Program-made: the position numbers and the translations under genes
Shown here: positions 1 to 64,000 of the stretch, piece after piece
How the letters are laid out: every line of letters starts with the position of its first letter
How positions within the stretch are numbered: position 1 is the stretch's first letter
The notes under the pieces: model-generated
Database searches by the model: none
What the model saw: the letters and a program-made list of their open reading frames with translations, nothing else
What the model was told of the DNA's origin: nothing
Assembly (NCBI GenBank): GCA_965116015.1
Contig: OZ220477.1
Span: 2,189,704-2,253,703 of the forward strand
Direction: 5' to 3'
From: Dehalococcoidia bacterium
GTDB lineage: Bacteria > Chloroflexota > Dehalococcoidia > Lucifugimonadales > Australimonadaceae
DNA: 64,000 nucleotides

Positions 1-258
1 GCGGGTCCGGTGCAGGATATCGCGCAGGTGGCGAGCGATCCGCAGGTGAATCATCGGGGGATGTTTGTGGAGCTTCCGCATCCGCAGCTGGGAGCGGTGA
101 AGTTTGTGGGCACGCCTATCAAGTATTCGCGCACGCCGGGGGAGCTGGGCCGCGTGCCGCCGCAGTTGGGGGAGCATACGTTGGAGGCGCTGGGGGATGT
201 GCTTGGGTTGTCGGAGCCGGAGGTGGAGGGGCTGCGGAGCAGGGGCGTGGTCGCCTGA
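1..258 (+). CDS. CoA-transferase family III (CaiB/BaiF-like), C-terminal fragment; 5' end lies outside the window
   Basis: Frame is open to the window edge. The tail ...VNHRGMFVELPHP...GTPIKYSRTPG...LGEHT... matches the conserved C-terminus of family III CoA-transferases. Confidence 0.7.
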   Translation, partial: AGPVQDIAQVASDPQVNHRGMFVELPHPQLGAVKFVGTPIKYSRTPGELGRVPPQLGEHTLEALGDVLGLSEPEVEGLRSRGVVA

Positions 259-1184
259 TGCTGGGGGCGCTGCTGTCGCTGGCGTCGGCGTTTTCGTTCA
301 GCGTCAACTCGATATTCGTTCGCCGGGGGATGGCTGGCGCAGGGGCGACGGCGTCGCAAGGGGCGTTCATCACGGTGTTGATGGGGGTTCCGCTGGGTCT
401 TGCGGCAGTGGCGCTGACGGGGCAGCTTTTCCGTTTCGGGGATATCTCTGCGGAGAGTTATCTTCTGCTGGCGGGGGCGGGGATCGTTCACTTTGGCATA
501 GGGCGGTACTGCAACTACCGGGCGATCGGGGCGATCGGGGCGTCGCGGGCGGTGACTGTGCAGGCGGTTTCGATTCCGTACAGCGTGCTGATGGCGGTTG
601 TGCTGCTGGGCGAGGAGCCAACGGCGCTGATGCTGACGGGGATCGCGCTTGTGCTGCTTGGTCCGGCGGCGATGGTGGAGCGCCGGCGCGGGGGAGGGAG
701 CGCGAGGGGCGCGGTTCCGCCCGAGCTGGAGGTGCGGCAGCTGGAGGGGTACGTGTTCGCTGTGCTCGCGGCGGGGGCGTACGGCACGAGCCCGCTTTTG
801 ATCCGCGCGGCGCTGGAGGACGCGTCGGGTACGGCGGTTATAGGCACGCTCGTGGCGTATGTGGGGGCGTCGGCGTTTCTGATGGCCTCGCTTGCGCTGC
901 CGGGTCAGCGTCAGCTGATAGGGGCGATGAACGTTCGGTACTTCCGCTTGTTCGGCGGCGCCGGAGTGTCGGTGTTTCTGGCGCAGTTCTTCCGTTTCTT
1001 TGCGCTGTCGCTTGCCGATGTTACGGTTGTGAATCCGTTGCAGCGGATGACGGGGGTCTTTACGCTGGCGCTTACTTATTTGGTGAACAGGTCGCTGGAG
1101 CGGCTGACCTGGCGTGTTGTGACAGGGGTGCTTGTGTCGTTTGCGGGGTCGGCGCTGATAGTGTACGGGGCGGCGACGCGCTGA
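258..1184 (+). CDS. EamA/DMT-family membrane transporter
   Basis: 308-aa polytopic hydrophobic protein with a two-EamA-repeat look. Its ATG overlaps the upstream stop (TGATG). Confidence 0.75.
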   Translation: MLGALLSLASAFSFSVNSIFVRRGMAGAGATASQGAFITVLMGVPLGLAAVALTGQLFRFGDISAESYLLLAGAGIVHFGIGRYCNYRAIGAIGASRAVTVQAVSIPYSVLMAVVLLGEEPTALMLTGIALVLLGPAAMVERRRGGGSARGAVPPELEVRQLEGYVFAVLAAGAYGTSPLLIRAALEDASGTAVIGTLVAYVGASAFLMASLALPGQRQLIGAMNVRYFRLFGGAGVSVFLAQFFRFFALSLADVTVVNPLQRMTGVFTLALTYLVNRSLERLTWRVVTGVLVSFAGSALIVYGAATR

Positions 1185-1272
1185 AGGACTCTGCGCTGGG
1201 GCGGCTGAAGCTTGGGCGTCGATGAGCGATAGTGTGGGCGAAAGGCGGAGAAAGCAGACGAGGAGGGCGACG

Positions 1273-1704
1273 ATGACAGTGGAGAGGCTCAGCGTCGAGG
1301 GCGTGACGCACTGGTCGATTCCGGTGAATGATCTTGAGGAGGCGGAGGCGTTCTACGGGGAGTTGCTAGGGTTGAAATCGGAGGGGCGGCTTGGGAACAA
1401 CACGATGTCGTGTTTCAGCGCGGGGGACAACAACATTCTGCTGTGCGCGCAGAAGACGCCTGTGTCCGGGTCGCCGCCGGGGGTGCATCATTCGTTCACG
1501 GTTACGCCGGAGACGCTGGATCGGGCGTGCAAGCTCTTCAGGGAGCGGGGCGTGCGGATCGACAGTCTGGTTTACCGGGCGACGGGGCATTTCACTGGGC
1601 GGGAGCTATATTTCTTTGATCCGACGGGGAACCGTCTGGAGCTTCGCGATCCCACGTGGCGCACGGGAATGCCGGAGCCGTCGCTGGAGGAGTTGTCGGC
1701 GTAG
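1273..1704 (+). CDS. VOC/glyoxalase-bleomycin resistance-dioxygenase family protein
   Basis: Contains HWSIPVNDLEEAEAFYGELLGL...HHSF...ELYFFDPTGNRLEL. AGGAGGG lies 6 nt upstream of the ATG at 1273; the ORF is open from 1222. Confidence 0.8.
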   Translation: MTVERLSVEGVTHWSIPVNDLEEAEAFYGELLGLKSEGRLGNNTMSCFSAGDNNILLCAQKTPVSGSPPGVHHSFTVTPETLDRACKLFRERGVRIDSLVYRATGHFTGRELYFFDPTGNRLELRDPTWRTGMPEPSLEELSA

Positions 1705-1783
1705 CCTGGCGGGCATCTTCTCCGCATCTGTGCTTGTTGGGGGCGAGTTGGTTTCGGGCGCTGAGCCGTGGAGAGAGTCCGCA

Positions 1784-1799
1784 GGGGGGGGGGGGGGGG
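1784..1799. repeat. G16 homopolymer abutting the stop codon of the minus-strand gene
   Basis: Read directly: gca + 16 G + tta, where TAA is the stop of the 1800-3014 gene on the minus strand. Confidence 0.9.
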
Positions 1800-3014
1800 T
1801 TAGTGGCCGAGTTCGACGACCTCGACGACTTCGATCTGTTCGTCGGCGGTGTATCGCCAGACGCCCATATGGCCGGCGAGGATGTCGCCGTTGGCGTCCC
1901 AGTCGAGCGTTCCGGAGACGCCTTCGAGGTTGATTTCCTCGCCGTCGCGGATGAGGCGGAGGGCCTCTGCGACGCCGGCGGGGTTGGCGTGGACGATTGC
2001 GCCGGGCGGCGTTGCGATCGAGCGGAGGTTGTCGCGGATGGCGGCGCCGTCGGCGCTGCCGGCCTGTTCGGCGGCGAGCATAATCGCTAGCGCGGCGTCG
2101 TAGCACTCCCGGACGTAGGCGTGGGCGGGAGGGGAGCCGTGCTGTTCGGCGTAGGCGGTGTTCCATGCCTCGCCCTCTGGGGTGTTCGGGTGTGGGGCGG
2201 CCGCTGTGCCGTACTGGTTCGCGAGATGTTCGCCTCCGATGGCCTGAACCACGGCGAGCCTTTTGCCGGCGTCGCCGAAGTAGAATCGGTCGTAGAGTTG
2301 CTCGTCGAGGGCTGCCTGGACGATGGCCTGAGTCGCGTTGCCGAAATCGATGACGACGAGCGCCTGGGCGCCCTGCGCGGCTGTTTCCCGCACGAGGGGC
2401 GCGTAGTCTGTGGCGCCGGTGGGGACGCGCACGGAGAGGAGGTCGCCGTTCCATGCCGCCGCGAACGATTGCGCCAATCCTCTGCCGTATGGATCGTCGC
2501 GGTACGTGAGGCCGAGGTTGGAGAAGCCTTGCTCGCGGACGACGCGGGCGAGCACGGGGCCTTGGGAGGCGTCGGAGAGGGCGACGCGGAAGAAGAAGTC
2601 GGAGTCGTTGAGCGTAGTGAGGGTGGGGGCTGTGGCGGAGGGGCTGATGGCGGGGACGCCTGCGGGGGCGGCGATCTCCTGGGCGATGCGGGTGGAGGCT
2701 GCGCTGGAGTTAGGGCCGACGAACGCGTGGACGTTCTCGTCTTCGACGAGGCGCCGCGCGGATGCGACGGCGATGTCCAGGTCGCTTGGGGCGTCGGCTG
2801 TTACGGAGTCGACGGGGTGGCCGAACACGCCTCCGTTCTCGTTGACGTGGGCGATGGCGAGCTCGAATCCGCGCTGGCGCTCCGCGGAGACTAGGGGGGA
2901 GCTGGAGTAGTCGAGCAGGAGGCCGATCTTGAGCGGCTCTTCGCTGCCGCAGCCGGACGCGGCGGCGAGTAGAAGCAGGGGCGCCAGGGCGGCGAGCATT
3001 GTTCTAGGTTTCAT
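1800..3014 (-). CDS. ABC transporter substrate-binding lipoprotein (type 1 periplasmic binding fold, LivJ/branched-chain amino acid-like)
   Basis: Signal peptide plus lipobox (LLLLAAASGCGS). Overall resemblance to the Leu/Ile/Val-binding protein family. Confidence 0.8.
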   Translation of the reverse strand: MKPRTMLAALAPLLLLAAASGCGSEEPLKIGLLLDYSSSPLVSAERQRGFELAIAHVNENGGVFGHPVDSVTADAPSDLDIAVASARRLVEDENVHAFVGPNSSAASTRIAQEIAAPAGVPAISPSATAPTLTTLNDSDFFFRVALSDASQGPVLARVVREQGFSNLGLTYRDDPYGRGLAQSFAAAWNGDLLSVRVPTGATDYAPLVRETAAQGAQALVVIDFGNATQAIVQAALDEQLYDRFYFGDAGKRLAVVQAIGGEHLANQYGTAAAPHPNTPEGEAWNTAYAEQHGSPPAHAYVRECYDAALAIMLAAEQAGSADGAAIRDNLRSIATPPGAIVHANPAGVAEALRLIRDGEEINLEGVSGTLDWDANGDILAGHMGVWRYTADEQIEVVEVVELGH

Positions 3015-3238
3015 CAGAGGGTTCCTCGGGAGCGCGCTCGGGGGCTGGCGTCCTGGTGGAGGGGGTGCGGTTGCGAGGGCAGTTTACGGCAAGGGCTTTG
3101 CTGGCGCGGAGGGGGGCGGTTGTTGGTTGCGGCTCAATCGGCGCCGACGTGGTATGCTGCGGCTGTCTGTCAGGAGCGGCGATTTTCCTCCTGCTCCTGA
3201 TTGCGAGGGAACAGGGCTACGGATGCAGGAGGCGACGC

Positions 3239-4591
3239 ATGCTTACGGCAGAGATGAATGACCGGTTGGCCAGAGTGGGGCCGGGCACGCCTTGCGGCGA
3301 GCTGTTCCGGCGGTATTGGGTTCCGTTTCTTCCCGCGGCCAAGCTCGACGAGGATCCTGTGCAGCCTGTGCGGCTCCTTGGGGAGGATCTTACGTGCTAT
3401 CGCGACAAGTCTGGCAAGGTCGGGCTCATTGGTCAGCGTTGTTTGCACAGGGCGGTTGATCTGCGGTGGGGGATTCCGGACGAGAACGGGTTGCGTTGCC
3501 CGTATCACGGGTGGCTGTACGACGCGGAGGGTTCGTGCGTCGAGTCTCCGCTGGAGGCGCGGCCGGATATGTTCAGGGGGCGTCTGAAGCTGCCGGGCTA
3601 TCCGGTGCAGGAGATGGGAGGCTTGTTGTTCGCGTATATGGGGCCGGAGCCCGCGCCGCTGCTGCCTCCGTGGGATCTGTTCGTGTGGCCGAATGCGGTG
3701 CGTCAGATCGGCTACGCTGTGCTCAACGCGAACTGGCTGCAGTGTCAGGAGAACACGGGGGATCCTACGCATGGGGTGTATCTCCATGGGTACTTGCTGC
3801 AGTATGTGCTGGAGAAGATGGGAGACAGAGACCGCCTTGCGCAGATGAGCGACAGTTTCCAGCGCGGCGGGGTGGGCATTAAGGATCTGTATGTTCACGC
3901 GACGCAGTACGGTATGGAGAAGGGGGTGATCTTCTCGAAGGAGCTGGGAGCCGACGCGGATCGGCGGACGCGGCATTCGACGGTGATTTTCCCGTTCTAC
4001 ACTGAGCAGAACGCGGCAGGGGCTCCGTGGAGCGAGTTTCAGATACGCGTGCCGATCGACGATGAGCATACGTATCACATCTCGTACAACTGTTATGCGG
4101 CGCCGCCGGGGGTGGAGGCGCCCAGGCAGGGGATGATTCCTTACTACGAGGTGCCTATCTGGGACGCCGACGGCAAGCCTGTGCTCGATTGCGTGCTGAA
4201 CCAGGACTTCATCGGGTGGTGGTCGCAGGGGCCGCTTACGGACCGGACTGCGGAGAATCTTGGGCGCACGGATATTCCGGTTGTGTTCTTGCGGAAGCAG
4301 TTGGATGAGAATATTCGGGTTGTGGAGGACGGGGGGGATCCGATGAATGTGTTCCGCGACGCCGAGGGTATGGGGGATATTCTGTATGGGGGAGGACAGC
4401 CGGCGGAGCAGTGGCTGGACCCGAATTGGGCGAGCAAGGGGGTGGAGCTGAACAGGAATACGCGGGCGCAGTATCACAAGGGGGGTGCTGTGTGGGAGTC
4501 GGACCGTTATGGTCCGGCTGTGCCTTTGGTGGGGGAGCTGCATCGGCGTATGGAGGAGGCGGTCGAGAAGGCGTCGGCGTCGGGGGGTTAG
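3239..4591 (+). CDS. Rieske [2Fe-2S] non-heme iron oxygenase, alpha-subunit-like
   Basis: Rieske motif CLHR...CPYHGW and mononuclear iron motif DPTHGVYLH. The internal ATG at 3239 fits family N-termini; the ORF is open from 3056. Confidence 0.85.
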   Translation: MLTAEMNDRLARVGPGTPCGELFRRYWVPFLPAAKLDEDPVQPVRLLGEDLTCYRDKSGKVGLIGQRCLHRAVDLRWGIPDENGLRCPYHGWLYDAEGSCVESPLEARPDMFRGRLKLPGYPVQEMGGLLFAYMGPEPAPLLPPWDLFVWPNAVRQIGYAVLNANWLQCQENTGDPTHGVYLHGYLLQYVLEKMGDRDRLAQMSDSFQRGGVGIKDLYVHATQYGMEKGVIFSKELGADADRRTRHSTVIFPFYTEQNAAGAPWSEFQIRVPIDDEHTYHISYNCYAAPPGVEAPRQGMIPYYEVPIWDADGKPVLDCVLNQDFIGWWSQGPLTDRTAENLGRTDIPVVFLRKQLDENIRVVEDGGDPMNVFRDAEGMGDILYGGGQPAEQWLDPNWASKGVELNRNTRAQYHKGGAVWESDRYGPAVPLVGELHRRMEEAVEKASASGG

Positions 4592-4608
4592 GGGCGGGTT
4601 GCGGGGGT

Positions 4609-4636
4609 CCCTCTCCTGCGCAAGCAGGAGAGCGGG
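4609..4636. terminator. GC-rich hairpin between convergent genes (ccctctcctgc-gcaa-gcaggagag(c)ggg), no clear U-tract
   Basis: Stem of 9+ bp with a GNRA-type loop, read directly. It sits between the stops at 4591 (+) and 4644 (-). Confidence 0.35.
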
Positions 4637-4643
4637 GCTACGT

Positions 4644-5286
4644 CTACTGGTTGGCAGAATAAGCGGCGGAGGATTCTATGCTGTAGAGTCTGTCCAGCCA
4701 GCCTATGAACCTCTGCGCCAGCGCTCCGTCGGTTTGCAGGTCGCCTGCGCTGATGGCCGCGCCTATGCGTCCGGGGATCTCTCGCGTGGCTAGCCAGGCG
4801 TGGATCTGAGCGCGCAGTGATTTCCCTTTCTTGAAACTTCGCTGCTCTTCAGGGATGCACTTGATGTAGCCGCTTGCGCACAGCCATGCAGGATCGTTTT
4901 CGGGGATCATGTCTTCGACGAAATCTTCGAGCTCTCCGGCGGAGTGATTATCGGGCATGAGCCAAACGCCTACGCGGGGGCGCCGAGGGACGCCGTCAGG
5001 CAAGCCGGGCAGGATTGTGCCGTTCGGTTCGGGATGTTGCGGCAGTTCTATGGCTGCTTCTTTGAGCTTGGCGGTTAGTTGCTCCCAGCGTTGATCGATA
5101 TGGTCGTTAGCGTCCACCAATATACCAACGACCATACGTCCTGGCTCGACTACGCGAGGCCGTATCTCCTTAAGGAGATTGTTGATACCCCCCCGCGTTT
5201 ATCACTTCAAAGTTCGAGCTTCGCGAAATACGGAGAACAAAATGCTTGTCGTTCCGCCCCTCGACTAGAAGCACGCGGTCCGGCAT
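4644..5286 (-). pseudogene. DUF3226-type small Toprim-like protein, interrupted by a +1 frameshift in a G7 run (C7 on the + strand, 5188-5194)
   Basis: ATG 5286 gives MPDRVLLVEGRNDKHFVLRISRSSNFEVINAGG, then a TAA at 5172-5170. The 4644-5135 ORF frame continues upstream as ..GGINNLLKEIRPRVVEPGRMVVGILVDAND. Removing one G fuses the two parts into about 213 aa. The motif WLMPDNHSAGELEDF...IHAWLA...PG..IG.AI matches my recollection of DUF3226 proteins. Confidence 0.6.
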
Positions 5287-5290
5287 AAGC

Positions 5291-6376
5291 CTATCGAACC
5301 TCTATGCCGTGTTCAGCGGCAGTAGCTAGTTCCTCTTCGGAATAACCCACGGGGTAGAGGCCGTCAGCGTCCTTTTCCAGGCGTATGACAGTTCCATCTA
5401 CAGTGGAATCGGTTGCGGCCTGCGCGAAGCCCTGCACGCAGTCGAAGCTGTGCGTTGTGGCCAGCGCCTGTATGTTGTTCGCCTCCGCCATCTGGAACAC
5501 TACGCGCCAGAAGGCTGACTGGATGGAATGGTGTAGTCCGTTTTCAGCCTCATCGAGCAGCAGAATGCCGTTTCTGCTGTTGGCAAGAGCCAAGGCGATG
5601 CTGAAAAGCCGAAATGCGCCGCCACCGAGGCTCTTTAGCGGCACGCGGCGAGTCTGCCCACTGACCCCCGCCATAGCTCGACGTTCAGATCTTGTCCTCT
5701 GGACTGCTCCCAGAACGAGGATGTCCTCTATGCCTAGCCCAAGTATTTCCTGTAGGGGTTGGATGGCAAGATCCTCTCGCCGTTCCGCCGCCGCCTTGTT
5801 CCACAGGCGATCCAAGTCGTCATTGCCCATAACTCCTACCTGCGCGAATTCGCAGTCTATCTCCGGCGGGAGATCCACATCTCTCGGTATACGGCTCAAA
5901 CGATAAAGAGGCCATGGCGGGTATGCGCGTTGCCTGAATGCGATTTGAATCCCTCGACTAATGCGCTCCAGGTCAATGGGATCTAGGTCGTAGAGAGATT
6001 CCTCGTTGTCGGGCTCAACAGAATCGTAGGGCAAGGAGACTAAATCTATGTTGAGTAGATCGCCTTTTGGGCCAATGGCAATGCGAGGCTGAGGCGCTGC
6101 GCCCCTGTTGTAGAAAAGGGAAGGCCAGTCCACATCGATGCGTAAGCCTGTCTTTTCCTCGAGCGTCTCTTCCCTGCCCAGCAGCAATTTCGCTAGCGTG
6201 GACGAGCGACCTCTCGCTGCGTAGGCGCGCACTGCCTCCAGCACGGTGGTTTTGCCGACGCCGTTCTTCCCGACAAGCAGCGTGACGCGGCCCAAGCGGG
6301 GGATGTCCAGTTTCTCGATTCCGCGGAAGCCGTCTATGTGGAGGTCAGGGATGTGTAGCTCGTTTGTCTCGCTCAT
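5291..6376 (-). CDS. ABC/SMC-like ATPase (AAA_21/AAA_15-type, OLD/AriA-like ATPase without a nuclease domain)
   Basis: Walker A GKNGVGKT, signature-like SLGGGAFR, Walker B ILLLDEAENGLH and H-loop TTHS. Visibly lower G+C than the neighbouring genes. Confidence 0.8.
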   Translation of the reverse strand: MSETNELHIPDLHIDGFRGIEKLDIPRLGRVTLLVGKNGVGKTTVLEAVRAYAARGRSSTLAKLLLGREETLEEKTGLRIDVDWPSLFYNRGAAPQPRIAIGPKGDLLNIDLVSLPYDSVEPDNEESLYDLDPIDLERISRGIQIAFRQRAYPPWPLYRLSRIPRDVDLPPEIDCEFAQVGVMGNDDLDRLWNKAAAERREDLAIQPLQEILGLGIEDILVLGAVQRTRSERRAMAGVSGQTRRVPLKSLGGGAFRLFSIALALANSRNGILLLDEAENGLHHSIQSAFWRVVFQMAEANNIQALATTHSFDCVQGFAQAATDSTVDGTVIRLEKDADGLYPVGYSEEELATAAEHGIEVR

Positions 6377-6557
6377 AGCCTGCTCCGGTCGACTTGCGCT
6401 GTGAGTCTAGCGCCTCGATGCATCGCGGGCGTTATACTCCCGGCGCCCGATGGGTGGGCGGCCTGGGTTGGGGGCAGGCTCGGGTTGCGGCGGGCGGGGT
6501 TGTGTAATCGGCGCGGGCAGGCGTTGCGCTTGCGGGCGCAGCTAGCGAGGTGAAGGG

Positions 6558-7196
6558 ATGACGAGCGATAAGGCTCGGACAGGGCGCATTCAGGATGTGT
6601 ACGCGTCGCGCAGTTATGAGGAGCTTGCGGGCAAGTACGACGAGTGGGCTTCGGAGTACGACGCCGATCTGAAGGCTATGGGGTTCCTTGGGCCGAAGGC
6701 CGGCGCGGAGATGCTGGCGAAGTTCGTCGCGGACAAGGAGGCCAAGCTCCTCGACGCGGGGGCAGGGACGGGGATGGTGGGGGAGGAGCTGGCGAGGCTT
6801 GGTTACAAGCGGATCACGGCGCTCGATCTGTCGCCAGGGATGCTGATGGCGGCGAACGAGAAGTTCGTGTACGAGGAGCTGGTTGTTGGGGAGCTGGGGA
6901 AGCCGCTTAGTTTCGAGACTGACCAGTTCGATGGGGTAACGTGCATCGGCACGCTGACGATTGGGCACGCGCCGCCGGAGTCGCTCGACGAGCTGGCGCG
7001 GGTGACGAAGCCGGGCGGGGTGGTGGTGTTTACGATGCGGACCGATCACTATACGGAGGGGGGCTTCGAGGCCAAGCAGTCGGCTCTGGAAGCATCGGGG
7101 AGGTGGAAGCTTGCGGAACGGAGCGCTCCGTTCGTGCCGATGCCCCACGGCGAACCGGACATCTGGTATGAGGTCTGGGCGTACGAGGCGCTGTAG
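6558..7196 (+). CDS. Class I SAM-dependent methyltransferase
   Basis: Motif I LLDAGAGTGMVG followed by ALDLSPGML. Size is typical of the Methyltransf_11/25 families. Confidence 0.8.
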   Translation: MTSDKARTGRIQDVYASRSYEELAGKYDEWASEYDADLKAMGFLGPKAGAEMLAKFVADKEAKLLDAGAGTGMVGEELARLGYKRITALDLSPGMLMAANEKFVYEELVVGELGKPLSFETDQFDGVTCIGTLTIGHAPPESLDELARVTKPGGVVVFTMRTDHYTEGGFEAKQSALEASGRWKLAERSAPFVPMPHGEPDIWYEVWAYEAL

Positions 7197-7320
7197 GCGG
7201 AACGGGGGGCGATTGCTCTGGGGGGTCTGAGGGGAGCGTTCGCGCTCTTGGGGCGCCTGACTGCCGAGGCGTCCCGCTCTTGGGGGGCGGGTTGGGCGAG
7301 GGCGAGGGGCGATTGGGGCG

Positions 7321-7494
7321 GGTTGGAGTGTGAGAGGGAGCGAGGCGGTTTTGCTCCTGCGTGAGGACGGTGGCGGCGGGTTGGAGTGTGAGCGGGCGAC
7401 GCGGTTTGCTCCTGCTTGGGCGGGGCGATGGCGGGGGGTTGGGGATGCGAGCGGGCGATGGGGTTGGCTCTTGCTTGAGGGCGAGGGGCGATGG
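7321..7494. repeat. Three contiguous degenerate 58-bp tandem repeats (ggttggagtgtgag.gggc.a.gcgg...ttgctcctgc...) in an intergenic spacer
   Basis: Units at 7321-7378, 7379-7436 and 7437-7494, read directly. Related partial units lie at 7240-7320. Confidence 0.85.
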
Positions 7495-7512
7495 TTCTGA
7501 GGGAGGGTGTGT

Positions 7513-8466
7513 ATGCGGGAACGACCATTCGGGAAGCTGGGGGCGGCAAGCGCGCTTGCTCTTGGGGGAGGAGGGCTTGGCCGGATCTGGGGCGAGACTA
7601 CGCGCGAGGAGTGCGTTGCGACGGTGCGCGAGGCGGTTGATTCGGGCATCGATGTGCTCGATCTCGCGCCGTCGTACGGGGCTGGCGAGGCGGAGTTGGT
7701 TATCGGGGCCGCGTTTGAGGGCAACGTTCCCGCCGGCGTGCGCGTCACGACTAAGAGCAGGGTGGGCGATACGCCGCGTGACCGGGTCTACGCTCTGATT
7801 TCGGAGAGTCTGAGGGGGAGCCTCGAGCGTATGCGCATCGAGTGCGCGGACATTATGTTCGTGCACAACGCGGTTACGCTGGCAAGCGAAGGGGGAGAGC
7901 GGCTTACGCCCGCCGACTCCGTGAGGGAGGCCGTGGCGCCGGCGTTCGAGCGGCTCATCGCCGAGGGTCGCGTGCGCTGCTGGGGGCTCACCGGCATCGG
8001 CGAGGCCGACGCTCTTATCTCGCTGCTGACGGATGGGCCGCGGCCTGACTACATTCAGTGCATTACGAACTTGCTCGATTCGCCTGGCGGGCTGCTGCGG
8101 GGAGGGGGGCTTGCCCGTCCGCGCGAGGTTATCGCGGCGGCGAACGCCGCTGGGGTGGCGGTGATGGGCATTCGCGCGGCGCAGGCAGGGGCGCTGACGG
8201 ACGCGATCGATCGTCCGCTGCCTGATGGGCATTCGGAGCTTGCCGACTACGCCCGCGCAGCGCCTTTCCGCGCTATCGCCGCTGAGGTAGGCGAGTCCGC
8301 CGCGTTCCTGGCGCATCAGTACGCGCTCTCGATGGGTGGGGTTTCGACTGTTGTGCTGGGGGTGAAGAACAGGGAGGAGTTGCGGGAGTGTATCCGGGCG
8401 GAGGCTGCGGGTCCGATGGAGCCGGGGCTGGCCGCGCGGATCGATGAGGCTGTCGGGCGGGGGTAG
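7513..8466 (+). CDS. Aldo/keto reductase family oxidoreductase
   Basis: N-terminus FGKLG...LGGGGLG...EECVATVREAVDSGIDVLDLAPSYGAGEAE is AKR-like. GGAGGG lies 6 nt upstream of the ATG at 7513. Confidence 0.85.
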   Translation: MRERPFGKLGAASALALGGGGLGRIWGETTREECVATVREAVDSGIDVLDLAPSYGAGEAELVIGAAFEGNVPAGVRVTTKSRVGDTPRDRVYALISESLRGSLERMRIECADIMFVHNAVTLASEGGERLTPADSVREAVAPAFERLIAEGRVRCWGLTGIGEADALISLLTDGPRPDYIQCITNLLDSPGGLLRGGGLARPREVIAAANAAGVAVMGIRAAQAGALTDAIDRPLPDGHSELADYARAAPFRAIAAEVGESAAFLAHQYALSMGGVSTVVLGVKNREELRECIRAEAAGPMEPGLAARIDEAVGRG

Positions 8467-8558
8467 CGGTTAGCGGTTCTCTTTGGAGGGGGCATCAGTA
8501 CGCGCTCTCGATGGGTGAGGCTGTCGGCGGGGGTAGCGGTTAGCGGCGCTTTTGGAGG
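8314..8558. repeat. Tandem duplication remnant of the aldo/keto reductase 3' end (179-bp unit; second copy has an internal deletion of about 110 bp)
   Basis: catcagtacgcgctctcgatgggtg (8314-8338) recurs at 8493-8517. There it is directly joined to a copy of aggctgtcgg(g)cgggggtagcggttagcgg (8447-8475). Confidence 0.8.
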
Positions 8559-8696
8559 GCTTTTCTTTTTCCCGGGGGTCTGGCGGCGAGGAGGCGCGCA
8601 AGGCGCTTGGGGGTTCGTATGCGCATTTACCAGAGCGGCGCGGGAGGGGCGTGGAGGGCGGAGGATTGAATCGGGGGGCGGCGCTAGAATCACGGC

Positions 8697-9059
8697 ATGG
8701 CTTACCGGCAGGGGATGAATCGCGCCAAGCTGCGCGAGGGTTCGGGCAAGGGAACGGAGATCGCCGACGAGCACTTCTATGAGGTGGCTGGGTCGCGGGA
8801 TTTCTATGTCTATGTGACGCCGAACAGGAAGGCGCGCGGCTACGAGGCTCTGCGCGACTGGCTGCGGGGGCAAGGGTATGTGGTTACGGTGTCGGACGAC
8901 GCTCCGCTGCTGCCCGGGAAAGGGTATAAGGCGATCAAGGTGACGACGAGCGATGCGAGGCTGTCGGACGAGGCGGTGCGTCGGGCGCATCGGTGGGCGC
9001 ATCAGCGGAACTTTCTTCATAGTTTCTTCAAGCCGCTGCGCGGCGGAGGGGGCGGCTGA
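8697..9059 (+). CDS. Hypothetical protein (120 aa), stop overlaps the first in-frame ATG of the polA ORF
   Basis: Codon usage resembles the neighbouring genes, and there is a TGATG overlap at 9057-9061. I recognise no domain. Confidence 0.45.
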   Translation: MAYRQGMNRAKLREGSGKGTEIADEHFYEVAGSRDFYVYVTPNRKARGYEALRDWLRGQGYVVTVSDDAPLLPGKGYKAIKVTTSDARLSDEAVRRAHRWAHQRNFLHSFFKPLRGGGGG

Positions 9060-9175
9060 TGGCGAGGAGGGCTGGCTCTTCGCAGGGGCCGTCGCTGTTC
9101 GATGATCGCGCGGCGTCGCGCTCGGATGCGCCCGGCCACGACAGCCAGACCCAGGGGCGGCTGTCCCGCGCGCCG

Positions 9176-11926
9176 ATGCGCTCGGATGCGCCCGGGCGGA
9201 AGCCGCTCTTGCTCGTGATGGACGGGCACGCGATGGTCTACCGGGCGTGGTTCGGGTTGCAGCAGTCGCGTCCGCTCACGATCCGGGCGACGGGGGAGGA
9301 TGTTCGGGGGGTCTATTCGTTCACGACGACGTTCTTCAAGCTGCTGGCGGACCATCGGCCTACGCACGTGGTTATTGCGTTCGATCCGCCGGGGCCGACG
9401 TTTCGTCATGAGGAGTTTCCCGAGTACAAGGCGCACCGGCCGGATACTCCGCGCGAGCTCGCGCAGAATGTGGAGCGGGTGAAGCAGGTGATGGCGGCGT
9501 TTCATGTGCCGTCGCTGGAGATTCCGGGTTACGAGGCGGACGATGTTCTGGGGACGGTTGCGGCGTGGGCGGGGGAGCGGGACGTGGATGTGCTCATCGC
9601 GACCGGTGATACGGACATTCTTCAGCTGGTTTCGCCGCGTGTGCGGGCGCTGCTCACGACGGGGTTCGGCGACGCCAAGGTGTACGATGTGGACGCGGTG
9701 CGGGAGCGCTATGGGGGTCTTGAGCCTGCGCAGCAGCGGGATGTGAAGGCGCTGACGGGGGATACGTCGGACAATGTTCCGGGAGCGCCGGGCATTGGGC
9801 AGAAGACGGCGGTGAAGCTGCTGCAGCAGTTTGGGAGCGTGGAGTCTCTTATCGAGCGGGCGGACGAGGTTACGCCGCCCCGGATTCAAGGGATCGTGCG
9901 GGGTTACGCGGAGCAGATCGCGGCGAGCAAGGCGCTGGTTACTATTCGGAGCGATGCGCCTACGGGGTTCGATTTCGGGGCGGCCCGGTTCGGGCAGTTC
10001 ACGCGCGAGGAGGCGCTGGAGGCGCTCCGCGAGCTTGAGTTCAGCAGTTTGGTCAACAGGATTCCGGCGCCGCTGGGAGAGGGGGACGCTGGGGAGCCGG
10101 AATCTGCTCCGGTTGCGGAGGGCGCGGCGCCGAGCGTGGTTGTGGTCGATACGCCCGAGGAGCTCGATGCGCTTGTCGAGCGGCTGCGCGGCGCTCCGGG
10201 GTACGTTGTGGAGGCGCACGCTAGCGGTCCGCGCGCGATGGAGGCGGAGCTTGTGGGTCTTGCGTTCGCGGTGGAGGAGGGCTCCGCGCACTATGCGCCT
10301 GTCGGCCATACGGAGGGGGCGCAGCTGCCTGTGGAGGTGGTGATGGGGGCTGTGGGGCCTTTGCTGCGGGAGAGGCCGCCGATGGGACACAACCTTAATT
10401 TCACGTTCACGCTGCTGGCGAACTATGGGGTTGCGCCGATGTCGGTTACGGCGGGGTTCGACACGATGCTTGCGGCGCATCTTGCTGGTCAGAAGGCGCT
10501 TGCGCTCAAGCCTCTGGCTTTCAACCGTTTGAATCTCGATATCGGGCAGTTGAGCGATCTTACGGGGACGGGGCGCAAGCAGATTGCGTTCGGGGCTGTG
10601 CCGGTTGCCGCGGCTGCGGCGTTCGCAGGGGCGAACGCGGAGGCTACGCTCCGGCTGGCGGGCGCTCTGGCGGAGGATCTGGAGCGCGACGGTTTGGCGG
10701 AGTTCAATCGCGCTCACACGCTGCCGGTTGTGCCGACGCTGGCGCAGATGCAGGTGAACGGGGTGGCGTTCGACGCTGGTCCGCTGGGGGAGCTGAGCGA
10801 GGAGATTGCGGGGGAGATTGAGATTGAGGCGAACGCGGCCTATGAGGCGGTTGGGCATCAGTTCAACATCAACTCGCCGTCGCAGCTGGGGGATCTGCTG
10901 TTCAGGGAGCTGAAGTTGCCGTCGGGGCGGCGGACGCAGAGCGGTTATTCGACGGACGCGTCGATACTGGAGAATCTGCGGGAGGCGCATCCGGTAATCG
11001 AGCATGTGCTGCGGTACAGGGAGCTGGCCAAGCTGAAGTCGACGTATGTCGATACGCTGCCGGAGTCGGTGAATCCGAGGACGGGGCGGATCCACACGAC
11101 GTACAACCAGGCGGGGTCTGCGACGGGTCGTCTTGCGAGTTCTGATCCTAATCTGCAGAACATTCCGATCCGCACGCCGCTGGGGTTGCGGGTTCGGGAG
11201 GCGTTCGTGGCGGAGCGCCGGCCGGAGTGGGCGCTGCTGAGCGCGGATTACTCGCAGATTGATCTGCGGGCGCTTGCGCATCTTTCGCAGGATCCTGCGC
11301 TGATGGCGGCGTTCGAGCGGGATGAGGATATCCACGCTTCTACTGCGTCGCATATCTACCGGACGCCGCTGGGGGAGGTTACGCGGGATATGCGTCGGCT
11401 GGCGAAGGTGATGAATTTCGGGGTGGCTTACGGTCTGAGCGCGTTCGGGATTTCGCAGCAGACGGAGCTTACGCGGGAGGAGGGGGCGGAGTTTATCGAG
11501 TCGTACTTTGCCGCTTATCCGAAGGTGCGGGAGTTTCTGGACGGGGTTGTTGAGAGGGCGAAGGAGACTGGGTATACGGAGACGCTTCTTGGGAGGCGGA
11601 GGCACATTCCGGAGCTGCGGTCGCCGCACTATCCTGTTCGTCAGGCGGGGGAGCGGATTGCGCTGAATATGCCGGTGCAGGGGACGTCGGCGGACATTAT
11701 CAATGAGGCGATGGTGGGGATTCAGCGGCGGCTGGACGCCGATGGTTTCCGTTCGCTGATGCTGCTGCAGGTGCACGATGAGCTTGTTTTCGAGATGCCG
11801 CGGGAGGAGGAGGAGGCTCTGCGGGCGATGCTGAACGATGTGATGCCGAACGCGATTGCGCTGAGCGTGCCGCTCAAGATCGACATCAAGGTTGGGGAGA
11901 ACTGGGCGGGGATGGAGCCGGCGTAG
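9176..11926 (+). CDS. polA: DNA polymerase I (5'-3' exonuclease, vestigial 3'-5' exo-like domain, polymerase domain)
   Basis: Contains LLLVMDGHAMVYRAWF, the family A motifs DYSQIDLRALAH, RRLAKVMNFGVAYG and QVHDELVFE. The exo region reads GYVVEAHASG in place of a DxE ExoI motif, so it is probably exo-inactive like Bst/Taq. The ORF is open from 9059. Confidence 0.95.
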   Translation: MRSDAPGRKPLLLVMDGHAMVYRAWFGLQQSRPLTIRATGEDVRGVYSFTTTFFKLLADHRPTHVVIAFDPPGPTFRHEEFPEYKAHRPDTPRELAQNVERVKQVMAAFHVPSLEIPGYEADDVLGTVAAWAGERDVDVLIATGDTDILQLVSPRVRALLTTGFGDAKVYDVDAVRERYGGLEPAQQRDVKALTGDTSDNVPGAPGIGQKTAVKLLQQFGSVESLIERADEVTPPRIQGIVRGYAEQIAASKALVTIRSDAPTGFDFGAARFGQFTREEALEALRELEFSSLVNRIPAPLGEGDAGEPESAPVAEGAAPSVVVVDTPEELDALVERLRGAPGYVVEAHASGPRAMEAELVGLAFAVEEGSAHYAPVGHTEGAQLPVEVVMGAVGPLLRERPPMGHNLNFTFTLLANYGVAPMSVTAGFDTMLAAHLAGQKALALKPLAFNRLNLDIGQLSDLTGTGRKQIAFGAVPVAAAAAFAGANAEATLRLAGALAEDLERDGLAEFNRAHTLPVVPTLAQMQVNGVAFDAGPLGELSEEIAGEIEIEANAAYEAVGHQFNINSPSQLGDLLFRELKLPSGRRTQSGYSTDASILENLREAHPVIEHVLRYRELAKLKSTYVDTLPESVNPRTGRIHTTYNQAGSATGRLASSDPNLQNIPIRTPLGLRVREAFVAERRPEWALLSADYSQIDLRALAHLSQDPALMAAFERDEDIHASTASHIYRTPLGEVTRDMRRLAKVMNFGVAYGLSAFGISQQTELTREEGAEFIESYFAAYPKVREFLDGVVERAKETGYTETLLGRRRHIPELRSPHYPVRQAGERIALNMPVQGTSADIINEAMVGIQRRLDADGFRSLMLLQVHDELVFEMPREEEEALRAMLNDVMPNAIALSVPLKIDIKVGENWAGMEPA

Positions 11927-12012
11927 GGGGTTGTTCTTCAGCGTTCTTCAGTGCGCGTCGGCGCACGGGACTGCGAGGCTGCGCCTGCGGGGCTCGGGCG
12001 CAGGGGGAGCGA

Positions 12013-12108
12013 CGGGCTGCGCGGTTCCGGCGAGGGAGCGGGCGCGACAGGCTGTCGCGTATGGCCTGCTGCACGGGCTGCGCGGTTCCCGCGAGGGAGC
12101 GGGCGCGA
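12013..12108. repeat. Two copies of a 35-bp GC-rich REP-like element (cgggctgcgcggttcc[g/c]gcgagggagcgggcgcga), 61 bp apart
   Basis: Copies at 12013-12047 and 12074-12108, read directly. Confidence 0.8.
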
Positions 12109-12192
12109 TGGGCTGGGGGAGACGGGGATTTTGGGAAAGCGTTTCATTTTGTTCCATAGCGCGCTATTCGTTCGTGAGGAGAGGGTTGCGGC

Positions 12193-12296
12193 GGGTCTGT
12201 TTGGGACAGGAATGGGTCTGTTTTGAGACGGGAATGGGTCTGCTTTGGAACGAAATGAGACAGTTTGGGTCTGGGCGCCGGGGGGGCTTGGGTCTG
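12193..12296. repeat. Iteron-like array: five direct GGGTCTG cores spaced 21-31 bp apart
   Basis: Cores at 12193, 12214, 12236, 12267 and 12290, with a sixth at 12505. The first three share GGGTCTG(T/C)TT(T/G)G. Confidence 0.7.
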
Positions 12297-12536
12297 GGCT
12301 CTGGGGTCGGGGGAGAGGCTGCCAGGACAGGGTACGTGGAGGGGCTTGTACGGCGCAACGGTGAAGTGTCGCGCAGTCGACGGTTTTTCGTGGTTGTGCG
12401 CCAGGTGCTTGCGGAGGGGCGAGGCTCCGGCGCGGTGAAGCGTCGTGTAGGGGGGATGGCTTGCGGGGTTGGGAGGGGGCTGATTCCCGCGCGGTGAAGG
12501 AGTGGGGTCTGCGGGGGGGGGGCGAGAGGGGCGGGG

Positions 12537-13328
12537 CTATGCTCGGAGGTCTTGCTGTGGGGGGCTGCCGCCGGTGATGCTGTCGATTTCTTTCTCTAGC
12601 GCTTCGGTTGCGTGGAAGTCTTCGTCGAGGAGTTTGTAGCACCGCTCGACGTAGAGCTGGGCGAGCTTTGCGGCGGAGTCTGCGGGGTCTTTGGCGGCGG
12701 CGCGGATGCGCGCTGGCCAGTAGCGTGCGGGGAGCGAGGCGGCGAGCGCGGCGAGCGAGGCGTCGGTTTCGCTGATGAGGGCGTCGTTGCGGGACTCGAC
12801 GCCGAAGCGCATTGCGCCGACGAGGCGTGATAGTTCGGCGAGGCGGTCGCGGTCGCTCATAAGCTGGTAGAGGACTTCCTGGACGTCGGCGCCGACGCCG
12901 TGTGGTTCGGGGAGCGGCTCGGCGTGGATGGGCTGGGGGTTGCTGTCGACGTAGCGTTTGTGGAGGGCGCTGTACTGCTGGACGGCGTCGGCGGTTTGCT
13001 GCATAGCCGCGGGGATGTTGCTGAGGGTCATATCGCCGCCCCATACGAGGTCGTCGCTGCGGAGCTCGGCGAGTTGCCGGAGCCATTGGAGGGATTCGGC
13101 TTGCTCGGGGACGGGCGGTATGGAGAAGCTTGCGGCGCTGTCGCCGATGGTTTCGCCGATGGCGCCGAACTGGGCGGCTAGCATGGGGGGGATGTACTTG
13201 CCGATGTCCATCCGGATGGGGAGGAGGATGATGTATGTGGCGAGGAGGCCGGCGTCGGGGGTTTCGAAGTAGAGGAGGGCGTGGCCCTTGGGTCGCTGCT
13301 CGTCGCCGATTTCGAACGTGAGAGTCAA
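12537..13328 (-). CDS. Hypothetical protein (263 aa)
   Basis: Non-repetitive sequence with balanced composition and coding-like codon usage. No recognisable domain. Confidence 0.6.
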   Translation of the reverse strand: MTLTFEIGDEQRPKGHALLYFETPDAGLLATYIILLPIRMDIGKYIPPMLAAQFGAIGETIGDSAASFSIPPVPEQAESLQWLRQLAELRSDDLVWGGDMTLSNIPAAMQQTADAVQQYSALHKRYVDSNPQPIHAEPLPEPHGVGADVQEVLYQLMSDRDRLAELSRLVGAMRFGVESRNDALISETDASLAALAASLPARYWPARIRAAAKDPADSAAKLAQLYVERCYKLLDEDFHATEALEKEIDSITGGSPPQQDLRA

Positions 13329-13376
13329 GGCGAGGTCTCCTTTTGTTGAGTATAATCGCGGGGCTTTGGGTTGCGC

Positions 13377-13406
13377 TTGACAGCGTCAAGCTCTCATTCG
13401 TAGGCT
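13377..13406 (+). promoter_or_regulatory. Possible sigma70-type promoter for the Mrp cluster (TTGACA-18-TAGGCT) overlapping the palindrome CTTGAC-agc-GTCAAG
   Basis: Hexamers and the 6-bp-arm inverted repeat (13376-13390) read directly. Confidence 0.3.
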
Positions 13407-13466
13407 TGTGTTGTTGTCGCGCGAGACGATGGAGCTGGCGCAACTCCCCGGGGGCGGACACCTGTA

Positions 13467-14090
13467 ATGAGCACCGAGCCTCACTTGTCGCCTCACTCGT
13501 CTCGAACTCGCCCGTCCGTGTCGCGGCGTCTCTTGCAGTGGACTCTCCAAACGGGTTTGCACTTCGCCCTTTGGATTGTTCTGTCGGGGCACACCGAGGC
13601 GGAGTTCCTTGCTCTGGGGGCAGTGGTGGCGGTGGGGGCGACGTTTATCGCGAACTGGCTGTTTCACGGGATCGACGATCCTGTGTATGCGGGGCCTCGG
13701 CGCGGGCTGAGCTGGTTCGCAGGGGTTGGGCTTCGGTTCGTTCTTTACATTCCATGGCTGGCGTGGGAGGTGGTTCTCTCGGGGCTGCATGTGAGCTATC
13801 TGGCGTTGCATCCGAAGATGCCGATTGACCCTTCGCTGGTGGAGTTCGAGACGTCGCTGGAGTCGGAGAGGGCGCAGGTTCTGCTGGCGCAGTCGATCAC
13901 GCTCACGCCGGGGACGGTTACGGTTGACGCGTCGAATGGCCGGTTTGTTGTGCACTGTCTTTCGGAGAAGAGCCGCGAGGGGATCGAGGATGGGAGGATT
14001 CAGCGCAAGGTGGGGAGCGTTTTCGATGAGCCTGCGGCGGCGCGCGCGGCGCTCAGGGAGGTTGCTTCGCTGGAGCAGGAGCTGCGGTGA
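13467..14090 (+). CDS. mrpE: Mrp/Mnh antiporter subunit E
   Basis: Contains FALWIVLSG...SITLTPGTVTVD. Confidence 0.8.
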   Translation: MSTEPHLSPHSSRTRPSVSRRLLQWTLQTGLHFALWIVLSGHTEAEFLALGAVVAVGATFIANWLFHGIDDPVYAGPRRGLSWFAGVGLRFVLYIPWLAWEVVLSGLHVSYLALHPKMPIDPSLVEFETSLESERAQVLLAQSITLTPGTVTVDASNGRFVVHCLSEKSREGIEDGRIQRKVGSVFDEPAAARAALREVASLEQELR

Positions 14091-14374
14091 TTGATTTGTT
14101 CGGGGCGGCGATTGTGGCGGTTGCGTTGATTACGTGCGCGGCGCTCTATCGCGTTATCGTGGGGCGGTCGGTGTATGATCGACTGCTGGCGGCGGGGGTG
14201 GCGGGGACGAACGCGATCGTGATTCTGGCGCTCGGGGGGTTCGTGTTCGAGCGTCCGGATATGTTCGTTGATCTTGCGCTGAGCTATGCGCTGCTGAACC
14301 TCATTGCTACGGTTGCGGTGGGGAAGTATCTGGAGAGCAGGGGGAGGCAGCCGGAGGAGGAGGAAGAGGGGTGA
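14087..14374 (+). CDS. mrpF: Mrp/Mnh antiporter subunit F
   Basis: 95-aa protein with 3 TM segments and a VYDRLLA..TN..ILAL pattern. 4-nt overlap with mrpE. Confidence 0.75.
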   Translation: MIDLFGAAIVAVALITCAALYRVIVGRSVYDRLLAAGVAGTNAIVILALGGFVFERPDMFVDLALSYALLNLIATVAVGKYLESRGRQPEEEEEG

Positions 14375-14772
14375 GCGTCGCGGGGGTTGTGGGGACGGCG
14401 CTGGTGGGCGCGGGAATCGTTTTTATAGCGATTACGGCGCTGGGGTTAGCGCGTTTTCCGGACTTTTTTTCGCGCGCGCATGTGGCGTCGAAAGCGGAGA
14501 CGCTGGGTGTTGCGCTGGTTCTTGTTGGGCTGATTGCGCACGAGGGGGCGACGCTGGCGAGCGCGAAGCTGGGGCTGATTATAGTGTTCATCGCGATGAC
14601 TAGTCCGGTAGGGGCTCACGCGCTTACGCGAGCGGCGGTGCGATCGGGGGTTCTGCCGTGGCGGAGGCCGACGGGGGATTCTGCGGGCTCTTCCGCGGGA
14701 GGGGCGGGGGTTCTCCGCGCGCATTCGTTGGAGGGCGGGAAAGCGCCGGATGGGGCGGGGGAGGGGGCATGA
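14371..14772 (+). CDS. mrpG: Mrp/Mnh antiporter subunit G
   Basis: Contains RFPDFFSRAHVASKAETLGV. Confidence 0.8.
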   Translation: MSVAGVVGTALVGAGIVFIAITALGLARFPDFFSRAHVASKAETLGVALVLVGLIAHEGATLASAKLGLIIVFIAMTSPVGAHALTRAAVRSGVLPWRRPTGDSAGSSAGGAGVLRAHSLEGGKAPDGAGEGA

Positions 14773-15014
14773 TCTGGTGGGTTGAGTTTTTCCTGTTCGG
14801 GCTGCTAGTGGTTACGGCGGTTGTGGCGCTGAGCGTTCGGGATCTGCTGGCTGTTGTGGCGGCGCTGACGATATACAGTTTCTTTACGGCGCTGGTGTTT
14901 GCGCTTATGGGGGCAGTTGATGTGGCGCTGACAGAGGCGGCGCTCGGCGCCGGGGTGACCGGGGTTCTCTTCGTAGGGGCGATCAGGCTTATGGGGAGGA
15001 GGTCGGTGGATTGA
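14769..15014 (+). CDS. MrpB/MbhD-like small membrane subunit (DUF4040-type)
   Basis: 81-aa protein with 3 TM segments. The ATG at 14769 overlaps the mrpG stop, and the ending TEAALGAGVTGVLF is typical. Confidence 0.7.
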   Translation: MIWWVEFFLFGLLVVTAVVALSVRDLLAVVAALTIYSFFTALVFALMGAVDVALTEAALGAGVTGVLFVGAIRLMGRRSVD

Positions 15015-15346
15015 GAGCGCGACTGAGGGTACGCCCGGGAATGTGGCTGATGTTTGCGCTGCTGGCGGGGATGTTCGCGCTGCTGGCGTGGGCGACGGCG
15101 GATCTGCCGGATCGGGGGGATCCGCAGGCTCCGGCGAACGCGCATCTTTCGCCGGAGTTCATTGAGCTTACGGAGACGGATATCGTTATTCCGAATGTTG
15201 TGTCGGCGATACTGGCGGACTTCCGCAGCTATGACACGCTGGGGGAGACGTTCGTGATTTTCACGGCGGTTCTGGCTGTGGTGGCGGCGCTGCAGGGGAC
15301 GAGGCGGGAGAACGGGAAGGGGGACGGGAGCGAGGGGGAGGGGTGA
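15011..15346 (+). CDS. MrpB/MbhE-like membrane subunit
   Basis: Contains the MnhB-like motif VSAILADFRSYDTLGETFVIFTAVLAV. Confidence 0.7.
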   Translation: MRARLRVRPGMWLMFALLAGMFALLAWATADLPDRGDPQAPANAHLSPEFIELTETDIVIPNVVSAILADFRSYDTLGETFVIFTAVLAVVAALQGTRRENGKGDGSEGEG

Positions 15347-15843
15347 CGGATCAGACGGACAGCGTGATTCTGCATCTGATGGTGCGGGGGTTTATCGTTC
15401 CGCTCATCGTGGTGTTCGGGGTGTACGTGCTGGCGCACGGGGAGGTGAGTCCCGGCGGCGGTTTCCAGGCGGGGGCGATCGTCGCGGCGGCGATCATTCT
15501 GGCGCGGCTGACCCACGGGAGCGCGCACGGAGACCGGCGGTTGCCGACCGGAGCTCTGGTGTGGATGGCGTGCATCGGGCTTGGGATTTATATGCTTGCG
15601 GGACTTTTGCCGGCGGCGCTTGGGGCGAATTTCCTGGACTACGGAGTTCTTCCGGTGGAGTGGTTCAACAGTTTCGCCGAGGAGGATCGGACGAACCGGG
15701 CGATGGGGATCTTCATTATCGAGCTGGGGGTGTTTATCGGGGTGGCTAGCGGGCTTGTGGTTATCTTCGATTATCTCGCCAAGGCGCCGGAGGCGGCCTC
15801 GCCAGACGACGAGGGCTCGACGGGGGGGTCTCGCGGTGATTGA
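15343..15843 (+). CDS. MrpB/MbhF-like membrane subunit (MnhB domain)
   Basis: Contains HGEVSPGGGFQAGAIVAAAIIL. Confidence 0.75.
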   Translation: MTDQTDSVILHLMVRGFIVPLIVVFGVYVLAHGEVSPGGGFQAGAIVAAAIILARLTHGSAHGDRRLPTGALVWMACIGLGIYMLAGLLPAALGANFLDYGVLPVEWFNSFAEEDRTNRAMGIFIIELGVFIGVASGLVVIFDYLAKAPEAASPDDEGSTGGSRGD

Positions 15844-16216
15844 GGAGGTTGCGGCGCGCTTTCCGTACTGGGCTGTCGCGGCGCTGCTGGCGATCGGCCT
15901 CTACGGGATGATCGGCAAGCGGAGCCTGGTGAAGAAGGTTGTGGGGCTGAATATCTTTCAGTCGGCGATTATTCTGTTCTTCATTGCGGGGGCGCTGCGG
16001 GAGGGGGGGAGCGTGCCGATTCTCTACGGGGTTCATGGGGCTGCGGAGCACGCGAACCCGGAGGATTTTGTTAATCCGCTTCCGCATGTGCTTATGCTGA
16101 CAGCGATTGTTGTGGGGGCGGCTATTACCGGGGTGGCGCTGGCGTTTCTTGTGCGGATCCACCGCGAGTTCGGGACGCTCGACGAGGCGGAGCTGCTCGA
16201 AGAGGCGCGCAAGTAA
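15836..16216 (+). CDS. mrpC: Mrp subunit C (NuoK-like)
   Basis: Contains GLYGMIGKRSLVKKVVGLNIFQSAIILFF. The in-frame GTG at 15836 overlaps the upstream stop. Confidence 0.8.
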   Translation: MIEEVAARFPYWAVAALLAIGLYGMIGKRSLVKKVVGLNIFQSAIILFFIAGALREGGSVPILYGVHGAAEHANPEDFVNPLPHVLMLTAIVVGAAITGVALAFLVRIHREFGTLDEAELLEEARK

Positions 16217-16218
16217 TC

Positions 16219-17769
16219 GTGGATCAGCTGCCCGCGGCCGTTCCGGTTACGCTGCTGACCTTCTCGCTGATCGCGCCTGTCGCCGGCTGGCTGCGGGGCT
16301 CGCTGGCGTATCCCGTCGCGCTGACGGGGACGGCGATAGCGACGCTCGCCGCGGCGCTTCTGATGGGGCGCGTACTCGGGGATGGGGTTCAGCGGTATGA
16401 CTTGGGGGGGTGGGCTCCGCCTGTGGGGATTGAGTACGTTGTCGACGAGGTTGCGGCGTATGTGGCGCTCGTTGTTGTGAGCGTTTCGCTGCTGGCGCTG
16501 ATCGCGACGCGGCGGTGGGCTGTTCGAGAGGCGGGGGACCGGCAGGGGGCGTTCTACGGGCTGGCGCTGCTGTTGCTTGCGGGTCTTACGGGGATGGCGG
16601 TTACCGGCGACCTGTTCAACCTGTTCGTTTTCCTTGAGATTTCGTCGCTTGCGGCGTACGCGCTGGTGTTCATTGGGGGGCGCAGGTCGATGCTGGCGGG
16701 GGTTCGGTACTTGATGATGGGGACGATAGGGGGGGCGCTCTATCTTTTGGGGGTTGGTTTTCTCTACTTTGCGACGGGGACGCTGAATATGGAGGAGGCG
16801 CAGGAGCTGATTCCGGGGTCGGAGTCGACGCGGGCGGTTCAGGCGGGGGCGGCATTCATCTTCGCGGGTCTCGGGCTGAAGATGGCGCTCGTCCCGATGC
16901 ACACGTGGCTTCCGGACGCGTATCAGTATGCGCCGTCGTCGGTGAATTCGCTCATTGCGCCTGTGATGTCGAAAGTGGCGGCGTACGCGATGCTGCGGAT
17001 GTTTCTGAGCGTTTTCCCGGACGGGTATCTTACGTCGGTTGTTCCTGTGGCGGACGCGCTTGTGGCGCTGGGTCTCATCGGGATCGTGTTCGGCTCGGTT
17101 GCGGCGGCGTCGCAGCGGGACATCCGTCGGATGCTGGCGTACAGCAGCATCTCGCAGCTGGCGATGATTGCGGTGGGGATAGGGCTAGCTTCGCCGCTGG
17201 CGTTTGCGGCTGCGCTGCTGCATGTGGCGAATCATGCGACGATGAAGGCGACGCTGTTTCTGGCGGCTGCGTCGGTTCGTTTGCAGACGGGGTTGCAGCA
17301 GGCGCAGAGCCTGACTGGGATCGGGCGGCGGATGCCGATAACGATGGCGGCGTTCACGGTGGGGGCTATCTCGATGGTGGGGATTCCGCCGACGGCGGGG
17401 TTCTTCAGCAAGTGGTATCTGGCGGAGGCGGGAGTGGCTCAGGGCGAGTGGCTGGTTGTTGCGGTTGTGCTGTTTAGCAGTTTGCTGACTGCGGTGTATC
17501 TGTTCAGGATTCTGGAGCGCGCCTATCTGCGTCCGGCGGTTGCGGAGGGTCACGGGGGCGGCGATGGGGGCGACGGCGAACCGGATGGCGAATCGTCCGG
17601 GGGGGCGCTCGGGAGCGGCGGGTTGGGGGTTCGGGCGGAGGCGAGGAGCACTACTGAATCGCCAGCCGACGTGTGGGCGCCGCTTGCGGCGCTTGCTCTG
17701 GCGACGATTCTGCTGGGGATTCTGAATGTGGCGATCGTTCAGCACGTGCTGGAGCCGGGGGTTTCGTGA
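16219..17769 (+). CDS. Antiporter-like large subunit 1 (MrpD/NuoN-M family)
   Basis: 516-aa polytopic protein with a proton-conducting membrane transporter signature (..WLPDAY...H.). Confidence 0.85.
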   Translation: MDQLPAAVPVTLLTFSLIAPVAGWLRGSLAYPVALTGTAIATLAAALLMGRVLGDGVQRYDLGGWAPPVGIEYVVDEVAAYVALVVVSVSLLALIATRRWAVREAGDRQGAFYGLALLLLAGLTGMAVTGDLFNLFVFLEISSLAAYALVFIGGRRSMLAGVRYLMMGTIGGALYLLGVGFLYFATGTLNMEEAQELIPGSESTRAVQAGAAFIFAGLGLKMALVPMHTWLPDAYQYAPSSVNSLIAPVMSKVAAYAMLRMFLSVFPDGYLTSVVPVADALVALGLIGIVFGSVAAASQRDIRRMLAYSSISQLAMIAVGIGLASPLAFAAALLHVANHATMKATLFLAAASVRLQTGLQQAQSLTGIGRRMPITMAAFTVGAISMVGIPPTAGFFSKWYLAEAGVAQGEWLVVAVVLFSSLLTAVYLFRILERAYLRPAVAEGHGGGDGGDGEPDGESSGGALGSGGLGVRAEARSTTESPADVWAPLAALALATILLGILNVAIVQHVLEPGVS

Positions 17770-19289
17770 CGGAATCGTTCGCATCGCCTCTTCCGTTGGT
17801 CGCCGTGCTGATTCCGGCGGCGGCGGCGGCGCTTGTCGCGCTGACGACGGCGCGGAGGCCGAACTTGCGCGACAGCTGGTCGACGGTCGCGGGGTTGGCG
17901 CTGCTGGCGGTTATGTATCTGATGGCGGAGGAGACGCGGGATGGGCGCGCTGCGCGCTCTTCGCTGATTGAGATTGCGCCGGGGATCGAGATTGCGCTGC
18001 GGGCTGATCCGGCGGGGATGTTGTTCGGTGGGCTGATTGCGGCGCTGTGGCTGGCGGCGGGCGTTTACGCGGTGGGGTATATGCGGGGCGGGGGCGAGCA
18101 TAAGCAGACGCGTTTCTTCGCGGCGTTCGCGCTGAGCATTGGCTCGGCGGTGGGGGTGGCGCTTGCGGAGAATCTGTTGACGTTCGTGCTGTTCTACGAG
18201 CTGCTGTCGCTGTTCACGTATCCGCTGGTTACGCACCGGGAGACTGAGGAGGCAATCGTCGCGGGGCGCAAGTATCTGACGTACACTCTTTCGGGGGGCG
18301 TGCTGATGATCGGCGCGGCTGTGTGGGTGCACGCGCTGGGGATAGACGGCTCGTTCGCGGCGGGGGGATTTCTGGGGGATGCGGGATTGGGGAGGGGGAC
18401 GCAGTGGGGGCTGTTCGCGCTGCTTGTTGCGGGAGTGGGGGTGAAGGCGGCGGTGATGCCGCTGCACAGCTGGCTGCCGAGCGCGATGGTCGCTCCCACT
18501 CCGGTGTCGGCGCTGCTGCATGCAGTGGCGGTGGTGAAGGCCGGGGTTTTCGGGGTTGTGCGCGTGCTGGTGTTCGTGTTCGGGGCGGATCTGCTTGGGG
18601 ATATGGGAGCGGGGCTGCTTATAGCCATGCTCGCGGCGGGGACGATGCTCATCGGGTCGACGCTGGCGTTGCGGCACGACAATCTGAAGCGGCGGCTGGC
18701 GTACTCGACGATCAGCCATCTCTCGTACATCGTGCTTGGGGTGGCGTTGCTGGGGCCTGTGGCGCTTGTGGGGGCTATGCTGCACATCGTTGGGCACGGG
18801 GCGACCAAGATCACGCTTTTCTTTGCGGCCGGGGCGATTCACGTTCGGGCGCACAAGGACAATGTGAGCGAGCTCGACGGGATAGGGCGTCAGATGCCGA
18901 TTACGATGGGGGCGTTCACGCTGGCGTCGCTCTCGATGGCGGGCATTCCGCCGTTCGTGCTGTTCGCGAGCAAGTACTATCTTGGGTGGGGCGCCGCGGA
19001 GGCGGGTCAGGAGGCGTTCCTCATCGTGTATATGGCGAGCGGGGCGCTGAGCGCGGCGTATCTTTTTCCTATAGTTGTGAGGGCGTTCTTGCGGAGTTCG
19101 CCGGATCATTCGCGGTACGGGGAGGCGGACGCGCGGATGGCGGCGCCTCTGGCGGTTACAGGGGCGCTTGCGTTGATCTGGGGGGTTGTTCCGAACGCGC
19201 CGCTGCTTTTCTTCGATCTTGCCGCGATGGTCGCGAGCGCGTCGTTCGGAGGTTGGGAGCACGCTCCGCTTGCTGGAGGGGGGTCATGA
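17766..19289 (+). CDS. Antiporter-like large subunit 2 (MrpD/NuoM family)
   Basis: Contains LHSWLPSAMVAPTPVSALLHAVAVVKAGVFG. The GTG at 17766 overlaps the upstream stop. Confidence 0.85.
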   Translation: MTESFASPLPLVAVLIPAAAAALVALTTARRPNLRDSWSTVAGLALLAVMYLMAEETRDGRAARSSLIEIAPGIEIALRADPAGMLFGGLIAALWLAAGVYAVGYMRGGGEHKQTRFFAAFALSIGSAVGVALAENLLTFVLFYELLSLFTYPLVTHRETEEAIVAGRKYLTYTLSGGVLMIGAAVWVHALGIDGSFAAGGFLGDAGLGRGTQWGLFALLVAGVGVKAAVMPLHSWLPSAMVAPTPVSALLHAVAVVKAGVFGVVRVLVFVFGADLLGDMGAGLLIAMLAAGTMLIGSTLALRHDNLKRRLAYSTISHLSYIVLGVALLGPVALVGAMLHIVGHGATKITLFFAAGAIHVRAHKDNVSELDGIGRQMPITMGAFTLASLSMAGIPPFVLFASKYYLGWGAAEAGQEAFLIVYMASGALSAAYLFPIVVRAFLRSSPDHSRYGEADARMAAPLAVTGALALIWGVVPNAPLLFFDLAAMVASASFGGWEHAPLAGGGS

Positions 19290-19564
19290 CGATTGACCGT
19301 CCTGTTGTTATCGCCACTGTGGCGGGTCTTGCGCTGGCGGCGGTTCTGGAGTTTGTCTTTGTGGGGAGTCCGAGCCGCTACTTCGCCGGCAGCGATCTGC
19401 CGCTGTTCTGGGCGGGGTTCGGGCTTGTTGGGTGCGCCGGCATCGTTGTTGTTTCGAAGTGGGCGGGGCATACGTTCCTGATGAGGCACGACGATCCTTA
19501 CACGGGCGAGCATGTGGAGGCGGAGCCGGAGACGGGGGCGGAGGAGAGCGGCGGCGATGAGTAG
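19286..19564 (+). CDS. Small 2-TM membrane protein inside the Mrp-like cluster (92 aa, acidic tail)
   Basis: The ATG at 19286 overlaps the upstream stop, and the stop overlaps the next start. The position is analogous to MbhI, which is an inference. Confidence 0.55.
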   Translation: MTIDRPVVIATVAGLALAAVLEFVFVGSPSRYFAGSDLPLFWAGFGLVGCAGIVVVSKWAGHTFLMRHDDPYTGEHVEAEPETGAEESGGDE

Positions 19565-21293
19565 CCTGCCTCCGGTTGTGATTATGGCTGCGGCGGCAGC
19601 GCTGGCCGCGCTCATTCCTGCGGCTGTGGTTCGGAAGGCGCTCGTGGTTGGGGCTCCGCTGCTGACGCTGGCGCATCTGGCGTGGGGGATCGACGACGGG
19701 GATTCGCTGCGCGTCGCGTGGTTGTCGCTCGAGCTCGAGCCGCTGCGCGCCGACGGTCTGAGCATCGTATTCGGGTATGTGTTCGCCATCGCCGCGGCGA
19801 TCGGGGGGTTGTACGCGTGGGGCCTGAACGATCGCGGTCAACAGGCCGCGGTGCTTGGGTATGCGGGTTCGTCGCTTGGGGTTGTGTTCGCGGGCGATCT
19901 CGTAACGCTCGTGACGATGTGGGAGCTGATGGCGCTTACGTCGGCGTATCTGATCTGGGCGGGGGGATTCCCCAAGTCTCACGGGGCTGCGATTCGCTAT
20001 CTGTACGTTCACCTGGTTGGCGGGAGCGCGCTGCTTGCAGGCGTTCTGTGGCATATGGGCGGGGGGGGGTCGATCGAGTTTTCGCTGTTCGAGAGTTCGC
20101 CTGCGGGCTGGCTTGTGCTTGCGGGGTTCGCGGTGAACGCTGCGGTGGTTCCGCTTCATGCGTGGTTGTCGGACGCGTATCCGGAGGCGGGTGTGGCGGG
20201 GAGCGTGTTTCTGAGCGCGTTCACGACGAAGACGGCTGTTTATGCGCTGGCGCGGGGGTTCGCGGGCTGGGAGGTTCTCATTGCTCTCGGCGTGGTTATG
20301 GCGCTCTACGGGGTGGTGTTCGCTGTTCTGGAGAACGATATCCGGCGCTTGCTTGCGTACCATATCATCAGTCAGGTGGGGTATATGGTGGCGGCTGTCG
20401 GGATCGGGACGGAGATGGCGATCAACGGGGCGGCCTCGCACGCTTTCGCGCATGTGCTTTACAAGGGGCTGCTTTTTATGGGAGCAGGGGCGGCGATCTA
20501 CGCGACCGGGCGGCGGACGCTGACGTCGCTTGGGGGTATCTCCGACCGCATGCGGTTGGTGGTTGCGCTCTATATGGTTGGGGCGTTCGCGATTTCGGCG
20601 TTTCCGCTGTTCAGCGGGTTCGTGTCGAAGTCGATGGTTACGTACGCGGCCAAGCAGGAGCATCTAGATCTTGTGGTGGCGCTCCTGTATCTGGCGTCGG
20701 TGGGGACGTTCTTGCATACGGGGCTGAAGCTGCCGTACTTCACGTGGTTCGGGCCGCGGCGGGACGATATTCGGGTGGGGCGTGTGCCTCGCAGCATGAT
20801 TGCGGCGATGTTCGCGGCGGCGGCGCTGTGCATCGGGATAGGCGTGTATCCGGATGCTCTGTATCGCTATCTGCCCTACGAGGTTCATTACGAGCCTTAC
20901 ACGGCTGATCATGTTGTGCAGACGCTTCAGATGCTGGGGTTCACGGCGATCGGGTTCTGGCTTCTGCGGAGCAGGCTTGGGGGGGAGGCGACGGCGACTA
21001 TCGACACCGACTGGTTTTACCGGAAGGCGCGCGCTCCGGCGCGGATTCTCGTTCAGGAGCCTCTGGAGGCTTTGTTTTCGTACTGCGAGCGGGCGGTTGG
21101 CGCGGCAACGCAGGCGGTTGTTGTGATGGCGACTGCGCCGTCGCGGGGGTTCGCGCGGCTCCTTACGCTCATTGCTTACGGACGGCGGCACGGCCCGGAG
21201 GCCGCGCTTGCTCTGCTGGGTCGCCCGCCGCTTGGGTTCGCGCTGGGAGGGGTGCTTCTCACTGCGGCGGTTGTGCTGCTCCTCGGGCGCTGA
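19557..21293 (+). CDS. Antiporter-like large subunit 3 with C-terminal extension (MrpA/NuoL-like)
   Basis: Contains LHAWLSDAYPEA. A C-terminal amphipathic segment of about 90 aa plus a final TM suggests a lateral-helix-like element. Confidence 0.8.
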   Translation: MSSLPPVVIMAAAAALAALIPAAVVRKALVVGAPLLTLAHLAWGIDDGDSLRVAWLSLELEPLRADGLSIVFGYVFAIAAAIGGLYAWGLNDRGQQAAVLGYAGSSLGVVFAGDLVTLVTMWELMALTSAYLIWAGGFPKSHGAAIRYLYVHLVGGSALLAGVLWHMGGGGSIEFSLFESSPAGWLVLAGFAVNAAVVPLHAWLSDAYPEAGVAGSVFLSAFTTKTAVYALARGFAGWEVLIALGVVMALYGVVFAVLENDIRRLLAYHIISQVGYMVAAVGIGTEMAINGAASHAFAHVLYKGLLFMGAGAAIYATGRRTLTSLGGISDRMRLVVALYMVGAFAISAFPLFSGFVSKSMVTYAAKQEHLDLVVALLYLASVGTFLHTGLKLPYFTWFGPRRDDIRVGRVPRSMIAAMFAAAALCIGIGVYPDALYRYLPYEVHYEPYTADHVVQTLQMLGFTAIGFWLLRSRLGGEATATIDTDWFYRKARAPARILVQEPLEALFSYCERAVGAATQAVVVMATAPSRGFARLLTLIAYGRRHGPEAALALLGRPPLGFALGGVLLTAAVVLLLGR

Positions 21294-21450
21294 ATCGGGC
21301 GTCGCAGGGCGGCTGGCGGGGGCTCGGGCGCCCGCATCGTTGCTCTTTCGCAGCTCTCGTATGGGAGGCAGCGGGAGTCGAGAGGGCGGCAGCGCGACTG
21401 GGTCTGCTACACTGCGCTTCTACGGCTCTACGGCGCAGGAGGTTGTCCGC

Positions 21451-22473
21451 GTGGGAGTCCCCGTTTCGCAGGCATGGACGGTGGCGTCGTATGTGCTGAG
21501 GCAGCGTCTTTTGCGGCGCGAGCGGTATCCGCTTGTGCTGATGCTGGAGCCGCTGCTGCGCTGCAATCTCGCGTGCGCGGGGTGCGGGAAGATTCAGTAT
21601 CCGCCGCACGTTCTCAAGCGCGCGCTCAGTGTGGAGCAGTGCCTCGCCGCCGCCGACGAGTGCGGGGCTCCGGTTGTGAGCATACCGGGAGGGGAGCCGC
21701 TTCTCTATCCGCATATCGGGGAGCTTGCGGGGGAGCTCACGCGGCGCAAGAAGTATGTGTATCTGTGCACCAACGGGCTGCTGCTGAAGGAGCGCTTGCA
21801 GGAGGGGACGTTCGCGCCCTCGAAGCGGCTTACGTTCAGCGTTCATATGGACGGTCTGCGCGAGGAGCATGACGCGTCGGTCTGCCGGGAGGGGGTGTAC
21901 GACATCGCGGTTGAGGCTATCCGCGAGGCGGTGTCGCGCGGCTTCCGGGTGACGACGAACACGACGCTCTTCAACACGTCGGATCCTCTGCGGGTTAGGG
22001 ACTTCTTCGATGCGATGATGGATCTTGGGGTTGAGGGGATGATGGTGTCTCCGGGGTTCGTGTACGAGCATGCGCCTGACCAGGAGTCGTTCCTGGAGCG
22101 CGAGAAGACGCGGGAGCTTTTCTCGCAGGCTCTGACGGGTCGTAAGAGGAGATGGAGGTTCAATCAGTCGCCGCTGTTCTTGCAGTTTCTGATGGGTAAG
22201 CGCGATTTCGAGTGCACGCCTTGGGGCAATCCGCTTTTCACTATCTTTGGATGGCAACGCCCGTGCTATCTGCTGCAGGACGGGTACGCGCGCACGTTCC
22301 GGGAGCTTATGGACGACACTGATTGGGACGGGTACGGGAGGGCAAGCGGCAATCCCGCGTGTCAGGATTGCATGGTGCATTCCGGCTACGAGCCGTCCGC
22401 TGTTCATGCGACGTTCGCCAGCTGGCGGGGTTTGAGAGACGCGGCGGCGGCTACGCTCACCGGCAAGCTGTAA
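21451..22473 (+). CDS. hpnH: Radical SAM adenosyl-hopene transferase
   Basis: Contains RYPLVLMLEPLLRCNLACAGCGKIQYP. AGGAGG lies 9 nt upstream of the GTG at 21451. Confidence 0.9.
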   Translation: MGVPVSQAWTVASYVLRQRLLRRERYPLVLMLEPLLRCNLACAGCGKIQYPPHVLKRALSVEQCLAAADECGAPVVSIPGGEPLLYPHIGELAGELTRRKKYVYLCTNGLLLKERLQEGTFAPSKRLTFSVHMDGLREEHDASVCREGVYDIAVEAIREAVSRGFRVTTNTTLFNTSDPLRVRDFFDAMMDLGVEGMMVSPGFVYEHAPDQESFLEREKTRELFSQALTGRKRRWRFNQSPLFLQFLMGKRDFECTPWGNPLFTIFGWQRPCYLLQDGYARTFRELMDDTDWDGYGRASGNPACQDCMVHSGYEPSAVHATFASWRGLRDAAAATLTGKL

Positions 22474-22483
22474 GCTGTAGGAC

Positions 22484-22876
22484 GTGGACGGACGGGCGGA
22501 AGAGGGCGATTCAACTCGTCGACCAGGAGATTCTCGCGGCGGGCGCCGCTCGGAGCCGGACAGAGCCGGGGATGTCGCCTGGCTGGTTGATCGGGCGTTC
22601 CATTTCAGGGGGGATGTTACGGTGCGGACGGTTGGCGGGCGGGAGGTTACGGGCTATCTCTTCAATCGTTCTAATCGCTCTAACCGCCTTAGTCGCGACG
22701 CTGGGCGCAGGGAGGACGGGCAAGAGGGAGGGGGCGCGGCGGCCTTCGCGCAGTTGTTCGAGACGGCGACCGGACGCGAGATTACGCTGCCGTACGCGGA
22801 GATTGAGGATGTGCGGTTCTCGGGGCGCCCGGGAGGACGCCGTCCGCGGGACAGCGGCTCGCCCGGGGAGGGGTGA
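22484..22876 (+). CDS. Hypothetical small protein embedded in the hopanoid operon
   Basis: The C-terminal half (AWLVDRAFHFRGDVTVRTVGGREVTGYLF...FAQLFETATGREITLPYAEIEDVRFSG) has native-looking codon usage. The stop overlaps the hpnG start. The N-terminal part and the start codon are uncertain. Confidence 0.4.
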   Translation: MDGRAEEGDSTRRPGDSRGGRRSEPDRAGDVAWLVDRAFHFRGDVTVRTVGGREVTGYLFNRSNRSNRLSRDAGRREDGQEGGGAAAFAQLFETATGREITLPYAEIEDVRFSGRPGGRRPRDSGSPGEG

Positions 22877-23598
22877 TGCGGGCGAGCGCTTCTCTCGCTG
22901 CTATCGCCTCTGTCCCTGATCTTCTGACGGTTGCGCCTACGCGGCGTGAGCTGGGCGGGGCGTGGGAGAGCGCGGCGCTTACGCGCACGGGGGTGGTGGG
23001 CATCGGGCGCGCCGCCGGAGCGGCGACTGCGCGTCTGCTGAGCGAGGCGCCTTGCCGGTTTCTGGTTTCGCTGGGGTTTGCGGGGGGTCTTGATCCGCGC
23101 TTGCGTCCGGGCGATGTGGTGGTCGCGAGCGAGTGCGTGGATGGTTCGAGCGGGGCTCGGAGGGCGGTTGCGGAGGCGTCGTACGCGGCGACGCTGCTGC
23201 GCAGGGCAGGCGCGCGCGCGTATGAGGGCGCGACGCTTACGGTGGACGTTCCGCTGCTGACGCGGGAGGCGAAGCGCGGCGCGCGCGAGCGGAGCGGGGC
23301 GCTCGTTGTGGATATGGAGGGCAGCTGGATAGCGGACGCCGCAGCGTCGCGCGGGACGCCGCTCATCGTCGTGCGCGCGGCGCTTGACGAGGCGGAGTTT
23401 GCGCTTCCGGAGTTCGTGGCGGAGATTATTGCCGATCAGGGGCGGAGGGAGTGGATGCACGCGGCGAGAGGGATGCGGAGCCTCGCGGCGGCGAGGGGGA
23501 TCCTGCCGCTGGCGCTGCGGTCGCGCAAGGCGGGGCTGGCGCTGCGTCGGGCGGCGCGGAGCATTATCCCGGCGCTGGCCGAGCTGGCGGGGCTATGA
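22873..23598 (+). CDS. hpnG: Hopanoid-associated phosphorylase/nucleosidase (PNP_UDP_1 family)
   Basis: Contains FLVSLGFAGGLDP..PGDVVVA and VVDMEGSWIA. Operon context supports the call. Confidence 0.8.
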   Translation: MMRASASLAAIASVPDLLTVAPTRRELGGAWESAALTRTGVVGIGRAAGAATARLLSEAPCRFLVSLGFAGGLDPRLRPGDVVVASECVDGSSGARRAVAEASYAATLLRRAGARAYEGATLTVDVPLLTREAKRGARERSGALVVDMEGSWIADAAASRGTPLIVVRAALDEAEFALPEFVAEIIADQGRREWMHAARGMRSLAAARGILPLALRSRKAGLALRRAARSIIPALAELAGL

Positions 23599-24602
23599 GC
23601 CGCGCGCTCGTAACCGGGGCGTCTGGTTTCATTGGGGGCCGCGTTGTGGAGGCCGCCGCGCGCAGGGGGTGGGATGTGGTCGCGCTGGCGCGGGACGCGC
23701 GCTCGTATCGCACGCCGTCGCGCTCGGTGGTTGTGGCGGAGGGGGATGTGCGGGATCGGGGGGCGGTTCGGGCGGCGATGGAGGGCTGTTCCGCGGTGAT
23801 TCATGTTGCGGGGGTCTACAGTTTCGATGCGGGGGACGCGAGGCTGATGCGCGAGGTTAATGTTGGCGGGACGGAGAATGTGCTGCGGGAGGCTATGCGT
23901 TTGGGGGTGGAGCGCATCGTTTACACGGGGACGGTGGGAGGCACGGCGTTCTTTCGCGACAGGCTGTCGACGGAGCGGGATATCGCCGGACCTGAGGAGA
24001 TGCGCGGGCCTTACAAGCGCTCGAAGTTCGAGGCGGAGCGGATTGCGCGCAGATTGGCGGATCAGGGGGCTCCGGTTGTTATCGTTTGCCCCACTGCTGT
24101 GGTGGGGCCGGGGGACGACAAGCCGACGCCGACGGGGCGGATCGCGCTGGATTTTATGAGGGGGAGGTTTCCGGCGTACATCGACGCGGGGCTGAATTTC
24201 GTTCATGTGCGGGATGTTGCGGAGGGTCATCTGCTGGCGCTGGAGCGCGGGGTTCCGGGCGGTCGGTATCTGCTGGGGAACATCGACGGGAACCTGACGC
24301 TCGAGCGGGCGCTCAAGATTCTCGCGGGGATCACGGGAAGGTTGGCTCCGAGGGCGCGGCTGCCCTATGCGGCTGCGCTGGCTGTGTCGTGGGCGAGCGT
24401 TGCGGCGGGGAGGGCGCTGGGGCGGCCAGCTGCGGCGCCGCTGGAGGCTGTGCGTATGGCGTCCAAGCGGATGTGGGTGGATCCGTCGTGGAGCGTGCGG
24501 GAGCTTGCGTTGCCGCAGACGCCTGTGTCGGAGGCGTTCCGGGAGGCTGTCGCCTGGAACGCGGAGAATCTGCTTGCGCCTGGGCGCCGTGTGGTAGGCT
24601 AA
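23595..24602 (+). CDS. hpnA: Hopanoid-associated NAD-dependent sugar epimerase/dehydratase
   Basis: Contains MSRALVTGASGFIGGRVV and a YKRSK catalytic motif. The ATG overlaps the hpnG stop. Confidence 0.85.
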   Translation: MSRALVTGASGFIGGRVVEAAARRGWDVVALARDARSYRTPSRSVVVAEGDVRDRGAVRAAMEGCSAVIHVAGVYSFDAGDARLMREVNVGGTENVLREAMRLGVERIVYTGTVGGTAFFRDRLSTERDIAGPEEMRGPYKRSKFEAERIARRLADQGAPVVIVCPTAVVGPGDDKPTPTGRIALDFMRGRFPAYIDAGLNFVHVRDVAEGHLLALERGVPGGRYLLGNIDGNLTLERALKILAGITGRLAPRARLPYAAALAVSWASVAAGRALGRPAAAPLEAVRMASKRMWVDPSWSVRELALPQTPVSEAFREAVAWNAENLLAPGRRVVG

Positions 24603-24680
24603 CAGGTCAAAAGCGGCGCTTTAGCGCGCGGCGGCGAGGACGGCTCGCTACGAGCGAGCGCGTCCGGCGCGGCATCTAAC

Positions 24681-26744
24681 TTGCTAACCTTGGCACAAGC
24701 GAGCGAGCATCTTCTCGATATCCGGCGGCGCGCCCGCGAGGCGCTGGAGCGAACGCGGGCGTATTTCCTTCGCGCGCAGCGCCCCGAGGGCTACTGGCAG
24801 GGCGAGGTGGAGTCGAATTCCACGATGGAGGCGGAGCAGATTATGCTGGCCCGCTTCCTGGGTTCGGACGAGGGAGAGCGCATTCCGCGGCTGGCGGAGG
24901 ATATCCGGCGCCGGCAGTTTTCCGACGGCTCGTGGCGGATGTACTACGGGGCTCCTGCTGGGGATCTGAGCACGTCGATCGAGTGTTATTTTGCGCTGAA
25001 GCTTGCGGGCGACGGGGCGGACGCGCCGCATATGGTCCGGGCGCGCGAGTTCATTGTTGGGAATGGGGGGATTCCGAAAGCGCGGGTGTTCACCAAGATA
25101 TGGCTGGCGCTGTTCGGGCAGTGGGACTGGAAGGGCACGCCGTCGATGCCGATGGAGCTGATGCTGCTGCCCAAGTGGGCGCCGTTCAACATCTACCGGT
25201 TCGCGAGCTGGGCGCGGGCGACTATCGCGCCGATCACCGTTATTCTCGCGCTGAAGCCGACGCGCCCTCCTGAGGAGAGCGCGGGGATAGGGGAGCTGTA
25301 TCCCGACGGCGCTGTTGTCTATTCGCTGTCGCGCTGGAAGGCGCGGCTGTTTTCGCTGGAGAGCGGTTTTCTGCTGCTCGACAGGGCGCTGCGCTTCTAC
25401 GGGAAGCTGCCTCTAGGGTTCGTGCGCCGGCGGGCGCAGAAGGCTGCCGTGGATTGGATCGCGGCGCGTCAGGAGGCGGATGGTTCGTGGGGGGGGATTC
25501 AGCCTCCGTGGGTGTACTCGCTAATTGCGCTTCACTCGGCGGGTTATCCGCTGGATCATCCGGCGATTGTCAAAGGGCTCGAGGGGTTCAGGGGCGAGTG
25601 GAGCTTGCCGTCGGAAGACGGGGCGGCTTTGCGGGCGCAGGCGTGCCTCTCGCCGGTGTGGGACACGTGCCTGGCGATGCTGGGGTTGCTGGATTCGGGG
25701 GCGGCGCCCAACGATCCGGCGATCCAGCGGGCGGCGGAGTGGCTGATGCAGCGTGAGATACGGACGAAGGGCGATTGGGCGGCGCGGCGGCCGAATCTCG
25801 AACCGGGCGGTTGGCCGTTCGAGTTTCACAACGACAATTACCCGGATATCGATGATTCGGCGATTATCGTGATGGACTTGGCGCAGGCGCGATTCGACGA
25901 TGAGGAGAGGGAGCGCGCCCGCAAGGCGGCGGTCGCCCGGGGGCTTGCGTGGCTGGAGGGAATGCAGTCGTCCAACGGGGGGTGGGCGGCGTTCGATCGG
26001 GACAACAATTCGAGTTACCTGTCGAAGATTCCGTTCGCTGATTTCGGGGAGTCGCTTGATCCGCCGAGCGTGGACGTTACGGCGCACGTTCTGGAGATGT
26101 ACGGCAGGCTTGGTTACACGTCGGCGCATCCGCCGGTGCGGCGGGGGCTGGACTATATCTGGTCGCAGCAGGAGGCGGACGGGGGATGGTTCGGGCGGTG
26201 GGGGGTGAACTATATCTACGGGGCAGGGGCGGTTCTTCCCGCGCTGAGGGCTTTGGGCGAGGATATGGGGCAGGAGCGCGTCCGGCGCGCTGTGAGCTGG
26301 CTTTTAGAGCAGCAGAATCTCGATGGGGGTTGGGGGGAGACGTGCAAGAGCTATGTTGATCCGGGGCTGCGGGGGCGCGGGGAGAGCGCGCCATCGCAGA
26401 CGTCGTGGGCGCTCATCGCGCTCATCGCCGCGGGAGAGGCCTCCAGCGACTCGGCGCGGCGCGGGATCGAGTTTCTCCTGGGGAGCCAGCGCTCCGACGG
26501 GAGCTGGGACGAGCCGCAGTTCACGGGGTGCGGCTTTCCGGGGTATGGTCCGGGGGACAAGCCGGAGAAGTACGGGCCGGCTGACGCTCTGCACTCTCAG
26601 GGGGTTGAGCTGAGCGCGGGATTTCTCATTAACTATCATCTTTACCGCGACTACTTTCCGCTGTGGGCGCTTGGCCGTTATCTGGGAGCTGTGGAGCCGG
26701 GGCGCGTTACGCTGTCGGCGGCGGGCGCCTGGCAAGGGTCATAA
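24681..26744 (+). CDS. shc: Squalene-hopene cyclase
   Basis: Multiple QxxxGxW repeats and the DxDD-type motif YPDIDDSAI. The C-terminus reads YHLYRDYFPLWALGRY. Confidence 0.95.
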   Translation: MLTLAQASEHLLDIRRRAREALERTRAYFLRAQRPEGYWQGEVESNSTMEAEQIMLARFLGSDEGERIPRLAEDIRRRQFSDGSWRMYYGAPAGDLSTSIECYFALKLAGDGADAPHMVRAREFIVGNGGIPKARVFTKIWLALFGQWDWKGTPSMPMELMLLPKWAPFNIYRFASWARATIAPITVILALKPTRPPEESAGIGELYPDGAVVYSLSRWKARLFSLESGFLLLDRALRFYGKLPLGFVRRRAQKAAVDWIAARQEADGSWGGIQPPWVYSLIALHSAGYPLDHPAIVKGLEGFRGEWSLPSEDGAALRAQACLSPVWDTCLAMLGLLDSGAAPNDPAIQRAAEWLMQREIRTKGDWAARRPNLEPGGWPFEFHNDNYPDIDDSAIIVMDLAQARFDDEERERARKAAVARGLAWLEGMQSSNGGWAAFDRDNNSSYLSKIPFADFGESLDPPSVDVTAHVLEMYGRLGYTSAHPPVRRGLDYIWSQQEADGGWFGRWGVNYIYGAGAVLPALRALGEDMGQERVRRAVSWLLEQQNLDGGWGETCKSYVDPGLRGRGESAPSQTSWALIALIAAGEASSDSARRGIEFLLGSQRSDGSWDEPQFTGCGFPGYGPGDKPEKYGPADALHSQGVELSAGFLINYHLYRDYFPLWALGRYLGAVEPGRVTLSAAGAWQGS

Positions 26745-27022
26745 GCGCGGCGGCGACGGCGGCCATCGCGGCGAGCGCCGCCCAGGCTGTTTCGTAGCGC
26801 CAGATGTCGATGGTGAGCCCGGCGATGAGGGGGCGCGACTATTTTCCGCTGTGGGCGCTTGGCCGTTATCTGGGAGCTGTGGAGCCGGGGCGCGTTACGC
26901 TGTCGCGGGCGGGCGCCTGGCAAGGGTCATAAGCGCGGCGGCGACGGCGGCCATCGCGGCGAGCGCCGCCCAGGCTGTTTCGTAGCGCCAGATGTCGATG
27001 GTGAGCCCGGCGATGAGGGGGC
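26647..27022. repeat. Direct tandem duplication, 2 x 188 bp, 3 mismatches, covering the convergent 3' ends of shc and the MFS gene
   Basis: Copy 1 is 26647-26834 and copy 2 is 26835-27022, aligned by eye. The shc stop lies in copy 1 and the MFS stop in copy 2. Confidence 0.9.
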
Positions 27023-28139
27023 CGGCGCCGAGGCCGAAGCCTCGCGCCATATGGACGACGCCTCCGATGGCGCCGAGGTTGGCGCGCCCGAAGTAGTCGG
27101 CGAGCAGGATCGTGGGGAGCTGGATCGAGCCGCCTACGAGGAATCCGAATCCGAACGCCGCTGCGAACGCTTGGGGGGGATTCTCGACGCTCAGCAGGGC
27201 GAGCATGAGGGCTGCGCCCGCCGCGTAGAGGATGGCGAGGAGCGCTTGCGCGGGGAAGCGGTCGGCGAGGGCTCCCCATAGGGCTCCGCCTGCGCTGAAG
27301 CCGAACGCGAATACGCTGATGATTACGGCGCCTGTGGAGGGGGAGATTCCTCGCTCGACGTAGAAGGCGAGCTGATGGAATCCGTAGCCGGTCATTACGG
27401 CTGAGATCAGGAAGACGGAGGGGACGATGAGCCAGAGGGCGGGAGAGCGCGCGGCCTCTCGGAGGGAGCGTCCGCGCCGGGTTTCGGCGGCGGCGTAGCC
27501 GGGCGTCCGTGGAGCGCCGTCGGGCTCCAGGCCGATGTCTTCGGGGCGTCGCACGAGGAGGAGAGCCGACGGCAGTGTGCCGAGGAGGAGCGCGATGAGG
27601 CCGAATACGGCCCAGGCCGTAGCGACGCCCGCTCCGGCGATGATGGCCTGCGCTACGGGCGGGGCGATGGCGAGGCCTGCGCTCGACACGAGCGAGAGCA
27701 GGGCGATGGCGCGTCCGCGGCGGCGTTCGAACCACTTCGCTGTGGTGATCTGGCTGGAGAACTGTACGAATCCCTGTCCGGCCATTCGGACGACGCTGTA
27801 GAAGGCGATGTAGAAGAGCACGGAGTTGGTCGCGGCCAGCGCGAAGCAGGAGACGGCGACGAGGGTTGTGCCGATGGGGGTTACGATTCGGGGGCCGCGC
27901 CTGTCGAGGACGCGTCCGATGAAGGGGCCGCCGAGCGCGCTGGCGGCGCTGCCGATGAAGGTTGCGGAGGCGAGGAGGGAGCTGCTCCAGCCGTGCTCGG
28001 CGATGAGGGCGGCGACGAAGACGCTGGCGACTTCGACGGAGCCGACGACGCGGGAGGTGTTGGCCGCGGCGCCGACGGACACGACGATCCATCCGTAGTA
28101 GAACGGGACAGCGGCCGCGACTCTGGCGGCGATCGCCAC
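26895..28139 (-). CDS. MFS transporter
   Basis: 414 aa and about 12 TM segments, with the loop motif GRVLDRRGPR between TM2 and TM3. GTG start. Confidence 0.8.
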   Translation of the reverse strand: MAIAARVAAAVPFYYGWIVVSVGAAANTSRVVGSVEVASVFVAALIAEHGWSSSLLASATFIGSAASALGGPFIGRVLDRRGPRIVTPIGTTLVAVSCFALAATNSVLFYIAFYSVVRMAGQGFVQFSSQITTAKWFERRRGRAIALLSLVSSAGLAIAPPVAQAIIAGAGVATAWAVFGLIALLLGTLPSALLLVRRPEDIGLEPDGAPRTPGYAAAETRRGRSLREAARSPALWLIVPSVFLISAVMTGYGFHQLAFYVERGISPSTGAVIISVFAFGFSAGGALWGALADRFPAQALLAILYAAGAALMLALLSVENPPQAFAAAFGFGFLVGGSIQLPTILLADYFGRANLGAIGGVVHMARGFGLGAGPLIAGLTIDIWRYETAWAALAAMAAVAAALMTLARRPPATA

Positions 28140-28937
28140 TTAGCGTCCCCGGCGGAGCCAGCACCGGAGCTTGAGGCGGCGGGAGAGCCGGCGGAGGGCG
28201 CCGGGTCGCGGCTCTGTCGCGGGGCGCTGCGAGCGGCGACGGAGGCGTTGTCCGATGCGGGAGAGGACGATGCCGAACTCGTAGAGGACGATGATGGGCA
28301 CGGCGACGAGCGTTTGGTTCACGGGGTCGAAGGTGGGGGTGATGATGGCGGCGGCGACGAATGCGAGGAGGATGGCGAAGCGTCTGAATCGGGAGAGCCA
28401 TCGGGGTGTTACGACGCCCAGTCTTGCGAGGGCGAAGAGGACTATGGGGATCTGGAATACGACGCCCATCCAGAACATAAGGGACGTGACGACGTTGATG
28501 TAGCTGGATATGCGGATTTCGGGGTTGACGTTTTCGGAGCCGAAGTTGAAGAGGAATGCGAACGCGGGGGGGAAGAGGACGTAGTAGGCGAATGCGGCGC
28601 CGAGTCCGAATGCGGCGAGCACGCCGGGGAGGAACATAAAGAGGTAGAGGCGCTCCCGGCCAGTGAGTCCGGGGGAGACGAACATAATCAGCTGGTGGAG
28701 GGCTACCGGGAGGGCGGCGACGAATGCGGCCATCAGGGTTACTTTGAAGGTTACGCCGACGGTTTCGAGCACCTCTGTGGCGATCGGCATCTCGTCGAGG
28801 TCTCCGAATCCGGGTTCGAGGAGGAATGCGAAGAGCTGGTTGCGGAAGATGAAGGCGGCGATGAGGGCGGCGACGATGAATACGACGACGATGATCAACC
28901 GTTTGCGGAGCTCGTCGAGGTGCTCGCGGAGGGTCAT
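28140..28937 (-). CDS. tatC: Twin-arginine translocase subunit TatC
   Basis: MTLREHLDELRKRL... is a classic TatC N-terminus, and the protein has a 6-TM profile. The ORF is open further upstream, but the extension is R/P-rich junk. Confidence 0.9.
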   Translation of the reverse strand: MTLREHLDELRKRLIIVVVFIVAALIAAFIFRNQLFAFLLEPGFGDLDEMPIATEVLETVGVTFKVTLMAAFVAALPVALHQLIMFVSPGLTGRERLYLFMFLPGVLAAFGLGAAFAYYVLFPPAFAFLFNFGSENVNPEIRISSYINVVTSLMFWMGVVFQIPIVLFALARLGVVTPRWLSRFRRFAILLAFVAAAIITPTFDPVNQTLVAVPIIVLYEFGIVLSRIGQRLRRRSQRPATEPRPGALRRLSRRLKLRCWLRRGR

Positions 28938-28954
28938 GGCGTTTCTGGCCACGA

Positions 28955-29248
28955 CTATGCCCTCTCGTTGTCGGTGGTTTGGGGGGGGCTTTCGTTGGGG
29001 GCGTCGGGGCTTCTGGGGACGGCGTCTTCGGGCTCTGGGACGGGGTCGCGTGGCGGGGTTTTCGCGGGAGGGGGGGGGTCGAGGTCGACGGCGGCGTCGT
29101 CGGCGGCTGCGCGGAGCGCGCGCTGGGCCTCGCGCCAGTACTTGCCGGCGGTTTTTGCGGCGTCCACCATTCGCGCTGGTCCAAGGACGATGAGGGCGAT
29201 GACGAGGATCCACACGAGCTCAAGGTTGCCGACGCCGAAGAGGTTCAT
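28955..29248 (-). CDS. tatA: Twin-arginine translocase subunit TatA/E
   Basis: MNLFGVGNLELVWILVIALIVLGPARM gives a TM plus amphipathic helix, followed by a Pro/acidic tail. The ATG overlaps the upstream stop (ATGA). Confidence 0.85.
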   Translation of the reverse strand: MNLFGVGNLELVWILVIALIVLGPARMVDAAKTAGKYWREAQRALRAAADDAAVDLDPPPPAKTPPRDPVPEPEDAVPRSPDAPNESPPQTTDNERA

Positions 29249-31134
29249 CGCCGGCTCCGTCCGCTTGGCGGTTTGGGGTGGACGGCTTGCTCGCATTGAG
29301 GGCAGCGGCTCAGCTCGGGCCAGGGGTCGCGGACTGCGGGGGCGAGGCGGAGGCCGAATCGGGCGGCGAGCTTGAGCGCGAGGCAGACGGGGAGGCCGAC
29401 GACGTTCAGCCAGCAGCCGCGCACTTCGGCGGCGGGGGCGAAGGTTGGGCTCTGCACGGCGTAGGCGCCTGCCTTGTCCATTGCGTCGCCGGATGCTATG
29501 TAGGCGTCGATCTCGGCGCTGGAGTAGTGGCGCATCGCGACGCGGGACACGCGCCAGCCGTCCGCGGTCTCGCCGGTTGCGGCGTCGACGAGGGCGATGG
29601 CGGAGATGACGCGGCGCTCGCGACCGCGCAGGGCGCGGAGCATACGGCGGGCATCCTCGGCGTCGCGCGGTTTTCCGAGCGCTGCGCCGTCGAGTTCGAC
29701 GACGGTGTCTGCGCCGAGGATGGTTCCGCGGCTGCGCTGGGCGGCTTGGTCGCGGGCTTTGGCGAGGGCGCGTTCGCGCGCAAGGGCGACGGGGTCGGCG
29801 CCGGGGGGGGCTGGGGGTTCTTCGACGCTGGCGGGGGCGGATGTGAACTCGATTCCGAGTTTGCGGAGTATCTCGCTGCGCCGGGGCGAGGCCGATGCGA
29901 GAACCAGTTCTGAGCGGGCGCGCAGCATAGCGAGGCGGGCGTCGTCGCGCACGAGCGTTACGACGGTCTCGATGTGGCGGGTTTGGGGGAACATATCGAC
30001 GGGCTGGACCTGGACGATTGCGAACGGTCCGGCTGTGAGCGCGGCGAGGTCGCGCGCGAGGGTTTCCGGCTCGCACGATACGTAGACGACTCGCGCGGGG
30101 GGAGAGTCGAGGAGGGCGTTGAGCGTCCCGGGCATACAGCCGGCGCGGGGAGGGTCGAGCAGAACGGCGTCGACGTTGTCGCTGGCGAGCTCCGCGAGGA
30201 TGTCTTCTGTGCGGCTCTGGCGGAGTTCCACGTTGTGGAGGCCGGCGATGTTCTCGCGGGCGTCGGCCAGCGCCGAGGCTGATTCTTCGACGGCGATGAC
30301 GCGGCGGGCATTTCCTGCGAGGAGGGCGGCGAACGTCGCCACGCCTGCGTAGGCGTCGACGATCGTCTGCGCGCCGTCGAGCTGTAGTTCGCGCATAACG
30401 AGCTCGGCCATACGTTCGGCCTGCCGCGTGTTCACCTGGAAGAACGATGGGGACGAGACCTTGAAGCGCCGGCCAAGCAGCTCCTCTTCGTACTGCTTCT
30501 GGCCTGAGGCGAGCGGGATGTCTGGATTCTGGAGCGTGGGCTGGAGCAGGTAGCTTCCGGTATGCGCGCCGTAGCGCAGGGAGAGTTGGGAGGTCTCGGC
30601 GGCGCGGCCTTGCAGCGCGTCGAGAGCCTGATTGATCCAGGGGGCCATCAGGAGGCACTCGTCGATCTCCACGCGCCGCCGGGTTTCCTTGTGCACGAAT
30701 CCGAGCCGCCCGTTGCGCTTGTTTACGGTGAACCGGGCGTGGTTGCGGTAACCGAGCTGGTCGGGACTGGGGAGCGCCGGCTGGATGTCGACGTCGATTC
30801 CGCCGACGCGCTGGAGCGTTTCGGCGACGGCTTCGCGCTTCATCTCGAGCTGGCGGTCGTAGGAGATGTGCTGCCACTGGCAGCCGGTGCATTCGCCGAA
30901 ATAGCGGCACGCGGGCGCGACGCGATGGGGGGATGGGTCGAGGACTTGGTCGACCTGCGCGGCGATGTAGCCGCGGCGCTCGGCGACGACCCTGGCGACG
31001 ACGGTTTCGCCGGGGATGCCTCCGAATACGAACACCTGCTTTCCGGCGTCGGTTGCGAGGGCCTCGCCCTGCCTGCCGAGGTCGTTGAGTTTGAGCGTGA
31101 GGAGGCGCTCCTCGCGCGGGAGGGGGTTAGTCAT
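29245..31134 (-). CDS. Fusion protein: 23S rRNA (uracil-5)-methyltransferase RlmD/RumA-like (TRAM + 4Fe-4S Cys cluster + MTase) fused in frame to a Maf nucleotide pyrophosphatase
   Basis: N-terminal part: CRYFGECTGCQWQH, DAYAGVATFA, ...HIETVVTL. C-terminal part: LVLASASPRRSEIL, GADTVV, DKAGAYAVQ, NVVGLP. There is no stop between the two parts. Confidence 0.85.
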   Translation of the reverse strand: MTNPLPREERLLTLKLNDLGRQGEALATDAGKQVFVFGGIPGETVVARVVAERRGYIAAQVDQVLDPSPHRVAPACRYFGECTGCQWQHISYDRQLEMKREAVAETLQRVGGIDVDIQPALPSPDQLGYRNHARFTVNKRNGRLGFVHKETRRRVEIDECLLMAPWINQALDALQGRAAETSQLSLRYGAHTGSYLLQPTLQNPDIPLASGQKQYEEELLGRRFKVSSPSFFQVNTRQAERMAELVMRELQLDGAQTIVDAYAGVATFAALLAGNARRVIAVEESASALADARENIAGLHNVELRQSRTEDILAELASDNVDAVLLDPPRAGCMPGTLNALLDSPPARVVYVSCEPETLARDLAALTAGPFAIVQVQPVDMFPQTRHIETVVTLVRDDARLAMLRARSELVLASASPRRSEILRKLGIEFTSAPASVEEPPAPPGADPVALARERALAKARDQAAQRSRGTILGADTVVELDGAALGKPRDAEDARRMLRALRGRERRVISAIALVDAATGETADGWRVSRVAMRHYSSAEIDAYIASGDAMDKAGAYAVQSPTFAPAAEVRGCWLNVVGLPVCLALKLAARFGLRLAPAVRDPWPELSRCPQCEQAVHPKPPSGRSRR

Positions 31135-31149
31135 AGGGGAGATGGCACC

Positions 31150-31938
31150 TTACGTGAAGCGTACGCTCACTGCGCCGAGGCTGGCGAACTCGGCGTGGAA
31201 GGCGTCGCCGGGCGCGGCGGGCGTTACGCCGGCGATAGAGCCGGTCATGACGAATTCGCCGGCGCGGAGCTCGGCGCCCAGTTCGGCGAGCTTGTTGGCG
31301 CACCAGGCCACTGCGCTGGCGGGGTTTCCGAGGACGGTGGAGGATTTCGCTCGGTGGGTTTCGTTGCTGTTGCGGTAGATGGCGACTTCCTCGTCTGCGA
31401 GGTCGAGGGCGCTCGGGGGCAATCGGGCGGCGCCGATGACGACCTTTGCGGCGCAGGCGTTGTCGGCTGTGGCGTCGGGTTCCTGGAAGCGCCAGTCCTC
31501 GAACCGGCTGTCGACGATCTCGAGGGCGGGGAACACGTAGTCGGTTGCGGCGATAACGTCTTCGATGGTCACGCCGGGGCCGCGCAGCGGGGCTTTCAGG
31601 CGGAAGGCTATTTCGGGCTCGACCATGGGGCTGATGAGGGATGACGCGCGGATTCGTCCTCCGGTGCGCACGGTCATATCGTCGAGCAGCGTTCCGAAGT
31701 TGGGGGAGCGAACGCCGAGCTTTTCCTGGATGTCGCGGTTCGTGAATCCCACTTTTCGTCCGACGATGCGACATCCGCGCTCGAGCTCGTGGGAGAGGAT
31801 GTCCGCCGCGATGGCGTAGGCGTCGCTGGACGTCATATGGGGGGCGCGGTTGGTGAGCGGTTTGATGGGGGAGCGGTCGCGTCGCGCGTCGATGAGGGCG
31901 TGGGCGAACTCGTGCGCCAGGTGGTGGTCGAGGGTCAT
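31150..31938 (-). CDS. 2-keto-4-pentenoate hydratase/4-oxalocrotonate decarboxylase family (MhpD/XylJ-like)
   Basis: Contains GRKVGFTNRDIQEKLGV..P.FG.L and VEPEIAF. The length of 262 aa fits the family. Confidence 0.8.
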   Translation of the reverse strand: MTLDHHLAHEFAHALIDARRDRSPIKPLTNRAPHMTSSDAYAIAADILSHELERGCRIVGRKVGFTNRDIQEKLGVRSPNFGTLLDDMTVRTGGRIRASSLISPMVEPEIAFRLKAPLRGPGVTIEDVIAATDYVFPALEIVDSRFEDWRFQEPDATADNACAAKVVIGAARLPPSALDLADEEVAIYRNSNETHRAKSSTVLGNPASAVAWCANKLAELGAELRAGEFVMTGSIAGVTPAAPGDAFHAEFASLGAVSVRFT

Positions 31939-32059
31939 AGGGGGAGCCTCCGTGGGTGGGGCGATGGCTCTTGATTCTACGGCGCTGTGGCGCGGGTTTG
32001 CGGCTTGCCTCTAGAATGGTCGGAGCATGGAGAGGGTCGGGGGGAGGAAAGAGAGAAGC

Positions 32060-32881
32060 ATGGTGGAGGGCATAGCGGGCCGTGTAGCCATCGTTACGGG
32101 CGCAGGCCGTGGGATCGGGCGGGGAGTGGCGCTGCGTCTGGCGCGGGAGGGGGCGAAGGTTGTTGTCAACGACCTCGACCAGGGGCCGCTGGACGAGACG
32201 CTGCGGGGGATCGAAGCGGAGGGGGGCAGCGCCGTAGGGCTGGCGGGGTCTGTCGTCGATCCGGACATCGGGGAGAGGCTGGCGAAGCTTGCGGTCGACG
32301 CTTACGGGGATGTCCACATTGTTGTTACGGCGGCGGGGTTCCTGTGGGACGGGATGCTGCACAGGATGACGGACGAGCAGTTTCAGACGATCGTGGACGT
32401 GCATCTGGGGGGGACGTTCAGGGTTGTGCGGGACGCGTTCAAAGTGATGCGGGAGAAGGCTCGCGCGGAGAAGGAGCGTGGGGAGGCCGCGCCGGCGCGG
32501 CGCATCGTGACGATTTCGTCGCTTTCGGGATTCGGGAATCTGGGGCAGGCGAATTATGCGGCGGCGAAAGCGGGGATCGCGGGTTTCACGCGGACTGTCG
32601 CGATCGAGGGGGCGATGTTCAATGTGCTGGCGAACTCGCTGGCGTTCGGTTTCATCGATACGCGGATGACGCGCGCTATCGAATCGCAGAACGAGTATGT
32701 CGGGGGGGCGGCGCAGGGCATTCCCGAGACCGCGCGGCGGAAGGCTCTGGAGCTTATTCCGCTCAAGCGGGCGGGGGCTGTTGAGGAGGCGGTAGGGCCT
32801 ATTATTTTCTTCTGCTCGGACCTTTCGACGTACGCGACGGGAGCGCTGCTGGAGGTGAACGGCGGCGTGCATATCACTTAG
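32060..32881 (+). CDS. SDR-family oxidoreductase (FabG-like)
   Basis: Contains VAIVTGAGRGIGRG, NYAAAKAG (YxxxK) and a GG..VN tail. Confidence 0.85.
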   Translation: MVEGIAGRVAIVTGAGRGIGRGVALRLAREGAKVVVNDLDQGPLDETLRGIEAEGGSAVGLAGSVVDPDIGERLAKLAVDAYGDVHIVVTAAGFLWDGMLHRMTDEQFQTIVDVHLGGTFRVVRDAFKVMREKARAEKERGEAAPARRIVTISSLSGFGNLGQANYAAAKAGIAGFTRTVAIEGAMFNVLANSLAFGFIDTRMTRAIESQNEYVGGAAQGIPETARRKALELIPLKRAGAVEEAVGPIIFFCSDLSTYATGALLEVNGGVHIT

Positions 32882-32897
32882 GGAAGCGCGCGGTTCA

Positions 32898-33311
32898 ATG
32901 GTTCAGGCGTTCGAGGTTTACGAGGCGCGTCCGCGGATTCACGTGGTGGAGTTCGTGAAGCTGCGCAGTTTCAGGATGACGTGTTCGTTTATGAGGCTGT
33001 CGATGCGCATCTACCACTATGCGCGCAGCTTGCCGGGCTACTACGGCGGGGGGATTAAGGGGAAGTGGTGGAGCAAGAGTTTCTATTCGTACACGATATG
33101 GGAGGACAGGGATTCGATGCTGCGCTTCGTGCATACGGGGCCGCACGCGAACGCGGCTGCGCGAGCGCTGACGTTCGCGGCTCCGGGGTCGTGCTACACG
33201 GAGTTCGTGAGCGAGGATCCGCCTGATTGGGCGGCGGCGGAGCGGCGTTTGCAGACGCCGACGCGCTACATCGTGCCGCCCACGTTCGACGGCTGGTCGC
33301 CTTTCAGCTAG
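32898..33311 (+). CDS. Hypothetical protein, possibly DUF3291/ABM (Dabb)-like
   Basis: Contains ..YTIWEDRDSMLRFVHTGPHANAA... G+C is somewhat lower. The domain call is from memory only. Confidence 0.5.
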   Translation: MVQAFEVYEARPRIHVVEFVKLRSFRMTCSFMRLSMRIYHYARSLPGYYGGGIKGKWWSKSFYSYTIWEDRDSMLRFVHTGPHANAAARALTFAAPGSCYTEFVSEDPPDWAAAERRLQTPTRYIVPPTFDGWSPFS

Positions 33312-33337
33312 GGGAGCGCTCCGAAAGCGAGGGGCGG

Positions 33338-33862
33338 CTAGAAGAGGTTGATCATTGAGCGGCGCAGCACGGCGTGCAGGGCGGCGAGGCCGACGACGGC
33401 GGTCGCGAGGTAGCTTACGAGTCCCCAGTCGGCGCCCTGGGTTACGACTGCGAGGACTGTTCCCATCGCCGGGGGGTGCTCGGCGTCGAACGCGGCCATC
33501 GCGAGCATCGTGAGGCCGACCGCGACGGCTGAGAGAGCCGCGGTTGCGAGGGCGCCTTCTCCGAAGGCGGCGCTGCTGGAGAGAGCGCTGGCGGTCAACC
33601 CTAGCGGGACGCCCATCACGACGCCGATGGCGTGTCCGCCTATGGCGTGGCGGGGCGTGGCGGCGGCGCTGTGAGGGGTGATGAAGAAGACGAAGGCGGT
33701 GGAGCCTATCGAGCCGACGACGAAGGCGCGGGAGACGGGGGATCCGGTGATGAGGTTGGCGGCGAGGAGAGCGGCTACGAGGCCGGCGGTGGCGATTCCT
33801 GACTGGAGCAGGTATCGGCGCCAGTTGCTGGCGAGTTTGGGGTCTAGGATGGAGAAGCGCAC
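33338..33862 (-). CDS. HPP-family membrane protein
   Basis: TM-rich, with an AFDAEHPPAMGT (HPP) motif. The GTG start lies immediately after the upstream stop. Confidence 0.7.
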   Translation of the reverse strand: MRFSILDPKLASNWRRYLLQSGIATAGLVAALLAANLITGSPVSRAFVVGSIGSTAFVFFITPHSAAATPRHAIGGHAIGVVMGVPLGLTASALSSSAAFGEGALATAALSAVAVGLTMLAMAAFDAEHPPAMGTVLAVVTQGADWGLVSYLATAVVGLAALHAVLRRSMINLF

Positions 33863-33864
33863 GC

Positions 33865-34572
33865 TTACTTGAACAGCTTCAGGAACCTGTCCTGGTACTC
33901 GTCGAAGACGCCCCAGCGGTTCATTTCGCGGTGGGCTTCGGCGGGCTCTATGGCTCCTCTGCGGGCTTGTTCGAGCATCCACTCGATGCGCTGGCGGCCG
34001 TCTCGCGGGACGGTTCCCTCCATTTCGAGGAGGCCTTGCGCGCGCAATTCGGATGCGTTGCGGCGGGCGGAGCTGGATGTGAGCTCGTAGATGAACTTCA
34101 TGAGCGATACGTCCCACAGGTCGTCGGAGCCCTGGATCACTGCGGAGAGGGGGTCGGCGTCTTTCTCGAGGCGCATGATGATGCGCTGGACGACTTCGCC
34201 GACGGCGCCGGAGACGATGGAGGTGTCGGATCCTTCATTCTTGTAGTGGTACATAAGGCCGGGTTCGTTCGGGCCGAACTCGTTGATGAGGCGCTGGAGG
34301 TAGCGCTCCGCGTTCTCGCCGAATCCCTCGATGTTGAGGAGGTAGTGGGGGGTTACGACGCGCGGTTGGTCGGCTCGGACGGTTCCCTCGCGCACGACCG
34401 ATTCCTCCGCTTCCTGCGCGCCTGCGGGTATGTTGAGCTCCCGGTAGACGGGAGAGGCGACGAGGTAGTAGCGCACGGATGTGGAGCCGAAAGTTGCAAG
34501 GCTCTGCTTCGGGGGGCGGACCACTTGGGTTTGTTCGATGGCGTCGAGAAGGCGCTTGTCTTGTTCATCCAT
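33865..34572 (-). CDS. Hypothetical protein (235 aa)
   Basis: Complex, non-repetitive sequence, tightly coupled to the HPP gene. No recognisable domain. Confidence 0.6.
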   Translation of the reverse strand: MDEQDKRLLDAIEQTQVVRPPKQSLATFGSTSVRYYLVASPVYRELNIPAGAQEAEESVVREGTVRADQPRVVTPHYLLNIEGFGENAERYLQRLINEFGPNEPGLMYHYKNEGSDTSIVSGAVGEVVQRIIMRLEKDADPLSAVIQGSDDLWDVSLMKFIYELTSSSARRNASELRAQGLLEMEGTVPRDGRQRIEWMLEQARRGAIEPAEAHREMNRWGVFDEYQDRFLKLFK

Positions 34573-34674
34573 GGTTGCATTATAGGCTCCCCCGTGGCGG
34601 GCGTTGCGCTATTGTCCGCGCGGAGTTGGCGCCGATGCGGGCGCGGGGGACGCGGCGGTAGTAGGATTGCGGTT

Positions 34675-35046
34675 ATGAGGACGTGGACGCAGCCGGCTGC
34701 ATGGCGGTTCTGGGCGGCTATCGGAGCGGGGCGGTTCGAGCTGCCGCGGTGCGAACGGTGCGGCGCGTGGCAGGGGCCGGACGCGCTGTCGTGCGAGCGT
34801 TGCGAGTCGCGGTTGCTTGCGTGGGCGTCCGCTGCGGCGACGGGGACGGCGTTCAGCGTGATGGAGCCGTGGGGGCGGGAGGGGGATCTTGCGTGGGCGC
34901 TGGTGGTGGTGGATCTGGACGCGGGGCCTCGGATGATGGTGGCGCTGGCGGGCGCGCCGGAGGGTGCGTCGCCGGGGATGCGGGTCGCTGCGCGTCTCGG
35001 CGGGGCGATGCGCGATGATCGGCTGCCGGTGTTCGCGCCGCAGTAG
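34675..35046 (+). CDS. Zn-ribbon/OB-fold protein (DUF35-like)
   Basis: Contains CERCGAW...SCERCES (a 4-Cys ribbon) followed by an OB-like segment. Confidence 0.6.
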   Translation: MRTWTQPAAWRFWAAIGAGRFELPRCERCGAWQGPDALSCERCESRLLAWASAAATGTAFSVMEPWGREGDLAWALVVVDLDAGPRMMVALAGAPEGASPGMRVAARLGGAMRDDRLPVFAPQ

Positions 35047-35306
35047 CCCGCAGTGAGAGTAGGGGCTTCACAGCGCTCTTGGGCGCTGGGCGCTGCCGGC
35101 TCGCTTTGGGCGGAGGCGCCGGGGCGGGTTTGCCGCGCTCCGCGAGCGGCTCGCGATACGCGGCGGCGGCGCCGGGGGCGGGTTTGCCCGTCGCCGGGCG
35201 CGTCTCATATACTGCTCTTCGAATGTCGCCCCGGCGAGGGTTCGGCGCGCGCGCCTGAGATGTCTGCGCGGCGCTGGCTCGCTGGCGACCGAGAGGTTCT
35301 TGATCT

Positions 35307-36680
35307 ATGCCAGATTATGATGTCGCGGTGATTGGAGCAGGACCGGGAGGCTACGCCGCCGCGATTCGGGCAGCCCAGCTTGGGCTCAAGACGGTGTGCG
35401 TGGAGCGCGAGGCGGTTGGGGGGGTTTGCCTTAACTGGGGGTGCATTCCCTCGAAGGCGCTTCTGCGCAACGCCGAGGCGCTGAACATTGTGAATCACGC
35501 GGCGGACTTCGGGATCGCCGTCGAGGGCGTGTGCGCCGACTACGCGGCCGGGGTCGCCCGCAGCCGGAAGATCGTCGACCGGCTCACCAAGGGCGTCGCC
35601 GCCTTGCTCCGCAAGAACGGTGTGAGCTACGTTGAGGGGAGCGCGCGCATCGTTGGGCCTCGCGCCATCGACGTGGACGGGCGGGTTATCGAGGCGGGGC
35701 GGCTTGTTATCGCGACCGGAGCGTCTCCGGCGGTTCTCCCTGGGGTGGAGGTCGACGGCGAGGCAGTGCTCACGTATCGGGAGGCCATCGTGGCGGAGCG
35801 CGTTCCCGAGCGCGTGGTGGTTGTCGGCGCGGGCCCTATCGGGGTGGAGTTCGCTTCGATCTACAACGCGTACGGCGCGGAGACGACGATTGTGGAGGCG
35901 CTTCCGCGAGCGCTTCCAGCCGAGGACGAGGATGCGTCGCAAGCCCTGGCGCGGGCGTTCGCCAAGCGGGGGATCGGCATTCTGACGGGGGCGTCGGTGA
36001 CGAGGGTGGATGTTGCCGGCGGTGAGGCGGTCGTTCGGGTGGACGCGCCCGACGGCGAGAGGAGGCTGATCGCCGACCGTGTTCTTATCGCCATTGGCAT
36101 CCGGCCGAACACGGAGGGGCTGGGGGCGGAGAGCGCGGGAGCCGCGCTGCGCCGGGGGTTCGTGGAGGTGGACGACAATCTGCTGGCCAGCGACGGGGTG
36201 TATGCGGTGGGGGACGTGAACGGGCGGTTGCCTCTGGCTCACGCGGCGCAGGCGGAGGGGGCGTTTGCGGCGGAGCATATCGCGGGACTCAACCCTCAAC
36301 CGTTAGACTATCTCGCTATGCCGAGGGCGGCGTATTGCAGTCCCCAGGTGGCGAGCGTCGGGCTCACCGAGAGGGAGGCGCGCAGCCAGGGCTACGAGGT
36401 GAGCGTAGGCAAGTTTCCGTTTCTCGCGAACGGCAAGGCTCTGGCGGCCGGAGAGAGCGAGGGATTCGCCAAGATCGTGGCGGACTCCGCGACGGGGGAG
36501 CTTCTGGGGGCGCATCTGGTTGGGCACGAGGTTACGGAGCTGCTGGGCGAGCTGAGCCTGACCAAGGCGCTGGATGGGACGGTGTATGAGATGGGGAGGC
36601 TTGTCAACGCGCATCCGAGCATGTCGGAGGCGGTGAAAGAGGCTGCGCTGGCGGCGGAGGGCCGCGCAGTGCACATCTAG
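35307..36680 (+). CDS. lpd: Dihydrolipoyl dehydrogenase
   Basis: Contains YDVAVIGAGPGGYAAAIRAAQLG and the redox centre GGVCLNWGCIPSK, with a C-terminal HAHPS..E motif. Confidence 0.9.
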   Translation: MPDYDVAVIGAGPGGYAAAIRAAQLGLKTVCVEREAVGGVCLNWGCIPSKALLRNAEALNIVNHAADFGIAVEGVCADYAAGVARSRKIVDRLTKGVAALLRKNGVSYVEGSARIVGPRAIDVDGRVIEAGRLVIATGASPAVLPGVEVDGEAVLTYREAIVAERVPERVVVVGAGPIGVEFASIYNAYGAETTIVEALPRALPAEDEDASQALARAFAKRGIGILTGASVTRVDVAGGEAVVRVDAPDGERRLIADRVLIAIGIRPNTEGLGAESAGAALRRGFVEVDDNLLASDGVYAVGDVNGRLPLAHAAQAEGAFAAEHIAGLNPQPLDYLAMPRAAYCSPQVASVGLTEREARSQGYEVSVGKFPFLANGKALAAGESEGFAKIVADSATGELLGAHLVGHEVTELLGELSLTKALDGTVYEMGRLVNAHPSMSEAVKEAALAAEGRAVHI

Positions 36681-36731
36681 CAGGGGTTTGACGAACACGA
36701 CGATGTGGCGCAACCGCCACGGAGGATGCTG

Positions 36732-38516
36732 ATGAGCGACGGCAAGTTTGATTTCGCGCTGGCGATAGGGGGGGAGGCAGGGCAGGGCATAGCGACTCCC
36801 GGCGACACCCTTGCCAGGCTGTTCGTCCGGCGCGGGCTTCACCTGTCCACCTACAACGCCTACCAGTCGATCATTCGCGGGGGGCACATTTTCCTCACGG
36901 TTCGCGTCTCCGACGAGGAGCTGCTCAGCCACGGCGACAGGCTCGATATGCTGCTGTCGCTGAATCAGGACACGATAGACCGTCATCTTCGCCTTTTGGG
37001 GGAGGGGGCGGTGGCTCTCTACAACAGCGATACGATTACGCCGGGGGAGGCTGCGGACGGGGTGCAGCTCTGCCCGCTGCCGGTGAACGATCTCACGGGG
37101 TCTACGCGTGCGGGGCTTAATCAGAACACGGTGGCGCTGGGGGCGATGATGCATCTGCTCGGGCTTGATTTCTCGATTCTGGAGTCGAGCATCACTCAGC
37201 AGTTCGCTCGCAAGGGTGAGGATGTGGTTAGCGAGAATGTGCGGGTGGCGCTCGCCGGCTATACGCACGCGCAGGAGAATTTCGCGCCGTTCCCGAATCC
37301 GGTTCCGGAGGGGGGGGAGCCGAAGGCGATGTGGTCGGGGAACGAGGCGCTGGCTATGGGAGGGGCGGCGGCAGGGGTGAAGTTCTATGCGGCCTATCCG
37401 ATGAGCCCTTCTACGGGGGTGCTTCACTGGTACGCGCAGCATGCGCGGAATCTGGGGATTATGGTTCGCCAGGTGGAGGATGAGATTGGCGTCGCCAATA
37501 TGGTTATAGGGGCGGCTCACACGGGGGCGCGCGCGATGTGCGCCACGTCGGGCGGGGGTTTCGCTCTGATGACGGAGGCTATCGGAGCGGCGGCGATGAT
37601 GGAGATACCTTGCGTGTTCATCAATGTGCAGCGCGCGGGTCCGTCCACTGGGGTTCCGACGAAGACGGAGCAGGGCGATCTGTGGCAGGCTCTGGGCGCG
37701 AGCCAGGGGGACTTCCAGCGTCTTATCGTCTCGCCGCTCGACGCGCTGGACGCTTTCAACACGGTTCCTGAGGTTTTCAACCTGGCCGACAGGCTTCAGT
37801 GTCCCGCCATCATTCTGTCCGACCTGCTCATATCGGAGGGGCGTTTCAGCGTTGACCCGGAGGCTCTGGATTTCCAGCCGGAGATTGATCGGGGCGAGCT
37901 CATTATGGAGGCGTCCGCGGCCAACGGCAGCCCGTATCTGCGCTATAAGGACACGCCGTCCGGGGTTTCGCCGCGCGCGGTTCCGGGAGTGGAGGGCTAC
38001 ATCCACACGGTGGCGACCGACGAGCACGACGAGGGGTCGCGTTTGCTGTCCGACGAGTTCACGAATCCGCTGAAGCGCCGGGCGGCTGTCGAGAAGCGGG
38101 CGAGGAAGTTCGAGAACGCAAGCAGCCTGATGGCCGCGCCCAGGATCGAGGGGCCTGCGGACGCTGAGGTTACGCTTGTTGGCTGGGGTTCGACGTACGG
38201 GGTTATCAAGGAGGCTATCGCGCAGCTGGCGGAGCGGGGGGTGAAGGCGAATCAGTTGCCGATTAAGTGGCTTGTTCCTTTCCACGCCGAGGATGTGATC
38301 GCCGCGCTCGAAGGGCGGAAGTTCTTTGTGGTGGAGAACAACCACTCGGGGCAGTTCGCGCGTTACCTGCGCAGCGAGACGGGATTGAATGCGGACGCGC
38401 ATATCCACAAGTACGATGGCGAGCCGTTCGCGCCGCACCACATCTCCGACGGCGTCGTTGAGATTCTCGAGAGGGGGTCTGACGTCTTCGTCCCGCAGCA
38501 GGAGATCATCGTTTAG
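36732..38516 (+). CDS. korA: 2-oxoacid:ferredoxin oxidoreductase subunit alpha (gamma+alpha fused)
   Basis: N-terminal gamma-like segment IGGEAGQGI, then the alpha domain GNEALAMGG..AG..FYAAYPMSPST. Confidence 0.85.
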   Translation: MSDGKFDFALAIGGEAGQGIATPGDTLARLFVRRGLHLSTYNAYQSIIRGGHIFLTVRVSDEELLSHGDRLDMLLSLNQDTIDRHLRLLGEGAVALYNSDTITPGEAADGVQLCPLPVNDLTGSTRAGLNQNTVALGAMMHLLGLDFSILESSITQQFARKGEDVVSENVRVALAGYTHAQENFAPFPNPVPEGGEPKAMWSGNEALAMGGAAAGVKFYAAYPMSPSTGVLHWYAQHARNLGIMVRQVEDEIGVANMVIGAAHTGARAMCATSGGGFALMTEAIGAAAMMEIPCVFINVQRAGPSTGVPTKTEQGDLWQALGASQGDFQRLIVSPLDALDAFNTVPEVFNLADRLQCPAIILSDLLISEGRFSVDPEALDFQPEIDRGELIMEASAANGSPYLRYKDTPSGVSPRAVPGVEGYIHTVATDEHDEGSRLLSDEFTNPLKRRAAVEKRARKFENASSLMAAPRIEGPADAEVTLVGWGSTYGVIKEAIAQLAERGVKANQLPIKWLVPFHAEDVIAALEGRKFFVVENNHSGQFARYLRSETGLNADAHIHKYDGEPFAPHHISDGVVEILERGSDVFVPQQEIIV

Positions 38517-38539
38517 CCAATGTCGCCAGCAAGGAGAAC

Positions 38540-39418
38540 GTGATGACGACTATCGAATTGACCGCGAGAGATTTCAAGGGGAGCGTGGATCCCGACTGGT
38601 GCCCCGGGTGCGGAGATTTCGGGGTGCTGAACAGTCTGCAGCGCGCCTGCGCGGAGCTTGGCCGGAAGCCGCATGAGATCGTTACGGTCAGCGGGATCGG
38701 GTGCTCTTCCAACCTGCCGGGCTATATCAACACGTACGGGATGCACACCTTGCATGGGCGCTCGCTCGTCTTCGCCACCGGGGTGAAGATGGCCAATCAC
38801 GAGCTTACGGTCATCGCGACTGGCGGGGACGGGGACGGTTACGGGATCGGGGGGAATCACTTCGTTCATACGGCGCGGCGGAATGTCGATCTCACGTATG
38901 TGGTGATGAACAACCAGATCTACGGGCTTACGACGGGGCAGGTTTCTCCGACGAGCCGGGTGGGGCAGCGGACGAAGAGCACGCCGTTCGGGAGCGTGGA
39001 GTATCCCCTCAACCCGATCACTGCGGCGATTATGAACGGAGCCACGTATGTCGCCCGCGGCTACTCTGGCGATATTCGGCACCTCACTGACCTTATCAAG
39101 GGCGGCATCGAGCATCAGGGGTTCTCGCTTATCGATGTGTTCAGTCCGTGCGTGACCTTTAATCTCGACAACACGCACGCGTTCTTCAAGTCGCGCATCC
39201 GGAAGCTGGAGGACGAGGGGCACGATGCGGGCGATTGGGCCGCTGCTTGCGAGAAGGCGATGGAGTGGGGCGACCAGATCTACGTTGGGAAGTTCTTCGA
39301 GGTGGAGCAGGACTCGCTGAGCGAGCTGGAGCCCGTTCTGCGAGACGGTCCCATGGCCAAGCAGCAGGGCGGGGTAACTCCCGAACAGGCTCAGCGTATC
39401 CTGCAGCGTATGATGTAG
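38540..39418 (+). CDS. korB: 2-oxoacid:ferredoxin oxidoreductase subunit beta (TPP-binding)
   Basis: Contains WCPGCGDFGVL and GGDGDGYGIGGNHF. Confidence 0.9.
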   Translation: MMTTIELTARDFKGSVDPDWCPGCGDFGVLNSLQRACAELGRKPHEIVTVSGIGCSSNLPGYINTYGMHTLHGRSLVFATGVKMANHELTVIATGGDGDGYGIGGNHFVHTARRNVDLTYVVMNNQIYGLTTGQVSPTSRVGQRTKSTPFGSVEYPLNPITAAIMNGATYVARGYSGDIRHLTDLIKGGIEHQGFSLIDVFSPCVTFNLDNTHAFFKSRIRKLEDEGHDAGDWAAACEKAMEWGDQIYVGKFFEVEQDSLSELEPVLRDGPMAKQQGGVTPEQAQRILQRMM

Positions 39419-39536
39419 AGGGGGAAATCGCGTCGCGGAGGGCGCTCCTCCCTTTTCCTTGTGGAGGGGGCGAGTCCCTGCGACGGCTGGGTGGCTCTGC
39501 GTCGCTTGTCGCGAGCGGGCGGCGCCCTACGGAACT

Positions 39537-40475
39537 ATGCTGCTAACCCCCGAACAGCGGGATGAGATAGACGCGCTCCGGAGCGCGCGCAGCGAGACGT
39601 TGCGGGCGACGGTTCCTGCGCTCGAGGCGGCGCTCTACGAGCCGTTCCCTGTGCTCGACCACGGGTTCGTGCGGGTGATCGACTATATGGGAGACGACGG
39701 CGCGGTGGCGCAAGCGGCGCGAGTCTCGTACGGGCGCGGGACGAAACGCGCGCGCGACGATCAGGGGCTCATCAACTATCTGATGCGGAACGGCCATACG
39801 TCGCCGTTCGAGATGTGCGAGATCAAGCTGCACGTGAAGCTGCCCATCTTCGTGGCGCGCCAGTGGATCCGCCATCGCACTGCGAACGTCAACGAGTACT
39901 CGGGGCGCTACTCGGTGCTCGATAGGGAGTTCTATGTTCCCGCACCCGAGCAGCTGGCGGTTCAGTCGGATGCGAACCGGCAGGGTCGCGCGGGGGCGCT
40001 CGAGGCGAGCCGCGCCGCGCAGACGATCGAGCTGCTGCGCGCGGACGCTGAGCGCGCGTTTGAGCATTACTACGCGATGCTCGACGAGGGAGCTGGAGAG
40101 GCGGGCGCGCGCGGGGAGGGGGGTCTCGCGCGCGAGCTGGCGCGCATCGGGTTGCCGCTCAGCGCTTACACGCAGTGGTACTGGAAGACGGATCTTCATA
40201 ATCTGTTGCGGTTCCTGGCGTTGCGCAACGATGCTCACGCGCAGTGGGAGATCCGCGAGTACGCGAGGGTGATTCTCGGGCTGGTGGAGCGCTGGACGCC
40301 GCTTGTGGCCCGCGCGTTCCACAACTACCGCGCCGGGGGAGCGCAGCTGAGCGCGGAGGGGCTCAGCGTGGCGAGGCGGATGCTCGCCGGCGAGACGATC
40401 GACCCGTCGACGCTGGAGATGTCGGCGCGCGAGTGGCGGGAGCTTCGCGCTGTTCTTGGCCTCGACGCTGGGTGA
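39537..40475 (+). CDS. thyX: FAD-dependent thymidylate synthase
   Basis: ThyX motif RHRTANVNEYSGRYS. Confidence 0.9.
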   Translation: MLLTPEQRDEIDALRSARSETLRATVPALEAALYEPFPVLDHGFVRVIDYMGDDGAVAQAARVSYGRGTKRARDDQGLINYLMRNGHTSPFEMCEIKLHVKLPIFVARQWIRHRTANVNEYSGRYSVLDREFYVPAPEQLAVQSDANRQGRAGALEASRAAQTIELLRADAERAFEHYYAMLDEGAGEAGARGEGGLARELARIGLPLSAYTQWYWKTDLHNLLRFLALRNDAHAQWEIREYARVILGLVERWTPLVARAFHNYRAGGAQLSAEGLSVARRMLAGETIDPSTLEMSAREWRELRAVLGLDAG

Positions 40476-40649
40476 GCTCCGGCAGCTCGCCAGCTATTTC
40501 CGCAAGCGGCGACGGACGAGGGGGAGCGGGGACGGCGCTCCGTTGCATCTTTGCTTCAGCGCTCCAAGTTGCTTCGGTTTGCTTCAGCGCGTCTGCCGGG
40601 GGCGTAGGGGGGCAGGGCAGGCTGGCAGCCTCGGGAGGAGGGTGAACAG

Positions 40650-40683
40650 AAAGTCCCCCCGGAGACGTCTCCGGGGGGACTTT
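40650..40683. terminator. Bidirectional intrinsic terminator (perfect palindrome AAAGTCCCCCCGGAGAC/GTCTCCGGGGGGACTTT)
   Basis: The flanking A3 and T3 tracts extend the pairing to 17 bp per arm (14 bp within the G/C-rich core). It lies between the convergent thyX (+) and 40709-41800 (-) genes. Confidence 0.75.
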
Positions 40684-40708
40684 GCGTCGCTGCGGTTGGG
40701 GGCGGGGG

Positions 40709-41800
40709 CTAGGCGGCTACACGGCGTCCGCGGAATACGAGGATGCCACCGCTGAGGACCAGGGCGCCGCCCGCCGCGAGGGCTGCGAGGGCGAGCAGAG
40801 GGAGCGTGGCGTCGCCGGCGGAGGGGGGCTCGCCGAACTCGGGCTTGAACTGGCTGAGGTCTTGGGATTTCTCGTAGACGGTTCGCGCGCCGCCCTCTGC
40901 GCCTGTGCTGCCGGGGCCGTTCTCGCCGTCGGCGTCGTGGCCGTGGAGCATGCGCTCGGAGAGGGAGAGGAGGTTTTCGATTTCCTTGTCGGTGCGGGCG
41001 TCTTGCTCTTCGGCGGCGAGGATGCGGAGCCCGACGTCGCGGACGCGGCGCGCGGCGGCGACGGTTCGGTTGGCTGCGGCCTCGACTTCGGCGGCGGTGT
41101 CTTCGATGCCTTCATCGCCGCCGGCTGCGTTCCGCGCCCTGCCGGCCATAGCGATTACTGCGGGGGCGTGGCCTATGACGCCGTTGCCGTCGCCCATAGC
41201 AACGTCTGCGCTCCGGACGTAGTTTTCGCCTGCGCTGCCCTCGATGAGGTTGATGACGCTCTGGGCGAAGCTCTTCTGTTCGCTGAATGTGAGGTCTTCA
41301 TCCTGGGCGTTCTGGGCGTACATAAGCGCCATAGCCGCCTGGTCGTACATTCCGCGGGCTGCTCCGCCGGCTCCTGCGAGCTGGTTGCTGATGCGCCAGA
41401 CGGCTAGCGGAACGGTGTCGCCGTAGGCGATGTCGCCGGAGGGTTCGGGGTCTGGGTCGGGGTTTGGCTCGATGGTGAGGAGGAATGTTTGGTACTTCGC
41501 GAGCAGGCTCATACCGTCGGGGTCGGTGTAGACGCCGATGGGTTCGGCGTCGCGGCCGTAGACGCCTGTGCTGATCTTGTTGCCCGAGATGTCCATAAGC
41601 CAGCCCTCGTATTGAGAGCCGGGAGAGCGGACAGCGGCGTTGCTCAGGTTGACGACGAGGCTGTCGCTCATTCCGTTGGCGTCGCGGAAGTTTGCGGAGC
41701 CGTCGAGGGCGGCTTCCTGGGCGCTCGCGGCGAGGGTCATGAGCATCGTCAGCATGAGCGCCAAGGCGATACTGGCAGAGAGATTCCGGCGCATGGACAT
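40709..41800 (-). CDS. Secreted/anchored hypothetical protein (signal peptide, RskA-C-like N-domain, C-terminal TM + RGRR tail)
   Basis: Contains MSMRRNLSASIALALMLTMLMTLAASAQE and QYEGWLMD...LLTIEP. The C-terminus reads PLLALAALAAGGALVLSGGILVFRGRR. Confidence 0.6.
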   Translation of the reverse strand: MSMRRNLSASIALALMLTMLMTLAASAQEAALDGSANFRDANGMSDSLVVNLSNAAVRSPGSQYEGWLMDISGNKISTGVYGRDAEPIGVYTDPDGMSLLAKYQTFLLTIEPNPDPDPEPSGDIAYGDTVPLAVWRISNQLAGAGGAARGMYDQAAMALMYAQNAQDEDLTFSEQKSFAQSVINLIEGSAGENYVRSADVAMGDGNGVIGHAPAVIAMAGRARNAAGGDEGIEDTAAEVEAAANRTVAAARRVRDVGLRILAAEEQDARTDKEIENLLSLSERMLHGHDADGENGPGSTGAEGGARTVYEKSQDLSQFKPEFGEPPSAGDATLPLLALAALAAGGALVLSGGILVFRGRRVAA

Positions 41801-42051
41801 TCCGCCTCCTGTTCGTCCGATAGCATACGGCGCGTAGTGTGGGGCATACTGCGGGCGCGGTTCCTGCGGTTTCGCCTTTGGGCGCCGACTTGTTCGCAGG
41901 TTGCCGAGCGCTATGCCCTACCGAAGCAACCGGGGCGTATTATAGAGCATCCGCACGAATCCGCTATAGGCTCCACGCGGCAAACTTTGCGTATTCGGCG
42001 GACAGGGGCGATTAGTCTGCCCGCCTTTCGAGGACGGCGCAAGTGTAGCGG

Positions 42052-42080
42052 TTGACCGTCGCGCGATTCAAGTCTACTCT
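42052..42080 (+). promoter_or_regulatory. Possible promoter of the thiamine salvage operon (TTGACC-17-TACTCT)
   Basis: Hexamers read directly, about 25 nt upstream of the riboswitch. Confidence 0.35.
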
Positions 42081-42104
42081 GTAGCGTAATCGGGACAATT
42101 GCAT

Positions 42105-42205
42105 AGCGTGCTGTTCAGGGGAGCCGGCCCGGCGGGCTGGCTGAGAGGCTTACGAGCGACCCTATGAACCTGACCTGGGTTATGCCAGCGGAGGGAGAGC
42201 GACGT
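42105..42205 (+). promoter_or_regulatory. TPP (THI-box) riboswitch
   Basis: caGGGGAGCc...GCUGAGAggc...ACCCuaUGAACCUGAcCUGGGUuAUGCCAGCGgAGGGAg matches the THI-element consensus. The downstream genes are thiamine-related. Confidence 0.85.
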
Positions 42206-42224
42206 GCGGAATCAGCGTCATAGA

Positions 42225-42255
42225 GCCGCTCCCTGCCCAGGGGGCGGCTTTCGTT
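42225..42255 (+). terminator. Riboswitch expression-platform terminator (GCCGCTCCC-tgccca-GGGGGCGGC + TTTCGTT)
   Basis: 9-bp stem (one G-U pair) followed by a U-rich tract, 17 nt upstream of the ATG at 42272. Confidence 0.6.
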
Positions 42256-42271
42256 ATGCCGGAGGGAATGT

Positions 42272-43774
42272 ATGTCCACGGAGGCATGGGCTCTAGCAGC
42301 GGCTATCGCGACTATGGCTGTGATGTCCGCGGCGGGCGTTGTCTACGCCAGGACGAGGCGGCACACTATCGAGGATTTCATCTCTGCGCGGGGCTCGACG
42401 GGGGGTCTTGCGGCGATGGCGACGACGGCGGCCTCTGTGATGGGGGTGTGGATTCTGTTTGCGCCGGCTGAGACGGGCGCAGACGTGGGGCTCGCGGCGG
42501 TGATCGGCTACGGGGTTGGGCAGGCTGCGCCCATCGCGGCGTTCATTGTTCTGGGCCCGCGTATGCGGAAGCTTGCTCCCAACGGCCATTCGCTGAGCGA
42601 GTTCGCGCTCCAGCGGTACGGGGCTCCGATGTTCCGCCTTACCCTTTGCGTCGTTCTCCTTTATATGTTCCTGCTGCTGGCGGCGGAGATGGGAGCGATC
42701 GCTCGGGCGGTGGATCTCGTCGCGGATGTTCCGCTTCAGCTCACACTGGTTCTTGTCGGGGCGGCGACGCTCGGGTACACCGTGTACGGCGGGCTTCGCG
42801 CGTCGATCTTCACGGACAAGATTCAGTTCGCGGCCATCATTCCGCTTATCCTCATCCTGCTCGTAGCCGCGCTCGTCGATCTTGGGGGGTGGAGCCTGGC
42901 TTTCGACAGGGTTCGCGATGTTGATCCGGACTTGCTCGACCTGGGGAACGCGGGGGGAATCGAGTTCGGGATCACGCTCATCATCGCTATTCTCGCCGCC
43001 GACATCTTCAACCAGGGATTCTGGCAGCGGGTGTATGCGGCGAAGACCGACGGGGACGTCCGCCGTGGGTTCCTGGCGGCGGGCGCGCTTATGATTCCCG
43101 TTATCGTGGGCGTTGGGTTGTTCGGCGTCTGGGCCGCCGGGCTTGGCGTGGTGGACGACGATCGGCCCGCCGCCATCGCGCTGTTCACGCTGGCGATGGA
43201 CGTTCTGCCCGGGTGGGCGCTGGTCGCGCTGACGGCGCTTGCGCTGATGCTGGTGATGAGCAGTATGGATACGCTCCTCAACGGTATGGCGAGCGTGTTC
43301 GCGACCGATCTCTCCCGCTTGCGTCCGGGGGTGGGGATGCTTGCCTCTACGCGGCTCATCACGGGGCTCATCATCGTTCCGGCGGCCATCGTGGGGTTTC
43401 TGTTCGACAGCGTGCTTTATCTCTTCTTCATCGCCGACCTTGCGTGCGCCGGCGCGGTTGTTCCGGTGTTCTCCGGAATGTGGTCGCGGCGGCTCTCCTC
43501 GCGGGGAGCGATGACCGCGTCGTTCTCGGGGATCGCGGCGGGGGCGCTCTTCTTCCCTACGCGCTCGTTTGAGGGGTGGTGGACGTGGGATGCGCTCACG
43601 AACGCGTGGGGGCTGCTGGAGTCCGGCAATCTGCTGGCGAGCTTCCTTGCGGCGGTTGTTGTCTCTTCGGTTGTCGCGGGGCTGTTCGTTCTGGCGGCGC
43701 GGCGGCGGGGCGGGGCGGAGTTCGATCTCGAATCGCTCTCCGCTGAGATACGCCGGCTGGAGAGCGGAGCATGA
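42272..43774 (+). CDS. Sodium:solute symporter (SSS) family transporter, probable thiamine-precursor (HMP) uptake (ThiV-like)
   Basis: 500 aa and about 13 TM segments with an SSS-like N-terminus. It is under the TPP riboswitch and precedes tenA-thiD. Confidence 0.75.
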   Translation: MSTEAWALAAAIATMAVMSAAGVVYARTRRHTIEDFISARGSTGGLAAMATTAASVMGVWILFAPAETGADVGLAAVIGYGVGQAAPIAAFIVLGPRMRKLAPNGHSLSEFALQRYGAPMFRLTLCVVLLYMFLLLAAEMGAIARAVDLVADVPLQLTLVLVGAATLGYTVYGGLRASIFTDKIQFAAIIPLILILLVAALVDLGGWSLAFDRVRDVDPDLLDLGNAGGIEFGITLIIAILAADIFNQGFWQRVYAAKTDGDVRRGFLAAGALMIPVIVGVGLFGVWAAGLGVVDDDRPAAIALFTLAMDVLPGWALVALTALALMLVMSSMDTLLNGMASVFATDLSRLRPGVGMLASTRLITGLIIVPAAIVGFLFDSVLYLFFIADLACAGAVVPVFSGMWSRRLSSRGAMTASFSGIAAGALFFPTRSFEGWWTWDALTNAWGLLESGNLLASFLAAVVVSSVVAGLFVLAARRRGGAEFDLESLSAEIRRLESGA

Positions 43775-44448
43775 CGCCGGAGCAGCCTTTCACGCAGCGG
43801 TTGCGCGCGGCGGCGGCGGACGCGTGGCGGGCGCAGCGCGATAGCGCGTTCATAAGGGGGATCGGCGACGGGTCGCTCGATGTCGGGCGCTTTCAGCACT
43901 GGGTGCGTCAGGATTACCGCTTTCTGATCGAGTATGCGCGGGCGCTGGCGACCGCCGCCGCCCGGGCGCCCGATCTTGCGACGATGACGAAGCTTGCAGG
44001 GCTTGCGAACGAGACGCTGGCTACGGAGATGTCGCTTCACCGCTCCTACGCCGAGGAGTTCGGCATTGGGGCGGAGGAGCTCGAACGCGAGGAGATGGCT
44101 CCGACCTGCCGCGCCTACACGGACTTTCTCGTTCGGGTGGCGTCTACGGGGAGTTTTCCGGAGCTGGTGGGGGCTCTGCTGCCGTGTATGTGGGGGTTCG
44201 CCGAGCTTGGGATTGCGCTCGCGGCGGGGGAGCGTCCGGCGGATCCGCGTTACGCCGCCTGGATCGATATGTATGCGTCCGACGAGTTCGTCGAGCTTGC
44301 CGATTGGTGCAGGGGGCTGATGGACGAGGTTGCCGCTGGCCTCCCCGAGGCGGAGCTCGCCAGGGTGGAAGAGGCGTTCGTAACCAGCAGCCGCTACGAG
44401 TTGTTGTTCTGGGAGATGGCATGGAACAGGGAGCAGTGGCCGGTATGA
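43771..44448 (+). CDS. tenA: Thiaminase II / aminopyrimidine aminohydrolase
   Basis: Contains F...L......W......F...I.DG.L....F..W..QDY.FL (TenA/PqqC fold pattern). Confidence 0.85.
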   Translation: MTPEQPFTQRLRAAAADAWRAQRDSAFIRGIGDGSLDVGRFQHWVRQDYRFLIEYARALATAAARAPDLATMTKLAGLANETLATEMSLHRSYAEEFGIGAEELEREEMAPTCRAYTDFLVRVASTGSFPELVGALLPCMWGFAELGIALAAGERPADPRYAAWIDMYASDEFVELADWCRGLMDEVAAGLPEAELARVEEAFVTSSRYELLFWEMAWNREQWPV

Positions 44449-45248
44449 GAGCGCCGCGCCGGCCGGTGGCGCTGACGATCGCGGGCTCGGACTCTGGGGG
44501 AGGAGCGGGCATTCAGGCCGACCTCAAAACGTTCGCGGCGTTCGAGGTTTACGGGGCGAGCGCGGTTACGGCGGTGACGGCGCAGAACACGCTTGGGGTG
44601 TCTGGCGTCCACGAGACGCCTGTTGATCTGGTCGGCGGGCAGATCGACGCTGTGGCGTCGGACTTGGGGGTTGACGCGGCCAAGACGGGGATGCTCTCCA
44701 GCTCCGGCATCATTGAGGTTGTGGCGGAGCGCGTACGCGCGCGGGGAATCGGCAAGCTTGTTGTCGATCCGGTGATGGTCGCGAAGGGGGGAGACCGGCT
44801 CTTGCGCGAGGATGCGGCGCAGGCGTTGTCGTCGCTGCTTCTGCCGCTGGCTCTGGTCGCGACGCCGAACGCGGACGAGGCGTCCGCGCTGTCCGGACGT
44901 CCGGTGGAGACGCTGCGGCAGGCTCGCGACGCGGCGCGGGCGATCCACGCGCTCGGCTGCCGCTACGTTGTTGTAACGGGAGGCCACTTCGGGGACGACG
45001 CGGTGGATGTGCTGTTCGACGGCTCCGCCATCGTTGAGTTTCCCGCCAAGCGCATCGCCACGTCGAGCACGCACGGCACGGGGTGCACGTACTCGTCCGC
45101 TATTGCGGCGTGCCTGGCGAGGGGCGAGACTGTGGAGAGGGCTGTTGGGCTGGCGAAGATGTATGTGAGCGAGGCGATCGCTTCCGCTTTCCCGGTCGGA
45201 GGGGGGCATGGGCCGCTCAACCACTTTCATCGGTGGTGGAATTCCTAG
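44445..45248 (+). CDS. thiD: Hydroxymethylpyrimidine/phosphomethylpyrimidine kinase
   Basis: Contains VALTIAGSDSGGGAGIQADLKTF and HGTGCTYSSAIAA. The ATG overlaps the tenA stop. Confidence 0.9.
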   Translation: MRAPRRPVALTIAGSDSGGGAGIQADLKTFAAFEVYGASAVTAVTAQNTLGVSGVHETPVDLVGGQIDAVASDLGVDAAKTGMLSSSGIIEVVAERVRARGIGKLVVDPVMVAKGGDRLLREDAAQALSSLLLPLALVATPNADEASALSGRPVETLRQARDAARAIHALGCRYVVVTGGHFGDDAVDVLFDGSAIVEFPAKRIATSSTHGTGCTYSSAIAACLARGETVERAVGLAKMYVSEAIASAFPVGGGHGPLNHFHRWWNS

Positions 45249-45329
45249 CCGTTGTCTGCTATAGTCGCGCCGCTAGCCGCTATCTGTAAGCTGGCGGCTG
45301 CCGCCAACACATAATCTGGAGGCTCTGAG

Positions 45330-45623
45330 GTGGCTACACTACGAAAGGCTGATCTTGCCGTAAAGGTGGCGGAGGAGCTCGAAGGTCCCCGCAGTTTGGG
45401 GGACAAAGCTCTGAATGCTGTTCTCAGCAGCATCGTCGCGGCGCTCGCGAACGGCGACAAGGTCGTCATTACGGGGTTCGGGTCGTTCGAGACGCGGGAC
45501 GTGAAGGAGCGCCAGGTGCGGGCGATTCGGGGACGTCAGGCGGGGGAGCTCATGACGGTGCCGGCCCATAAGCGGGTGGCGTTCTCTCCGGGCTCCGAAC
45601 TTTCCGCCGCCGCTGGCAAGTAA
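45330..45623 (+). CDS. hup: HU-family DNA-binding protein
   Basis: Contains GDKVVITGFGSFETRDVKER, a beta-arm and F.PG..L. GTG start. Confidence 0.85.
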   Translation: MATLRKADLAVKVAEELEGPRSLGDKALNAVLSSIVAALANGDKVVITGFGSFETRDVKERQVRAIRGRQAGELMTVPAHKRVAFSPGSELSAAAGK

Positions 45624-45721
45624 GAACCGCCAGTAGGAACCAGCAAGGGGGGTCGCGCCTCGAAGAGGGGCGGGTCAGCGGCCCGTTCTGCGCTCCGGCG
45701 CCGTTCGGCTACCATACGCCT

Positions 45722-46837
45722 ATGGATGGCCAACGATTCATCGCGCTGGTGGACCTCGACGCTTTCTACGCCTCGGTTGAGGAGGTCGAAGATTCCAGTC
45801 TCGTGGGGAGGCCGCTGCTCATCGGCGGCAGCCCGGCGTCGCGCGGCGTTGTCGCTACGGCGTCGTACGCCGCGCGCAAGCGCGGCTGCCGTTCGGGGAT
45901 GCCGATGTCGCAGGCTGTTCGTCTGTGCCCGGACGCGATCGTGAGGTCGCCCCGCTTTCATCTCTACCGCGACTACTCGGGCAAGGTGATGGAGATTCTG
46001 CGCCGGGAGTCGGAGCTCGTGCAGCAGATGTCGATCGATGAGGCGTACGTCGATCTGACCTCGGCTGCCGGGTCGATAGAGGAGGCGGGGGGTCTTGCGC
46101 GCCGTATGCGGGGGCGCATACGGGCGGAGGCGGGTTTGCCGTGCTCGGTGGGTCTTGCGGGGAACAGGATGGTGGCGAAAATCGCGTGCGAGACGGGCAA
46201 GCCATCCGGGTTCGTAGTTGTGCGTCCGGGTGAGGAGGGGCGTTTTCTGGCCGGGCTGGATGTGCGTTCGCTGCCCGGGGTTGGGCCGTCTGCGGCCCGG
46301 CGGCTGAACGCGCACGGGTTTGAGAGGCTTGGGCAGGTTGCGGAGGCTCCGCCGGCGGCGCTGATAGCGGCGCTCGGGCCGTGGGGGGCTGCGCTCGCGC
46401 GGCGCGCCCGGGGGGAGGATCACTCGCCTGTTACGACCGAGCGCGAGACGAAGTCGATCAGCTCGGAGGAGACGTTCGCGGAGGATGTGGCGGAGCGCGG
46501 GGTTCTTGCCGCCGAGCTTGGTTCGATGGCGGGCAGGGTCGCTCGCTCGCTCGACCGGCACGGTCTTGTGGGGCGGACGGTTACGGTCAAGCTGCGCTAC
46601 TCGGATTTCACCACGCTGACGCGGTCGTCGAGCCGGGAGAGCGCGACGTCTCACTCGGATGCGATACTGGGGGAGGCGCTGCGCTTGCTCGACGCTAATT
46701 GGGTTGAGGGGGAGCCTGTTCGGCTGATAGGAGTTGGGGTGAGCAATCTTCGGCCTGTGCAGGCGGCGGGGCAGTTTCGTATGGACGCGCTCATCGAGGC
46801 TGTGGGGGCGAGAGGTTCGGCGGGCTCCGGGGTGTGA
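45722..46837 (+). CDS. dinB: DNA polymerase IV (Y-family)
   Basis: Contains FIALVDLDAFYASVE and SIDEAYVDLT. Confidence 0.9.
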   Translation: MDGQRFIALVDLDAFYASVEEVEDSSLVGRPLLIGGSPASRGVVATASYAARKRGCRSGMPMSQAVRLCPDAIVRSPRFHLYRDYSGKVMEILRRESELVQQMSIDEAYVDLTSAAGSIEEAGGLARRMRGRIRAEAGLPCSVGLAGNRMVAKIACETGKPSGFVVVRPGEEGRFLAGLDVRSLPGVGPSAARRLNAHGFERLGQVAEAPPAALIAALGPWGAALARRARGEDHSPVTTERETKSISSEETFAEDVAERGVLAAELGSMAGRVARSLDRHGLVGRTVTVKLRYSDFTTLTRSSSRESATSHSDAILGEALRLLDANWVEGEPVRLIGVGVSNLRPVQAAGQFRMDALIEAVGARGSAGSGV

Positions 46838-46841
46838 GGGG

Positions 46842-47813
46842 ATGTTGCTGATCAGCGAGGATGAGGTTCGCCGACTTCTGCCGATGGTGGAGTGCGTGGA
46901 CGCGCTCGAGGGGGCGTTCGCGGAGTGGGCGCGAGGGACGGTGTCGAATGCTCCGCGCTACCGGTTGCCGCTGATGCGGGGATCGCAGCAGGTGATGGCC
47001 GGGATGTCGCACGAGATCGGGGCCGCCGGTTTGAAGACGTATGTGTCGGGCGCGGGGGGAGGCAGCCGTATGGTTGCGCTGCTGTTCGGCGCCGACGATG
47101 GGGAGCCGCTTGCGGTAATCGCCGCGAACGCGCTGGGGCAGATCCGGACGGGAGCGGCAAGCGGGGTTGCGACGCGCCATATGGCGCGGGAGGATGCGCG
47201 GAGCGTGGGCGTTATCGGCAGCGGGAGGCAGGCGGAGACGCAGCTGGCGGCGATGTGCGCGGTGCGTCCGATCGAGCGCGCGCTCGTTTACAGCCGGACA
47301 TCTGAGCGGAGGGAGGCGTTCGCCGAGCGGATGACCGCGTTGCTGGGGATCGACGCGCGGGCGGTTGGCTCCGCGCGAGAGGCGGTGGAGGAGGCGGACA
47401 TCGTTTGCGCGATCACGAACTCGCGGGAGCCTGTGTTCGAGGGAGGTTCGCTGCGCTCCGGCGCTCACGTGAACGCGGCGGGGAGCAACCACTGGATGCG
47501 GCGCGAGATCGACGAGGCGACGATTCGGCGCAGCGCGCTCATCGTGGCGGACGATGTGGAGGACGCGAAGATCGAGTGCGGGGAGCTCATCTGGGCGGCG
47601 GAGCGCCGCGTGTTCCGGTGGGAGCAGGCGGTTGACTTGAAGGATGTGGTTAGCGGGCGCGTCCGGGGCCGTCCGTCTTCTGACTCGATTACACTGTTCG
47701 AGTCGCAAGGGCTTGCGATAGAGGACGTTGCGGCGGGGATGGTTGTGTATCGCAAGGCTGTCGCCGCGGGGCTTGGGCGGCGAGTGGATCTGTGGGGGGC
47801 TGCGGAGGAGTAG
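46842..47813 (+). CDS. Ornithine cyclodeaminase/mu-crystallin family protein
   Basis: Contains the Rossmann segment VGVIGSGRQAETQLAAM and NAAGSN. Length fits the family. Confidence 0.8.
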   Translation: MLLISEDEVRRLLPMVECVDALEGAFAEWARGTVSNAPRYRLPLMRGSQQVMAGMSHEIGAAGLKTYVSGAGGGSRMVALLFGADDGEPLAVIAANALGQIRTGAASGVATRHMAREDARSVGVIGSGRQAETQLAAMCAVRPIERALVYSRTSERREAFAERMTALLGIDARAVGSAREAVEEADIVCAITNSREPVFEGGSLRSGAHVNAAGSNHWMRREIDEATIRRSALIVADDVEDAKIECGELIWAAERRVFRWEQAVDLKDVVSGRVRGRPSSDSITLFESQGLAIEDVAAGMVVYRKAVAAGLGRRVDLWGAAEE

Positions 47814-47833
47814 GGGAGAGGGCTGTTCGAGTT

Positions 47834-48145
47834 ATGGCCGAGGCGAAGTATGAGCCGGAATCTATCGACATCACGCCCGACGGGCTGCACATCGTGTGGA
47901 AGGACGGGGTGGAGTCGCTGCTGCCGCACCGTTACTTGCGGGGGCATTGCGGGTGCGCGCAGTGCGTGGACGAGATTACGCACGTCCGGCGCGTTGGGGT
48001 TGACGACGCGCCGCTGGACGTAGCCGTCGAGGCGTATCTGGAGGTTGGGCGCTACGCGGTGGGGCTGCTGTTCAGCGACCTGCACGAGACTGGGATCTTC
48101 CCGTTCAGGCAGCTGCGCGGTATGTCGGAGCAGTCTGCAGGGTGA
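47834..48145 (+). CDS. DUF971 (gamma-butyrobetaine hydroxylase-like N-terminal domain) protein
   Basis: Contains HIVWKDGVESLLPHRYLRGHCGCAQC. Confidence 0.75.
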   Translation: MAEAKYEPESIDITPDGLHIVWKDGVESLLPHRYLRGHCGCAQCVDEITHVRRVGVDDAPLDVAVEAYLEVGRYAVGLLFSDLHETGIFPFRQLRGMSEQSAG

Positions 48146-48253
48146 TCCGGCTGGCGGGGAGGGCTCTGCTACACTACGCTTGGCCGCCGCTAGGCGGCCA
48201 GTTCGCGCGAGGGGATTGCGGGAGATGCAGTGGGGAATTGCGAGGGGATGCGG

Positions 48254-48577
48254 ATGACTGAACAGGCAGCACAGCGTCTCTCCGCCGCGGAGGTTCGTCA
48301 GGTTGCGGCGCTCTGCCACATTGCGCTCACCGACGAGGAGGTCGAGCGTCTCCGGGAGGAGATGGCGAAACTCCTCGGGGAGGTGAGGGTTCTGCGGAGC
48401 ATCGATACGGCTGGCGTCGAGCCTACCGGTCACGCTGTCGCCGACATCCACACGGTGATGCGGGCTGACGAGCCGCGGGCGCCCCTGGATCGGGAGGACG
48501 CGCTCGCCAATGCTCCGCGGCGCGAGGGGGATTTCTTCCGCGTGCGAGCGGTGATGGAAGATTCGGACGAGTCGTAG
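48254..48577 (+). CDS. gatC: Asp/Glu-tRNA amidotransferase subunit C
   Basis: Contains VRQVAALCHIALTDEEVERL...D.EPT.H. The start could be 48248. Confidence 0.85.
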   Translation: MTEQAAQRLSAAEVRQVAALCHIALTDEEVERLREEMAKLLGEVRVLRSIDTAGVEPTGHAVADIHTVMRADEPRAPLDREDALANAPRREGDFFRVRAVMEDSDES

Positions 48578-48578
48578 C

Positions 48579-50054
48579 GTGCCGGAGATTCACTACCTGA
48601 CCGCTGCGGAGATGGCGAAAGCTCTTCGCTCGCGGGAGATTTCCGCCGTCGAGCTGGCGGACGCGCATCTGCGGCGCATCGCCCGCATCGATCCGGAGGT
48701 TGGCGCGTATCTCGCGGTTACGCCGGAGCTTGCGCGAGAGCAGGCCGAGAGAGCCGACGCTCGCATCGCTCAGGGCGACGCCGCTCCGCTCGCCGGCGTT
48801 CCGATGCAGCTGAAGGACAACCTGTCGACTCGGGGGGCGCCGACGACGTGCGCGTCTGCGATGCTCGCCGGCTACTGTCCGCCGTACGACGCGGCGGTCG
48901 CGACGGCTTTGGCGGATGCGGGGGCAGCGCTGCTCGGCAAGGGCAATATGGACGAGTTCGCGATGGGGTCGTCGAATGAGACTTCCGCGTTCAAGCCGGC
49001 GCGGAATCCGTGGGATCTGTCGCGCGTTCCCGGCGGGTCGAGCGGCGGCCCTGCGGCGGCGGTGGCGGCTGGTCTGGCGCCCTTTGCTTTGGGCTCCGAC
49101 ACTGGCGGCTCCATCCGGCAGCCTGCGGCGCTGTGCGGCGTCGTTGGGCTTAAGCCGACCTATGGCCTGGTGTCGCGGTACGGGCTCATCGCTTTCGCGT
49201 CCTCGCTGGATCAGATCGGCCCTCTGACGCGGTCGGTTGAGGACGCCGCTCTCGCGCTCAACGTTATTGCGGGACACGATCCGCGTGATTCGACGAGCAT
49301 TCCGGGCGCTGCGCCCGATTATCGCGATGGGCTTGAGGCTGGCGTGAAGGGGTTGCGCGTGGGCGTTGTTCCGGAGTACTTCGGCGACGGGATCGACCCG
49401 TCGGTCGCGGCGGCGGTCAGGGCGGCGATCGCGGAGCTGGAGGGGCTCGGGGCCGAGATTACGGAGCGCTCGCTCCCCACATCCCGCGCCGCGCTTGCGG
49501 TCTACTACGTAATCGCGCCGTCGGAGTGCTCGGCGAACCTTGCGAGGTACGACGGCGTGAAGTACGGCTACTCGGACGAGGAGGCCGGCAGCATGTGGGC
49601 GGCGCTCGACGCTACGCGCCGGGCGGGGTTCGGAGAGGAAGTGCGCCGGCGGATTATGATCGGCACGTACGCGCTCTCCGCCGGCTACTACGACGCGTAC
49701 TACAAGAAAGCGCAGCAGACGCGCACGCTCATCCGGCGGGAGTTCGACGCGGCGTTCCGGGATGTGGACGTTCTTGCGCTGCCTACGGCGCCGGGCGTTG
49801 CGTTCGAGATAGGGGGCATCGTGGACCCGCTTGTTATGCACGCGAACGACATCTGCACGATTCCGGCGAATATCGCTGGCATTCCGGGGATATCGGTTCC
49901 TTGCGGATTCGTGGATGGGCTTCCGGTGGGTCTTCAGCTGCTGGGGCCGCATCTCAGCGAGCGCGTCCTGCTCCGCGCCGGTTACGCGTACGAGCAGACG
50001 ACGAGTTGGAGCTCGCGTCATCCTGATCTGTCCGCGCTTGCGGCGGACGTCTAG
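48579..50054 (+). CDS. gatA: Asp/Glu-tRNA amidotransferase subunit A
   Basis: Amidase signature GGSSGGPAAAVAAG...GSDTGGSIRQPAA. Confidence 0.95.
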   Translation: MPEIHYLTAAEMAKALRSREISAVELADAHLRRIARIDPEVGAYLAVTPELAREQAERADARIAQGDAAPLAGVPMQLKDNLSTRGAPTTCASAMLAGYCPPYDAAVATALADAGAALLGKGNMDEFAMGSSNETSAFKPARNPWDLSRVPGGSSGGPAAAVAAGLAPFALGSDTGGSIRQPAALCGVVGLKPTYGLVSRYGLIAFASSLDQIGPLTRSVEDAALALNVIAGHDPRDSTSIPGAAPDYRDGLEAGVKGLRVGVVPEYFGDGIDPSVAAAVRAAIAELEGLGAEITERSLPTSRAALAVYYVIAPSECSANLARYDGVKYGYSDEEAGSMWAALDATRRAGFGEEVRRRIMIGTYALSAGYYDAYYKKAQQTRTLIRREFDAAFRDVDVLALPTAPGVAFEIGGIVDPLVMHANDICTIPANIAGIPGISVPCGFVDGLPVGLQLLGPHLSERVLLRAGYAYEQTTSWSSRHPDLSALAADV

Positions 50055-50248
50055 CCGCGCAGGGGGGGCGCCTGCGCCCTCGCGGTCTGTCGCGCGCAGC
50101 TCCGAACGGCGCGCCCGCGCGAGGGTGGAGTAGCGCCTGCTTCGCGGAGCCGTAGATGTAGATGGGTACGGCGCGCCCGCGCGAGGCGCGAGGGGAAGGC
50201 GCAGGTTGGAGGGGGGTCTGGGGTTTGTGAAATCGGGCACAATGAGGT

Positions 50249-50277
50249 TTGACGTTCGGTCGGCGCGGCGCTAGAGT
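50249..50277 (+). promoter_or_regulatory. Possible promoter of guaB3 (TTGACG-17-TAGAGT)
   Basis: Hexamers read directly. GGGAGG lies 8 nt before the ATG at 50314. Confidence 0.4.
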
Positions 50278-50313
50278 TCGCCTAATATGCACAATCTCTT
50301 GGGAGGCCGCGCG

Positions 50314-51474
50314 ATGGCGCCACCAACGCTGCCAGGCGTCCGTGTACGTGAAATGCGCAGAACCTACGGGTTCGAGGAAGTCGCCATCGTTCCCGGCGAT
50401 GTGACTACGAATCCGGAGCTCTCGGCGACGAACTTCAGGATCGGGCCGCACGAGTTCGCGATTCCCATTTTGGCGTCTGCGATGGACGCTATCGTCGATC
50501 CGCGATTCGCGGGGCTTATGGCAAGGGCTGGCGGCCTCGGGGTGATGAACATCGAGGGGTTGTATTGCCGGTACGAGGATCCGACGGACGCGCTGCGGGC
50601 GATAGCGTCGGCTCCCCGCGAGAGCGTTACCGAGGTTCTCCAGCGCGTGTACGCGTCGCCGTTCAGGGAGGAGCTCGTTGCGCGGCGGGTGCAGGAGACC
50701 AAGGCCGCTGGAGCGGTCGCGGCGGTTTCGATCACGCCGCAGAACGCGAAACGCATCGCTCCGCTTGCGGTCGAGGCGGGGGCGGACATCATTGTGGTGC
50801 AGTCGACGGTGACGACGGCCCGGCATATCTCGAACAGCTTCTCGGGTTTGCGTTTGAACGAGCTGACCCGGCAGATCGGCGTTCCGATGCTGGTGGGGAA
50901 CACGGTGACGGCGAGCGCGTCGATGGAGCTGATGGAGCAGGGGGTGGACGGCGTGCTGGTGGGGGTTGGCCCCGGGGCGGCGTGCACGACGCGGGATGTT
51001 ACGGGGGTGGGCGTGCCGCAGGTTTCGGCGACGCTTGAGGTTGCGGCGGCGCGGGACGAGTTCTACGCGCGCACGGGAAAGTATGTGGTTGTGATTACCG
51101 ACGGGGGGATCCGCATTGGGGGCGACCTGTGCAAGGCGATCGCGGCGGGAGCCGACGCGGTGATGATCGGCACGCCGTTCGCGCAGACGGAGGAGGCTCC
51201 GGGTTCGGGCTACAACTGGGGGATGGCGAGTCCGCATCCGGCGTTGCCGCGCGGCGCACGGATACAGGTGGGGGCGCAGGCGAGCCTCGAGCAGGTGTTG
51301 TTCGGGCCGAGCCGCCGAACGGACGGGGCGCACAATCTTGTGGGGGCGCTGCAGATCTGTATGAGCATGGTGGGCGCGCAGACGATCGACGAGTTCCACG
51401 AGAGGGCGGAGCTGGTTGTTGCGCCGACGATTGCGACGGAAGGGAAGATCTTCCAGCGCTCCGGGCAGATTTAG
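50314..51474 (+). CDS. guaB3: GuaB3-type IMP dehydrogenase-related protein (no CBS pair)
   Basis: Contains [15 protein letters not shown]..., a TIM-barrel IMPDH-like core and [17 protein letters not shown]. Confidence 0.85.
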
Positions 51475-51612
51475 CGCTTCGTACGCTTTCTACTGGCTCT
51501 TGGGGCGGCTGGCTCTTTGGGGCGGCGCGGTTCGTTCTCAGGGGTTGAGCGCGAGGGTTTCGGGCTCGGCGGGGGCGTCGTTGCCGCGCAGGCGAGGCGA
51601 TGTCTTGGGGGG

Positions 51613-51638
51613 GCGCCTCTCTTTGAAACGGAGACACT
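51613..51638. repeat. Left direct repeat flanking the higBA cassette (GCGCCTCTCTTTGAAACGGAGACACT)
   Basis: Matches 53195-53221 except for one extra T there. Confidence 0.85.
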
Positions 51639-51711
51639 ACCGGCGGCGGAGGCAGGGGTTGCGAGGAGTTGAGAAACTAGCGTATGGTGTTACCTGATAG
51701 GTAACGAATGC

Positions 51712-52047
51712 GTGGATGTCGTCTTCAAAACATCGAAACTCGCGAAGATCTTCAATTCGGGCAAAGCGCTCCAGAAGGAGTACGGCCCCCGGATGGCGCG
51801 GGTGATTATGATTCGGATGGCTGTTCTGAGGAACGCTCGGTCGCTATCGCAGGTTCCCACTACTCCGCCGGAGCGACGTCATCTGCTTACGGGCGAGCAC
51901 AGAGATCATTACGCGGTGGACCTCGTTCATCCGCGCCGGCTGATTTTCCGGCCCGCCGAGGAGCCCGCTCCGCGGCGGCAGGACGGGGGAATCGACACGG
52001 ACGAAGTGACGGCAGTGCAAGTGGTCGGCGTGGTTGACTATCACTGA
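51712..52047 (+). CDS. higB: HigB-type (plasmid maintenance system killer, RelE-fold) toxin
   Basis: Contains F..SKL.K.F..GK...KEYG...A..I..R...L......L..V......R.H.L.G and a C-terminal ...VVDYH, typical of the HigB/killer family. Lower G+C. Confidence 0.8.
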   Translation: MDVVFKTSKLAKIFNSGKALQKEYGPRMARVIMIRMAVLRNARSLSQVPTTPPERRHLLTGEHRDHYAVDLVHPRRLIFRPAEEPAPRRQDGGIDTDEVTAVQVVGVVDYH

Positions 52048-52061
52048 AGGGAGTCGATGTG

Positions 52062-53159
52062 ATGGCTCGGGTCACGATGCAGTACAAGCCGGATTATGCC
52101 GCTCCCCCCGGTTGGGCGCTTGAAGAGCGACTCGATGCGATGGGCATTTCGCAAGCTGAGTTCGCCCGGCGATGCGGGAGGTCTCCGAAGCTAATAAGTC
52201 AGATCATTGCGGGCGCCGCGCCTGTAGAACCGGAATCCGCGCTCCAGTTCGAACGGGCGCTGGGGGTCGACGCCTCGATTTGGCTAGGCATCGAATCCGA
52301 TTATCGGCTTCACCTTGCGAAGGAGCGAGAGCGAGCGAAGATGGCGGAGGCTACGGAGTGGGCAGGGAAGTTCCCTGTTGCCGAACTGGTGAAGCGAGGC
52401 GCCATCCTCAAACCGACGTCGAAGGGAGACGCGGTTCAGAGGCTGCTGGAGTTCTTCGGCGTGGCCTCAGTGCGAGCTTGGGAAGGGCGCATGCGCAGCA
52501 CAGCCTACGCCTACCGTCATTCTCCTGCCTTTAAGAGTGAAGAGGCGGTCTTGGCGGTCTGGCTTCGTTTGGGAGAGCTAGAGGCTGAGGAGATTGCCTG
52601 CGCACCGTACAGTGAGGCGCGGTTCAAGCAGGCATTGCTCCGGATCCGTGAGATTACCGCGTTCCCCACGGCGGAGACTCTCGCCGAGGCTCAGCGCGAG
52701 TGTCAGGAGAGCGGGGTGGCCCTGGCTATTGTCAAACCGCTGCCCCAAACGGCGCTCAGCGGCGCAAGCCGATGGCTGAATCCCCGCAAAGCCGCCATAC
52801 AGTTGACGGCGCGACACTTGAGCGACGACCAACTATGGTTCAGCTTGTTTCATGAAGCCGCACACTTGCTGCTCCACAGCAAGAAGCAGGCATACGTTGA
52901 TGCGACGAATCCGGAGGAAGTCACAGGGGAGGAAGCAGAGGCCAACAAGTGGGCGGCGGACTTCTTGATTCCACCTGACGCATGGAGCGAATTCGTCGAC
53001 GCAGACGCCTTTACGGCCGCCAGCGTTGAGCTGTTCGCCGAGGAACAGGGCATTTGTCCCGGCATCGTCGTAGGGCGGCTTCAGCACGAGCGCTATGTGC
53101 GCTGGAATCGTCTCAACCAGTTGAAGGTCAAATTGCGGTGGGGCGACGCTGCCAGCTAG
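52062..53159 (+). CDS. Long HigA-like antitoxin: XRE-type HTH fused to an ImmA/IrrE (M78) metallopeptidase domain
   Basis: HTH segment GISQAEFARRCGRSPKLISQIIAG and the HExxH motif FHEAAHLLLH in the C-terminal half. Confidence 0.8.
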   Translation: MARVTMQYKPDYAAPPGWALEERLDAMGISQAEFARRCGRSPKLISQIIAGAAPVEPESALQFERALGVDASIWLGIESDYRLHLAKERERAKMAEATEWAGKFPVAELVKRGAILKPTSKGDAVQRLLEFFGVASVRAWEGRMRSTAYAYRHSPAFKSEEAVLAVWLRLGELEAEEIACAPYSEARFKQALLRIREITAFPTAETLAEAQRECQESGVALAIVKPLPQTALSGASRWLNPRKAAIQLTARHLSDDQLWFSLFHEAAHLLLHSKKQAYVDATNPEEVTGEEAEANKWAADFLIPPDAWSEFVDADAFTAASVELFAEEQGICPGIVVGRLQHERYVRWNRLNQLKVKLRWGDAAS

Positions 53160-53173
53160 AGGCATAAAACTGA

Positions 53174-53208
53174 GCTGCCCACCCCAATCGGGCAGCGCCT
53201 CTCTTTTG
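53174..53208 (+). terminator. Hairpin GCTGCCC-accccaatc-GGGCAGC followed by gcCTCTCTTTTg
   Basis: Read directly, 15 nt after the antitoxin stop. The U-tract overlaps the right direct repeat. Confidence 0.5.
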
Positions 53209-53221
53209 AAACGGAGACACT
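53195..53221. repeat. Right direct repeat flanking the higBA cassette (GCGCCTCTCTTTTGAAACGGAGACACT)
   Basis: See the left copy at 51613-51638. Confidence 0.85.
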
Positions 53222-53383
53222 GCGGCGATAGCGGGGCGGGTTTGACTGTCGCCTGCGGCGCTCCGTATCCTAGGCGCGCAGCCTACCCCGGGACGCCGGG
53301 GCGGCTAGCTCCCTCGCTTCCGAGGGCCCGCTCGTCGACCGGACCGTATCGGCCGGCACGACGGTCAGGAGGGCTTTCGCACG

Positions 53384-54367
53384 ATGAACGGCGCGCTAAC
53401 CGACGTGCCCGGCTTGGCCGTAGGGCATTACACTGACGCGGAGAGCGGCTCCGGCTGCACGGCGGCGCTTGCTCTCGAGGGCGCTACGGGGGGCGTGGAT
53501 GTGCGAGGCGCAGCCCCGGGAACGCGCGAGACGGATCTGCTGCGGGCGGAGAATACGGTGGAGGCGGCGCACGCTATTGTGCTGAGCGGGGGCAGCGCGT
53601 ACGGCCTTGCCTCGGCGGTAGGGGTGATGCGGCTGCTCGAAGAGCGAGGGGTGGGGCATCGCGTGGGGCGGCACATCGTGCCGATTGTGCCGGCGGCGAT
53701 AATCTTCGATCTTGGGGTTGGCCGGGCGGATGTGCGGCCGGGCCCGGAGGACGGCTACGCCGCGGCGAGCCGCGCCTCGACATCGAATGTGGAGCAGGGG
53801 AGCGTGGGAGCCGGGACGGGGGCGACTGTCGGCAAGGCGCTTGGGCGCGAGCGGGCGATGAAGGGCGGGCTTGGCTGCGCGTCGATGGACCTCGGGGAGG
53901 GCGTCGTGCTTGCGGCGATGACGGTGGTGAACGCGGTGGGAGGGGTGCACGATCCGGAGACGGGCAGGCTGCTGGCGGGCCCGCGAGGGGACGACGGCTC
54001 TCCGGTGGATAGCGTCGGCGTCTACGCTGATCCGGGCTACGGCAGGAACGCTGCGGCGCCGGCTAGTCTCGGCAACACGACGATCGGCATTGTGGCGTGC
54101 AACGCGCGGCTGACGAAGGCGCAGGCGAACCGTCTGGCGACAGTCGCGCACGACGGGCTGGCGCTCGCCATCCGCCCTGTGCACACGGCGCACGACGGCG
54201 ACACGATGTTCGCGCTGGCCACTGGGGGGATCGACGCTCCGGAGGAGTTTCCCCGGCTGTGCGCGCTGACGCCTACGGTTGTCGCGCGCTCGATCGTCGC
54301 CGCCATCCGGAGCGCGACGGGGCTGCACGGATTTCCGTCGGCGTCGGAGCTGTTTGGCGATGGTTGA
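53384..54367 (+). CDS. P1/S58-family peptidase (DmpA/L-aminopeptidase-like)
   Basis: Contains LTDVPGLAVGHYTD...GCTA......GGVDVRGAAPGTRETDLL and NTTIGIVA. Confidence 0.85.
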   Translation: MNGALTDVPGLAVGHYTDAESGSGCTAALALEGATGGVDVRGAAPGTRETDLLRAENTVEAAHAIVLSGGSAYGLASAVGVMRLLEERGVGHRVGRHIVPIVPAAIIFDLGVGRADVRPGPEDGYAAASRASTSNVEQGSVGAGTGATVGKALGRERAMKGGLGCASMDLGEGVVLAAMTVVNAVGGVHDPETGRLLAGPRGDDGSPVDSVGVYADPGYGRNAAAPASLGNTTIGIVACNARLTKAQANRLATVAHDGLALAIRPVHTAHDGDTMFALATGGIDAPEEFPRLCALTPTVVARSIVAAIRSATGLHGFPSASELFGDG

Positions 54368-54660
54368 GCGGCCGCGCATCGCATTCGTGGGAGCGGGCAG
54401 GCTGGCCGGCGCGCTGGCGCCGGAGCTGGCGAGGCTCGGCTACTCTGTGGCCGCAGTGGCGAGCCGGTCGCGAGCGTCGGCTATCCGGAGCGCGACGGGG
54501 CTGCACGGATTTCCGTCGGCGTCGGAGCTGCCTGGCGATGGTTGAGCGGCCGCGCATCGCGTTCGTGGGAGCGGGCAGGCTGGCCGGCGCGCTGGCGCCG
54601 GAGCTGGCGAGGCTCGGCTACTCTGTGGCCGCGGTGGCGAGCCGGTCGCGAGCGTCGGCG
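54303..54660. repeat. Direct tandem duplication, 2 x 178 bp, 4 mismatches, spanning the S58-peptidase stop and the overlapping start of the next gene
   Basis: The ATGGTTGAGCGGCCGCGCATCGC... start context occurs at both 54360 and 54538. Copy 1 creates a 62-aa chimeric ORF at 54360-54545. Confidence 0.9.
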
Positions 54661-55443
54661 GAGCGCGTCGCGGCGAGCTGTGGGTCGCGCGCGGCGGAGC
54701 TGCAGGAGGCGGTTGATGCGGCGCAGCTCGTGTTCGTTACGACTCCGGACGACGCGATCGGCGATGTTGCGGCGCAGGTTCGGTGGCGTGCTGGTCAGTG
54801 GGCGGCGCATTGCAGCGGCGCGCTGACGCTGAGCCCGCTCGCGCCTGTTGTCGAGGCGGGCGGGGAGGCGGGGTCGTTGCATCCGTTCCAGACGTTCGGG
54901 GGCGCGGCGTCGTTGGAGGGGGCGACGTTTGGCGTCGAGGCGGAGGGCGCGCTGCTTGCGGCGCTGGAGCGTCTTGCGCTGGAGTTCGGCGGCTATCCGT
55001 TGCGCGTGGGGGCTGAGTCGCGCGCGCTGTATCACGCGGCGTCGGTGATGAGCTGCGGTTATCTGACGACGCTGCTGAACGAGGCTCGGACGCTGTGGCT
55101 GCGGGCGGGGCTGCCGCCGGAGGGGGCGCTGCGAGCGATAGTCCGGCTCGCTCGGACGACGCTGTCGAACGTTGAGGGCGGAGGCTTGGCGGGGGCGCTG
55201 ACGGGGCCGACGTCGCGCGGGGATGCGGGGACGGTTCGGCTGCACCTCGAGGCTGTGCAGGAGGCGGCGCCGGATCTGCTTCCGCTGTACAGGGAGATTA
55301 GCCTTCGGTCGGTGGAGCTGGCGCGGGAGGCGGGCCGTCCGGGCGGGTCGGCGGATTGGTCTGGCGTGTTCGGGGCTCACGTCGGGGGCGCGGATCGGAC
55401 AGAGCGCACCGAGCGGACAGAGCGGACAGGCGGAGGGTCGTAA
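54538..55443 (+). CDS. Rossmann-fold/DUF2520-type putative NAD(P) oxidoreductase, first gene of the pan operon
   Basis: Contains [21 protein letters not shown] and a C-terminal DUF2520-like helical domain (..[19 protein letters not shown]). The tail is [11 protein letters not shown]. Confidence 0.75.
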
Positions 55444-55444
55444 G

Positions 55445-56278
55445 GTGCGGTTGCGGACGACAAAGCTGTTGGAGATGAAGCGGGCGGGCGAGCGGATCGT
55501 CTGCGTTACGGCCTACGATTACCCTACGGCGCGGCTCGTCGACGCGGCGGGGATACCGGTCGCGCTGGTTGGCGACAGCTTGGGGAATGTGGTGCTTGGG
55601 CACGACTCGACGATACCGGTTACGCTCGACGATATGGCGCGTCACACGCAGGCGGTGGCGCGAGGGTGCGAGCGGGCGCTGGTGGTGGCGGACTTGCCGT
55701 TTATGACGTACAACGTGAGCGTAGAGAGTTCGATGCGGAACGCCGCGCGGCTCTTGCAGGAGGGTGGAGCTCAGGCGGTGAAGCTGGAGGGGGGGCGGAC
55801 GGTCGCGGGGACTGTTCGGCGGCTGACAGAGAGCGGGATTCCGGTGATGGGGCACATTGGGCTGACGCCGCAGTCGGTGCATCAGCTTGGGGGTTACCGC
55901 GTGCAGGGGCGGACGGCGGTCGAGGCCCGGCGGTTGCTGGACGACGCTCTGGCGCTTGAGGATGCGGGGGCGTTCGCTGTGGTTATCGAGTCGGCTCCGG
56001 GCGAGCTGGCGCAGCTCATCACCGGCCGTCTGACGATTCCTACGATCGGGATAGGGGCGGGGCCGCACTGCGACGGGCAGGTGCAGGTGCTGCACGACAT
56101 CCTGGGGTTCGGGAGGGGGATTCCCCGGCACGCCAAGCAGTACGCCAGCCTGAACGATGTGATTGCGGGCGCGCTGAGGCAGTACGCGGCCGAGGTCGCC
56201 GACGGCAGCTTTCCTTCCGCGGAGCATACGACTGGCGTCGACGAGGGAGCGCTCCGCGAACTCGGCTTTGAGGGCTGA
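55445..56278 (+). CDS. panB: 3-methyl-2-oxobutanoate hydroxymethyltransferase
   Basis: Contains [17 protein letters not shown]...LVGDSLG.V..G...T and KLEGG. Confidence 0.9.
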
Positions 56279-57112
56279 ATGCGGCAAGTCGCGACGGTTG
56301 CGGATCTTCGGGCGGCGCTGCGCGCAGCGCCGCGTCCGCTGGGGCTTGTCCCGACGATGGGGGCGCTGCACGAGGGGCATCTGTCGCTGATAAGGGCGGC
56401 GCGGGCGGAGTGCGCGACGACGGCGGCGTCGATCTTCGTGAATCCGGCGCAGTTCGGGGCTGGGGAGGATTTCGAGACGTACCCCCGTCCGCTGGCCAGC
56501 GACCTCGCGAAGCTGGAGCGCGAGGGGGTTGACGTCGCGTTCACGCCGTTGGTTGGGGAGATGTATCCGGAGGGGTTCGCTGTGACGGTGCGGGTGGGTG
56601 GTCCGGCGCTGCCTTTGGAGGGCGTCGCGCGTCCGGGGCACTTCGACGGAGTGGCCACGGTGGTTGCGAAGCTGTTCGCGCAGGCGTCTCCGGATCGGGC
56701 GTACTTCGGGCGGAAGGACGGGCAGCAGGCGGCTGTGGTTAAGCGGCTGGCGCGCGACCTCGATCTGCCGGTGGAGATTGTGGCGCTGCCGACGGCGCGA
56801 GAGGCTGATGGTCTGGCTGTGAGCAGCCGGAACGCGCGGCTGACGGCGGAGCAGCGGGCAGCGGCGCCGACGCTCTACCGGGCGTTGTCCGCGGCGCGCG
56901 ATCTGTTCCGCGCGGGGCGTCAGGACGCTTCCGAGGTGGAATCCGCCTGCCGCCGGATCATCGAGGCTGAGCCGCTGATCGACGGCGTCGACTATGTGGC
57001 GGTGGTGGATCCGGAGACGATGGAGCCGCCAGCCGGGGCGGGGGAGCGGATGCTCGCGGCGGCGGCGCGCATGGGGAGCGTGCGTCTGCTCGACAACGTC
57101 GCGTTGGACTAG
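56279..57112 (+). CDS. panC: Pantoate--beta-alanine ligase
   Basis: Contains GLVPTMGALHEGHLSLI and SIFVNP.QF. Confidence 0.95.
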   Translation: MRQVATVADLRAALRAAPRPLGLVPTMGALHEGHLSLIRAARAECATTAASIFVNPAQFGAGEDFETYPRPLASDLAKLEREGVDVAFTPLVGEMYPEGFAVTVRVGGPALPLEGVARPGHFDGVATVVAKLFAQASPDRAYFGRKDGQQAAVVKRLARDLDLPVEIVALPTAREADGLAVSSRNARLTAEQRAAAPTLYRALSAARDLFRAGRQDASEVESACRRIIEAEPLIDGVDYVAVVDPETMEPPAGAGERMLAAAARMGSVRLLDNVALD

Positions 57113-57215
57113 GAGGCGGGCGCGGAGCGGGGAGGCGGGGCGCCTTCGGAAGCGCGCTTGCCTGGAATGAGGAGATGGGGGGGAGGGGATAGGCAGGGCA
57201 TTCGGTTGCTTGTTG

Positions 57216-57244
57216 TTGACACTTATCGGGGCGATTTCTAGAAT
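57216..57244 (+). promoter_or_regulatory. Near-consensus sigma70-type promoter (TTGACA-17-TAGAAT) upstream of the pyrG leader
   Basis: Hexamers and spacing read directly. Confidence 0.55.
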
Positions 57245-57283
57245 CGTTGAATGCGGGAGCGAGCAGGGAGCTAGAGGGCTGGC

Positions 57284-57325
57284 GAGAGGGACACTCTACC
57301 GGGTGTCCCTCTCTTTTTGTCTTTT
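57284..57325 (+). terminator. Strong intrinsic terminator/attenuator in the pyrG 5' leader (GAGAGGGACAC-loop-GTGTCCCTCTC + TTTTTGTCTTTT)
   Basis: 11-bp perfect stem plus a U-tract. It lies about 35 nt downstream of the predicted transcription start and 38 nt upstream of the pyrG ATG. Confidence 0.75.
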
Positions 57326-57362
57326 GGCTTGGGATTCCGCGCTCTCGGCCTGGAGGCGGGCG

Positions 57363-59003
57363 ATGACTGCGAAGTACATCTTCGTGACGGGCGGCGTGGT
57401 GAGCTCCATAGGGAAGGGCATCTGCGCAGCCTCCATCGGGCGCATTCTGAAGAGCCGCGGCGTCTCCGTCGCCATTCAGAAGCTTGACCCTTACCTGAAC
57501 GTCGATCCGGGGACGATGTCTCCCTATCAGCATGGGGAGGTTTTTGTCACCAAGGACGGGTCTGAGACGGATATGGATCTTGGGCACTACGAGCGGTTCA
57601 TCGATATCGAGCTGACGGAGAGTTCGAACGTAACCGCCGGGCAGATCTACACGCAGGTTATCGGCAGGGAGCGTCGGGGCGACTACCTTGGGGGGACGAT
57701 TCAGATCGTGCCGCACGTTACGGACGCCATCAAGGCGTATATGCGCCGGGTGGCGGAGGAGCGCTCGCCGGATGTGGTGATCGTCGAGGTGGGGGGGACG
57801 GTGGGGGACATCGAGGGGCAGCCGTTCCTGGAGGCGATCCGGCAGATGCGGACGGAGGTTGGGCGGAACAATACGTATTACATCCATGTGACGCTGCTCC
57901 CGCACATCGGCGCGACGGGTGAGCTGAAGACGAAGCCGACGCAGCACTCGGTGCGGGAGCTGCGCGCTATCGGCATTCAGCCGGATGCGATCGTCTGCCG
58001 CTCGGATTACGACATACCGGACGACATTAAGGACAAGATTTCGTTGTTCTGCGATGTGCGGCGCGAGGCGGTGGCGCCGATGAAGACGGCGCAGAACATC
58101 TATCAGGCGCCGGGGATACTCGAAGACGCGCGGATGGGGGACATTCTGACGGAGTCGCTGGGGCTGACGGCTACTCCGGGCGATATGGCGGGCTGGCGGA
58201 TGATGGTGGAGCGGATGATGGAGCCGCATCCGTCGCTGCCCATCGCGGTCGTGGGGAAGTACGCGGATCTTCCGGAGGCCTACATCTCTGTGAGGGAGGC
58301 GCTGCGGCACGCCGGGCTCCACATCGACCGCGACGTTGCGATCGATTGGGTGCAGTCGGAGGACGTGGAGCGGGACGGCGCCGACGCATGGCTGGCGAAC
58401 GTTTCGGGGATCGTCGTGCCGGGGGGGTTCGGAGAGCGGGGGATCGATGGGATGATTGCGTCGGTTACGTATGCGCGGAAGCAGCGTCTGCCGTATCTGG
58501 GCCTATGCCTGGGGATGCAGGTGATGGTGATTGAGCACGCGCGGGGGATAAAGGGGCTGGAGCAGGCGAACTCTTCGGAGTTCGCTCCGGACTCGCCGCA
58601 TCCGGTAATCGACTATATGCCTGACCAGAAGGGGGTTATCGATCTGGGGGGCACGATGCGCCTCGGCAATTATCCGTGCTTGCTGTCGCCGGGCTCGAAG
58701 GCTGCGGAATCCTACCAGGCGCTGGAGGCGATGGAGCGGCACCGTCATCGATTCGAGTTCAACAATTCGTACCGGGAGCCGCTGCAGGAGGAGGGTCTGT
58801 TCGCGAGCGGGCTGTCGCCTGACGGCCGGCTGGTGGAGATTGTGGAGCAGGTGGAGCATCCGTTTATGGTGGGGGTGCAGTTCCACCCGGAGTTCCGCTC
58901 GCGCCCGCAGGCGCCGCATCCGTTGTTCCGCGCGTTCGTCGCGGCGGCGGGAGAGGTTGTGCGGGAGGGCGATCAGCAGGAGCTGCCGCTAACTATCGAG
59001 TAG
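57363..59003 (+). CDS. pyrG: CTP synthase
   Basis: Contains KYIFVTGGVVSSIGKGI and the GATase motif GLCLGMQ. Confidence 0.95.
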   Translation: MTAKYIFVTGGVVSSIGKGICAASIGRILKSRGVSVAIQKLDPYLNVDPGTMSPYQHGEVFVTKDGSETDMDLGHYERFIDIELTESSNVTAGQIYTQVIGRERRGDYLGGTIQIVPHVTDAIKAYMRRVAEERSPDVVIVEVGGTVGDIEGQPFLEAIRQMRTEVGRNNTYYIHVTLLPHIGATGELKTKPTQHSVRELRAIGIQPDAIVCRSDYDIPDDIKDKISLFCDVRREAVAPMKTAQNIYQAPGILEDARMGDILTESLGLTATPGDMAGWRMMVERMMEPHPSLPIAVVGKYADLPEAYISVREALRHAGLHIDRDVAIDWVQSEDVERDGADAWLANVSGIVVPGGFGERGIDGMIASVTYARKQRLPYLGLCLGMQVMVIEHARGIKGLEQANSSEFAPDSPHPVIDYMPDQKGVIDLGGTMRLGNYPCLLSPGSKAAESYQALEAMERHRHRFEFNNSYREPLQEEGLFASGLSPDGRLVEIVEQVEHPFMVGVQFHPEFRSRPQAPHPLFRAFVAAAGEVVREGDQQELPLTIE

Positions 59004-59020
59004 AGGGAGGCGTCCTGCGC

Positions 59021-59165
59021 GCTGCTTGCGCGGGAACGGCGGGGGCGTCTGCAAGGGCGGGGAGGGTGGCCGGCGCTAGCGCTGGCCTGCGCGGGAACGG
59101 GGCGGGGCGCTCGGGGGCTCGCTCGCTCGATATCGACGACGGCTGGCCTGCGCGGGAGCGGGCCA
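59021..59165. repeat. Three copies of a GC-rich element ((gctggcc)TGCGCGGGA(A/G)CGG) in a convergent intergenic spacer
   Basis: Copies near 59027, 59081-59100 and 59142-59161, read directly. Confidence 0.6.
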
Positions 59166-59178
59166 GAGCGCTGGGGAG

Positions 59179-60447
59179 CTAGATCTCTTTGGTGAGGGTG
59201 GCGAGGAATTCCTTGTTGCTCTTGGTGCGCCCCATGCGCTCGATGACGCGCTCGGTGGCCTCGGCGCCGTTGATGGCGTCGCCGGCGATCATGCTGCTCA
59301 TCCGGCGGAGCAGGTAGACCTGACGGAGCGTCAGCTCGTCGAGCAGGAGCTCTTCGCGGCGGGTGCCGCTGCGCTGGATGTCGATCGAGGGGAACGTGCG
59401 TCGCTCCGCGAGCCGGCGGTCGAGGTGGAGCTCCATATTGCCGGTGCCTTTGAACTCCTCATAGATAACCTCGTCCATGCGGCTGCCTGTTTCAACGAGG
59501 CAGGCGGCGAGGACGGTGAGGCTGCCGCCCTCTTCGGTGTTGCGCGCGGCTCCGAAGAAGCGCTTGGGGGGATAGAGCGCGACGGGGTCGATGCCTCCGG
59601 AGAGGGTGCGCCCGCTCGTGGGGACTGCGACGTTGTAGGCGCGTGTGAGGCGGGTGATGGAGTCGAGGAGCACGACGACATCCCGCCCGTCTTCGACGAG
59701 GCGTTTGGAGCGTTCGAGGCAGAGTTCGGCGACGCGGCAGTGGTCTTCGACGGGCTCGTCGAATGTGGCGGAGTAGACCTCGCCGTTGACGGAGCGTTTG
59801 ACGTCGGTTACCTCTTCGGGTCGTTCGCCGATGAGGGCGACCATAATCTGGATGTCGGGGTAGTTGGCGCTGACGCCGGAGGCGATCTGTTTGAGGAGCG
59901 TGGTTTTGCCGGCTTTGGGGGGGGCGACGATCAGGCCGCGCTGTCCTCGTCCGATGGGGGAGAGGATGTCGATCATGCGCGTCGCGATGTCGTGGGCGGT
60001 GGTTTCGAGCTTCATCTGCACGTCGGGGAAGATGGGGGTGAGGCGTTCGAAGTTCTTGCGCCGGCGCGCGACTTCAGGGTCGAGGCCGTTCACGGCTTCG
60101 ACCCTGGTGATGCCTGCGTAGCGTTCGTTCTCGCGGGTTTCGCGCACCTGGCCGAGGACGAGGTCGCCGGTGCGGAGGCTGAGGCGTCGGATGAGGGATT
60201 GGGAGATGTAGGCGTCGCTAGGGTTGTTCCTGCGGCCATTGTGCCGGAGGAAGCCGTAGCCGTCGGGGAGGATTTCGAGGACGCCGCTAGCGAGGAGCAC
60301 GCCTTCTTGTTCGGCGTATCCCTGGAGGGCTGCGTAGAGGGCGTCGTCGTAGTCTCTTGGGGCTGAGCCGTTGCTGCTAACGCCGAGGTCTTTGGCGATG
60401 GCGGCGAGTTGATCGGCGGACTTGTTCTGCAATTGGGCGATGTTCAT
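59179..60447 (-). CDS. rho: Transcription termination factor Rho
   Basis: Contains an N-terminal Rho_N segment, an RNA-binding domain (GYGFLR) and Walker A PPKAGKT. Confidence 0.95.
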
Positions 60448-60881
60448 GGGGTCTCCGTATTGTCATTGGCGAACGCATGCCGTCCGGGCGCTTCCGGTTG
60501 GCTGCGGTATGCGATTGTGAGCGGGAATTGGGCGTTTATGACGAAGTGCGGGGGGCCGTGGAGATTTGGCGGAATGGCGGCCGCTGGATGATGGGGATGC
60601 TCCGGTTAGAACAGAGCAAGGCCGGCGCCGACTGCGCCGCATCTGTATGCTACAGCGCCGCTGTGCGGCGTTCAACCGGCTGGCGGCGCCGCTTGCGCGA
60701 TTTTCTCACTTTTTCTGCACGGTGTGCGCAGTTGAAGTAAAGCATGCGGAGTTTATAGAAAAGCGGCGGAGGTTGCGCGCGTTCTGCGGGGGGCGTTGCT
60801 GCTGAGGCGGAGAGCGGATGTTGAGATGTTGAAGGGGAGGGCATGCGGCGGGAGACTCCGCAGAAATGCCGGGGGGACGCG

Positions 60882-60911
60882 TTGACAGGGGGAATGCGGT
60901 TCGGGTAGCAT
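60882..60911 (+). promoter_or_regulatory. Possible promoter of the rpsL operon (TTGACA-18-TAGCAT)
   Basis: Hexamers read directly, about 60 nt upstream of rpsL. Confidence 0.4.
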
Positions 60912-60972
60912 AGTAATGTTCGCGCTTGAACAGGGCGCGACAGGCTCTTAAAGCTATGCAGGCGCGAGTAAA

Positions 60973-61383
60973 ATGCCGACGGTAAATCAACTGGTGCGAC
61001 AGGGACGCGAGCGCGTGGTGAAGAAGACCAAGGCGCCTGCGCTCCGTTTCGTCCGCAACACCTTGCGCAACCGCGTGTATCGCGGAGGCGGCAGCCCTCA
61101 GAAGCTGGGGGTGTGCGTTCAGGTGCGGACGGTGACGCCCAGGAAGCCGAACTCGGCTCTGCGCAAGGTGGCCCGCGTTCGTATGACGAACGGGATGGAG
61201 GTTACGGTCTACATTCCGGGAGAAGGGCACACGTTGCAGGAGCACTCCGTCGTTCTGATTCGCGGCGGCCGCGTGAAGGATCTGCCGGGCGTGCGTTACC
61301 ACATTATCCGTGGGGCGCTCGACGCGACGGGAGTGAACGGGCGCAAGCAGGGCCGGAGCAAGTACGGAACCAAGCGCCCCTAA
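60973..61383 (+). CDS. rpsL: 30S ribosomal protein S12
   Basis: Contains [12 protein letters not shown] and [16 protein letters not shown]...[13 protein letters not shown]. It carries an insertion of about 14 aa between PAL and PQK relative to E. coli S12. Confidence 0.95.
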
Positions 61384-61506
61384 GCGTTTCGGTTGCATCC
61401 CTTGCCTTGCGGCGGAGGCCGCAGGGCGCATCGGCGCCGCGTCTGCGGGCGCAGGCGTTGTTATGGGGCTGCACACGCTCGGGGGCGAGAAGGAAGAGCG
61501 AGACAG

Positions 61507-61977
61507 ATGTCACGCCGACGACGGGCGGAACGAAGGGGGTTGTCCCCTGATCCGGTGCATGGGAGCGCGCAGCTGGCGAGCTTCATTAACCGGGTGATGC
61601 GCAACGGGAAGAAGACGGTGGCGCAGCGCACTGTGTATGGAGCGCTCGACCGGGTGGCGCGGGACACGAACCGCGATCCGATGGAGGTGTTCGACACGGC
61701 GCTTCGGAACGTTACGCCGCTGGTGGAGGTGAAGCCTCGGCGCGTGGGCGGCGCGACGTATCAGGTGCCGGTGGAGGTTCCGGAGCGCCGGAGGAACGCG
61801 CTGGCGATGCGCTGGCTTATCAGGTCGGCGCGGGCGCGGGGCGGTCAGCCGATGCGCTCCCGTTTGGCCGCAGAGATACTCGACGCCTCTCGGGGGCAGG
61901 GCGCAGCCGCCCGCCGCCGCGAGGAGGCGCACCGCATGGCCGAGGCCAACAGGGCCTTCGTGCACTATAGATGGTAA
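61507..61977 (+). CDS. rpsG: 30S ribosomal protein S7
   Basis: Contains [16 protein letters not shown] and [19 protein letters not shown]. Confidence 0.95.
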
Positions 61978-61981
61978 GGCT

Positions 61982-64000
61982 ATGACTGCTACAGATCTCC
62001 AACGTGTCCGCAATATCGGCTTCATTGCCCACATCGACGCTGGCAAGACGACGGTGACCGAGCGTGTGCTGTTCTTCACGGGGCGCACGTACAAGCTTGG
62101 GGAGGTTCACGAGGGGACCGCCGTTATGGACTGGATGGCGCAGGAGCGCGAGCGCGGCATAACGATAACGTCCGCCGCGACGCGCGCAGAGTGGAGGGGG
62201 CATCAGGTCAATATCATCGACACCCCCGGGCATGTGGATTTCACGGCTGAAGTAGAACGAAGCCTCCGCGTACTAGACGGAGGCGTTGTTGTGTTTGACG
62301 CGGTGGCGGGGGTGCAGCCGCAGTCGGAAACGGTATGGCGTCAGGCCGACCGGTACGGGGTTCCGCGCATCTGCTTCATCAATAAGATGGACCGCATAGG
62401 GGCGGATTTCGAGAAGGCGATGGAATCGATCCGGCGCAGGCTCAACGCTGTGCCGATTCCCGTGCAGTACCCGATAGGGTCGGAGGATCAGTTCCACGGC
62501 GTAGTGGATCTCATCGAGGAGAAGGCGTGGTTCTTCGAACGCGCCGGCGCTCCCGGCGAACTGCGCGAGGGGGAGATTCCCGCGGGGATGCGCGAACGGA
62601 TCGCGAACATCCGCGAGGAGGTGATTGAGCGCGTCGCGGAGAACGACGAGCATATGCTCGAGATGTTCCTCGCGGGGGAGACTCCGTCGCCGGAGGAGAT
62701 CAAGGCGGCGCTGCGGCGCGCCGCGATCGCCAACCACGCGACGCCGGTCGTGTGCGGCTCGGCGTTGCAGAGCCTGGGGGTGCAGCTGGCGCTGGACGCG
62801 GTGATCGATTACCTGCCGTCTCCGCTGGATGTTCCGCCGGTTGCCGGCTCTGTGCCGGGCAGCGAGGAGAAGGTTGAGCGAAGGGCGGACGCGTCGGAGC
62901 CGTTCGCGGCGCTTGCGTTCAAGGTGGTCTCCGATCCGTACGCGGGGCGTTTGGTGTACTTCCGCGTGTATTCGGGGTCGATGAAGGCGGGCGGAAGCGT
63001 GTACAACTCGACGAAGGGCGCGAGGGAGCGGATGGGGCGCATTATGTTTATGCATGCGAACCATCGGGAGGATTCCGACACGATCTCGGCAGGCGAGATC
63101 GGCGCCGCGGTGGGGCTGAAGAATACGTTCACGGGCGAGACGATATGCGACGAGCGATTCCCTGTGACGCTTATGCCGATACGTTTCGCGGAGCCGGTGA
63201 TTTCGGTGGCTATCGAGCCGGCGACGCGGGCGGAGCAGGATAAGCTGACGGACTCGCTGATCAAGCTGGCGGAGGAAGATCCGACGTTCCGCGTGCATCA
63301 CGATTCCGAGACGAGCCAGACGATTATGTCGGGGATGGGGGAGCTTCATCTGGAGATTCTGGTGGATCGGCTGCGGCGGGAGTTTAATGTGGAGGCGGCG
63401 GTTGGCCGCCCGCAGGTGGCGTACCGAGAGGCGATCACGAAGCCGGCGTCGGCGCGCGGGAGGTTCGTGCGTCAGACGGGGGGCCGAGGTCAGTTTGGCG
63501 ATTGCGAGCTGGAGATTGAGCCGGGGGAGCCTGGCTCCGGTTTCCGGTTCGTGAATCAGATCGTGGGGGGGGCTATTCCGAGGGAGTTTATTCCGGCGGT
63601 TAGCAAGGGCGCTGAAGAGGCGCTGCAAACCGGCGTGGTGGCTGGCTACCCCGTTATGGATCTAGTGGTGTCGGTAGTGGATGGCTCGTTCCATCCGGTG
63701 GACTCGTCGGAGATTGCGTTCAAGATAGCGGGGTCGATGGCGCTGAAGGAGGCGTTGAGCAAGGCGTCGCCGATCCTGCTCGAGCCGGTGATGGAGCTGC
63801 AGGTGAGCACGCCCGGGGAGTACCTGGGCGAGGTTCTGGCCGATGTGAACGGGCGGCGCGGGCGCATTCGGTCGATGGAGGGTCAGGGCGGCGCGCACAC
63901 GGTGGAGGCGGATGTCCCGCTTGTGGAGATGTTCGGCTATGCGACGGCGTTGCGGTCGCTCACTCAGGGGCGCGCGAATCATTCGATGGAGTTTGGCCGT
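61982..64000 (+). CDS. fusA: Elongation factor G, 3' end outside the window
   Basis: Contains [31 protein letters not shown]. The frame is open to the window end, which is why it is absent from the ORF track. Confidence 0.95.

Follow-up and report, generated by a model that had tools for sequence, protein, structure and literature searches.

One of the major classes of bacterial immunity, diverse in its mechanisms, pairs an ABC ATPase with a Toprim protein (OLD, PARIS, Gabija, AbiL, HEC-01). The two adjacent genes on the minus strand at positions 4644-6376 of the window, that is, of the whole stretch of 64,000 nucleotides analysed here, raise the question of whether they belong to this class, in which of its families they should be placed and whether the copy is still functional. 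A preliminary description had regarded them as a candidate defence module of a split-OLD-type, PARIS-like kind. The pair is identified here as a divergent member of the two-gene candidate system PDC-M38, probably within the split OLD-like ATPase + Toprim systems.

The first gene (5291-6376, minus strand) is an intact open reading frame encoding an ABC ATPase of 361 aa, which carries the four motifs of the AAA_15/AAA_21 kind that had been noticed earlier, namely Walker A (GKNGVGKT, residues 36-43), signature (SLGGGAFR, 249-256), Walker B (ILLLDEAENGLH, 271-282) and H-loop (TTHS, 307-310), and, as also remarked then, has no attached nuclease domain, being without a fused Toprim. Its TAG stop occupies 5291-5293, and the ATG of the partner gene indeed lies 4 nt further on, at 5286. 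This second gene, encoding a DUF3226 protein (4644-5286, minus strand), is interrupted by a single surplus G within a run of seven (5188-5194; C7 on the plus strand). The product read from the ATG begins MPDRVLLVEGRNDKHF and ends after 38 codons at a TAA stop (5' fragment, 5170-5286), while the rest of the homologous reading lies in a different frame and ends with the stop codon at 4644-4646. Removal of one G from the run restores a product of 213 aa with LLVEGRND at residues 6-13, GILVDAND at 54-61 and WLMPDNHSAGELEDF at 108-122; the length and the motifs are those described before, with the spacing between the two acidic motifs being about 48 residues and not 60.

Both genes lie on the strand opposite to that of their two neighbours, and synteny with annotated relatives indicates no integrase or transposase within about 5 kb of them in the window, in agreement with the preliminary description. 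The A/T-richness reported there is likewise evident, the GC content of the pair being 57.5% against 62.5-64% in the two flanking genes and 66.0% in the window, and its GC3 64-65% against 76-83%. An imperfect direct repeat of 24 nt on both sides of the pair (4584-4607 and 6470-6493, 79% identity) was considered as an insertion scar and rejected, since no such repeat occurs at the two syntenic loci in related genomes (L001 and L085) and G-rich runs are abundant throughout the window.

A GGAG element resembling a Shine-Dalgarno sequence can be read 6 nt upstream of the ATPase ATG (6383-6386, minus strand), and a similar GAGG element for the partner gene falls within the last ATPase codons, those of IEVR (5299-5302, minus strand). 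The latter, together with the 4-nt spacing between stop and start, suggests translational coupling of the two genes. The same arrangement is widespread among the relatives, the ATPase gene being directly upstream of the partner gene in all 81 related loci, with a stop-to-start spacing of 3-5 nt in 56 of them, and no fused ATPase-DUF3226 protein was found among the best 150 DUF3226 representatives. A perfect 9-bp stem closing a 4-nt loop (CTCTCCTGC-TTGC-GCAGGAGAG; 4611-4632, minus strand) lies 12 nt past the partner stop, and a 60-nt stretch containing it folds at -20.6 kcal/mol in RNAfold; it is possibly a terminator, one that lacks a T tract. The stem is absent from the calls of the consensus terminator scan, and the consensus promoter and terminator scans together returned nothing exceeding shuffled expectation.

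Profile searches of the two proteins, including the PADLOC run that had been proposed as a check, place the pair in one family. The ATPase matches Pfam AAA_15 (5.6e-18) and AAA_21 (3.3e-15) and, over nearly its entire length, the PADLOC model PDC-M38A (PDLC04611; 1.2e-67, residues 11-361 on profile positions 4-383 of 383), and the repaired partner matches Pfam DUF3226 (5e-46, residues 4-201) and PDC-M38B (PDLC04624; 2.1e-32, residues 4-202 on positions 14-219 of 220). PADLOC thus assigns the pair to the two-gene system PDC-M38, with both components matched full-length. The PDC systems go back to cassettes located within BREX, DISARM and type I RM loci, and PDC-M38 is one of these phage defence candidates, proposed by guilt-by-embedding and as yet untested (Payne et al., bioRxiv 10.1101/2024.01.29.577857). 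The family is therefore already catalogued as a defence candidate and is less novel than the preliminary description implied. The statement made there that such pairs have not been characterised experimentally fits the literature searched, in which neither a mention of DUF3226 or PDC-M38 nor an experimental test of the family was found. The window proteins are nevertheless divergent members, the highest identities found being 63% for the partner and 59% for the ATPase, in a DUF3226 partner family that comprises 4,266 clusters at 50% identity.

In the ATPase, the Walker A lysine (K42), the Walker B residues D275 and E276 and the H-loop histidine (H309) are invariant in 50 homologues. The AlphaFold2 (AF2) model (pLDDT 81) was matched by Foldseek to PtuA and to SMC and Rad50 heads with E-values of 3e-11 to 1e-9, and PtuA, SMC, Rad50 and retron PtuA were all matched at a probability of 1.0. 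The N-terminus in addition matches Ts OLD (6p74), and the NCBIfam PtuA model gives 43 bits, its cut-off being 500. The C-terminal tail reads GIEVR, and the form xIEVR is kept in almost all of the 81 related loci.

No structure was found for DUF3226 partners. The AF2 model of the repaired protein (pLDDT 90, pTM 0.85) has the topology β1-α1-β2-α2-β3-α3-β4. The conserved features of the protein are E9, D13, D58, D61 and the motif WLMPDN..GELEDF; in the model and the homologue columns, the near-invariant E9 follows β1 and D58-A-(D/N)-D61 follows β3, the middle residue of the DxD being Asn (DAND) in the clade of the window. Foldseek against the PDB and viral predicted structures, also among the checks proposed earlier, returned nothing significant (best E 0.2); its best low-rmsd matches in the PDB are the small Toprim protein 2fcj and the Toprim domain of RNase M5, all non-significant. 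Sequence and profile searches against PDB chains gave only noise. The window's own repaired partner has no Toprim match in Pfam, and the Pfam Toprim matches of its homologues cover the first motif only and lie below threshold; PF20469 (OLD-like_TOPRIM) ranks second among the families matched by 20 of 47 homologues, with weak, sub-threshold scores. In hhalign, where P2 Old and YbjD were each compared as one sequence, the partner LLVEG aligned on LLVEGKTE of P2 Old (E 5.7e-5, probability 66%) and both partner motifs aligned on LLVEGETE and LVDGDE of YbjD; CheY, used as a negative control, failed. A homologue search from the C-terminal Toprim part of P2 Old, made for an OLD-Toprim profile, yielded five fragments only.

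The Toprim-type core suggested in the preliminary description is thus favoured by weak but converging indications, i.e. the acidic positions, the predicted topology, the low-rmsd Foldseek matches, none of them significant, the hhalign registers and the PF20469 matches. On the AF2 fold with its acidic positions, the OLD-like_TOPRIM matches and the hhalign registers, the DUF3226 partner is probably Toprim-like; in the reading preferred here, its N-terminal half forms a Toprim-like metal-binding domain and its C-terminal half is helical. The partner is probably a nuclease. The earlier proposal of a split-OLD-type module is accordingly sustained as one of a known kind, split OLD-like ATPase + Toprim, of which the Toprim part is probable. 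DUF3226 is hereby linked to the Toprim fold, and the likely catalytic residues can be named as E9, D58 and D61 in the partner and K42 and E276 in the ATPase.

The ATPase carries an insert between its Walker A lobe and its signature/Walker B lobe. This hypervariable segment (residues 61-242; 5651-6196, minus strand) is a proposed sensor or oligomerisation region; residues 101-175 show a mean identity of 22% to 49 homologues against 64-68% in the cores. The segment 5572-6215 is without nucleotide similarity to the syntenic L001 copy, though both ends align, and across the three syntenic loci the identity forms a mosaic. By analogy with other ATPases of such systems, the insert may act as the sensor. 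The pair as a whole shows 44-63% identity to its syntenic copies against 66-90% for the flanking genes. Since two related genomes carry the pair at the same site, it is not a fresh insertion in the lineage of the window.

In 67 of 72 loci the GC content of the pair is below that of its flanks, and close relatives occur patchily in MAGs of more than 10 phyla, a signature of horizontal transfer. Both observations speak against a housekeeping repair module acting on DNA gaps or breaks in the manner of RecF (ABC ATPase) and RecR (Toprim), an interpretation that would accord with the match of the ATPase N-terminus to the RecF model (6e-10), with the resemblance of its fold to SMC and Rad50 heads, with a Toprim-like partner that recalls RecR and with one locus (L082) adjoining recA-recX. 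All RecF scores are far under the curated cut-off (38.8 bits, with the cut-off at 172), the flanking genes diverge much more slowly than the pair, whose ATPase insert is hypervariable, the copies are often disrupted, and elsewhere the pair is found between HmaB and HmaC and next to RM genes. A repair function is therefore regarded as very improbable.

The genomic neighbourhoods of the homologous pairs, which the preliminary description had suggested comparing with defence loci, often lie inside or adjoin known defence systems. At two loci (L054 and L062) the pair is placed between HmaB and HmaC; at others it adjoins genes for a type III methyltransferase, a DrmMI/type IIG enzyme, Ppl + HEC-01, TIR, NYN and Schlafen-like proteins, and a defence-type neighbour is present in at least 26 of 72 loci. 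DNA methylases, AAA_15, NYN and MNT are more frequent among genes within 3 kb of the pair than among those 7-10 kb away, a comparison that is only semi-quantitative because the ORF caller mis-calls roughly a quarter of the genes in the related loci. No defence genes adjoin the pair in the window or in its two syntenic relatives, where its neighbours encode Rieske oxygenases, a methyltransferase and an aldo-keto reductase; the window pair thus has metabolic surroundings, at a site common to the two related genomes.

Toxin-antitoxin genes (HigB, HicA, PIN, MNT) also recur near related loci, and the pair could alternatively be a selfish addiction or exclusion module, similar to toxin-antitoxin systems, that stabilises the DNA carrying it or excludes rival mobile elements without a dedicated anti-phage role. 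A compact, horizontally moving two-gene cassette would suit such a module, and AAA_21 carries the Pfam annotation 'putative AbiEii toxin, type IV TA system'; this label, however, is a historical name and not a tested function. The window pair lacks accompanying mobile-element genes and one chromosomal site is held in three genomes, while Hma embedding and RM adjacency are the signature behind the validated HEC-02 to HEC-04 (bioRxiv 10.1101/2024.01.29.577857). An addiction module is hence considered improbable, and it is only partly a rival because the boundary between abortive infection and toxin-antitoxin systems is blurred.

On balance, the pair is likely to be a PDC-M38 operon with coupled genes, encoding an SMC/Rad50/PtuA-like ABC ATPase followed by a small Toprim-like DUF3226 protein, with a presumed role in defence. 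The state of the window copy is a separate matter. Because the effector gene is frameshifted (+1) in the G7 run, the copy is probably non-functional as sequenced. A programmed frameshift in the run was rejected, as every homologue reads through in one frame. The run is the sole one of at least 6 bases between 2.9 and 14 kb of the window that is not spanned by a stop-free frame of at least 450 nt, and three G runs of 6 nt elsewhere in the window likewise lack such a frame. With nearly all other runs of this length spanned by frames that stay free of stops for 450 nt or more, the assembly does not appear riddled with homopolymer indels, and the flanking genes align to their orthologues as single unbroken matches.

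These observations, together with the splitting of the effector gene, are compatible with a decaying relic, i.e. an ancestral defence or addiction module that is now a pseudogene remnant without function, in which the frameshift is real and the ATPase is inert or disappearing. Degraded copies are indeed found elsewhere, with an ATPase of only 112 aa at L087 and split or truncated ATPase matches at L009, L015 and L025. One extra base in a G7 run, on the other hand, is also the commonest type of long-read or assembly error and, apart from it, both reading frames are stop-free and all conserved residues are kept, so any inactivation must be very recent. We lean slightly towards a relic, a reading that speaks to the state of the window copy and not to the nature of the family.

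For the PDC-M38 family, a mechanism of sequestration and release can be pictured purely by analogy with PARIS, OLD, Septu and HEC-01. An oligomer of the ATPase would keep the DUF3226 nuclease inactive within a complex, the hypervariable insert would recognise a phage-derived cue, and ATP binding or hydrolysis would release or activate the nuclease, which would then cleave tRNA or DNA of the host or the phage and abort the infection. The nuclease activity and the anti-phage phenotype of the pair are likewise presumed from these analogous systems.

Somewhat more doubtful, and offered tentatively, is the idea that DUF3226 marks a separate branch of split OLD-like immunity and a cross-phylum module of its own. 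Its ABC ATPase would be minimal, at 360 aa, with the insert as a fast-evolving, recombining sensor cassette and the invariant, disordered xIEVR tail docking the effector. The target of the nuclease and its trigger would be unlike those of PARIS and OLD. The clade of the window would also be a defence module passed horizontally among sponge and coral symbionts from more than 10 phyla, one allele replacing another at fixed sites in the chromosome.

For further work on the family, the window copy, being divergent, probably broken and in a metabolic neighbourhood, adds little, and intact Hma-embedded copies such as that of L062 offer ready constructs.

Comparison with the known systems helps to delimit the pair. 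Septu provides, in PtuA, the closest fold to the window ATPase, but its partner is the HNH nuclease PtuB and that of the window is a DUF3226 protein, so the pair is not a Septu system. The OLD family and GajA share the combination of an ABC ATPase with Toprim logic, and in hhalign LLVEG and VDAxD of DUF3226 fall in register with the motifs of the Toprim domains in P2 Old and YbjD, with the similarity of DUF3226 to the OLD family lying beneath every curated threshold. OLD and GajA are single fused polypeptides, in contrast to the two genes here. With a GajA match of only 1e-16 in PADLOC, no fused Toprim in the ATPase and no GajB-like helicase among the neighbours, the pair does not belong to Gabija.

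AbiL is also a two-gene ATPase + Toprim-class system, and AbiLi ranks second among the PADLOC families matched by the ATPase (5e-42), although the match falls into two stretches, of which the best extends over no more than the C-terminal third (residues 234-361); membership was rejected, as AbiLii is an RloB-type Toprim and the window partner has neither an AbiLii nor an RloB match. HEC-01, an Hma-embedded ABC ATPase + Toprim system reported as protective in one study (PMC12881386), shares the niche between HmaB and HmaC with other loci of the pair; it differs in that the HEC-01A matches are weak (7e-13) and involve the N-terminus only, and PADLOC gave no HEC-01B match for the partner.

PARIS, classified as OLD class 4 and composed of the ABC ATPase AriA and the DUF4435/Toprim protein AriB, has the same split architecture of an ATPase and a small Toprim protein, and its ATPase, of the AAA_15/21 kind, likewise has an insert thought to sense triggers (PMC11464382). 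The window ATPase, at 361 aa, differs from AriA of about 55 kDa, and the AriA models match it at 2.3e-19 and 1e-17, far more weakly than PDC-M38A. The window partner is a DUF3226 protein, and no DUF4435 or AriB match was obtained for it at E up to 1, nor for 47 homologues at E up to 10. The PARIS-like label, taken as membership, therefore had to be abandoned, and the tRNA-Lys target remains a feature of AriB that is not assigned to the window partner. Relative to PDC-M38, the window member is divergent and its B gene is frameshifted, while the order of A then B, their adjacency, the single strand and the full-length model matches are the same.

In the ORF list and in the sequence of the minus strand alike, the ATPase gene of the pair is a 361-aa open reading frame at 5291-6376 (-), in which the motifs GKNGVGKT, SLGGGAFR, ILLLDEAENGLH and TTHS can be read. 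The ATG of the partner gene, at 5286, lies 4 nt past the TAG stop of the ATPase gene. Translation from this ATG gives MPDRVLLVEGRNDKHFVLRISRSSNFEVINAGG and reaches a stop after 38 codons, and another frame, containing GINNLLKEIRPRVVEPGRMVVGILVDANDH, runs to a stop at 4644-4646; the switch of frame falls within a G7 run (C7 on the + strand) at 5188-5194, and removal of one G yields a 213-aa product (hereafter referred to as the repaired partner). GC content is 57.5% in the pair versus 66.0% in the window, and GC3 64-65% versus 76-83% in the two neighbouring genes. The ORF list, the translations and the composition thus bear out the ATPase frame and its motifs, the 4-nt spacing, the frameshifted partner and the low GC content put forward in the preliminary description; the two acidic motifs of the partner, placed there about 60 aa apart, are separated by about 48 residues. 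Owing to the high GC content, spurious ORFs of at least 400 aa occur antisense to real genes throughout the window on both strands (such as 3170-4543 (-), opposite the Rieske gene), and ORF length alone is therefore no evidence for a gene here.

Pfam assigned the ATPase to AAA_15 (5.6e-18) and AAA_21 (3.3e-15) and the repaired partner to DUF3226 (5e-46, residues 4-201 of the protein, 208-position model), the families named on first reading. The proposed defence module is also recognised by PADLOC, with full-length matches of the ATPase to PDC-M38A (1.2e-67) and of the repaired partner to PDC-M38B (2.1e-32), and on these profiles the pair is classified as a member of PDC-M38. The PDC systems are 145 "phage defence candidates", predicted from the occurrence of their cassettes within BREX, DISARM or type I RM systems, and PDC-M38 appears in the supplementary table of the study that described them (Payne et al., bioRxiv 10.1101/2024.01.29.577857). 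Weaker PADLOC matches of the ATPase were to AbiLi (5e-42, the best stretch being the C-terminal third), AriA, mad3, GajA and PtuA; the partner gave no AriB or AbiLii match in PADLOC, and no NCBIfam model was matched above its cut-off. The earlier statement that such pairs have not been characterised experimentally agrees with the literature searched, in which no mention of DUF3226 or PDC-M38 was found and PDC-M38 is absent from the systems assayed in two studies that did test other PDC systems.

Across 50 homologues of the ATPase, G36, N38, G41 and K42 of Walker A, S249-L-G of the signature, D275 and E276 of Walker B and I358, E359 and R361 of the C-terminal tail are invariant, and H309 is conserved at 90% or above. 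Foldseek matched the AF2 model (pLDDT 81) to Septu PtuA, SMC heads, Rad50 and retron-associated PtuA (E 3e-11 to 1e-9), and the predicted structure is therefore assigned to the SMC/Rad50-class ABC heads, a short insert replacing the coiled coil. Mean identity to the homologues is 64-68% in the two cores; the insert is hypervariable, with 22% over residues 101-175 and only 8% over residues 121-140.

The two genes are coupled, an ATPase homologue lying immediately upstream on the same strand in all 81 of 81 related loci, with a stop-to-start spacing of 3-5 nt in 56 of them and an overlap in a few. The partner's ribosome-binding site, GAGG, is embedded in the codons of the xIEVR tail of the ATPase (window 5294-5308 (-), and shortly before position ~10000 in the related loci L001-L081), which is almost invariant yet predicted to be disordered (AF2 pLDDT below 50). 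Since the tail is kept almost everywhere with either Glu codon (GAG in 56 loci, GAA in 25), constraint acts at the protein level as well as on the embedded site; the tail may dock the effector or serve in oligomerisation.

The DUF3226 family gave 624 word-indexed matches and 4,266 clusters at 50% identity (E up to 1e-3). All of the best 150 representatives are stand-alone proteins, with no ATPase-DUF3226 fusion among them, and the full-length ones measure 200-245 aa. Near-invariant residues are E9, G10, D13, D58, A59, G106, W108, P111, N113, G117 and E120, and the motif after β3 is D-A-D in the broad-family consensus as against D-A-N-D in the clade of the window. In the AF2 model of the repaired partner (pLDDT 90, pTM 0.85), the fold β1(4-8)-α1-β2(27-30)-α2-β3(52-58)-α3-...-β4(104-110) is followed by a helical C-terminal half, with E9 directly after β1 and D58/D61 directly after β3. 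Toprim domains reportedly carry a Glu after β1 and DxD after β3. The model thus fits the Toprim-type core proposed in the preliminary description in topology and acidic positions, but Foldseek returned no PDB match at E below 1e-3, and none among viral predicted structures. The best low-rmsd local matches, none of them significant, were the small Toprim protein 2fcj (probability 0.63, target TM 0.44-0.45, 24% identity over 75 columns) and the Toprim of RNase M5 (6z2b, 6tg6), those of topoisomerase IA and gyrase being lower in the list. PF20469 (OLD-like_TOPRIM) was the commonest second family, in 20 of 47 homologues (best E 0.0018), covering the first motif only. With a 116-sequence profile, hhalign placed LLVEGxDD on LLVEGKTE of P2 Old, where the Toprim of that protein begins (E 5.7e-5, probability 66%), and aligned both motifs with E. 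coli YbjD (LLVEGETE, LVDGDE; 77 columns, E 0.002); CheY, a fold-alike control, was aligned in the wrong register (E 0.079). These separate tests converge, each weakly, and the partner is likely to be a Toprim-like metal-dependent nuclease.

The expected proximity of homologous pairs to known defence genes was found in at least 26 of 72 loci (neighbour clustering within about 4.5 kb; some loci come from related genomes and are not independent). In two related loci, L054 (4012-15680) and L062 (5917-14658), the pair lies between HmaB, a DNA-adenine methylase (E = 0), and HmaC, an AAA+ ATPase (3e-287 in L054; called in L062 by clustering with the L054 gene), so that the Hma-embedded niche described for HEC systems now includes PDC-M38. 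A Schlafen/AlbA_2-HATPase_c_4 gene also lies alongside the pair in L054. Six loci (L033 and five others) have a type III methyltransferase upstream and a PD-T4-4_A-like ATPase downstream. The pair directly follows a 1,442-aa DrmMI/type IIG methylase-nuclease in L088/L008, with NACHT-like and DEAD/MZB genes near, and further neighbours include a TIR/SEFIR gene and an HsdR fragment (L089), a PvuII-type RM at 9 kb (L083), HigB and HicA (L082), Ppl and HEC-01 (L037) and a Dsr2 fragment (L044). The commonest Pfam families were AAA_15/21, N6_N4_Mtase, N6_Mtase, DUF1156, PIN, NTP_transf_2, NYN and Schlafen-associated HATPase_c_4 in 130 ORFs within 3 kb, versus MFS, ABC transporters and dehydrogenases in 150 ORFs at 7-10 kb, a comparison that is semi-quantitative because of crude gene calls. 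Beside such neighbours, a toxin-antitoxin-like addiction module is an improbable reading of the pair, and a RecF/RecR-like repair pair more improbable still.

The best 80 genomic matches, with 44-55% identity to the query, are nearly all MAGs from more than 10 phyla, including Dehalococcoidia, other Chloroflexota, Latescibacterota, Bryobacterales, Vicinamibacterales, Alpha- and Gammaproteobacteria, Binatia, Spirochaetia, Nitrospirales, Rhodothermales, Gemmatimonadetes and 'Poriferihabitaceae'. Names pointing to sponge or coral occur in the titles of L002-L081 (Poriferihabitaceae, Latescibacterota, Binatia, SB06xx, RHO2 and Plut bins), and many accession series and bin names of the relatives are those of what we take to be sponge or coral microbiome projects. 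Together with the range of more than 10 phyla, these names suggest horizontal spread of the clade within this putative habitat. The GC content of the pair is below that of its flanks in 67 of 72 loci, with a mean difference of 5.5 points. In some other copies it is the ATPase gene that is degraded: only 112 aa of the protein remain in L087 (9658-9996), its matches are split in L009 (8839-9967) and L025 (4832-5963), and it is without its N-terminus in L015 (9116-9970). A cost or toxicity may lie behind the frequent decay of either gene.

The gene order in the window is periplasmic binding protein, Rieske oxygenase, DUF3226, ATPase, methyltransferase, aldo-keto reductase and PolA, and two metagenomic contigs, L001 and L085, have the same order with the pair at the same place, together with additional Rieske or UbiD genes and, in L001, a transposase. 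Comparison of the Rieske-cluster regions (L001 7464-8774 and 10691-12028; L085 7097-9667 and 12317-13672) gave one Rieske-type oxygenase paralogue in the window (3056-4591), two plus the DDE transposase in L001 and three plus UbiD in L085; the metabolic locus around the pair is therefore itself in flux. Identity to the window's proteins is 66-90% (L001) and 71-86% (L085) for the flanking proteins, 63% and 46-47% for the partner, and 44-47% and 59-61% for the ATPase. Synteny, combined with the low identity of the pair relative to its flanks, argues that it is long resident at this site but changes far more rapidly than the DNA around it; the two genes disagree in their order of similarity, as the partner is closer to L001 and the ATPase to L085. 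From the Rieske gene, nucleotide similarity to L001 extends across DUF3226 and enters the last third of the ATPase gene, is absent over the insert and is present again in the first 160 nt, a pattern suggestive of recombination or strong diversification with the insert at its centre. An imperfect direct repeat of 24 nt (79% identity) lies on either side of the pair, at 4584-4607 and 6470-6493; the syntenic loci do not share it, and similarity by chance in G-rich DNA is its probable origin.

The + strand of the window (1-64000) has an extreme GC skew (+0.21 overall, 0.14-0.31 per 4-kb block), which third codon positions track by strand (G3 0.49-0.60 in + strand genes, C3 0.67 in the - strand gene). 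The syntenic regions of L001 and L085 have skews near 0 (+0.03 and -0.02), and that of the pair is 0.004, as would be seen had the pair been under the strand bias for a shorter time. At 42107-42213 (+) lies a TPP riboswitch (RF00059; 60.5 bits, E 2e-9); nothing else in the window reaches an Rfam gathering threshold. Homopolymer runs of at least 6 bases number 104, and 100 of them are G runs (e.g. 1784-1799, 12513-12522, 20061-20069), one being a G16 run that directly follows the stop of the binding-protein gene.

Among these runs, the G7 of the partner gene is the only one of at least 7 bases that no stop-free frame of 450 nt or more spans, a lack shared by three G runs of 6 nt in other places. 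Since other long runs lie within open frames and the genes flanking the pair give unbroken alignments to orthologues, a systematic indel error in the assembly is unlikely. Disrupted copies of the pair in other genomes favour a real frameshift, although a single error in the G7 run is possible from the assembly alone, and we consider the frameshift somewhat likely to be real. The same evidence bears on the reading of the window copy as a dead relic, which is slightly favoured.

Beyond what the analysis documents, namely the families, motifs and architecture of the pair, its coupling, its mobility and its embedding among defence genes, an intact pair may work by analogy with PARIS (PMC11464382), OLD, Septu and HEC-01: an ATPase oligomer would sequester the Toprim-like effector, the variable insert would sense a phage cue, and ATP-dependent release would allow the nuclease to cut tRNA or DNA, aborting the infection. 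To this candidate family the present analysis adds a putative Toprim assignment for DUF3226, candidate residues for mutation, the occurrence within Hma and beside type III RM genes, and the mosaicism of the hypervariable insert. PARIS has a DUF4435 partner and AbiL an RloB partner, and the window pair, having neither, belongs to neither system; it also falls outside Gabija, and outside Septu though its ATPase model matches PtuA. By analogy, the pair would function like the split OLD-class systems. As systems of this kind are known and the family has been catalogued before as a candidate, the copy in the window is a new member of it, divergent and probably inactive.
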